In this document: positions 1-41,628 of the stretch, piece after piece
Layout: each line of letters starts with the position of its first letter
Position numbering within the stretch: position 1 is the stretch's first letter
Source: a virus
Strand: one strand, 5' to 3'
DNA: 41,628 nt
IMG/VR virus record: IMGVR_UViG_3300019468_000010
The notes under the pieces: generated by a model
What the model saw: the letters and a program-made list of their open reading frames with translations, nothing else
Databases searched by the model: none
What the model was told of the DNA's origin: nothing
Program-made: the position numbers and the translations under genes

Positions 1-127
1 GTATAGGTGAACAGTTCCTTGCCTATGAATAAGTTGTACCACTTGTTAAGTTCAGCCCAAGTCTTAGACTTTAACTGTGTATCAGTATTAGCGGTAACAA
101 CTCCCCTTGTATTCTCATGTGTAGCAA
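1..127. repeat. Terminal direct repeat (left copy). It is identical to 41502-41628 and is an assembly overlap of a circular or circularly permuted molecule.
   Basis: Base-by-base comparison of the first and last 127 nt shows identity. The repeat lies inside the terL reading frame and is in phase. Confidence 0.95.
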
Positions 128-398
128 TAGCAAATAGAATTAAAATCGATGAAAACGCTGACTTACCAATACCATGACCTGATGCAACTGCAATTTGAAT
201 TGCTTTCGCCAATGATTTGCCCTTGCGTAGTTCTTCACCTATTTTCTTGAAAGTCTTTACTTGCCATTCATCAGGGCCGTCAAAGTTTTCAAGCGGTGTT
301 CCTTTTTCTCCCCAAGGAAAAGAAAAGTATGCAAAGCCTAATGGATCATGCGTAAACGACCCCAACGCATCAATCAGTTGTGCCTTGTTGTACTTCAT
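1..398 (-). CDS. terL: Terminase large subunit, N-terminal part. The ATG is at 398-396, and the frame runs off the window start and continues at 41501.
   Basis: Manual translation gives MKYNKAQLIDALGSFTHDPLGF...AVASGHGIGKSAFSS, with Walker A GHGIGKS. The frame is open to base 1 and in phase with the ORF at 40445-41628. The joined gene is 1455 nt (484 aa). Confidence 0.9.
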   Translation of the reverse strand, partial: MKYNKAQLIDALGSFTHDPLGFAYFSFPWGEKGTPLENFDGPDEWQVKTFKKIGEELRKGKSLAKAIQIAVASGHGIGKSAFSSILILFAIATHENTRGVVTANTDTQLKSKTWAELNKWYNLFIGKELFTY

Positions 399-822
399 CT
401 GATTTCACCCTTGCTTGCTTCATTCGGTCAGATATATCAATCTCAATTTCTGCATCAAGTTTCACTTTGTCAGTAAATAGCATGTGCCGTTTGCCTAACA
501 ACTCGGCTGCTTTGGTTCTATCTGCAATTGAGGCATCCAAACCAAATGCATCTTTTTCTTCGCCATTCATTACCTTAGTTAAGTACTCCAATACTTCATC
601 AGCAGTTGCGATTGTGTTTTTACTACGCTCGTTCATGACTGCATCTATATATTGTCGAACGTTAACTTTTGTCAACAACTGACTACCTTTACTTCTTGCC
701 GTCTTTTCTGAATATCCAGCCGTAATTGCACTTTGTGTTCCGTTGGTGGTCTTAACGTATTCATCAGCAAATATGCGTTCTTTCTTAGTTAGTTTTTGTG
801 CTAATTCATTTATACTCGCCAA
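370..822 (-). CDS. terS: Terminase small subunit (Terminase_2-like)
   Basis: The N-terminus KKERIFADEYVKTTNGTQSAITAGYSEKTARSKGSQLL is the typical HTH motif of small terminases. The gene overlaps the terL start by 29 nt. Confidence 0.85.
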   Translation of the reverse strand: MASINELAQKLTKKERIFADEYVKTTNGTQSAITAGYSEKTARSKGSQLLTKVNVRQYIDAVMNERSKNTIATADEVLEYLTKVMNGEEKDAFGLDASIADRTKAAELLGKRHMLFTDKVKLDAEIEIDISDRMKQARVKSDEVQQGTTD

Positions 823-824
823 TG

Positions 825-1172
825 TTACTCACCACCTTTATATGTTCTAACTAAAAATAGCAGTACTTCATGTTGTTTAGTACTGCTATACTCACTTTCT
901 TTCTTATAGAGTTGTCCTTGCTTAAAGGTCTTGCCCTTTTTGTACTTATGAGGAAATGTCAGTTTGTATTCTTCCTCTGTGTACATTCGATTAACGATAT
1001 ACACCTTGCAAGGCTTATCGTATTTACTCCATGATTGCCTTACATCGACTACATACCGCCTACCATTCATTTGTAATGCTTTAAGCAATTTCTTTATTGT
1101 AGGTTGATAATTCACATCAAGCACCACACAATACCGACTATAATCAACACACCGCACACAATGGCTAGGCAA
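825..1172 (-). CDS. Hypothetical protein. The start is uncertain; a GTG at 1115 overlapping the upstream stop is plausible.
   Basis: ORF in the operon directly upstream of terS. I recognise no motif. Confidence 0.5.
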   Translation of the reverse strand: MPSHCVRCVDYSRYCVVLDVNYQPTIKKLLKALQMNGRRYVVDVRQSWSKYDKPCKVYIVNRMYTEEEYKLTFPHKYKKGKTFKQGQLYKKESEYSSTKQHEVLLFLVRTYKGGE

Positions 1173-1312
1173 TCAATAATACTTAACACGTTATCTTCAC
1201 GATGTTCAAACGCATATTTTGCTTTCGCTTGTAGGTCTTTGTTATCTAAATCTTGTGCAGCTTTTTTGAATAACGCTCTATCCTTAATAAATTGTTTAAT
1301 TGCTTTAATCAT
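1112..1312 (-). CDS. Small C-terminally anchored membrane protein
   Basis: 66 aa with a hydrophobic C-terminus IIDCLAIVCGVLIIVGIVWCL. It overlaps its neighbours by 4 nt. Confidence 0.55.
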   Translation of the reverse strand: MIKAIKQFIKDRALFKKAAQDLDNKDLQAKAKYAFEHREDNVLSIIDCLAIVCGVLIIVGIVWCLM

Positions 1313-1503
1313 TTAAGCACTTCACCACCTTTCCGCTTTAGCTTTCCATTAGATCTAACACACAAACCACATTTACTTTTTCTTGCATTCCCCTGTGTGA
1401 TGTATGTTTGGCACAAGCCGTCATATTCAATGACATTAGCCGTGCATTTTCCTTTCTTGTTGTTCAAGCATTTACTCTTACAACACAATATATCAGTCAT
1501 CAT
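1309..1503 (-). CDS. Cys-rich DUF1540-like small protein
   Basis: GGGGAG RBS before the ATGATG at 1503/1500. The pattern ILCCKSKCLNNKKGKCTANVIEYDGLCQTYI resembles DUF1540 cysteine spacing. Confidence 0.5.
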   Translation of the reverse strand: MMTDILCCKSKCLNNKKGKCTANVIEYDGLCQTYITQGNARKSKCGLCVRSNGKLKRKGGEVLK

Positions 1504-2076
1504 TTCTCCCCTTTTGATAACTTTATACAAAAAATGAGATATATCGCCGTGGATATACCTCATTATGTGATAGTTTTATTCATTTTTATTGTATATTCAA
1601 AACCAAAGTTATATAGTTAGCTATTCGCCAACACGAGTATATGAATTGTAATCATGGTTAGCTCACTCTGTCTAACTCTCGCACAATACTCGGTTCCCAA
1701 CGGAACATATAGCTTTAGTTTTCAATATGCAATTGCACTCTCTAAACTAATACCGCCAGTTGTTTGTAGTATGTAACATTTTTTCGCTTAAGGTTTTATC
1801 TCATGAAACGTATAGTTGGTTGTTATTGCAATATTGGAAAGGATAATATGCGGTATTAGTTTACAAAATGCAATATAAGAGGTGCGGTGCAGTTAGAAAA
1901 TAATATAGATTGTAATGACTTAGAAACAATACTCGTTGATTTTCAAATACAAAATATAAAACCGCACCTCAATTGCTATTTAGTTTTTAGAATTGCTCAT
2001 TGGCAACTCTTACACCCTATATTCTACTATATGTTTTTAGGTGTTTATACTGACATTTACTGACATTTCATGACAT
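1504..2076. other. Long non-coding region (about 570 bp) with dense palindromes and repeats. It is a candidate late promoter, packaging site or ncRNA locus.
   Basis: No ORF longer than about 17 codons with an RBS on either strand. It contains 10-bp palindromes TGCAATTGCA (1728-1737) and TATTGCAATA (1824-1833), and a 10-bp inverted repeat GAGGTGCGGT/ACCGCACCTC (1879-1888 / 1961-1970). Confidence 0.6.
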
Positions 2077-2090
2077 TTACTGACATTTCA
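2051..2090. repeat. Four exact-period 10-bp tandem repeats TGACATTT(AC/CA)
   Basis: TGACATTT starts at 2051, 2061, 2071 and 2081. The array spans the stop codon of the regulator gene at 2077. Confidence 0.9.
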
Positions 2091-2535
2091 ACTTGCCTAT
2101 TTCAATCAATGCTTTTTCTTTATACCTCATAGCCTGTCTTTCATTGAATTGGTTCTCAAAAACCGAATGCGCTTGTTTGGCTGACATTCCAAGCAGGTAT
2201 TCATAACGTAACATTGTACCGCCTATTTCTTCGCTTAGACTATTGATCGTGTTGATTACATCGCACTTGTACTCGCTCAATTCATCAATCCGTCTGCGTT
2301 GTTCTTTTTCCGTATCAATAAACCTTGCTACGCTATTTTCTAACCCACATGGAACACCGCCACCGCTCACTCTATCCTTGGAATAATCGATTGCACTAAT
2401 CGATGTGATGTTACATCGTAGTTGCTCTATTTCTTTTGCAATCGATTTTATTTGCTCATCAACTGTCTTTACAGGCTCAAGGTATTTTCTAGCACTACTG
2501 ATTAATCTCTTTTCACTCTTTGTCGGTTCATTCAA
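2077..2535 (-). CDS. Putative late transcriptional activator (sigma-70 region-4-like, DUF1492/RinA/ArpU class). TTG start.
   Basis: The pattern ...SAIDYSKDRVSGGG...coiled segment...LRYEYLLGMSAKQAHSVF...RQAMRYKEKALIEIGK matches the layout of Firmicute phage late activators. It sits upstream of the packaging module. Confidence 0.5.
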   Translation of the reverse strand: MNEPTKSEKRLISSARKYLEPVKTVDEQIKSIAKEIEQLRCNITSISAIDYSKDRVSGGGVPCGLENSVARFIDTEKEQRRRIDELSEYKCDVINTINSLSEEIGGTMLRYEYLLGMSAKQAHSVFENQFNERQAMRYKEKALIEIGKLKCQ

Positions 2536-2538
2536 ATA

Positions 2539-2718
2539 TTACTCACCACCCAACATAACACCAGCACCAAAGATAATTAACACAATACCAATTATCGCCT
2601 GTATGTATAACATTCGCATGCATCCCTCTTCAAACGTATCAAAGGCATCGCTTAAAATCGCTGCTAAAAAAGGTGAAACACCTAATACCATTCCAATTGT
2701 AATTAAATTTTCAGCCAT
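2539..2718 (-). CDS. Small two-TM membrane protein (59 aa, below the ORF-track cutoff)
   Basis: Manual translation gives MAENLITIGMVLGVSPFLAAILSD...IIGIVLIIFGAGVMLGGE. AGAGGT RBS, and the ORF is tightly packed between its neighbours. Confidence 0.5.
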   Translation of the reverse strand: MAENLITIGMVLGVSPFLAAILSDAFDTFEEGCMRMLYIQAIIGIVLIIFGAGVMLGGE

Positions 2719-2722
2719 GTAT

Positions 2723-3118
2723 TTATACCTCTGCTAGCTTTGCATATTTCCATGCAATCGGAGAATTTTTTATTACATTACTCCAAGATGTTCTTCCAAG
2801 TTGCCACGCATATACTTCTCCATCTTCATACATTGCAAAATATCTACACTTCCATACTTCTTCATTACTCATTCTGACAAAAATTGGTGTATCAACTTCT
2901 ACTTTCGACCAATCAACAATACCTAGATATTCTGCAATATCAATTTGTTGGTTTTCTTCTGTGAAGCACGTACTTCTTATATCAACTCTATTCAACCACT
3001 GTGAAATACGTTCACAATTCTTATAAAAGAATACTATTCCGTTTTCTATTTCCGCTTTTCTGCATCCTAGATCATACATGCGTTTAAATAACTCGTCTGT
3101 AAATTGTTTATCATTCAT
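2723..3118 (-). CDS. Hypothetical protein
   Basis: AAGGAG RBS before the ATG at 3118. No motif recognised. Confidence 0.6.
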   Translation of the reverse strand: MNDKQFTDELFKRMYDLGCRKAEIENGIVFFYKNCERISQWLNRVDIRSTCFTEENQQIDIAEYLGIVDWSKVEVDTPIFVRMSNEEVWKCRYFAMYEDGEVYAWQLGRTSWSNVIKNSPIAWKYAKLAEV

Positions 3119-3335
3119 ATTCCCATTCTCCTTTATCTTCATTCCATTTGTACCACTTCACGTTTTTTACAAACATTCCGTTTTCTTGTAAATCACCTTG
3201 CATTTCACCGATACAAAATTCATCATCGCCACTTTCACAAGCTAATTGCTTTAGAAATTCAAACGCACTTTCCCATGTATCATGTGGTGCTATGTAATAA
3301 TCTGAATGTTCTGTATATCCGCTATAACCTAGCAT
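3111..3335 (-). CDS. Hypothetical acidic protein
   Basis: AAGAGGA RBS before the ATG at 3335. It overlaps the upstream stop. Confidence 0.55.
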   Translation of the reverse strand: MLGYSGYTEHSDYYIAPHDTWESAFEFLKQLACESGDDEFCIGEMQGDLQENGMFVKNVKWYKWNEDKGEWEYE

Positions 3336-3634
3336 TTGTTGTCCTCTTGCTCTTTTTTCCATTGCATATACGCATTGCTCCATTCTTTATCACGCTCATT
3401 TTCAACAAAATTCATATATTCAAATAATGCTCTTTTCCGTACTGACCTTGTATATTCTTCTAATGACATTCGTCCTTCTCTCAAATCGAACATACTTATC
3501 ATTACTGCAATGTTTGCACCACCTATACAATATTCAGCGAAAATACCATCTGGCCTTCTTCTTATAATAGGCTTATATATATCGTTCCCATGCACTATTG
3601 TTAATGCACTTGATAATAGTTCAAAGTCAATCAT
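3329..3634 (-). CDS. Hypothetical protein
   Basis: AAGAGGT RBS 6 nt before the ATG at 3634. Confidence 0.6.
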   Translation of the reverse strand: MIDFELLSSALTIVHGNDIYKPIIRRRPDGIFAEYCIGGANIAVMISMFDLREGRMSLEEYTRSVRKRALFEYMNFVENERDKEWSNAYMQWKKEQEDNKC

Positions 3635-3651
3635 AGTTACCTCTTATGATA

Positions 3652-3671
3652 AGGCGGATATTTCACCGCCT
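3652..3671 (-). terminator. GC-rich hairpin AGGCGG-N8-CCGCCT, 4 nt after the stop of the adhesin-linked gene. Possible weak terminator or RNA stabiliser.
   Basis: Inverted repeat read directly. There is no U-tract on the minus strand, so it is not a canonical intrinsic terminator. Confidence 0.3.
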
Positions 3672-3675
3672 ATAC

Positions 3676-3885
3676 CTATCCAACCAATACTTTAATCAAA
3701 ATCACAAACCCAAATATCAAAACTACTATCGATACACCCATGATCGCATTAAAAAATAACTCTTGTGCAAATTGGATTGCCTTTCTATTATTTTCTGCAT
3801 TCATATTAGCCATTACCTTGAAATCTTTTGTTTTTGTTTGTAGCTTATCTACATCACCTGTATATTTCCCTATTGGTGTACACAT
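3676..3885 (-). CDS. Small tail-anchored membrane protein immediately downstream of the adhesin gene
   Basis: C-terminal TM segment IMGVSIVVLIFGFVILIKVLV. Its ATG abuts the adhesin stop (TAAATG). Confidence 0.5.
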   Translation of the reverse strand: MCTPIGKYTGDVDKLQTKTKDFKVMANMNAENNRKAIQFAQELFFNAIMGVSIVVLIFGFVILIKVLVG

Positions 3886-5163
3886 TTATTTACCAGCTTT
3901 CAATTCTTTAACTTCCGCTACTAATTGATTTACCAACTCTTCAAGTTGTTTGATTTTACCTTTATGGTTAGTTTCGTATTCACTACCTTTACCAAGTCTA
4001 AAGGATACACCTGCGTTAATCATTTTGTTGGCCAATGTAGCACCCAAGCTAAACATTACATGCTCAGTTGGTGCATAGAACATACCGAGTGCCACATCAT
4101 TTGCGTTTTTGTAGTGGCCGTAGCCAACTGCAAATGTTAATTTATCATCAGAATTATAGCCTAAATAGTGTAGCGCACTTAGTGCAGCAGTAGATGCACC
4201 AGCTTTTGCTACTTCATGCATCACGTTTGAGATTTGACCTACTGTATTACGTTCTAAATCTGTAATACGTGTTTCGTGGTTATTAATTCTATCCGTATTA
4301 TTCAAAATGGCTTGGCTATTTTGCCCTACACGCTCGTTTGTAGCGGTTAAAGAGTTATTAATCGTTGTAAATCCGTTATCCACCTTAGAGGTCAAATTAG
4401 AGATATTCGTAGTATTTCGTGTAACTCGTTTGTCTAAACAGTTCACATCTTTTTGAAGTTTGGCAATGTGTGTTCCGTTTGTTTCAATTTCGTCATATGC
4501 TGCGAACAACTGACTGCCATTAACTGCATCTAAACTGCTAGGGTCTACACGGCCCGCACTTACATTGTGCAGTTGTCGGTTGTAGTTACTAATTCCACTG
4601 TATGTATCACTTTTCTTACTACCAAAGGATACTACGCTATTAGGACTTTCACCTGCGAACACATGAGTTACCCCATTTAATACAACTTGTCGAACACCTA
4701 CAGGGTTATCCGTTTGACTGTTTGTGCCAATCGCTACGGAATTTTGAACAGGTGCTGATGCATTATTGCCAATGACTACCGCATCAATACCACGCACTAC
4801 ACTATGTGTGCCTACTACCACTGCACCTTGATTGTCTACAGTATTGTTAGCACCTAATACAGTTTGTTCTTTATTGTTGCCTACATAATTGTTGTACCCA
4901 ATTACACTTGCTTGGTCAGCTTCAATTGTTCCATTGCCACCACCGATTACAACGCTATCATTTCCTGTTACTTTATTATCACGGCCAATTGCAATTGTAT
5001 TTGTGCCTGTAACTACTGTATTTGCCCCTACAGCTACAGAATTGTAACCGCTTACTACTGGTGCTTGTGTATTAGGCTCTACTGGCCCTGTTACAACACC
5101 GCTTGCTAATACATTACCGCCAATTGTACCCATAATCATTGTTGCTAATACTAATTTATTCAT
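3886..5163 (-). CDS. Trimeric autotransporter adhesin (YadA/Hag-like, type Vc) with a C-terminal coiled-coil extension
   Basis: Signal peptide MNKLVLATMIMGTIGGNVLASG. Head repeats (NSVAVGANTVVTG, NTIAIGRDNKVTG, NSVAIGTNSQT). Neck motif NRQLHNVSAGRVDPSSLDAVNGSQLFA. N/T-rich coiled stalk. YadA anchor AGASTAALSALHY...FAVGYGHYKNANDVALGMFY...GVSFRLG. Confidence 0.9.
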   Translation of the reverse strand: MNKLVLATMIMGTIGGNVLASGVVTGPVEPNTQAPVVSGYNSVAVGANTVVTGTNTIAIGRDNKVTGNDSVVIGGGNGTIEADQASVIGYNNYVGNNKEQTVLGANNTVDNQGAVVVGTHSVVRGIDAVVIGNNASAPVQNSVAIGTNSQTDNPVGVRQVVLNGVTHVFAGESPNSVVSFGSKKSDTYSGISNYNRQLHNVSAGRVDPSSLDAVNGSQLFAAYDEIETNGTHIAKLQKDVNCLDKRVTRNTTNISNLTSKVDNGFTTINNSLTATNERVGQNSQAILNNTDRINNHETRITDLERNTVGQISNVMHEVAKAGASTAALSALHYLGYNSDDKLTFAVGYGHYKNANDVALGMFYAPTEHVMFSLGATLANKMINAGVSFRLGKGSEYETNHKGKIKQLEELVNQLVAEVKELKAGK

Positions 5164-5181
5164 ATTTGTTTTCTCCTTTTA

Positions 5182-5219
5182 CTGTCTTTCTACTGTCTTT
5201 TTCTGTCTATCTACTGTCT
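5182..5219. promoter_or_regulatory. Four helically phased CTGTCT (TACTGTCTTT) direct repeats immediately upstream of the adhesin RBS
   Basis: CTGTCT starts at 5182, 5193, 5203 and 5214 (spacing 11, 10 and 11 bp). The repeats lie in the 64-bp gap between the dUTPase stop and the adhesin start. Confidence 0.6.
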
Positions 5220-5227
5220 TTTTTTGC

Positions 5228-5647
5228 CTATTTTCCTGTACTACCGAACCCATTACTACCTCTTTCTGTTTCATACAATCGGTCTGTTTCTTCAACATCA
5301 GGCAATAATATTGGAATAATTAACAATTGTGCTATACGTTCGCCACGCTTAATCGTGTAATTCTTGCATGATACATTGTCATATACCGCACATATCTCCC
5401 CTGTATAATCGCTATCAATTACCCCCATGCTATTTGCCATGCGTAGCGGTGTCTTATGCATGCTACTACGAGGAACCAATAGCCCAACATGAAAGTCAGG
5501 TATCTGTACCGCTATCCCTAGCGGTATTTTTTTCTGTGTATCTGCTGGTACTGTAATATCGAACGGACAATATAGATCTAAACCAGCACTCCATTTACTA
5601 CCTCGTGTAGGCAACTCAACATATTCATTTAACCTCTTTACTAACAT
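5228..5647 (-). CDS. dut: dUTP diphosphatase (trimeric dUTPase)
   Basis: Canonical motifs AGLDL, VPRSS, GVIDSDYTGE, GERIAQL and RGSNGFGSTG. Confidence 0.95.
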   Translation of the reverse strand: MLVKRLNEYVELPTRGSKWSAGLDLYCPFDITVPADTQKKIPLGIAVQIPDFHVGLLVPRSSMHKTPLRMANSMGVIDSDYTGEICAVYDNVSCKNYTIKRGERIAQLLIIPILLPDVEETDRLYETERGSNGFGSTGK

Positions 5648-5930
5648 TTATCCAATCACCCCATATTTTCGCTCTTGTTACTTGATTGCTTGTTAAGTTC
5701 AATTCTTTCATGATTTGTCTGTTATTAAAACCTTGTTTACACAATGCAATAACATCATCAATCAATTTGAATTCATCTTGTATAGTTCTTTTCTTAGGCA
5801 ATCCACTACCTTTTCCACCTATAACCTTAATTGCCTCATTTGTATCAAGGTTTCCCCATACTACCGATGCTAGTGCTAACCAGTTTTTGCAGTTATACGG
5901 AATTCCATAAACCGATGTATTAACTGCCAT
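5625..5930 (-). CDS. Putative HTH DNA-binding protein
   Basis: GGAGTGAGGA RBS before the ATG at 5930. The C-terminal segment CKQGFNNRQIMKELNLTSNQV looks like an HTH. Confidence 0.45.
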   Translation of the reverse strand: MAVNTSVYGIPYNCKNWLALASVVWGNLDTNEAIKVIGGKGSGLPKKRTIQDEFKLIDDVIALCKQGFNNRQIMKELNLTSNQVTRAKIWGDWINVSKEVK

Positions 5931-6294
5931 GTTCCTCACTCCATTCACTTTCTCTATAGATGCGGAAGAAATCATCAGCACTCATTACTACTAACCAAGG
6001 CTTATTGCTTTTTTTCCATGCTACTATTGGTATATCTCCATTATCTGCTTGAATTGCATCATGTTCAGCCTGTTCATATGCTTTACGCACATTTAGGCTT
6101 TCCACGAATTTCACTTCTTGATGTATGTTAGGTAATCCAATGCAATCCGCTGCATCACCTGTATTACCGCAATATTGTGCAGTTCTACGTACTTTATCAA
6201 AACCATGCAACCTACATACACCTCGCCACATTAATTCCCCTCTAACACCTTTTCGTTTACTATTTACTTTCTTTTTCTTCTTTTCTACTGGCAA
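5920..6294 (-). CDS. PD-(D/E)xK Holliday-junction-resolvase-like nuclease
   Basis: The pattern SKRKGVRGELMW...HGF...R...GDAADCIG...IHQEVKF fits the KG-x-x-E...D...E-x-K layout of Hjc/RecU-like resolvases. Confidence 0.55.
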   Translation of the reverse strand: MPVEKKKKKVNSKRKGVRGELMWRGVCRLHGFDKVRRTAQYCGNTGDAADCIGLPNIHQEVKFVESLNVRKAYEQAEHDAIQADNGDIPIVAWKKSNKPWLVVMSADDFFRIYRESEWSEEHGS

Positions 6295-6300
6295 TATATA

Positions 6301-7078
6301 TCACCTCTCTACGTATTGCTCACATCGTTTTAAAATATTCTGTACTAACATCAACGGAATATGCGACCTTGTGTTGTATCGATTAATACCAGTTGTGTTT
6401 AGCTTGTTAAATTTAATTGTGTTTTTTATATCGTCTTTTAACAACTTCAAATCGATATTGCTACCAAACTTTGTTGGTTTCTTGACTGGGTAATCATAGT
6501 TGTTGTAATAGGTTAGATTTTCATATGAAATATCGAACCCTATTACATTTGCTATGTATTCCCATATCCGCCCATATGCTGGGTTTTCAATCACGAATAC
6601 TTTGGGTTGATAACGCTCAATGATTTTCAACGTGTTATAGATACACATTTCACCATTGATACGTGTTAGAAATGACTTATCATATTTGAATTGGTAGTTT
6701 TCATAATCAATGTGATTTCTAATTGTGAATTTACTTCCTTGTTCGTACCCACCGAATAGGTTTATAGTCATATCCTTTTCTTGTTTCCAGCAAGCATTTC
6801 CACCTTTCATCGCACTTGCTACGCTCCAACTTTCGCATGGTGGACTAGCTAGAATAACATCGGGTCTATCTAGTCCATCTAGTGTTTCCCATAGTGCTTT
6901 GGGATTGTGTAATGTGTTAATCGCTAAATCTTGATTGATACACGCATCACCAATTCCTATTGATGTTATTGTGTGCTGCCCCCCCCGTATTCATGTTGTA
7001 TTCATCTAAACCTTGACGATAACACCCATTGCCATCATCAAATAATCCCCATATGTGCATCTCCCAACCTCTAATCAT
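6301..7078 (-). pseudogene. C5-cytosine DNA-methyltransferase-like gene split by a frameshift at a G8 tract. Either a phase-variable OFF state or a homopolymer miscall.
   Basis: The upstream fragment (7078-6947) carries a motif-I-like GLFDDGNG. The downstream frame carries DVILASPPCESWS (motif IV PC), FVIENP (motif VI) and RSHIPLMLVQNIL (motif X-like). Removing one G joins them into 258 aa with motif I to PC spacing like M.HhaI. Confidence 0.6.
6979..6986. repeat. C8 (G8 on the coding strand) homopolymer at the methyltransferase frameshift point
   Basis: Read directly as gtgtgctgCCCCCCCCgtat. It is the longest G/C run I saw in this AT-rich window. Confidence 0.9.
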
Positions 7079-7283
7079 TTACGCTGCATCCATATTTAGC
7101 TTTACGCATTTTATGTCTAATTTTCTTAGCGTTATTAACTATGTATGTATCGGTATCGTTACGCATCACACTACACTTCATTTCTTCTTCTTTGTGCTTC
7201 TTGTACATTCGATACATAGGGCATCTAACATGACACCCTACTTCTCGGAATGTACACCCCTTACATGGTGCATTCATAATCAA
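7071..7283 (-). CDS. Small Cys-rich (putative zinc-binding) protein
   Basis: CKGC...CHVRC cysteine/histidine cluster followed by a basic tail. Confidence 0.55.
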   Translation of the reverse strand: MIMNAPCKGCTFREVGCHVRCPMYRMYKKHKEEEMKCSVMRNDTDTYIVNNAKKIRHKMRKAKYGCSVND

Positions 7284-7288
7284 TACCC

Positions 7289-7702
7289 CTATTTGTCGAT
7301 GTAATCACTAATGCGGTATTTCTTTGTTTCAAAAACCACCCATGCATTATTTTCAAACCCATATTTCTTCTCCCATGCTCGAAATACTTTTGTTAGTTCT
7401 TCGCTTAGTTCGTCAATATGCTCTTTCTTCGCATCGTTCAAGTAATCGTCCGACAATTCTTTAATTTCATCATCCATGTCATATTCAATTAAATTCCAAA
7501 GTACTCGTTCACTATCAATCTCTGGAACATAACGATAAGGATGTCCAACACGTACCCATTCAATATCACGATTGCGAGCAACATCGCCAAAATAACTGAT
7601 GTATTCTAAATAATCCGCTATTGCATCTTTAATACTATCTTGCGGTTCGCCAGCTTTTCCGTTATCAACCCAGCAATATTTTGTTTTATCTTCAACTAAC
7701 AT
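7289..7702 (-). CDS. Hypothetical acidic protein
   Basis: 137-aa ORF in the operon, rich in D/E. No motif recognised. Confidence 0.6.
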   Translation of the reverse strand: MLVEDKTKYCWVDNGKAGEPQDSIKDAIADYLEYISYFGDVARNRDIEWVRVGHPYRYVPEIDSERVLWNLIEYDMDDEIKELSDDYLNDAKKEHIDELSEELTKVFRAWEKKYGFENNAWVVFETKKYRISDYIDK

Positions 7703-7704
7703 TT

Positions 7705-7881
7705 TTATTCCTCTAATTCTTCAACCTCTACTTCATTAATCCAATCATTCATATCACCATCATCTACATCTTCTGCAAGTTCAATTACATTAGCTTGTTG
7801 TACAGCGACTTCATAACTTTCACACTCTACAATTTTTGAAAACCCAATTTTTACATAGCCAGTAATTTTAAATTCTTTCAT
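7705..7881 (-). CDS. Small highly acidic protein (58 aa, below the ORF-track cutoff)
   Basis: Manual translation gives MKEFKITGYVKIGFSKIVECESYEVAVQQANVIELAEDVDDGDMNDWINEVEVEELEE. Strong AGAGGTG RBS, and the ORF fills the gap between SSB and the next gene. Confidence 0.55.
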   Translation of the reverse strand: MKEFKITGYVKIGFSKIVECESYEVAVQQANVIELAEDVDDGDMNDWINEVEVEELEE

Positions 7882-7892
7882 ATCATCACCTC

Positions 7893-8279
7893 TTAGAACG
7901 GAATATTTTCATTTTGCGGTTGCTCAAAACTGTCAAAGTTACTAGCAGTATCAAAACCGCCATCAAGCTTTCTCCCTACAAAGTCGGCTACCACTTCCGT
8001 AACGTATCGTTTCTGCCCATCTTGCGTATCGTAAGACCGAGTTTGAATACGGCCATTTACAAGCAACCTTTCTCCTTTCTTGCAGTTTCCAACGGCTTCG
8101 CCATTCTTGCCCCATGCTACGCAATTGATAAAAGCAGTTTGTTCTTTTGTTTCGTTGGTTGTAGAGTCAATATAAGTATTCGTAGCAGCTACTGTGAAAG
8201 TCGCTACGGCTCTACCTGTTTTTGTAAAACGTAATTCTGGATCACGTGCTAGATTGCCTAGAATTTGTACACTATTCAT
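7893..8279 (-). CDS. ssb: Single-stranded DNA-binding protein
   Basis: OB-fold N-terminus MNSVQILGNLARDPELRFT..G.AVATFTVA and an acidic C-terminal tip NENIPF. Confidence 0.9.
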   Translation of the reverse strand: MNSVQILGNLARDPELRFTKTGRAVATFTVAATNTYIDSTTNETKEQTAFINCVAWGKNGEAVGNCKKGERLLVNGRIQTRSYDTQDGQKRYVTEVVADFVGRKLDGGFDTASNFDSFEQPQNENIPF

Positions 8280-8458
8280 TAAATTAACTTCCTTTCAATA
8301 TTAATCTTGCCTTTGTATGTTCTTATCATGTCATGCATACACTCAAACTCTTTTGCGTTCGCTTTCATTAACATTGACATTTGCTCTGTTGCTTCCTGCT
8401 CAGTTTCCACATTGAGTGGTATTTCGATTAGGATTGTCATCTTGTGTTTTTTCTTCAT
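8279..8458 (-). CDS. Small hypothetical protein (59 aa, below the ORF-track cutoff)
   Basis: Manual translation gives MKKKHKMTILIEIPLNVETEQEATEQMSMLMKANAKEFECMHDMIRTYKGKINIERKLI. Its stop overlaps the ssb start (TAATG). The RBS is weak. Confidence 0.4.
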   Translation of the reverse strand: MKKKHKMTILIEIPLNVETEQEATEQMSMLMKANAKEFECMHDMIRTYKGKINIERKLI

Positions 8459-8460
8459 TC

Positions 8461-8679
8461 CTAGTACTCACTTATATAATTCGGTTCTACGTTGCACTCA
8501 TCAACACTCACATCGTAGCTAGGGTGAATGTGGCAATCGACTGTTGCCTCATCACGCATGATTTCAAGTAGGTTATCGATTTTCACTCTAGCCTGTTCTT
8601 CGCTAGTCGCTAGCATTGTAAAGCTAACATTGAATGATACATTCACGCTGACTTCAAACGGTTTAATTCGTTCTTTCAT
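8461..8679 (-). CDS. Hypothetical protein
   Basis: 72-aa ORF abutting the upstream gene. Confidence 0.5.
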   Translation of the reverse strand: MKERIKPFEVSVNVSFNVSFTMLATSEEQARVKIDNLLEIMRDEATVDCHIHPSYDVSVDECNVEPNYISEY

Positions 8680-9360
8680 CTATCCACCTATTGCCTGTTT
8701 TAACAACGCTTTACCTTTATCAGATATTTTGCTTTTGTTGATTATTTCTGTTACATCTACTGGTTCTTTTGCCACTTCTACCAAGTTACCTGTACGTGTC
8801 ATTTCAATTTGCTTTTGACCTGCACTTATCAATGATTTTTCATGTTCCGCCTTTTCTCGTGCTTTCAATAATAGGTGATTATCCTTTATTGAATTTGCCA
8901 TACGTTGGCGGTGTTTCTCACGATCCATTAATTGCTCATAGCATTTAATAAACTGTGCCCTGCAACTTGCCTCATTATATTCATGGCCCATTCTAGGGTC
9001 GAACGATGACCATATCGGTTTTGCAGCTTGTAAGGTTATCCCCTCTAAATGCTCCTTTCCATTGTCATAACCATAAGTGCCTGCTACTTTGATTACTTTC
9101 TCCCATGCAGTTTGTGCAGTTTCCACTTCATCATGCATATTCACATATGCACTTAACGCTGTACATTCTTCACGTATCTCTGCAATCGTTGGCAAAAACT
9201 TACATTTATTAATCAAGTTAGCTACCGCTTGTTCCAGCGTTACAGGATTAATATTGCCAAGCATCGTTACGTACAATTTCATACGTTCAACTGACATATC
9301 AGTACTGTACGCTAGCTGTAACATCGATAGTGCTTTCACTATCTGTTGTTGATTGTTCAT
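8680..9360 (-). CDS. Putative helicase loader (G39P-like N-terminal domain)
   Basis: The segment ALSMLQLAYSTDMSVERMKLYVTMLGNINPVTLEQAVANLINKCKFLPTIAEIRE resembles the G39P loader family. It lies directly after the replisome organizer. The start is taken at the ATG at 9360, with an alternative GTG at 9378. Confidence 0.45.
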   Translation of the reverse strand: MNNQQQIVKALSMLQLAYSTDMSVERMKLYVTMLGNINPVTLEQAVANLINKCKFLPTIAEIREECTALSAYVNMHDEVETAQTAWEKVIKVAGTYGYDNGKEHLEGITLQAAKPIWSSFDPRMGHEYNEASCRAQFIKCYEQLMDREKHRQRMANSIKDNHLLLKAREKAEHEKSLISAGQKQIEMTRTGNLVEVAKEPVDVTEIINKSKISDKGKALLKQAIGG

Positions 9361-10120
9361 CTTCACCCCCATATTCACGCATCAATTTATTAACAACATC
9401 TATTGCGTTTTGCTTATTGCTCTTTGCAGGTTTGTTATAGTTATTCTTCTCCCAAGTTCTAACTGCTGCTTTCCAATCTTTCATAGCGTTCTTTCCTACT
9501 TTCCAGCCATTGCTTTCGTAGTAGTCATAGAATTGTTCAGCGTTTACATTATTATTGCGTTCAAGACAATACTGTGTAATTTGAGATAGAGTAGGTTTTT
9601 CAAAACGCTTGCGTTTTGTTGTAGTGCTTTTTGCACTACTATGTATCTCTTTCTCTATCTCTATATCTTTCTCTAACTCTATCTCTATCTCTGGTGGAGA
9701 TTTCTCGGAGATTTGTCGGAGATTTGTCCGGACATTTGTCCTATCTATTTCTATTCGTTGTCTATATTCACGCTTTCTGTCGGCTTCGCTACTTCCTTTA
9801 CCTATGAAATTTTGAATGTCTAGCATATAAATTGCACCATTATCCAACACATCAATAAGTCCTAAATCTTTAAAAACAGATAACGCTTGTTTGATTGTGC
9901 CTACTTGATGTCCTGTTACGCTCGCTAACATATCCGCACTATACGGAATACGTTCGTTTACTACTAACTTTCCGTCATTCTTTAGGCTTCGTAAGTAGAG
10001 TTTTAAAAGAATATTACTGTACAAGTAGCCATCTTTCATGCTTTCTAATATCTTCAACTCATCACTGTCAAAGAAATTATCTTTCAGCCGTAGATAGTAA
10101 TACTTTTTGTTGTCGCTCAT
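9299..10120 (-). CDS. Phage replisome organizer (Phage_rep_org_N plus a DnaD-like C-terminal domain)
   Basis: N-terminus KKYYYLRLKDNFFDSDELKILESMKDGYLYSNILLKLYL. C-terminus LSQITQYCLERNNNVNAEQFYDYYESNGWKVGKNAMKDWKAAVRTWEKN. Confidence 0.8.
   Translation of the reverse strand: MSDNKKYYYLRLKDNFFDSDELKILESMKDGYLYSNILLKLYLRSLKNDGKLVVNERIPYSADMLASVTGHQVGTIKQALSVFKDLGLIDVLDNGAIYMLDIQNFIGKGSSEADRKREYRQRIEIDRTNVRTNLRQISEKSPPEIEIELEKDIEIEKEIHSSAKSTTTKRKRFEKPTLSQITQYCLERNNNVNAEQFYDYYESNGWKVGKNAMKDWKAAVRTWEKNNYNKPAKSNKQNAIDVVNKLMREYGGEDEQSTTDSESTIDVTASVQY
9696..9741. repeat. Four tandem 11-12-bp iterons (GGAGATTTCTC, GGAGATTTGTC, GGAGATTTGTCC, GGACATTTGTCC) inside the replisome organizer gene. Candidate ori.
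   Basis: Read directly. They are preceded by a CTCTATCTCT-type repeat tract at about 9640-9692. Confidence 0.6.
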
Positions 10121-10130
10121 AGGCTAGTCC

Positions 10131-10373
10131 TTATAGATAGCTGGTAGTTTGTTTGATGAGTTTATCAACATCAAAACCATTAATCTTTGTCAAAGTCTTA
10201 CCACATCTAACACTTCTTGTTTTTGCGATTACATCCAGTACATCTTTTAACTCGTTGATTTCTTTTTGATTAACTTTATATTCGCCATTTTCACGTTCTA
10301 GAATTTCAATACGCTTTCTTACATATAGTTCAACTACATCAATTCTCTTCATATCGTTTTGTCCTTTCTTCAA
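10131..10373 (-). CDS. Hypothetical protein. Start may be the ATG at 10352.
   Basis: ORF in the operon with a coiled-coil-like N-terminal half. Confidence 0.55.
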   Translation of the reverse strand: MKKGQNDMKRIDVVELYVRKRIEILERENGEYKVNQKEINELKDVLDVIAKTRSVRCGKTLTKINGFDVDKLIKQTTSYL

Positions 10374-10641
10374 TGATCGCTTCTAGCTTTCTTTTTGTTT
10401 CTTTTGCAAATACTCCATGTGCTAAATTTTCATGGCAATATCTGCACAAACAAGCTAAATTGGTTAATTCACTCGTACCGCCTCTACCTCTAGGCAATAT
10501 GTGATGCACTTCCGTTGCAGGTGCGCCACATATTACGCAACATGGATAGCCATCTATACTGTCTCGTTCGATAGCTTTAGGTCTTGTAATTTTGTAGAGT
10601 TTGTCATCAAGTCTTTTTTTCCTGTTCATTTCCCCACCCAT
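10339..10641 (-). CDS. HNH endonuclease
   Basis: CCVICGAPATEVHHILPRGRGGTSELTNLACLCRYCHENLAHG. Confidence 0.85.
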   Translation of the reverse strand: MGGEMNRKKRLDDKLYKITRPKAIERDSIDGYPCCVICGAPATEVHHILPRGRGGTSELTNLACLCRYCHENLAHGVFAKETKRKLEAIIEERTKRYEEN

Positions 10642-11161
10642 CTATAAGTGATTTGATATATTCGCTTGGCTCTAATGGAATATCTAGTTGATGACATTCA
10701 TCAACCAAACATTCTATTAAGCGTTGCATCTCTTCAACGTTGTATACTGATGACCCTTTGTATAGATGAACCACATATACACCTTGTACTTTTGCACTTG
10801 CTCCCATATCATCTGCGAACCATCCAATACCTTGCTTGCTCCAACTTGCTATTGCATCGTCTTTATCTTGTTCGGTAAAGCCAGCGGTTATGAATATTCC
10901 ACAATCTCTAATAGCTTTTTTGTACACATCTTCTTTTGATGTGTAACCATTTTTACTTAACTCTTTGGCTATTTTTTGGCATAACACCCAACAATATGAG
11001 TTAGCATTTAGGCTACGTTGTTTACTTTTCTTTTTGATTTCAACAACGTATTCTTTGTCAGCAGTAATCTTTGACAAATCATTGTCATGTGGTGCAGGTA
11101 TTACTACCATTACACCTAACGGACTTCTTAATAATTCGATGTTATTTGTTGTCCACTTCAT
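10607..11161 (-). CDS. NinB/Orf-like recombination mediator
   Basis: KQRSLNANSYCWVLCQKIA parallels lambda NinB RSLDQNRKLWACLGDVS. The later segment GSSVYNVEEMQRLIECLVDE parallels STSRMRVGEFAELLELI. Confidence 0.55.
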   Translation of the reverse strand: MKWTTNNIELLRSPLGVMVVIPAPHDNDLSKITADKEYVVEIKKKSKQRSLNANSYCWVLCQKIAKELSKNGYTSKEDVYKKAIRDCGIFITAGFTEQDKDDAIASWSKQGIGWFADDMGASAKVQGVYVVHLYKGSSVYNVEEMQRLIECLVDECHQLDIPLEPSEYIKSLIDGWGNEQEKKT

Positions 11162-11783
11162 AACCTTTTACCCAGTCATAAAGCATAGACATTTGGTCTC
11201 TCGTAATGTTATCGATAACACACATTCCAAACATTTTAGTCGCTTGTTGTGCTACTTGTTCTGCACTCACCCCATGTTCACTTGCCATTTTCAAAACAAT
11301 TCCATATGCATTGTGTGGATCAAATTCTTTTTCTTTCCGTTCTTTTTCTGCTGCTGCATTTATTTTTGTATCTTGCAATCCTCTATATACATCAGCACCT
11401 ACACCAATCATTTTTGCTGCAGTACCTAATGCATCAGTAACAGCCATCTTAAAGGCTTCATCGTTGCCGTGAAAACCATTTTTATCTTTGTAGATTAAGA
11501 AATCTCCACCATATCCAGGAATTGGTTCACTCCATTCATCACCATCTTTGATGTATAGATTTACCAATACATACAACATAGTTTCTTTGGTTTCTTCGAC
11601 TGGTACTTGTTGAGTACTAACAATTTCAAACCTCCAACCAATTCCGCACATACCATATGTTTCGGTTAAAATTTCCCATCGCCATTGAGGAGAAATATCA
11701 TATTTTCCTTTAAGCCTCCCAAAGTCAATTACCTTTAACGCTGATTGCGGTACAGTTTTTACCGCATTATATCTACTATCCAT
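11142..11783 (-). CDS. Single-strand annealing protein (Rad52/Sak-like)
   Basis: NDEAFKMAVTDALGTAAKMIGVGADVY resembles the Rad52-family K-x-A-x-TDA...G-x-G...Y motif. It lies between the DUF1351-like and NinB-like genes. Confidence 0.5.
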   Translation of the reverse strand: MDSRYNAVKTVPQSALKVIDFGRLKGKYDISPQWRWEILTETYGMCGIGWRFEIVSTQQVPVEETKETMLYVLVNLYIKDGDEWSEPIPGYGGDFLIYKDKNGFHGNDEAFKMAVTDALGTAAKMIGVGADVYRGLQDTKINAAAEKERKEKEFDPHNAYGIVLKMASEHGVSAEQVAQQATKMFGMCVIDNITRDQMSMLYDWVKGYEVDNK

Positions 11784-12647
11784 CTATACCTCTTTGTACT
11801 TATAACCACGCATTTCTAAGAAATCAGTCAAATCTTTTACATTATCTTCCGTTAAGTCATAAACAGTTACTGTAAAACCAGTTTTAGTTTCTACAACTTC
11901 GATTGTTTCAACTGTTTCATTTGTGATACTTGCTCGTGCAGCCTCTTCCATTTCATTGCGTTCAGCAAATTTTGCATTGATAAATTCTCTAGCTTGATCT
12001 AGTGGCATATCTTTTACTACAGGCCAGCACTCGTTAAAAGTAATCGGTGTGGCTAATTCGTATTGTTGATTGCAAGTATCAACAACAAATTCAATCATTC
12101 CTTTTTTCTCTGCTAGAATTTGTTGGTAATCGTCATCTGCTTGTTGTCGCTTTGCAATTTCAATCATCATTCCCTCAATAGAGATTTCAATATCTTTCAT
12201 CTTTGCAGTTTTATTCAACCAACGTTTATCACGTTGTAGTTGTTCTGCATATTCTGCACGAACGTTATACTTTTCAACCATCTTTTCAATAAACTTGTTG
12301 ATGGTTTCTGTTTTTGCTTGTACTTCTTTTTCGTCAAAGTATTTAATTTGTTCTGCGAGTGGCTTTTCTGCATCGTAAACAACTTTCAATACTTCATTTA
12401 CTTCTTCCTCAAACAGTTCAATAGGTCTTTTGAGTTCTCGTTTTTTCTCTTTACAGAATTTATCAAGCGTTGTTCTATACTTAACGATTTCATTTTTAGC
12501 ACTTACCATGTCCTTATAGTTTTCTTCTGTTACTACAAGTCCTTTATACTTTTCTAGTTGTGCTTCAAAATATGTTTTGATTTCGTCTTTGTTCCATTTG
12601 AATACTTGTTCGTTTCGACTAACAATCGGTGTTAAATTAATTTCCAT
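11784..12647 (-). CDS. DUF1351-like protein (the usual partner of phage annealing proteins)
   Basis: Size, helical K/E-rich composition and position immediately upstream of the annealing protein. Confidence 0.4.
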   Translation of the reverse strand: MEINLTPIVSRNEQVFKWNKDEIKTYFEAQLEKYKGLVVTEENYKDMVSAKNEIVKYRTTLDKFCKEKKRELKRPIELFEEEVNEVLKVVYDAEKPLAEQIKYFDEKEVQAKTETINKFIEKMVEKYNVRAEYAEQLQRDKRWLNKTAKMKDIEISIEGMMIEIAKRQQADDDYQQILAEKKGMIEFVVDTCNQQYELATPITFNECWPVVKDMPLDQAREFINAKFAERNEMEEAARASITNETVETIEVVETKTGFTVTVYDLTEDNVKDLTDFLEMRGYKYKEV

Positions 12648-12724
12648 TTATTTCTCCTTGTGTTAAAATACAAGTAGAGATATTTCACATACTCTCTACT
12701 CGCACGCTTATGGCTTTGGTCGGT

Positions 12725-12898
12725 CTAGCGTGCTTTTTTTATTTCTCTTACCCAGAAATTGGATAAGATTAACAGCGTTACCCCTAACGCAATTTGTAAA
12801 AACCCTGTATATCCATCTATTTTTTCTAGTTCAACAGAACCCATTGAACCAGATATAAGAATTACGGATATAATTCTTACTAACCAAATAAACTTCAT
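12725..12898 (-). CDS. Small two-TM membrane protein (57 aa, below the ORF-track cutoff)
   Basis: Manual translation gives MKFIWLVRIISVILISGSMGSVELEKIDGYTGFLQIALGVTLLILSNFWVREIKKAR. Its ATG overlaps the upstream stop (TAATG). Confidence 0.45.
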   Translation of the reverse strand: MKFIWLVRIISVILISGSMGSVELEKIDGYTGFLQIALGVTLLILSNFWVREIKKAR

Positions 12899-13194
12899 TA
12901 CAAATCCTTTCCAACTATCACTAGCATTTGGCTGGTGATTTTTTTGATTTCACTTTTCAAACGATTGTTTTCTTTTTCCAATCGTTCCACTTCGTTTTTT
13001 AACTTTCTGTAACCAATAGCCGAGTATTCGCTTTCAACTCCTGCTAGTGCTTCAACCTCTTTTTTACTAAATCTCACACCGCTTACATTCGGTAGTTGTT
13101 TTAGCTTGCCTTTATTTCTTAGGTCGTATACTGCAGTTAGTGAAATTTGAAATAGTTCCGCTACTTGGTTAGCCGTGTATACTAGGCTCTCCAT
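12898..13194 (-). CDS. Excisionase/MerR-type HTH protein with a C-terminal coiled coil
   Basis: YTANQVAELFQISLTAVYDLRNKGKL...VRFSKKEVEAL is HTH_17-like and is followed by a heptad-rich tail. Confidence 0.5.
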   Translation of the reverse strand: MESLVYTANQVAELFQISLTAVYDLRNKGKLKQLPNVSGVRFSKKEVEALAGVESEYSAIGYRKLKNEVERLEKENNRLKSEIKKITSQMLVIVGKDL

Positions 13195-13421
13195 CGCTTT
13201 TCATTCCTTGCGTGTAAATCAGCAGTTCTAGCTAACTTTACCCAAGATAGAATAATTTTCTTATTCCATCTGGATTTGTTTCTTAACGGCCATTTTTTCT
13301 TGATGAGTTTCCGCCAGTATTGGCCATATTCATCATTCCGACCAGCCCATCCAAATCTTGTGGATGTTTGTCCGTATCGTTTGTTGGCTAGTTTTAGATC
13401 CGCTTGATTTTGTACTAGCAT
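13182..13421 (-). CDS. Small very basic, Trp-rich hypothetical protein
   Basis: GAGGTG RBS 7 nt before the ATG at 13421. Confidence 0.55.
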   Translation of the reverse strand: MLVQNQADLKLANKRYGQTSTRFGWAGRNDEYGQYWRKLIKKKWPLRNKSRWNKKIILSWVKLARTADLHARNEKRWRA

Positions 13422-13439
13422 CTAATCACCTCTTCAAAA

Positions 13440-13456
13440 TTACATTTAAACTGTAA
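13440..13456. promoter_or_regulatory. Operator-like site O3 (TTACATTTAAACTGTAA) between the cro-like gene and the next gene
   Basis: It matches O1 at 15 of 17 positions. Confidence 0.5.
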
Positions 13457-13461
13457 CTCTT

Positions 13462-13674
13462 TTACAAAAAAATAATCTTGTGGTACGGAACCTCATAAAG
13501 TTTTTCAATCTTTTTTAGCACATGTACATCTGGGGATGATTTTCCTTTTTCATAATTCATCAACGTATATTCGCTAATACCTAGCATTTCCGCTGCTTTC
13601 TTTTGTGTCAAACCCTTATTTACTCGTGCTGCTTTTAATGTAATTCCATCTTGTACAAAGATTTGTTGGTTCAA
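13462..13674 (-). CDS. Cro-like XRE-family HTH regulator (TTG start)
   Basis: LKAARVNKGLTQKKAAEMLGISEYTLMNYEKGKSSP. It is divergent from the repressor gene, with a GAGGTG RBS. Confidence 0.8.
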   Translation of the reverse strand: MNQQIFVQDGITLKAARVNKGLTQKKAAEMLGISEYTLMNYEKGKSSPDVHVLKKIEKLYEVPYHKIIFL

Positions 13675-13706
13675 TTTATCACCTCACTTTCCCTTTCGTT
13701 GATTGT

Positions 13707-13735
13707 ATTGTATTACAGTTTAACTGTAATGTCAA
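13707..13735 (-). promoter_or_regulatory. Early lytic promoter (PR-like): TTGACA - 17 bp - TACAAT
   Basis: Read on the minus strand. The -35 is at 13735-13730 and the -10 at 13712-13707, and the whole spacer is operator O1. Confidence 0.7.
13712..13730. promoter_or_regulatory. Operator O1: perfect 9-bp inverted repeat ATTACAGTT-T-AACTGTAAT
   Basis: Read directly. It fills the PR spacer. Confidence 0.75.
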
Positions 13736-13749
13736 CAGTTTTTCTGTAA
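13733..13749. promoter_or_regulatory. Operator O2 (CAACAGTTTTTCTGTAA). Core ACAG-N5-CTGT, centred 20 bp from O1.
   Basis: It matches O1 at 13 of 17 positions and overlaps the PR -35. Confidence 0.55.
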
Positions 13750-13765
13750 ATTCCTAAAAAAATAT

Positions 13766-13794
13766 TTGATTTTTTTGCAGTTTAAATATATTAT
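13766..13794 (+). promoter_or_regulatory. Repressor promoter (PRM-like): TTGATT - 17 bp - TATTAT
   Basis: Read directly. The spacer contains an operator half-site, TTGCAGTTTAA. Confidence 0.5.
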
Positions 13795-13838
13795 ATAAAT
13801 AACAACAAAAATTTTAAAATTATAATGAGGTGAATATA

Positions 13839-14222
13839 ATGAGTGATTTAGGCAATAGAGAGATATTCTCCAAGAATTTACAGTACTATATGAACCTATA
13901 TAACAAAACTAGAATACAAGTTGCAAAAGATATTGGTGTTTCTTACACCACATTTACAAGTTGGATTAAAGGTACTAACTATCCTCGTATAGATAAGATA
14001 GAATTACTTGCTAATTATTTTAGAGTAAATAAAGCTGACTTAATAGAAAATAAATACTCTGAAAACGAACAGTACTATAATGATCCGTCTGTATCGGAAT
14101 ACGCACAAGCAATAAAAGATAATCCTGATTTACGTTTATTATTCGATGCAAGTAAAGATATGTCCAAAGATGATATTAACTTTGTAATTAATACTATAGA
14201 AATGTTAAAGAAAAGAGGTTAA
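13839..14222 (+). CDS. CI/ImmR-like XRE-family repressor
   Basis: FSKNLQYYMNLYNKTRIQVAKDIGVSYTTFTSWIKGTNYPRIDKIELLANYF. GAGGTG RBS 5 nt before the ATG at 13839 (the ORF track starts at a GTG at 13830). Confidence 0.85.
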   Translation: MSDLGNREIFSKNLQYYMNLYNKTRIQVAKDIGVSYTTFTSWIKGTNYPRIDKIELLANYFRVNKADLIENKYSENEQYYNDPSVSEYAQAIKDNPDLRLLFDASKDMSKDDINFVINTIEMLKKRG

Positions 14223-14226
14223 TAAC

Positions 14227-14448
14227 ATGCCTAACTACGAACCTATAATTACTTCATGCATTCAAGAAATGCAAGCAATGGCTCTTATCGTATCTTCTGT
14301 TTCTATTGTTTTTGCTATAACATTATATGTTTTTACACATAATGGTTATATTTCTTTATCGTTACCATTCATTACAAATGCAGTTTTATTAAAAATATTT
14401 ACCGATTACGTAAACAAAAATATGTGTAAAAAATTCCATGTTGAATAA
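14227..14448 (+). CDS. Small two-TM membrane protein in the lysogeny operon (superinfection-exclusion candidate)
   Basis: AGAGGT RBS and two hydrophobic segments (MALIVSSVSIVFAITLYVF and ISLSLPFITNAVLLKIF). Confidence 0.6.
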   Translation: MPNYEPIITSCIQEMQAMALIVSSVSIVFAITLYVFTHNGYISLSLPFITNAVLLKIFTDYVNKNMCKKFHVE

Positions 14449-14479
14449 TATACAATAACCCTACAAAGGGGATGATAGT

Positions 14480-14740
14480 ATGAACATCAATTTGATATAT
14501 ATAAAGCTACGGAAAACACAAACTGCGGTATTAAAACTAAACGATGATGGTACTTACACCATTCTCGTTAATAGTGATAAACCTATTGATGTACAACGTA
14601 AAGGTATACTACATGAGATAGGTCATATATTAAACGATGATATGTACAGTCATGCACACATTGATTTATTGGAACGCATGGCTCATGCAAGGCAATTTGA
14701 CGATGTAGAGGGTATTAACTTTTACACACACATCATATGA
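14480..14740 (+). CDS. Miniature ImmA/IrrE-like zinc metallopeptidase (86 aa)
   Basis: HEIGHIL HExxH motif in the same operon as the XRE repressor. AAAGGGGA RBS. Confidence 0.6.
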   Translation: MNINLIYIKLRKTQTAVLKLNDDGTYTILVNSDKPIDVQRKGILHEIGHILNDDMYSHAHIDLLERMAHARQFDDVEGINFYTHII

Positions 14741-14748
14741 GGTGAATT

Positions 14749-15804
14749 ATGCAATTCAATACAACAATTCGGAGAAAGGATAAAGGCTATCAAATTATAG
14801 TTAGCTATAAGGACGGCTATAAGTGGAAACAGAAATCTAAACAGGGTTTCGCAACACAAAGAGATGCTAAACTTTATGGCCAAGAAATAGTAGACAATCT
14901 AAAAAAGACTATCACCAGTCCACTTGATGATAGTCTAAAAGATATAACGCTTATTGAGTTTTACAAGATATATACAGATGAAAACAAAGCAAATGTATAT
15001 TCTACGTTCAAAGCATATGACAATGCATTTCAGAAATTCAACATGCTATTCAATATGAAAGTAAAAGATATTTCTGAAATACAAATTCGGAAAGTAATTA
15101 ATGACTTACAACAATCAATAGCCAGTAAGAATATGTGCATAACGATTATAACAAAGGTATTCGCCTATGCAGTATCACCATATAGGATTATTAATAGTAG
15201 TCCATGTAAGAACATTAAACGACTACATAAAACACAAACAACTAAAATCAACGCTATAAATGAAGATGATGTAACACGCCTGTTAACATCGTTAAAAGGC
15301 CATAACTACAAATACTATATCGTGTGTTCCATTGCTGCTTATACTGGTATGCGGTATGGCGAAATATTAGGCCTTACATGGGATGATATAGATTTAGATA
15401 ACGCTATTATTGATGTGAATAAACAATTCGCTTATAGCGGTGAAAGTACATATATGATCCGCAATCTAAAGACAAAAAACAGTTACAGAAAAATACCTAT
15501 ACCGCCAATACTGATTGATATATTGCTTGAATACAAAAATACCACCAGCGGATTATATCTATTCAACAATCCAACTGGCGGTACTGGTGCAGTATCGGTA
15601 ATGATAAAACGATATTTACCAAATACTTCTATACATGATTTAAGACATACCTATGCTACAAGGTTATTAGCAAATGGTGTTGATATAAAAACAGTAGCAT
15701 CCTTATTAGGTGATACTGTTGATACAGTCATCAACACATACATTCACTATACCGATGAAATGAGATTAAAGGCACATGATAGTGTGTCTAAAATTTTCGG
15801 CTAG
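14749..15804 (+). CDS. int: Tyrosine integrase
   Basis: TGMRYGEILGLTWDDID (catalytic Arg box) and HDLRHTYATRLLANGVDIKTVASLLGD...TYIHY (H-x-x-R ... Y). Confidence 0.95.
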   Translation: MQFNTTIRRKDKGYQIIVSYKDGYKWKQKSKQGFATQRDAKLYGQEIVDNLKKTITSPLDDSLKDITLIEFYKIYTDENKANVYSTFKAYDNAFQKFNMLFNMKVKDISEIQIRKVINDLQQSIASKNMCITIITKVFAYAVSPYRIINSSPCKNIKRLHKTQTTKINAINEDDVTRLLTSLKGHNYKYYIVCSIAAYTGMRYGEILGLTWDDIDLDNAIIDVNKQFAYSGESTYMIRNLKTKNSYRKIPIPPILIDILLEYKNTTSGLYLFNNPTGGTGAVSVMIKRYLPNTSIHDLRHTYATRLLANGVDIKTVASLLGDTVDTVINTYIHYTDEMRLKAHDSVSKIFG

Positions 15805-16023
15805 AATTTTTGACGAATTTATTGACGATTACCAAATAAACCTTGTAATTACTGGTGTTTTCAACCTATAAAACATATCAATATATTATACTCCAATTAA
15901 CTATGGATTATCAATTATTTCACAATTATTATTATACTTGCAATTAATCTTTGTTGCGGTAAATATTACTTCTCATATTTTACCACATTTTACAATTAGA
16001 ATTTGACGAATATTTGACGAAAT
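15805..16023. other. attP-like region with two pairs of TTGACGA(A/T)(T/A) direct repeats (arm-type site candidates)
   Basis: TTGACGAAT at 15810-15818, TTGACGATT at 15822-15830, TTGACGAAT at 16003-16011 and TTGACGAAA at 16014-16022. All are in the same orientation and flank about 170 bp of AT-rich DNA next to int. Confidence 0.55.
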
Positions 16024-16054
16024 AAAAAAAGAGGGTAGCAATTAAGCTACCCTC
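16024..16054 (-). terminator. Rho-independent terminator (GAGGGTAGC - 6 nt loop - GCTACCCTC followed by U7 on the minus strand)
   Basis: Perfect 9-bp stem read directly. It lies 9 nt downstream of the stop at 16063. Confidence 0.85.
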
Positions 16055-16062
16055 TAATACGT

Positions 16063-16227
16063 TTAGTCTAATTCAATTAATCGGTGTAGTTCGCCGTTTA
16101 CAAACCACATTTCACACGTTACATTATCGCCGTCTTTTAGAGTGGCCATATATAACCCCTCTTTGTTTGGTTGAATATCTTCTGCGAATTGATGTGTTTT
16201 TCCTTCAAATGTAAATACTTGTGCCAT
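16063..16227 (-). CDS. Small hypothetical protein (54 aa) forming a moron with its own promoter and terminator
   Basis: ATG at 16227 preceded by AAAGGA. Translation: MAQVFTFEGKTHQFAEDIQPNKEGLYMATLKDGDNVTCEMWFVNGELHRLIELD. The longer track ORF begins at a TTG that is actually the promoter -35. Confidence 0.55.
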   Translation of the reverse strand: MAQVFTFEGKTHQFAEDIQPNKEGLYMATLKDGDNVTCEMWFVNGELHRLIELD

Positions 16228-16243
16228 TGTGTTATTCCTTTCA

Positions 16244-16272
16244 GTTATAAAGTAATACTTTCCAACTGTCAA
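16244..16272 (-). promoter_or_regulatory. Sigma-70-type promoter TTGACA - 17 bp - TATAAC, with an overlapping palindrome CAACTGT-N6-ACAGTTG (16263-16282)
   Basis: Read on the minus strand. The -35 is at 16272-16267 and the -10 at 16249-16244. The -10 ends only 16 nt before the ATG, so the leader would be very short. Confidence 0.45.
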
Positions 16273-16317
16273 TTAACAGTTGATTGTTGCAATCCGTGCA
16301 ACTCGGAGATAATTAGA

Positions 16318-16890
16318 TCACCATTCCTTTACTGTGTAAAGTGCGCTAGCGCCCTCTAAATGTTGTCCATTGAAATGTGTTAACACTTCAAATTTACCTG
16401 CTTGATAGCCTATAGTTTCATAGGCTATATTATCTATCAAAGTAACACCAGCTTTTATCTTGTGTCCTTTGTTTAGATTGATTTTGTACACATCGACTTT
16501 TTGTTCATCGGTGTTAGCAACTACTGCGGTTCTATCAGATTTTTCAGTAACAGCTTTAGGTACATTAGGGTTGCTATGTACAATATCCTGTTTTACCTTT
16601 TCAGCTGCGACTTCAACTGTAGGTGCTTGCGTGTAATACGTTGCTATTGGTTGAGTTCTTTCCTTTTTAGAAATGACTTCCTGTGCTTCCTTTTCAGTAA
16701 CATGAATTGCCTTTGACAATTCTTGAGGTGATTTAGCCTGCTCTTGTGTAACAATAACAGGCTTTTCTAATTCTTTTTGTTTGTGATGATATATTACTAC
16801 ACCTACAATAGCGATAAAAACGCATAGGACAATCGCTACGGCTATTTTGTAGTGTTCCTTGATAGTTTGTACCAACTTACTAATTAACAT
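16318..16890 (-). CDS. N-terminally membrane-anchored protein at the end of the lysis cassette (spanin analogue or other envelope factor)
   Basis: Single TM segment IAVAIVLCVFIAIVGVVIY, then a charged helical linker and a beta-rich C-terminal domain. It lies immediately after the endolysin. Confidence 0.4.
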   Translation of the reverse strand: MLISKLVQTIKEHYKIAVAIVLCVFIAIVGVVIYHHKQKELEKPVIVTQEQAKSPQELSKAIHVTEKEAQEVISKKERTQPIATYYTQAPTVEVAAEKVKQDIVHSNPNVPKAVTEKSDRTAVVANTDEQKVDVYKINLNKGHKIKAGVTLIDNIAYETIGYQAGKFEVLTHFNGQHLEGASALYTVKEW

Positions 16891-16893
16891 GGC

Positions 16894-17553
16894 TTACACC
16901 TCGTTTAATTCATTTTGTAGCATTTCTAGCGCTCTAAACTTTTCATCGGCGAAACGTTCATTCAAATTATCACGTAATGCACTATTGTTCCATTCTGTAC
17001 TCATACATACATCATAGATACAAGCGATGATGTCATAGTCAAAGCGTTTATCATCAACGTAGGATAGATTAGGCAATTCTAAATTCAAAGCCTTTTCCAT
17101 TAGTTTTAGTGCATCGTGGAACATATCAACGATATTACCTACACCATATTGTACTGTTCTACTCCATATCACATCTTTCAATGTATCGGAGTGTTTATCC
17201 ACGTTGAACAGGTTATCTTGTAGCAATTTACACGCTACATCATAGTATTTAGCCTTGATGTAGTCATGTTGCATCTGTGCAAATCCTTGTCTATCAATAG
17301 CACCCAGTTCTTTCCATTGGTCGATAAACTCATCACTATTGATTTCACCACTATCTACCAATGCTCTTGCATAGTCTGTATAAAATCCGCCTTGCCGTAA
17401 TCCCCAACCTAGAAATTCATCAACGCTACCGCAATTACTAGCTAATTGATACGTACCATAAGAAATACCGCCTGCATCGTTAACCCCGCTTGATACACAA
17501 GCAGGGTCTCCATTACTCTCATATACTGCACTTAAACTCCCTAATTCGTTCAT
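16894..17553 (-). CDS. Putative endolysin, lysozyme/SLT-like fold
   Basis: N-terminus YESNGDPACVSSGVNDAGGISYGTYQL fits the E-S ... G-x-x-Q transglycosylase/lysozyme signature. It lies directly after two holin-like genes, with a 4-nt overlap. Confidence 0.55.
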   Translation of the reverse strand: MNELGSLSAVYESNGDPACVSSGVNDAGGISYGTYQLASNCGSVDEFLGWGLRQGGFYTDYARALVDSGEINSDEFIDQWKELGAIDRQGFAQMQHDYIKAKYYDVACKLLQDNLFNVDKHSDTLKDVIWSRTVQYGVGNIVDMFHDALKLMEKALNLELPNLSYVDDKRFDYDIIACIYDVCMSTEWNNSALRDNLNERFADEKFRALEMLQNELNEV

Positions 17554-17753
17554 TTCTCTAACTCCTTTTTTTCATCAACACTACCCCCATTATTCATGTA
17601 TTGGGAACGCTTAACTCCACCAGTAGCACCGATATAACCACCCAATACACCGACTATCACGCTTGCCAAATCCTTTTGTTCAAGATAGATAGTCATGATT
17701 AACGCACTAGCCAAGGCAATCAGCGTAATCATATCCTCATAGTTAATCTTCAT
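17550..17753 (-). CDS. Small two-TM holin/antiholin-like protein
   Basis: 67 aa with two hydrophobic segments and a charged C-terminus. It overlaps both neighbours by 4 nt. Confidence 0.5.
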   Translation of the reverse strand: MKINYEDMITLIALASALIMTIYLEQKDLASVIVGVLGGYIGATGGVKRSQYMNNGGSVDEKKELEK

Positions 17754-18292
17754 TTAATCGCTTCCTTTACCGATTTAACGAAATCAATCACTTGTTTAAA
17801 TAACCCTATCGCACGTTTAAACCACCTTGTTTCTACTAATTCGAGTTCTATCATGTTCTCTACGCACGATGCCAATTCGATAAATATAGGTATTAAATAC
17901 AACAATGTGCATAGGAATACATCAACACGGCCTAATACTGGTACTTCTACATCTGGCAAGGTTAATAGAATAAAGGCCAACAAAAAAAGCCACGGATAGG
18001 ATTTGACTAATTTCTTAGTCATATCCGCTCGTAGCTTGCCACTTACTAAAAATCGTTTAGGTTTTCCGTTAATTTCTACTACCGCCCAACCTCTCCATAG
18101 GATAGCTAGTATAGTATTTTTGATTGTAACTTCTCTCTTTGTTGCTAGGTTGTAATTTCTAGCTTCAACCAACACTCGTAATATTGTATCTATAAACACA
18201 AGAATAACTGTTGTGAATATAGCCAATGATATGCGTACCGCTTCACTCACGTTAAACACCTCGTTAAATATTGGAATAAAGATTTCTACCAT
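17750..18292 (-). CDS. Multi-TM holin-like protein (Phage_holin_4/TcdE-like)
   Basis: Several TM segments, and the IELASCVENMIE segment resembles the E-x-x-S-x-x-EN motif of holin family 4. Confidence 0.5.
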   Translation of the reverse strand: MVEIFIPIFNEVFNVSEAVRISLAIFTTVILVFIDTILRVLVEARNYNLATKREVTIKNTILAILWRGWAVVEINGKPKRFLVSGKLRADMTKKLVKSYPWLFLLAFILLTLPDVEVPVLGRVDVFLCTLLYLIPIFIELASCVENMIELELVETRWFKRAIGLFKQVIDFVKSVKEAIK

Positions 18293-18293
18293 A

Positions 18294-18779
18294 CTAATCT
18301 CCCTGTCTTGATAATCTAAACCAAGCTTTATTACTCCCTCGTGGTTTATTTTGATTAAATAAAACCTGCCTATCGCTGGTTACAGATAAAGCTATTTGAT
18401 TTCCAATAACGTTTCCACAAACAATTGTTGCATTCAGTCCGCTAGGTGTAACAAACGTGCTTGTTGATGTGCTTTTTGTATTGAATTCAACCAAATATTT
18501 CCCTTTTGGTAGCCATACAGTAAATCGTTGTTCAAAGTTACTGTTATCACGTTCATAATATATTGGCTCAAACAATATAGGGTTTTGCTGCACATAATAC
18601 TTAGTATTATCGATGATAATAAACATGTTATTATCAGATGGCTTTTCTGTAGATAACCTAGCGTAATAAGATTTATCACTCATTGCAACTTTTAAATATT
18701 TACTATTCCCTATATCACGGATCTCATCGGTCATATTAAATGAACCTGTACTAGCACCACTTATTGTAATATTAGCCAT
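18294..18779 (-). CDS. Hypothetical beta-rich protein downstream of the tail fibre (fibre accessory or second receptor-binding component?)
   Basis: It overlaps the tail fibre gene by 8 nt. No motif recognised. Confidence 0.55.
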   Translation of the reverse strand: MANITISGASTGSFNMTDEIRDIGNSKYLKVAMSDKSYYARLSTEKPSDNNMFIIIDNTKYYVQQNPILFEPIYYERDNSNFEQRFTVWLPKGKYLVEFNTKSTSTSTFVTPSGLNATIVCGNVIGNQIALSVTSDRQVLFNQNKPRGSNKAWFRLSRQGD

Positions 18780-21252
18780 TTACACCCACCTCAATCGTAC
18801 CTTTGTTACTCCATAATTGCAATCGGCTATTCAATGATGTTTGTACTCTCCCCCAAGAACCCCATTTGTCAGCCATGAAAGTACGATGATAGGTTTCACC
18901 ATTTAATGTGTGCAATGTATGGTCGATTAGCTTACCATCTCCAAAGTTAAATACAATCAGCATACCTTGCTTATGACTTCGTGGCGGATTGTTAGCACCA
19001 CCATCAAAATTGATTTCATAGCACCCTTGCGTTGTAAGTGTATTCCAATCTGTTGCGGTATCTAATTTAGAATAAGGAAAACCAAATGAACCTGCATCAT
19101 CTTTTTTGACAAATACTTCATCGGCTTTGGCCTTGCTATAAATAGCCTTGTCATAATGTTTTGTAGTTAATACTGTACTACTATCCGTGCCGTCATAGTG
19201 TTTTAATGTAGTACCAGTTAAGTATACTGGAACGCTAGGGTCTCCCAATTCCACCGCATCAGATGTAGATACTTTACCGATACGCACACCATGTCCATCA
19301 GTTTTCTTACCCTCTAACAATGTATTGTTGTTAAGCACGATAGAACCGCTTACATTACCGCCTGTGAGTTTTAAATAATCTAATGTCGCAAGTCTAGCAG
19401 TGTTAATTGAGTTCTGATAATCTCTGTTCGGATTGCCTACATAAATATCGACTTGATGCCGTTTACTAGGTTTTTCTGTTAACACTGCAAAATAGAATTT
19501 ACCATTGCAATATGCAATATCTTCGATTTCAGTAGTTCTGTTAATCTCAATGATTTGTTTAACAGTTCCGAATGGTGTACATTCTACCAAACTACCGAGC
19601 GTTGCACTCATGATGCATCCGTTAAGCATTAAAGCACCATTGTTATTGAAATCATCATATTGGTAGTCAATTTGATACGTTTTTATTTTTTTGAAATCAT
19701 CATTGTACAAGTTGACTTCACGCAAACGTTGTTGACCGCTAATTGGTACGATGCTCACATATGTCCGAGTGATAGGGTCATATCCGATATTAAATACACG
19801 TTCAGTCAATGTGATCGTCTTTTCAAATGTCATGGTGTCTGCATTAAATACAGATAAGTTGTTACCATTTTTCAAGCCGTTGGCAAGGTATATCTTATTC
19901 GTGTATTTGTTATAGCACATAGTGTTACAATGGCCCATTTTGTCAGGGTCGCTAAACTTATATGTACCTACGATTTCAAATGTATCTGGATTGAGTTCGT
20001 ACAAGTTTTGTTTTGTACCATCACCATTGATGCATGCTAACAAAAACACATTCTTTTTATCGTTGTAGGTAAAGCCTTGACATTGGTTGACCTCATCGCC
20101 GTATTGGATGTTTTTAACAAAGGCGATGTTGGATGCACCTTTTAACATTGGTGTTTCAGTAGGATAGAACGGCTTAATGTTATTGTATGTACCCATATCC
20201 ATAACACTATCAACAGTATCAAACGAAACATGTTCATTCACTTTGTAGATGCCATTAGGGATTAACAATATTTTATTTTTCAAATTATCATTAGCACGTT
20301 TGAATGCTGCCGTATCATCTGCTACACCATCACCGACTGCCCCAAAGTCTTTGACAGATACTATGCCGTATAGGCTATCTTTAGGTACAAACTTTGTATC
20401 GGCTTCGGTTTTAGTGATTAAACCACCGCCATTAGGCAAGGCGATTTGTTCCGCTTTATTGGCTGCCGTTTCTGCACGTTTCGCCGCATCAGTTGCCTTG
20501 ATAGCGTTACTTGCAATCGATGTTTGTTTATTATCAATGTCTGTTTTTAAAGTTCGTGCTTGGCTCACCAACTCATTAATATCACGCTTATCAACAGTTG
20601 TTTGTCCTGCATACGCTTTTGCATCTGCCACTAGCTTTTCTGCTTTCGTTACATTAGCGTTAGATGTATCAAGTGCTGTATTGCTGGTCGCTAGCTTATC
20701 ATCGACTGTACGGCTTAATTCTGTGATTTCACCGCCTAGCGTTTTTATCGTTTCTGCATTAGCGTTAATAGTATCACTTTCTGCTTTGATTTTTTCATAT
20801 GCATCAATAGCATCATTTGCTGCCTTTGTCGATGTATCTACAATCTTACGAGCAACTGTTGTTGCATCCTCATCACTACCTACACGGATTAATAAGGCTC
20901 TATTCATCTTCTCCTGCATTTCTTGCAAAATCAATGTAACCTTATCTGTCATGTGTTCGATATTTTGGAAAGGGTATTCATCTGGCAAATCTGTATCTTG
21001 TTTAATTGGTGTTCTACGTTCAAGAATAATCTTGTGCGTATTGTCTAATGGATCACCATCAGCAGGATATGTTAAAGTTTTGTTTTCTTTGTCGTAATCG
21101 ATATTGCCTGTTTGTACGCTTTCTGTGCCGTCTGCATCCACCATGATTAAGGCTATATCTTCAATCATGTAAAAGTCATACGGCCATATCCATTTCTTGT
21201 TCGCTCCATCACATTGATAAACTACACTAGGTTTATTGACCTCTGGTATCAT
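18772..21252 (-). CDS. Tail fibre/tailspike: T7 gp17-like N-terminal adaptor, Ala-rich coiled coil, pectate-lyase-3-type motif plus a probable glycan-degrading domain, and a knob-like C-terminus
   Basis: The N-terminus VVYQCDGANKKWIWPYDF...ILERRTPIKQDTDL parallels T7 gp17 (YQLDGSNRDFNIPFEY...ELRRVT). VKDFGAVGDGVADDTAAF is the Pectate_lyase_3 hallmark. The C-terminus DWNTLTTQGCYEINFDGGANNPP...GMLIVF...WGSWGRV is pyocin-knob-like. Confidence 0.75.
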   Translation of the reverse strand: MIPEVNKPSVVYQCDGANKKWIWPYDFYMIEDIALIMVDADGTESVQTGNIDYDKENKTLTYPADGDPLDNTHKIILERRTPIKQDTDLPDEYPFQNIEHMTDKVTLILQEMQEKMNRALLIRVGSDEDATTVARKIVDTSTKAANDAIDAYEKIKAESDTINANAETIKTLGGEITELSRTVDDKLATSNTALDTSNANVTKAEKLVADAKAYAGQTTVDKRDINELVSQARTLKTDIDNKQTSIASNAIKATDAAKRAETAANKAEQIALPNGGGLITKTEADTKFVPKDSLYGIVSVKDFGAVGDGVADDTAAFKRANDNLKNKILLIPNGIYKVNEHVSFDTVDSVMDMGTYNNIKPFYPTETPMLKGASNIAFVKNIQYGDEVNQCQGFTYNDKKNVFLLACINGDGTKQNLYELNPDTFEIVGTYKFSDPDKMGHCNTMCYNKYTNKIYLANGLKNGNNLSVFNADTMTFEKTITLTERVFNIGYDPITRTYVSIVPISGQQRLREVNLYNDDFKKIKTYQIDYQYDDFNNNGALMLNGCIMSATLGSLVECTPFGTVKQIIEINRTTEIEDIAYCNGKFYFAVLTEKPSKRHQVDIYVGNPNRDYQNSINTARLATLDYLKLTGGNVSGSIVLNNNTLLEGKKTDGHGVRIGKVSTSDAVELGDPSVPVYLTGTTLKHYDGTDSSTVLTTKHYDKAIYSKAKADEVFVKKDDAGSFGFPYSKLDTATDWNTLTTQGCYEINFDGGANNPPRSHKQGMLIVFNFGDGKLIDHTLHTLNGETYHRTFMADKWGSWGRVQTSLNSRLQLWSNKGTIEVGVNG

Positions 21253-21308
21253 ATTTGTTCCCCTTTCTAATTAAATAGGACTACCCATAATTGAGCAGTC
21301 CTTATTTA

Positions 21309-24300
21309 TTAATGTTTATCTTTTTTAGATTTTTTATCTTTCAATCGTCTATCAAACATGATAGCCATAATGACATCTTCTAGTTTTGCATCCGTGTCCG
21401 TTAGTGCAAATTTAGCTAATGTCCATAGTCCATCTGTTACAGTATCACTGAACCCTGTAATTCGGTTAGATACTTGTGATAGGCTTCTACCTACATCCAT
21501 AGCGCCTTTATTAGGCGATACAATTGCATTGCCTACATCATATAGTTTTTCAACGATTGATGCGGCCATTACTGTATTCCCTTTATTGAATACCTTTTCG
21601 CCTAGAATGTATTTCATAGCCATGTTGGAAATATCACGCACAATAGGTATACCCATAGTAGCTTGTGATACCAATTCTTCCCCAAAGGATTTTGCTAAAT
21701 CTTCAGGGCTATCATCATCTCCATTTGTCATAGCCTTGTAAACCATCATGCCTAGCGCTTGTGCGGTCAAAGTCCACCATAGCATGCGCACGAATTGTCC
21801 ATAGTTGCCTTGGTCTTTCCGTGCATAGTTACCCTCAGCAATGATATTGTACAAAGTGTTAGCGTATGAGTAGAATGGTACAAATAGTTGAGTGAGTGCA
21901 TTTCTTGAACGTTGGATGCCTGCACTGTCTTTTGTATCGCCGCTACCGAATATATCTCTTACGGCTCTATCGCCAGCACTAATAGCTTCCTGTTCTACAA
22001 ATTCTGCCGTTACTCCCTCAACACTTTGTAATTCAAGTACTTTCTTATCGTATGCAAATTTCCATATAGGAATAGACAAGGCAAAATCAGTTTCTGTTAA
22101 AAGCCTAAATCCCATTTGGTTAATATCATCACGAATATTAGCCAATTGTTCAGCCTTATAACCACCAATATTTGTATCACCTATGCGTAAGCCTTTACCC
22201 TCAATGGATAACCCTTGTTTCAAGTCCTTATCTAGTGTTTGAACACGTTCCCTCATGAATATGGATTGAGATAACACGAAATCACGTGTTGCGTTGTACT
22301 TGGTTGTACCTACACCATAAAACCCTATACCAGCATCGCTAATTGCTTTGAGCGTATTTCCTACACCGATACGATACATGGCAACAGGAATGTTCAATGC
22401 ATTTTGTAATGCTACGGATACACGGCCAGCCATAACTGCGGTAGAGGTATTTTTCTTGAGTGTCATAACCAATCTACCCCATGCATCAAGTTTTGCAGCT
22501 TCATCTTTCCAGTTATCACGAACCCATGTGCGCAAGAATTGGTAGGTTTCCATACCAAATTTATCAACGATATATTCTTGGAAACGGCTATTGCCTACTA
22601 GCTTATTTACATCCGTTACTGCTTTACGCATGGTAACGTGATTAATAGCCTCTGTAATCGCATTAGGGATAACATCAAAATCAAGCATTAAGGATTTACC
22701 TTTGACTACATCCAAACGTGATTTAGTAGCACCCATACCAGTACCAAAGATTGCATTACTAGCAATCATCGTTTTAGCAATATCCTCTGTTTCAAAGTCA
22801 GATACTTTAGCACTTACTTTAGGATTGTACACAATAGGGAAATATTGGCCTTGAATTTCTCTACCACCAATTGTGAATGTAATACCTTTTTCTTTCTTCA
22901 AAGGATTACCATACAATTCCTCTTGTACCTTGCTACGTTCTTCATAGAATGAATTGATATGTTCCCATGTACGAATAACAAATTCCCAATCCTTATCCGT
23001 CATGTACTCTTGGAACGCTCTCTCCATTTCTACTTCATTACTTTGGATAGTTTCCAATGCACGTTGTCTATTTTTTTCTGTACCCCAATTCAAGGCAAGC
23101 ATGATGATTTGCTCTTTGGTAACGTTGCGTAATTCGCCTACGTTATAGAGATGATCATTGCGAACATCAAAGAGTTGTTTCTTTGAATATACCGCTTTTA
23201 CATCTCTGGCCAATCTATACATAGATTTTTCTTTGTACTCGTTAAATTTCTGAGTAGCTTTATTAATTGGCTCGTAAATATATCTAACTGCAGGGCCATT
23301 CTTTCCACCATCCAACCTGCGCAAGAATGTTTCAGCTTTCAATAATGATAAGTTAAAGTTATTCAATGTGTTAGACAATGCATCTGCACGGCTGCGGTTG
23401 TTTAACTCGTTAAATACATTTCCATTATCTCTACCAAATGTTTCAGCTGCCTTATCAATAATTTGGAATATAGCTTCATCAAATGTAACGTTATTCCCTT
23501 TTTCATCAATTAGCGTACTTCCCTCATATTGAGTTCTACCGCTTTTGTACATACCTGTCATGAGTTCCTCTAACTGTTCGAGTTCGCTCATTTTAAGGGT
23601 ACTAAACGTTCTAGGTGATTTAGCATCGAACATTTCGTATATCCATGGTTCAAGTTGTACAGTCGCTTCTTTATCACCCATGATGTCAGCATCTGCATCG
23701 AGTGCTTTAATCACGGCCATCATGTCAAAACCATTAACAGGTTGTAAGCCATCGTACTTAGTCAATCCCATTTGATATGCCATATGTGTATAGAAATAAC
23801 GCATATTAGGTTCAATCATAATAGGGTTTTGACTACGTGTCATGCGGTTCAATTGGTCTAACAATTTAACACGCAATTTCTTAATGGCCTTTGAATTTTC
23901 AAACGCTACTCTCGCCCTTGCTTGGTTTAGCATTTGAGATTGCTTAGCACGTAATGCTTCATCTACTTTACCAGTAGCCAATGCACTATCTGCTTTCTTA
24001 CCATCTCGTACTGCTTGATTTTGGTATTTCTTGTACTGGCTAGCTTGAGATAATGTCAAATCGCCTAACTCTCTTTTAGCACGTTCCATGTATTTCGGAA
24101 TAGTACCAAATCCACCATCACGGATTGTGCGAACCGCATTAATACGCTCTTGCAACGTATCCATTAACTTTTCAATTCGCTCTTCCTTAGATAATACTTT
24201 ATGGTCCATGCGTTCTTGCATACGCTCTTGCAAGCGTTCTTTTTGCTCTAGCACTTTATCAAGTCTATTCGTGATTGCTGTTAAGCGTTTAGATAATTCG

Positions 24301-41628: not shown

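Follow-up and report, generated by a model that had tools for sequence, protein, structure and literature searches.

Organization of the Locus

The locus lies on the minus strand of a stretch of viral DNA of 41,628 nucleotides, hereafter called the window. It contains a gene for a trimeric autotransporter adhesin (TAA), a small membrane-protein gene, a tandem repeat array, and a hairpin. In the order of their coordinates, the features are as follows.

3645..3678 (−): hairpin GAUAUAGGCGG-UGAAAUAU-CCGCCUUAUC, downstream edge of the cassette, with GGCGG-N8-CCGCC at 3653–3670
3676..3885 (−): 69-residue tail-anchored membrane protein (ORF), with a hydrophobic C-terminal segment from residue ~50
3886..5163 (−): TAA gene, 425 residues (Pfam, AlphaFold2, Foldseek)
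3889..3999 (−): periplasmic C-terminal extension of the TAA, residues 389–425, in which a GKGSEYE linker leads into a coiled-coil helix
4000..4158 (−): YadA membrane anchor, residues 336–388 (Pfam YadA_anchor and AlphaFold2)
4177..4518 (−): coiled-coil stalk, residues 216–329, one helix of 114 residues (AlphaFold2)
4507..4584 (−): neck or stalk-entry motif, residues 194–219, NRQLHNVSAGRVDPSSLDAVNGSQL (Pfam YadA_stalk, 197–239)
4654..5061 (−): YadA-type left-handed β-roll head, residues ~35–170 (Pfam YadA_head, AlphaFold2)
5101..5163 (−): putative Sec signal peptide, residues 1–21, MNKLVLATMIMGTIGGNVLAS (by eye from the translation)
5173..5179 (−): Shine–Dalgarno sequence AAAGGAG, 9 nt 5' of the TAA ATG (read from the sequence)
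5176..5222 (−): purine-rich tandem array that bounds the cassette upstream (Tandem Repeats Finder, period 11, 4.5 copies)
5228..5647 (−): dUTPase gene (Pfam dUTPase, E 2.6e-30), upstream neighbor of the cargo slot

The YadA-type adhesin at 3886–5163 (−), the 69-residue ORF, the repeat array, and the GC hairpin are all found where a preliminary description of this DNA had placed them.

Domain Anatomy of the Adhesin

The ORF at 3886–5163 (−) encodes a complete TAA, in which a putative signal peptide, a YadA-type β-roll head, a DAVNGSQL neck, a helical stalk of ~114 residues, a four-stranded anchor, and a periplasmic coil follow one another. The N-terminus, as judged by eye, is composed of a positively charged MNK start, a hydrophobic core, and an A-S/G site, with no extended signal peptide region, and AlphaFold2 places a low-confidence helix at residues 4–16. 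The head is recognized by Pfam YadA_head (PF05658) in three stretches (E 6e-12) and is modeled with a pLDDT of 90–97, the mean over the whole monomer model being 78. Its top structural matches are the heads of UspA1, AtaA, BoaA, and BpaA. The SLDAVNGSQLF neck motif is seen in the translation, and the Pfam match to YadA_stalk/neck (PF05662) at residues 197–239 is borderline, its 28.3 bits falling just short of the 28.4 cut-off. In an alignment of 24 homologues, N215 of the neck is invariant, while R196, N200, A203, G204, R205, S210, D212, A213, G216, S217, Q218, and L219 constitute near-invariant columns.

The anchor at residues 336–388 scores above the gathering threshold of Pfam YadA_anchor (PF03895, E 2.4e-7). 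It consists of four strands in the AlphaFold2 model (342–351, 354–363, 369–376, and 382–388) and resembles the anchors of Hia, YadA, and AtaA in Foldseek. The top Foldseek matches in the PDB are all heads or anchors of TAAs (UspA1, AtaA, BPSL2063, EibD, BoaA, CbpF, Hia, and YadA), and the phmmer matches are likewise TAAs alone. The NCBIfam search of the adhesin reached no equivalog and assigned no named adhesin. Among the long matches, the top scores belong to multi-repeat TAAs from Klebsiella and Pseudomonas and are inflated by the repeated heads.

All the parts named in the preliminary description are present, but the anchor was there taken as the last of them and the tail of 37 residues that follows (389–425) was missed. 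Residues 401–424 of this tail form a helix in the AlphaFold2 model and display a heptad pattern. The tail aligns with the post-anchor tail of Fusobacterium nucleatum CbpF (9gh4), and it is kept in both TAA alleles of the related phages discussed below, as well as in P0242, P0291, and P0302. The TAAs of Negativicutes bear a periplasmic domain, the "short" type of which has fewer than 100 residues and is mainly coiled coil, as is the 37-residue tail (PMC7549365; 10.64898/2026.01.22.700529). In Veillonella parvula, the periplasmic domain guards the TAAs against degradation. The post-anchor coiled-coil tail is a hallmark of Negativicutes TAAs.

The Phage and Its Host

The window represents the complete genome, 41.5 kb in size, of a temperate phage, the circular assembly following from a 127-bp overlap shared by its termini. 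It encodes an integrase, terminase, portal, capsid, and tail proteins along with a cI-like repressor, which bears out the earlier statement that the TAA is phage-borne. The same genome is integrated beside bacterial genes in the contigs L006, L007, and L009, and a free form is found in L008. V. tobetsuensis ATCC BAA-2400 harbors a syntenic prophage with a TAA that is 96% identical. This prophage identifies Veillonella, a diderm Firmicute, as the host and agrees with the diderm Firmicute host assumed in the preliminary description. Among species-representative genomes, a close copy of the TAA is present in only two, namely the V. tobetsuensis prophage and a 5.3-kb phage fragment.

A megablast search of the INPHARED phage collection with 25 kb of the window gave no match, and tblastn with the TAA gave only four weak partial matches, in Salmonella and Acinetobacter records. 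As judged by sequence, no described phage is close to the Veillonella phage of the window. The dUTPase gene is the last one of a replication and nucleotide-metabolism block. The GC content here, 39.3%, is slightly above that of the whole genome, 37.1%.

The Cargo Slot in Related Phages

Sixty distinct variants of the slot occupied by the cassette were compared among related phages. Allele 1 of the TAA is found in 42 of them and allele 2, which is 58–60% identical to allele 1, in 4, while the remaining 14 have no TAA, with presence and absence at the same site among close relatives. Exact deletion scars, in which the repeat array is fused to the hairpin, are seen in L015, L024, and L050, and in L011 the TAA is reduced to a remnant ORF of 16 codons. 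Since about a quarter of the slot variants are without the TAA, phage growth does not require the cassette. It is accessory cargo with edges exactly at the repeat array and the hairpin, the two elements that the preliminary description had given as the bounds of the unit. Every slot variant holds small membrane proteins.

The dUTPase upstream is a mosaic module with 62–99% amino acid identity in related phages, the adjoining TAA being 90–99% identical. Allele-1 TAAs are 96–98% identical even where the flanking dUTPase (62–72%) and the regulator orf152 (59–61%) diverge. The cassette is swapped between phage lineages as a module.

The 43 distinct allele-1 sequences give pS 0.30, pN 0.018, and dN/dS 0.048. 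By region, dN/dS is 0.037 for residues 22–190, covering the head, and 0.022 for residues 336–390, the anchor. These ratios indicate that the gene, where present, is under strong purifying selection. Natural length variants of 404, 410, 411, and 418 residues are found. The 404-, 411-, and 418-residue variants, which are the three displayed, have 21, 14, and 7 stalk residues missing, i.e., whole heptads. The low dN/dS, together with the loss of whole heptads in the displayed length variants, indicates that the TAA gene is functional. A conserved, non-diversifying head is unusual for an exposed antigen and may reflect a function other than host adhesion, e.g., one directed at a conserved bacterial structure.

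More than 120 protein clusters near-identical to the TAA came up in the homology search, and a single one of them holds 732 member sequences. Beyond this family, the closest clusters are at most 54% identical; four were inspected, three of which lie on phage-like contigs. The unrelated phage-like contigs L090, L091, and L092 also have short, periplasmic-tailed TAAs among their early genes.

Repeat Array, Ribosome-Binding Site, and Hairpin

The array fills the 64-nt gap from the dUTPase stop codon to the ribosome-binding site of the TAA. A motif search finds four AGACAG(T/A)A units in it, at 5180–5219 and 10–11 bp apart. The relatives have 1, 3, 4, or 5 copies, and in one pair that is identical across 560 nt of the TAA gene the copy number is 5 vs 3. 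No structure is predicted for the leader RNA with the array (MFE 0), and the AAAGGAG Shine–Dalgarno sequence is kept in all allele-1 and allele-2 cassettes. A second, 10-bp array at 2048–2090 has units similar to those of the leader array. A regulator-binding motif common to the two arrays is no more than a lead, the degenerate motif not being enriched in the genome (28 observed vs 24 expected).

At the other edge, GGCGG-N8-CCGCC has a single occurrence in the window. The hairpin overlaps the stop codon of the small ORF, and the ribosome-binding site of the next gene follows. Its RNA fold has an energy of −14.7 kcal/mol, which is not significant relative to shuffled sequences (z −1.45). It is present in 57 of the 60 slot variants, where the closing pair covaries from A-U to G-C with only G..U intermediates. 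An Rfam scan of the entire window found no RNA family, such that neither the hairpin nor the 513-bp non-coding stretch corresponds to a known one. We do not call the hairpin an intrinsic terminator, because it is without a U tract.

The 69-Residue Protein

The start codon of the 69-residue ORF directly abuts the stop codon of the TAA gene (TAA-ATG). The ORF is a real gene, as judged from a dN/dS of 0.25 over 20 distinct variants. The protein has no match in Pfam, PHROG, NCBIfam, or PADLOC. It has 625 homologues, none of which has a Pfam domain, and the best 120 are 78–99% identical to it.

A role of this protein as a helper of the TAA, of the TpgA or SadB type, was also considered. Neither a constant linkage to the TAA nor homology of the BamE/OmpA-like or SadB lipoprotein kind was found. 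The ORF is present without the TAA in L014 and absent beside it in L041, and unrelated small membrane proteins stand in for it in L073, L081, and L087. Because the two are separable in natural variants, the protein is no obligate helper. The idea that it is needed for display of the TAA is contradicted by the occurrence of TAAs without the small ORF or with an unrelated one, and of the small ORF alone.

Comparison with Known Systems

The domain order of the phage TAA is that of the Veillonella and other Negativicutes TAAs, such as VtaA–I of V. parvula SKV38 (PMC7549365; 10.64898/2026.01.22.700529). The two also have in common the host genus and a periplasmic extension, which in the phage protein is of the "short coiled-coil" type. 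VtaB, encoded by the smallest of the chromosomal TAA genes (1.41 kb), is close in size to the phage TAA, whereas the genes of VtaA and most of VtaC–I (1.7–9.6 kb) are much longer. The likeness is one of architecture. The Vta genes are chromosomal, in a cluster beside rRNA genes and at other loci, while the TAA here is encoded by a phage. Phages are mentioned in neither of the two papers.

The preliminary description had compared the gene to the Eib proteins, short TAAs of ~400–500 residues on temperate phages that have the head–neck–stalk–anchor layout in common with the phage TAA. EibA, C, D, E, F, and G are immunoglobulin-binding TAAs of E. coli. Sandt and Hill, in 2000/2001, reportedly found the Eib genes on E. 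coli prophages. EibD (2xqh) is a structural match of the phage TAA in Foldseek (E 1.2e-5, 21% identity) and is absent from its phmmer matches at E ≤ 0.01. The Eib proteins are, moreover, without a periplasmic tail, and their host phylum is different. The comparison is therefore apt for the architecture and the prophage location but does not extend to family membership, since at the sequence level the phage TAA does not group with the Eib family.

The best-scoring solved relative by sequence is CbpF of F. nucleatum (PDB 9gh4, 9gh5; E 5e-14), with a match that spans the anchor and continues into the post-anchor coiled-coil tail. CbpF is also a short TAA, and it comes from a diderm outside Proteobacteria, periplasmic tails of TAAs being common in such diderms. 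The identity to the phage TAA is, however, only ~21–22% over the structural alignment. CbpF binds CEACAM1, and its likeness to the phage TAA is one of sequence and fold. The cbpF gene is presumably chromosomal.

Proteins annotated as YadA-anchor or "agglutinating adhesin" are found in the Proteobacteria phages Yersinia phiR1-RT, TG1, and fHe-Yen9-04, Salmonella SKML-39, and Escherichia Phieco32, and also in gut-virome Myoviridae MAGs. They have YadA-type head and/or membrane-anchor domains like the phage TAA, but they are 15–24% identical to it and many are fragments or fiber-like. We know of no functional characterization of these proteins. They show that phages have repeatedly come to carry TAA-like genes.

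Expression of adhesins can be tuned by repeats, as in the case of the uspA2 AGAT repeats, the nadA TAAA tract, and the hmw 7-bp repeats. The phage TAA shares with these a copy-variable short tandem repeat directly upstream of the adhesin gene. The units are 9–11 bp long here compared to 4–7 bp there, a differing copy number is seen in only one near-identical pair, and the phage array also persists after loss of the TAA.

Phage-borne TAAs as such are already known, from the Eib prophages and the YadA-anchor proteins of Proteobacteria phages, and what is new here is the host clade. In the literature searched, no TAA encoded by a phage is reported for Veillonella or any other member of Negativicutes, in line with the novelty that had been proposed for phages of diderm Firmicutes.

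Expression and Proposed Role

We consider it likely, with a probability of roughly 0.6, that the cassette in this temperate Veillonella phage is accessory cargo encoding a complete, functional TAA of the Negativicutes type. As it carries a complete and strongly conserved adhesin gene that is dispensable, the phage probably alters the adhesive behavior of its host cell.

On the basis of the domain anatomy and the established knowledge of the TAA class, the following mechanism can be proposed. Transcription of the TAA would most likely occur by read-through from the early/middle operon of the lytic strand, and translation would be driven by the unstructured purine-rich repeat leader and the strong Shine–Dalgarno sequence. 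The 425-residue precursor would be exported by Sec through its N-terminal signal peptide, after which BAM would insert the three C-terminal anchor segments, with four strands each, as a 12-stranded outer-membrane barrel. The passenger would then thread out to give a short "lollipop", composed of a β-roll head of ~135 residues, the neck, and a coiled-coil stalk of ~17 nm. The 37-residue coiled coil behind the barrel would remain periplasmic and protect the protein from degradation, as in the V. parvula TAAs. At the surface, the TAA would act as an adhesin, such that the carrying or infected cell would gain a new binding or aggregation specificity.

Two alternatives that deny the TAA such a role are highly improbable. 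The gene could be a neutral hitch-hiker without a phage role, i.e., a host adhesin fragment acquired by aberrant excision, or simply an assembly chimera, which the preliminary description had named as a possible refutation. The TAA is indeed of the host's own Negativicutes type and has been lost repeatedly. However, more than 50 independent contigs of viral origin, from many samples, have it at the same position and in the same synteny, which excludes the chimera. Its dN/dS is 0.05 at pS 0.30, the gene lies mid-genome and not at the att-proximal end, and both close copies in species-representative genomes are phage DNA. The shared synteny and the purifying selection effectively refute both the chimera and the neutral passenger. 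It is equally hard to see the TAA as a component of the virion, namely a YadA-like tail fiber or spike for adsorption. Many phage fibers do have YadA-like head and stalk modules, as illustrated by PHROG 17426 ("adhesin") and the BFVD matches, but the TAA begins with a putative signal peptide, and both its outer-membrane anchor, which is complete, and its periplasmic tail set it apart. The gene is also not part of the structural module, where separate tail and tailspike genes are found, and complete related phages are without it. The tail-fiber reading was rejected.

The time at which the TAA would be made is a different matter. The gene has the orientation of the early/middle operon of the lytic strand and lies within it, with RusA-like, dUTPase, and phrog_36 regulator genes as neighbors, and because of this location its expression in lysogens is conjectural. 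A crude consensus scan of the coding strand from 5164 to ~6040, which an atypical or phage-factor-dependent promoter in or near the repeat array could escape, found no σ70-type promoter, and no intrinsic terminator was called after the cassette in the same scan. The preliminary description had proposed a lysogenic-conversion gene. In the classical form of this proposal, the TAA would have a promoter of its own, active in the repressed prophage, and would confer an adhesion, aggregation, or immune-evasion trait, as for Eib. The presence or absence of the gene at the same site is as expected for such a cassette; a promoter and terminator of its own were not found in the crude scan, which is a weak negative. 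The temperate nature of the phage, with its integrase and cI-like repressor, is consistent with the proposal, as are the module exchange and strong purifying selection of an accessory gene, the slightly higher GC content, and the repeat array, which as part of the cassette could hold an unrecognized regulatory site. On the other hand, the cassette has just 64 nt of upstream DNA of its own, made up of purine-rich repeats and the ribosome-binding site, and the gene is ~8 kb into the lytic-strand operon. Cargo expressed in lysogeny usually lies by the att site or in the immunity region, both of which are distant. We therefore regard lysogenic conversion as possible but doubtful. An early or middle lytic function can be suggested only tentatively as well. 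Here the TAA would mask the phage receptor, providing superinfection exclusion or keeping progeny from adsorbing to debris, or it would tie the infected cell to susceptible neighbors, such that lysis would take place where hosts are dense. The operon location with no own promoter found, the leader that looks strongly translatable, and the conserved, non-diversifying head all argue for such a function. The small membrane proteins always present in the slot belong to a class that includes known exclusion proteins. Further, of the unrelated phage-like contigs with early-gene TAAs, L091 has no integrase or repressor in the inspected stretch, and YadA-anchor proteins occur in Proteobacteria phages, among them T4-like Yersinia phages, which are virulent. 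Against this, no homology to known exclusion or defense proteins was found (PADLOC gave nothing meaningful), export, BAM insertion, and trimerization need time within the lytic cycle, and about a quarter of the related slot variants do without the TAA.

A more specific and rather unlikely variant is that the TAA is part of an "envelope-remodelling" slot of Veillonella phages that is used early after infection or induction and not for lysogenic conversion. The outer-membrane adhesin and the interchangeable tail-anchored inner-membrane proteins would, on this speculative account, share the slot; the repeat leader would conceivably set the translation level and the conserved RNA hairpin would frame the slot. 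If this were true, the phage would block its own receptor, or glue the infected cell to susceptible neighbors in dental plaque. Progeny would then be released into a dense patch of hosts, and the lytic cycle would involve a phage-directed biofilm architecture.

Implications

Returning to the preferred reading of the cassette as cargo encoding a functional TAA, the phage family is common in public metagenomes, and most of its members carry the TAA under strong purifying selection. Veillonella is an early "bridging" colonizer of dental plaque and is abundant in the gut and airway flora. Adhesion and co-aggregation in the only genetically studied Veillonella strains are driven by chromosomal TAAs. 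The phage TAA is missed by chromosomal surveys and is labeled "hypothetical protein" in public records. With it, type Vc adhesins encoded by phages are no longer confined to Proteobacteria but reach diderm Firmicutes, and the protein has the periplasmic tail characteristic of that lineage. The prophage-bearing V. tobetsuensis ATCC BAA-2400, together with the genetics of V. parvula SKV38, offers a tractable test case. If the TAA is displayed, adhesion in Veillonella would depend in part on phage carriage, a determinant that is mobile and differs between strains.

Phage genome, host and gene order

The window is a complete temperate Veillonella phage. Its ends (1–127 and 41502–41628) are identical over 127 bp; the assembly is therefore circular, with a true genome length of 41,501 bp. 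Besides the integrase, PHROG and Pfam matches identify a cI-like HTH protein, the small and large terminase subunits, the portal, the major capsid protein, tail proteins, a tailspike and a lysozyme-like lysis protein. The identical sequence is found both as an integrated copy (contigs L006, L007, and L009) and in a free circular arrangement (L008). In the integrated copies, the prophage/host junction (attP) lies at ~15,890, just past the integrase stop codon, and the bacterial flanks include a lactate permease, a lactate/malate dehydrogenase family protein, and a molybdopterin oxidoreductase. These copies adjoin a GIY-YIG gene, no tRNA gene being noticed at the site, and a 12-bp tandem repeat, GAATTTATTGAC, is located near attP at 15804–15828.

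Scanning bacterial genomes, one for each species, returned two close copies of the gene for a trimeric autotransporter adhesin (TAA) that the phage carries. One, 96% identical, belongs to a syntenic prophage in a 427-kb contig of Veillonella tobetsuensis ATCC BAA-2400, which bears out the diderm-Firmicute host proposed in the preliminary description. The other, 93% identical, is on L005 (CALEMV010000347.1), a 5.3-kb fragment of the same Veillonella phage family that is most likely mis-binned in its MAG of "uncultured Solobacterium sp.", a monoderm Firmicute.

The minus-strand order begins with attP, the integrase and the repressor, these genes being on the opposite strand, and continues with Cro-like, excisionase-like, DUF1351, replication organiser, SSB, RusA-like and dUTPase genes. 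The TAA gene, a small ORF, four small unknown ORFs and a phrog_36 transcriptional regulator (2077–2535) follow, and then a non-coding stretch of 513 bp, the terminase, the virion genes, and the lysis genes. From this order, the TAA gene, on the lytic strand, ends the early/middle block, and the immunity region is ~8 kb away.

Main features of the phage discussed here

14749–15804, plus strand: integrase (PHROG and Pfam matches)
5228–5647, minus strand: dUTPase gene (Pfam, E = 2.6e-30), whose stop codon opens, in transcription order, the minus-strand region 3645–5227
5176–5222, minus strand: array of four AGACAG(T/A)A units at 10–11 bp spacing (Tandem Repeats Finder, period 11; motif matches)
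between array and TAA ORF, minus strand: strong ribosome-binding site AAAGGAG (read from the sequence)
3886–5163, minus strand: TAA ORF, 425 codons
3676–3885, minus strand: small ORF, 69 codons, its ATG immediately after the TAA stop codon
3653–3670, minus strand: GC hairpin GGCGG-N8-CCGCC, occurring once within the window
1564–2076: 513-bp non-coding stretch, bounded by the regulator gene and by the small ORFs ahead of the terminase

Two further features of the genome may be mentioned here. A 2,820-aa ORF with a MuF_C domain (21309–29771, minus strand), unusually large for a 41.5-kb phage at ~20% of the genome, has the tail genes on one side and the tailspike on the other. Adjacent arrays of TATCTC (eight copies) and an 11-bp unit (four copies) at 9644–9740, inside the replication-organiser gene (9299–10120, Phage_rep_org_N), are probably origin iterons.

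The adhesin protein

The phage protein is a complete TAA of the Negativicutes type, with all parts encoded. Pfam finds three YadA_head stretches (E = 6e-12), a neck/stalk motif at 28.3 bits, marginally below the 28.4 cut-off, and a YadA anchor at residues 336–388 (E = 2.4e-7). The AlphaFold2 model, built with 24 homologues as input (mean pLDDT 78), has a signal helix at the N-terminus, a beta-roll head at ~35–170 (pLDDT 90–97), one helix at 216–329, four strands within 342–388, and a last helix at 401–424. In the Foldseek comparison with the PDB, significant scores were obtained for TAA heads and anchors only (UspA1, AtaA, BPSL2063, EibD, BoaA, CbpF, BpaA, Hia, and YadA), while the phage TAA approached none of the NCBIfam models of named adhesins (YadA, EmaA, Ata, BimA, and Vomp).

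All elements listed in the preliminary description are found at the coordinates it gave, but a tail had been overlooked: 37 residues, GKGSEYETNHKGKIKQLEELVNQLVAEVKELKAGK, follow the anchor, which is therefore not C-terminal. The closest solved relative by sequence, CbpF of Fusobacterium nucleatum (9gh4, E = 5e-14), aligns over both the anchor and the tail behind it. Such a periplasmic domain is present in 99.8% of Negativicutes TAAs, the "short" type being a coiled coil of <100 aa, and a V. parvula TAA devoid of it is degraded (Dorison et al. 2026, 10.64898/2026.01.22.700529). On account of this tail, the phage TAA is of the host's own lineage-specific type.

The adhesin gene among related phages

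The TAA gene is phage-borne and accessory. The TAA search returned at least 120 protein clusters at 97–100% identity, one with 732 members, and many cluster members sit on 40–45 kb contigs. We retrieved 79 IMG/VR loci via the conserved regulator gene, and the interval from dUTPase to hairpin (the slot) collapsed to 60 distinct variants. The TAA type of the window (allele 1) occupies 42 of these at 90–99% amino acid identity, and a divergent allele 2, 58–60% identical, is present in four; the two differ in the head surface and stalk but share the same periplasmic tail. The remaining 14 of the 60 contain no TAA, several being exact deletion derivatives. In L015, L024, and L050 the array is joined straight to the hairpin, whereas in L014 the end of the TAA gene (~20 nt) and, behind it, the small ORF come after the array. 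L011 retains a 16-codon remnant, the signal-peptide start fused to the final five codons of allele 2. Remnant mini-ORFs ending in LKASK, the last residues of allele 2, were noted at ~4124–4230 of L011 and downstream of the dUTPase in L064, L076, and L082, so the adhesin gene has been repeatedly deleted internally. The gene is dispensable for the phage. Given these exact deletions, the cassette is truly bounded by the array and the hairpin, as the preliminary description had it.

Among 43 distinct allele-1 sequences, pS is 0.30 and pN 0.018 (dN/dS 0.048), with regional dN/dS values of 0.037 for the head (residues 22–190) and 0.022 for the anchor (336–390). The protein also occurs at lengths of 404, 410, 411, and 418 aa; of these, the 404-, 411-, and 418-aa forms displayed lack 21, 14, and 7 residues, in each case whole heptads of the stalk. 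The substitution pattern clearly argues for a functional gene under purifying selection. Allele 1 is still 96–98% identical where the neighbouring dUTPase (62–72%) or late regulator (59–61%) has diverged, and the TAA therefore travels between phage lineages as a module.

Small membrane proteins of the slot

The small ORF, which encodes a tail-anchored membrane protein, is a real gene, as shown by 625 homologues, of which the best 120 are 78–99% identical, and by a dN/dS of 0.25. Pfam, PHROGs, NCBIfam, and PADLOC place it in no family. The small ORF and the TAA are not obligatorily paired: in L041 the TAA is followed directly by the hairpin, in L087, L073, and L081 unrelated small proteins replace the small ORF, and L014 has the small ORF without the TAA. 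Two small ORFs are present in each of L018, L025, L029, L040, and L071. A survey of 1,383 genomes found no new helper proteins adjoining TAAs (Dorison et al., 10.64898/2026.01.22.700529). With or without a TAA, the slot content is nearly constant in type (window 3645–3885; L011–L089), namely one or two proteins of 36–79 aa, each with a transmembrane segment at the C-terminus; at least four unrelated families are represented. These could be exclusion or envelope-modifying proteins.

Repeat leader, hairpin and non-coding stretch

The array fills nearly the whole 64-nt spacer between the dUTPase stop codon and the TAA ribosome-binding site, and is found only in allele-1 cassettes and their deletion derivatives, whereas the leader of allele 2 is different and AT-rich. 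The copy number is 1, 3, 4, or 5 in the 50 loci scored, and two loci whose TAA genes do not differ in the first 560 nt have five and three units. No structure is predicted for the leader RNA (MFE 0), in keeping with an open, efficiently translated initiation region.

The hairpin belongs to a ~40-nt element, GATAT(A/G)GGCGGTGAAATATCCGCC(T/C)TATCATAAGAGGTG, present in 57 of the 60 slot variants and much better conserved than the mosaic coding sequences flanking both sides. Its closing pair covaries between A-U and G-C with G..U as the sole intermediates, consistent with a stem formed by the sense RNA. The folding energy is unexceptional (z = -1.45), and a terminator scan did not call the hairpin, which is without a U tract. 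We see in it a conserved element, either at the RNA level or at a recombination boundary.

Where the 513-bp non-coding stretch begins, a second 10-bp array, AAATGTCAGT (four copies, 2048–2090, minus strand), spans the stop codon of the phrog_36 regulator gene. The similarity of its unit to the one in the TAA leader, AAATAGACAGT, hints at a common DNA- or RNA-binding factor. The stretch itself holds a 10-bp inverted repeat, GAGGTGCGGT (1970–1961) and ACCGCACCTC (1888–1879), ~70 nt apart, has no match in Rfam, and is a candidate late promoter or packaging region.

Timing of expression and significance

We put the probability that the gene encodes a functional phage-borne surface TAA at about 0.9. 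By the established biology of the class, the protein would be exported through Sec, inserted by BAM as a 12-strand trimeric barrel, and stabilised by the periplasmic coil, displaying a short head-on-stalk passenger that would alter what the cell sticks to.

As to when this would happen, we are roughly evenly divided between expression in the lysogen and expression in the lytic phase, where the TAA could serve receptor masking, exclusion, or aggregation with neighbouring hosts. A sigma-70-type consensus scan of the array and the 3′ part of the dUTPase gene found no sigma-70-like promoter, and we lean weakly, the scan being a consensus match only, toward transcription of the TAA gene together with the early/middle lytic genes and not on its own in the lysogen. 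Lytic-phase expression is also kept plausible by the head, which is conserved and not diversifying, and by the short TAAs with a like tail among the early genes of at least three unrelated phage-like contigs. On L090, a TAA of 443 aa (3327–4658) adjoins the immunity region; L091 has two in tandem (519 and 429 aa, 3799–6666), with no integrase or repressor in the stretch inspected; and on L092, one of 449 aa (7001–8350) is close to RusA, dUTPase, and ThyX. A post-anchor coiled coil is present in the three whose sequences were read (443, 519, and 449 aa). In addition, BFVD contains YadA-anchor proteins in Proteobacteria phages, including T4-like Yersinia phages, which are virulent. TAAs in early phage regions look like a recurrent theme.

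Phage-borne TAAs as a kind are already known. The classic example is that of the Eib proteins in E. coli prophages, a family to which the present TAA does not belong. Viral structure databases hold many YadA-like entries, and in a survey of the mouse gut virome, temperate viral OTUs were noted to be enriched for TAA genes (PMC10578192). For Veillonella, or any other Negativicute, a phage-borne TAA appears unreported within the literature searched: the two key papers on Veillonella TAAs (Bechon et al., PMC7549365; Dorison et al., 10.64898/2026.01.22.700529) do not mention phages, our search on Veillonella prophage adhesins gave nothing relevant, and the public record DAT64459.1 labels the protein "hypothetical protein". 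Additional features of the present case are its periplasmic tail specific to the lineage, a well-defined slot for cargo, a repeat leader that varies, and a high prevalence in metagenomes associated with humans.

Follow-up and report, generated by a model that had tools for sequence, protein, structure and literature searches.

In bacteria, the use of repeats to switch DNA methyltransferases ON and OFF is textbook knowledge. The bacterial phase-variable methyltransferases include those of the phasevarions (the Type III mod genes of Haemophilus, Neisseria, Helicobacter, and Moraxella) and the poly(G) and poly(GA) Type II and Type III enzymes of Mycoplasma agalactiae (PMC9465063; reviewed in PMC13076061). 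They share with the phage gene described here a simple repeat inside the open reading frame whose slippage would toggle the frame and whose length is polymorphic among strains. The bacterial enzymes are encoded by chromosomal host genes, are mostly m6A methyltransferases of Type III or Type I systems, and are expressed while the cells grow, reprogramming the transcription of the host. The gene analyzed here, in contrast, is an orphan that a temperate phage carries in its early lytic module, and it belongs to a compact C5-like family. Judging from this position, the phage methyltransferase is not expected to act on a host regulon.

Contingency loci are also carried by phages. Campylobacter Fletchervirus phages reportedly carry poly-G tracts in the genes of their receptor-binding proteins (Sorensen et al. 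2021), and homopolymer contingency loci have been described in T2/T4 (bioRxiv 10.1101/2025.10.21.683753). Like the present locus, these are phage-borne hypermutable homopolymers with a proposed role in bet-hedging against host variability. The known loci act on adsorption, among other functions, and belong to virulent phages, whereas the locus here concerns DNA modification in temperate Veillonella phages. For phages, methyltransferase switching of this kind has been noted just in passing, in the form of a single poly-G run in the methylase of a Bordetella phage. This is the bpm tract of BPP-1, which a 2025 preprint describes as reported but never studied (bioRxiv 10.1101/2025.10.21.683753). 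As confirmed in the BPP-1 sequence (NC_005357), the bpm methylase gene (bbp30) holds the only G/C run of at least 7 in that genome, a G8 encoding Gly-Gly, and thus resembles the gene here as a temperate-phage methyltransferase gene with a G8 for two glycines. The two differ in that the bpm enzyme is a beta-class adenine methyltransferase with a DPPY motif, from an unrelated family, whose tract falls within the gene's 3' third, in a 65% GC genome. A search of the literature on methyltransferase phase variation in Veillonella phages and prophages, and on phage-encoded phase-variable methyltransferases, found no direct precedent. Two papers considered as precedents (PMC4004267 and PMC4996451) proved irrelevant.

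Orphan anti-restriction methyltransferases are known from lactococcal and streptococcal phages, among others, and the methyltransferase PamA is encoded by an S. aureus prophage (PMC13076061). The orphan phage enzymes resemble the one here in having no cognate endonuclease and in being sited among early and replication genes. Repeat switching is not known for them. Streptococcus, Enterococcus, and Lactococcus phages have homologues of about 47–50% identity that bear the annotation 'C5 methylase'. The tract-bearing segment is missing from the Enterococcus homologue examined (L084) and, in an alignment, from the proteins of about 50% identity.

The gene was analyzed within a 41,628-bp stretch of viral DNA, referred to as the window. 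A CI-like repressor and an integrase identify the element as a temperate phage. The methyltransferase gene sits in the early/replication module, downstream of the CI/Cro-type switch, and this position argues for expression in the lytic cycle. The dUTPase (Pfam) and SSB matches in this module were made on a 100%-identical twin contig. The relevant features are as follows.

5228..13194, minus strand: early/replication module (HTH_17, DUF1351, Rad52-like, NinB, replisome organizer, SSB, the methyltransferase, RusA-like resolvase, dUTPase)
13830-14222, plus strand: CI-like HTH repressor, within the lysogeny genes (13830..15804)
14749-15804, plus strand: integrase, within the same lysogeny genes
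6301..7060, minus strand: compact C5-cytosine-methyltransferase-like gene, frameshifted (OFF), 252 aa at G7, assigned from the repaired ORF, PHROG, Pfam, AF2, and Foldseek
6979..6986, minus strand: G8 homopolymer, the putative switch, encoding Gly26-Gly27 in the in-frame G7 state
6947..7060, minus strand: OFF-state 37-aa N-terminal peptide with motif I only, ending at a TGA stop (6947-6949)
6301..6990, minus strand: +1 frame with the remaining enzyme (PPC, RxNGE, ENP, KxTxF, RSxIP)
7068..7072, minus strand: Shine-Dalgarno-like AGAGG, 7 nt 5' of ATG 7060, read from the sequence

Read without repair, the locus contains a 43-aa ORF (6947-7078) and a 169-aa ORF (6301-6810). These minus-strand reading frames confirm the preliminary description of a gene split by the G8, a run that reads C8 on the plus strand, into a 43-aa fragment and a longer one. 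The tract is the one lesion of the window allele. Tract lengths of G6, G8, and G9 lead to a stop after 33–38 codons, and G7 and G10 are read through into a single ORF of 258 aa counted from ATG 7078. The proposal that a one-base contraction restores the frame therefore stands, but the 258-aa length does not, because the true start is almost certainly ATG 7060. AGAGG lies 7 nt upstream of this codon, and the full-length homologues all begin MHIWGLFDDG or MNIWGLFDDG. This start gives the 252-aa product and the 37-aa OFF peptide. The earliest start codon of the +1 frame, ATG 6810 (M84), yields the 169-aa fragment without motif I or PPC. A working, N-terminally truncated OFF product was ruled out since M84 falls past both motifs, and a function of the G run as an internal Shine-Dalgarno was ruled out since there is no start codon 5–12 nt downstream. 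The run at 6979-6986 was also said to stand out in an AT-rich genome, and it is the sole G/C run of at least 6 across the window (37% GC); however, an equal count of G7 matches was reached in 19 of 100 dinucleotide-shuffled versions of the window. By composition a single G8 is not improbable and is not compelling by itself, and the weight of the case rests on the relatives.

The repaired protein matches PHROG 2882 'DNA methyltransferase' over its full length (E 5e-87). The match to Pfam PF00145 reaches 27 bits (cutoff 22) on a motif IV stretch, and NCBIfam TIGR00675 dcm falls far below its cutoff (20.7 bits versus 100.65). Sequence profile searches of the PDB were only marginal (M.HaeIII at E 0.026), and a comparison of folds was therefore needed. 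The AF2 model of the repaired protein has a pLDDT of 88.8 and a pTM of 0.87. All 33 Foldseek matches in the PDB at E ≤ 0.001 are C5 DNA methyltransferases (DNMT3A/B, MET1, M.HhaI, DNMT1, DNMT5). The top match is DNMT3A/B (E 3e-5, TM about 0.5), and the named BFVD matches are mostly cytosine methyltransferases. By predicted fold and motifs, the product is a compact relative of the C5 DNA methyltransferases, and its activity and target are presumed from this kinship. A search for a characterized member of the family found none.

The fold, motif I, PPC, and an ENV-like motif are shared with the canonical C5 enzymes (M.HhaI, M.HaeIII, Dcm, DNMT3A/B; PF00145). Motif I is FDDGNG, which is FxxGxG-like. 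S72-P73-P74-C75-E76 and E158-N159-P160 are invariant among 57 homologues and align to motifs IV and VI of M.HaeIII; ENP is the ENV-like element, and RINGE (D/xRxxL-like) precedes motif V. The protein departs from the canonical enzymes in its length of 252 aa, in a conserved insertion of roughly 45 residues after PPC, and in two C-terminal elements. The first is YDYPVKKPTKF at the position of QxRxR (motif VIII), where K194, T196, and F198 form a KxTxF pattern that is invariant in the family, with no Arg. The second is the absence of a target recognition domain (TRD), whose place is taken by about 30 poorly conserved residues (200-228, pLDDT 51-71) between the motif VIII equivalent and RSxIP. 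The motifs FDDGNG, PPC (73-75), ENP (158-160), and YDYPVKKPTKF had all been read correctly at the outset, and the protein is as unusually compact as first noted. The accompanying suggestion of an atypical substrate gained nothing beyond the missing QxRxR and TRD, and the fold matches solely DNA C5-methyltransferases. The AF2 model places the tract in a loop that follows helix 13-25 and precedes strand 30-35.

The comparison covered 112 complete, distinct alleles carried by related Veillonella phages. The gene is in frame in 60 of these (54%). Another 48 are out of frame and are repaired by tract length alone (G8 in 31, G6 in 11, G9 in 5, G10 in 1). Other lesions occur in just four alleles, and 48 of the 52 inactivated alleles are broken at the tract only. 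The four are a second frameshift in L102, internal deletions in L137 and L161, and a lost start codon in L122; this ordinary decay indicates that the gene is dispensable. Among the 80 alleles aligned first, no frame-breaking indel falls outside the tract. The preliminary description had proposed that tract length be compared in homologous prophages, and the lengths in the relatives range from G6 to G10. The prophage of the isolate V. parvula DFI.7.83 has G8. The repaired 252-aa protein is absent from a collection of 15 billion proteins, so no ON twin of the exact window strain is known. A megablast of the locus against INPHARED gave no match, and at the protein level only matches of about 50% identity were found.

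Fitch parsimony on a neighbor-joining tree of 107 alleles required at least 40 tract-length changes, compared to 40.8 ± 2.2 for random shuffles of the tips. By this measure tract state is without phylogenetic signal, and the OFF alleles are spread over the tree. The missing signal suggests that switching is reversible. Same-strain pairs differ by a single gap, located at the tract. L154 and L041 (G8/G7) are identical over 3081 bp apart from this gap. L176 (G8) differs in the same way from L132 and L131 (G9) over 6571 and 6330 bp, with no mismatches in either comparison, and L035 and L121 (G7/G6) have 4 mismatches over 5257 bp along with the gap. OFF-OFF pairs have a dN/dS ratio of 0.043 and ON-ON pairs one of 0.045, and the range stays at 0.043–0.045 when OFF-ON pairs are included (dS about 0.59). 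These comparisons establish that the tract is hypervariable, that it is the source of nearly all inactivation and changes faster than point substitution, and that the run itself is conserved. They support the slipped-strand phase variation originally proposed, since the alleles that are OFF through the tract are random on the tree, differ by single gaps within strains, and are under purifying selection as strong as that on ON alleles. Decayed homologues had been named as a sign of a plain pseudogene, and the homologues are not decayed, given so few other lesions and so low a dN/dS among OFF alleles.

The sister phages carry other methyltransferase genes with tracts of their own. A small NPPY methyltransferase has a Gly-Gly poly-G tract that is ON at G8 and occurs at G7, G8, and G9. 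A PF01555 methyltransferase has a Gly-Gly poly-G tract that is ON at G7 and occurs at G7 and G8. The states of the C5 and NPPY genes combine freely, with 2 loci for each of the four combinations. There are up to two independently switched methyltransferase genes per genome and three tract-bearing methyltransferase families across the group. Long G runs in 1.48 Mb of sister-phage DNA lie almost exclusively within methyltransferase genes.

On these allele comparisons, we consider it likely that the tract is a genuine hypermutable switch between ON and OFF that selection maintains. It would be a slipped-strand contingency locus, OFF in the window. The alternative that fares best against this reading, although unlikely, is a mutational hotspot without adaptive value. 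The run would slip often and toggle the gene but would persist for the sake of something other than switching, for instance a Gly-Gly loop or a nucleic-acid constraint, with mildly deleterious OFF alleles held at mutation-selection balance. In its favor, an in-frame fraction of barely more than half fits weak selection on the enzyme, and other lesions occasionally remove the gene. A Gly-Gly constraint, however, permits any GGN codon, yet each of 69 alleles has GGG GGG at the tract, whereas synonymous variation occurs at every one of the 13 remaining conserved Gly positions. Only 11% of the Gly codons in the phage are GGG, and only 3 of 34 fourfold sites are invariant. The codon preceding the tract always has G at its third base (ATG, ACG, GTG, GAG) despite changes in the amino acid. 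The run survives in homologues at 58–60% amino acid identity, as TGG GGG GGG or ATA GGG GGG. The hotspot would also have to recur in three unrelated methyltransferase families and in bpm of BPP-1, with long G runs nearly absent elsewhere.

Expression of the G8 allele by recoding is less probable still. A +1 slip of tRNA-Gly on G GGG GGG G, or slippage of RNA polymerase, would yield some enzyme, and the OFF state would then be a LOW or programmed state. Sequence reasoning allows this, as a G run lets tRNA-Gly re-pair perfectly in either +1 or -1 and the shifted product would be the ON protein; the equal purifying selection on OFF and ON alleles also fits. A programmed shift, however, is expected to be fixed and stable within lineages, and here the majority of alleles are in frame and tract length does not follow the tree. 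G6, G8, and G9 would each require a different shift direction, and -1, +1, and +2 all occur unclustered on the tree. A stimulatory element, for instance a rare codon or a stop codon in the A site, is not evident either; GCA is the codon that follows. Slippage during transcription is an established phenomenon at long A/T runs but is not known as one at G8.

It is very improbable that the phage is truly G7, with homopolymer errors adding a G in the window and in other contigs. Homopolymers are notorious for errors of length, and the G8 and G9 lengths of single contigs may include Illumina errors. Some contigs counted as independent, whether concordant or discordant, may go back to identical Human Microbiome Project samples that were assembled more than once; errors would also produce tree-random states and discordance between such samples. 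The window G8 nevertheless recurs in ENA ERZ1757395 NODE_103 (SPAdes, 38.5x), which is 100% identical over 6510 bp. This independent assembly weakens the idea of a plain assembly error that the preliminary description had raised. The twin contig was found by an exact-protein look-up, and the exact OFF-state 169-aa ORF is present in four contigs (JGI, Logan, ENA). Scans of JGI metagenomes with tract-spanning and post-tract exact patterns found no window twin. Identical strains from different assemblies agree on G8 (L057/L058 and L076/L079). Calls other than ON make up about 43%, far above Illumina consensus error rates, and errors leave the nucleotide-level conservation of the run unexplained. 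Conserved A6 runs are invariant in length, although this is a weak error control since the flanks have no conserved A/T run of at least 7. A plain pseudogene, dead and decaying with the tract as a mere break point, deserves equally little credence: the gene is dispensable, four relatives have truly decayed, and the fragments are annotated as hypothetical proteins in databases, but the window allele and nearly all other inactivated alleles are broken only at the tract, and the OFF alleles are constrained and scattered on the tree.

The slipped-strand switch suggests the following mechanism. Polymerase slippage, as the prophage replicates with the Veillonella chromosome or as the phage replicates, would add or remove one G. 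G7 or G10 would give the 252-aa enzyme, and G6, G8, and G9 would terminate early, making the window G8 an OFF variant. Given the place of the gene in a temperate phage's early/replication operon, phage DNA in ON lineages would be methylated both when replicating and when packaged, and so be shielded from cognate restriction-modification. OFF lineages would carry unmethylated DNA that evades methylation-dependent (Type IV) restriction, and they would be spared the cost of the enzyme. The phage population would thereby hedge its bets across hosts. We offer anti-restriction bet-hedging as the benefit tentatively, at somewhat less than even odds. The one or two extra poly-G-switched methyltransferase genes in sister phages would produce combinatorial methylation states. 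It is conceivable, at a comparable level of doubt, that this amounts to a lottery of epigenetic coats. Up to three unrelated orphan methyltransferase genes (C5-like, NPPY, and beta-class N4/N6) would each slip independently, and one lysogen population would release virions differing in methylation, hedging between restriction-modification hosts and methylation-dependent ones.

Phage contingency loci overall are only beginning to be recognized. A human-associated Veillonella phage clade here has a conserved poly-G in a methyltransferase gene, with 43% OFF alleles, no phylogenetic memory of the tract state, and sister methyltransferase genes of like design. OFF alleles are at present deposited as 'hypothetical proteins' of 166–205 aa. 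If the enzymes are active, these phage populations stochastically diversify their own DNA modification, which would bear on host range, on virome annotation, and on the restriction barrier that hinders genetic manipulation of Veillonella. The combinatorial lottery, if true, would be a phage-side counterpart of the bacterial phasevarions, and the bpm gene of BPP-1 suggests that it may be general.

The compact C5-cytosine-methyltransferase-like gene (C5-like gene) was read directly in the stretch 7300 to 6100.

7060–6301, minus strand: C5-like gene, ATG at 7060 to stop at 6301
6979–6986, minus strand: G8 run in the context ACG GGG GGG GCA, 3' of FDDGNG

Frame 0 ends at TGA 6947–6949. The +1 frame runs uninterrupted from 6990 until its stop at 6301. 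Its earliest start codon, ATG 6810, opens a 169-aa ORF. Substituting G7 or G10 for G8 yields a single ORF of 258 aa from ATG 7078 or 252 aa from ATG 7060, and G9 does not restore the frame. The proposed split by G8 and its repair by a one-base contraction are thus borne out. The 258-aa length in the preliminary description holds from ATG 7078, but ATG 7060 is better placed, with AGAGG 7 nt upstream. Since all full-length homologues open with MHIWGLFDDG or MNIWGLFDDG, their N termini indicate that 7060 is the true start and that the product is likely 252 aa. Directly upstream is a 70-aa cysteine-rich ORF (CKGC...C...C; 7071–7283, minus strand) that matches no Pfam or PHROG family; its stop overlaps the alternative ATG 7078.

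The G8 had been said to stand out in an AT-rich genome. It is the sole G/C homopolymer of at least 6 in the 41,628-bp window (37% GC), but the same count of G7 matches was reached in 19 of 100 dinucleotide shuffles, so composition by itself is not decisive. A plain assembly error is disfavored at the assembly level. The exact 169-aa ORF of the frame-broken (OFF) state is recorded on four contigs (JGI, Logan, ENA), the longest being 41,628 bp, equal to the window, and ENA ERZ1757395 NODE_103 (23.6 kb, 38.5x coverage) matches the window at 100% identity across 6510 bp, G8 included. Because these contigs reproduce the OFF-state sequence, a random consensus error is unlikely.

Tract lengths were compared in homologous phages, as the preliminary description had suggested, and they vary. 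A protein-guided IMG/VR scan gave 80 loci (82–96% amino acid identity), and further loci came from two DNA-pattern scans, a genome scan, and exact-protein look-ups. The gene is in frame (ON) in 60 of 112 distinct complete alleles; G7 accounts for 59 of these, and the remaining one has G8 plus an extra TG. Another 48 are OFF by the tract alone and become full length on a tract-length change (31 G8, 11 G6, 5 G9, and 1 G10). The tract accounts for 48 of the 52 inactivated alleles, and among the first 80 to be aligned no indel elsewhere breaks the frame. Decayed homologues, expected of a plain pseudogene, are few: only four alleles carry another lesion, namely a second frameshift near PPC (L102), a lost start codon (L122), and internal deletions that between them remove PPC (in-frame) and the C-terminal third (L137 and L161). 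Because these four related phages hold truly decayed copies, the gene is dispensable.

OFF alleles do not cluster; they lie 30–80 substitutions apart, and the nearest neighbor of most is an ON allele. Fitch parsimony on a neighbor-joining tree of 107 alleles requires at least 40 tract-length changes, equal to the 40.8 ± 2.2 needed by tip-shuffled states, and tract length therefore carries no phylogenetic signal in this comparison. Three same-strain pairs are separated by one gap each, located at the tract:

L154 (G8) and L041 (G7): 3081 bp, 0 mismatches
L176 (G8) and L132 or L131 (G9): 6571 and 6330 bp, 0 mismatches
L035 (G7) and L121 (G6): 5257 bp, 4 mismatches

Among identical genes from different contigs, tract length agrees in 7 of 10 groups, two of these seven on G8. 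Comparison of the alleles shows that the homopolymer is both conserved and hypervariable, its changes outpacing point substitution. Many protein clusters of 156–205 aa in public collections start 3' of the tract, for example MKGGNACW... and MHKPNALW... (P0028–P0061; BFVD A0A8S5RRQ0), and where named at all they are hypothetical or uncharacterized proteins. We interpret them as OFF-state fragments of the C5-like gene, not a separate family; some may instead be truncated at contig ends.

Selection was estimated as dN/dS over 198 codons (mean dS ~0.59). The values are 0.043 for OFF-OFF, 0.045 for ON-ON, and 0.043 for OFF-ON pairs, and because they are nearly equal, the OFF alleles by this measure are not decaying lineages. 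Both tract codons are GGG, the rarest glycine codon of the phage (11%), in 69 of 69 distinct alleles despite synonymous divergence. The other conserved glycine codons all vary (13 of 13), as do all but 3 of 34 fourfold sites. The codon 5' of the run always ends in G while its amino acid changes (ATG, ACG, GTG, GAG). The run is kept in place at 58–60% identity as TGG GGG GGG or ATA GGG GGG in contigs of 33–37% GC; the six-residue segment N-x-G-G-Q-H is absent from Enterococcus and related homologues (~50% identity). These observations suggest that the run itself, beyond the Gly-Gly dipeptide, is maintained. In the AlphaFold model Gly-Gly sits in a loop between helix 13–25 and strand 30–35, so the extra glycine of G10 should be tolerated.

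Across its full length the repaired protein aligns with PHROG 2882 'DNA methyltransferase' (E 5e-87). Pfam PF00145 is a weak match that clears its threshold over the motif IV region (27 bits, cutoff 22), and the NCBIfam dcm score is far short of its cutoff (20.7 versus 100.65 bits). In an alignment of 57 homologues, F7, D8, and G10 of motif I are invariant and G12 nearly so, and motif IV (S72-P73-P74-C75-E76), R133-x-N135-G136-E137, motif VI (E158-N159-P160), and S232-x-I234-P235 close to the C terminus are invariant. The FDDGNG, PPC, and ENP motifs described earlier are confirmed, as is a compact protein without QxRxR, where K194, T196, and F198 are invariant instead. There is no target-recognition domain (TRD), just ~30 variable residues at the expected place, and a conserved ~45-residue insertion follows PPC. 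AlphaFold models the protein with confidence (pLDDT 88.8, pTM 0.87). C5 DNA methyltransferases make up all 33 Foldseek PDB matches at E ≤ 0.001, led by the catalytic domains of DNMT3A/B, which have a small TRD (E 3e-5, TM ~0.5). The top BFVD match is a 166-aa 'uncharacterized protein', read as an OFF-allele fragment, and named BFVD matches are mostly cytosine methylases of phages and giant viruses. The family matches, alignment motifs, model, and Foldseek matches therefore place the modeled protein as a remote, compact member of the C5-methyltransferase fold family and a putative DNA cytosine methyltransferase.

The window is a temperate phage, and the C5-like gene lies in its early/replication operon.

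14749–15804, plus strand: integrase
13830–14222, plus strand: CI-like HTH
12898–13194, minus strand: HTH_17
after HTH_17: early module genes DUF1351, Rad52-like, and NinB
9299–10120: replisome organizer
7893–8279: SSB
5920–6294: RusA-like resolvase, after the methyltransferase gene
5228–5647: dUTPase
3886–5163, minus strand: YadA-type trimeric autotransporter adhesin, 425 aa
Also identified in the window: structural genes and large terminase

The adhesin, just downstream of the early module, has head repeats, a stalk, and a membrane anchor; it is likely a lysogenic-conversion gene and fits an outer-membrane (diderm Veillonella) host. Genomes of Veillonella parvula and Veillonella MAGs contain related copies of the gene. 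A copy that is 91% identical and has G7 lies on a 5.3-kb contig assigned to the bin 'uncultured Solobacterium sp.' (L081, CALEMV010000347.1); this contig probably comes from a Veillonella phage and was placed in the wrong bin. In the tail/structural region, a single 2820-aa ORF (21309–29771, minus strand) has PHROG 9880, a family of unknown function, as its sole match.

In sister phages a second methyltransferase gene, of either of two kinds, neighbors the C5-like gene; the window has neither. The NPPY enzyme (171 aa, EWYTP and NPPYS motifs, Pfam Dam score of 26.5 bits, slightly under the cutoff) is encoded directly downstream of the C5-like gene. Its Gly-Gly poly-G tract is ON at G8, and G7 and G9 (both OFF) were also seen. 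The other is a beta-class PF01555 N6/N4 enzyme (257 aa, 107.7 bits) with a tract ~100–140 nt into the gene that is ON at G7; G7 and G8 were seen.

L045, 3760–4275: NPPY gene, tract at 4083; gene also in L029, L047, L058, L061, L064, and L080
L033, 3899: PF01555 tract, G7, ON
L060, 4367: PF01555 tract, G8, OFF
L186, 2363: PF01555 tract, G7
L134: PF01555 gene without the run, VDGD in place of VGGD

The C5 and NPPY switch states combine freely, with ON/ON, ON/OFF, OFF/ON, and OFF/OFF at two loci each. G/C runs of at least 7 in 1.48 Mb of related phage sequence fall almost only in the three methyltransferase genes, the exceptions being Shine-Dalgarno-like runs and one C7 at an HNH gene end. A variable G6–G8 run also lies between the stop of a small membrane-protein gene and the RusA-like resolvase start (L034 2198, G8; L076 3981 and L079 1683, G6), in a Shine-Dalgarno-like position where its length could alter translation initiation.

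The polymorphic tract, the lack of phylogenetic signal, and the conserved run support, at the comparative level, the phase-variation reading of the C5-like gene. Slipped-strand mispairing during replication would toggle the enzyme between ON and OFF, which is how phase-variable methyltransferases of bacteria work (reviewed and exemplified in PMC13076061, PMC9465063). Given the position of the gene in the early lytic module, progeny DNA would be methylated in ON lineages and left unmethylated in OFF lineages. Such switching may be a hedge where some hosts carry classical restriction-modification systems and others restrict methylated DNA; alternatively, OFF may spare the enzyme cost. Leaky expression of OFF alleles through tRNA-Gly slippage is mechanistically possible. 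A programmed frameshift device is not supported, because frames are not stable within lineages.

Hypermutable homopolymers are known in phages from Campylobacter phage receptor-binding proteins and recently T2/T4, and a poly-G run in the Bordetella phage BPP-1 methylase gene was reported but never studied (bioRxiv 10.1101/2025.10.21.683753). In this temperate phage (NC_005357, L193; 65% GC), the only G/C run of at least 7 in the genome is a G8 at 29922–29929, inside the adenine methylase gene bpm (bbp30). It encodes Gly-Gly, and its presence suggests that poly-G in phage methyltransferase genes is a recurring design. Our literature search found no report of such switching in Veillonella phages, nor of any phage clade whose methyltransferase genes are polymorphic for ON/OFF state at the population level. 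The tract probably represents a phage-side version of methyltransferase phase variation, possibly combinatorial, in an uncharacterized compact C5-like family.
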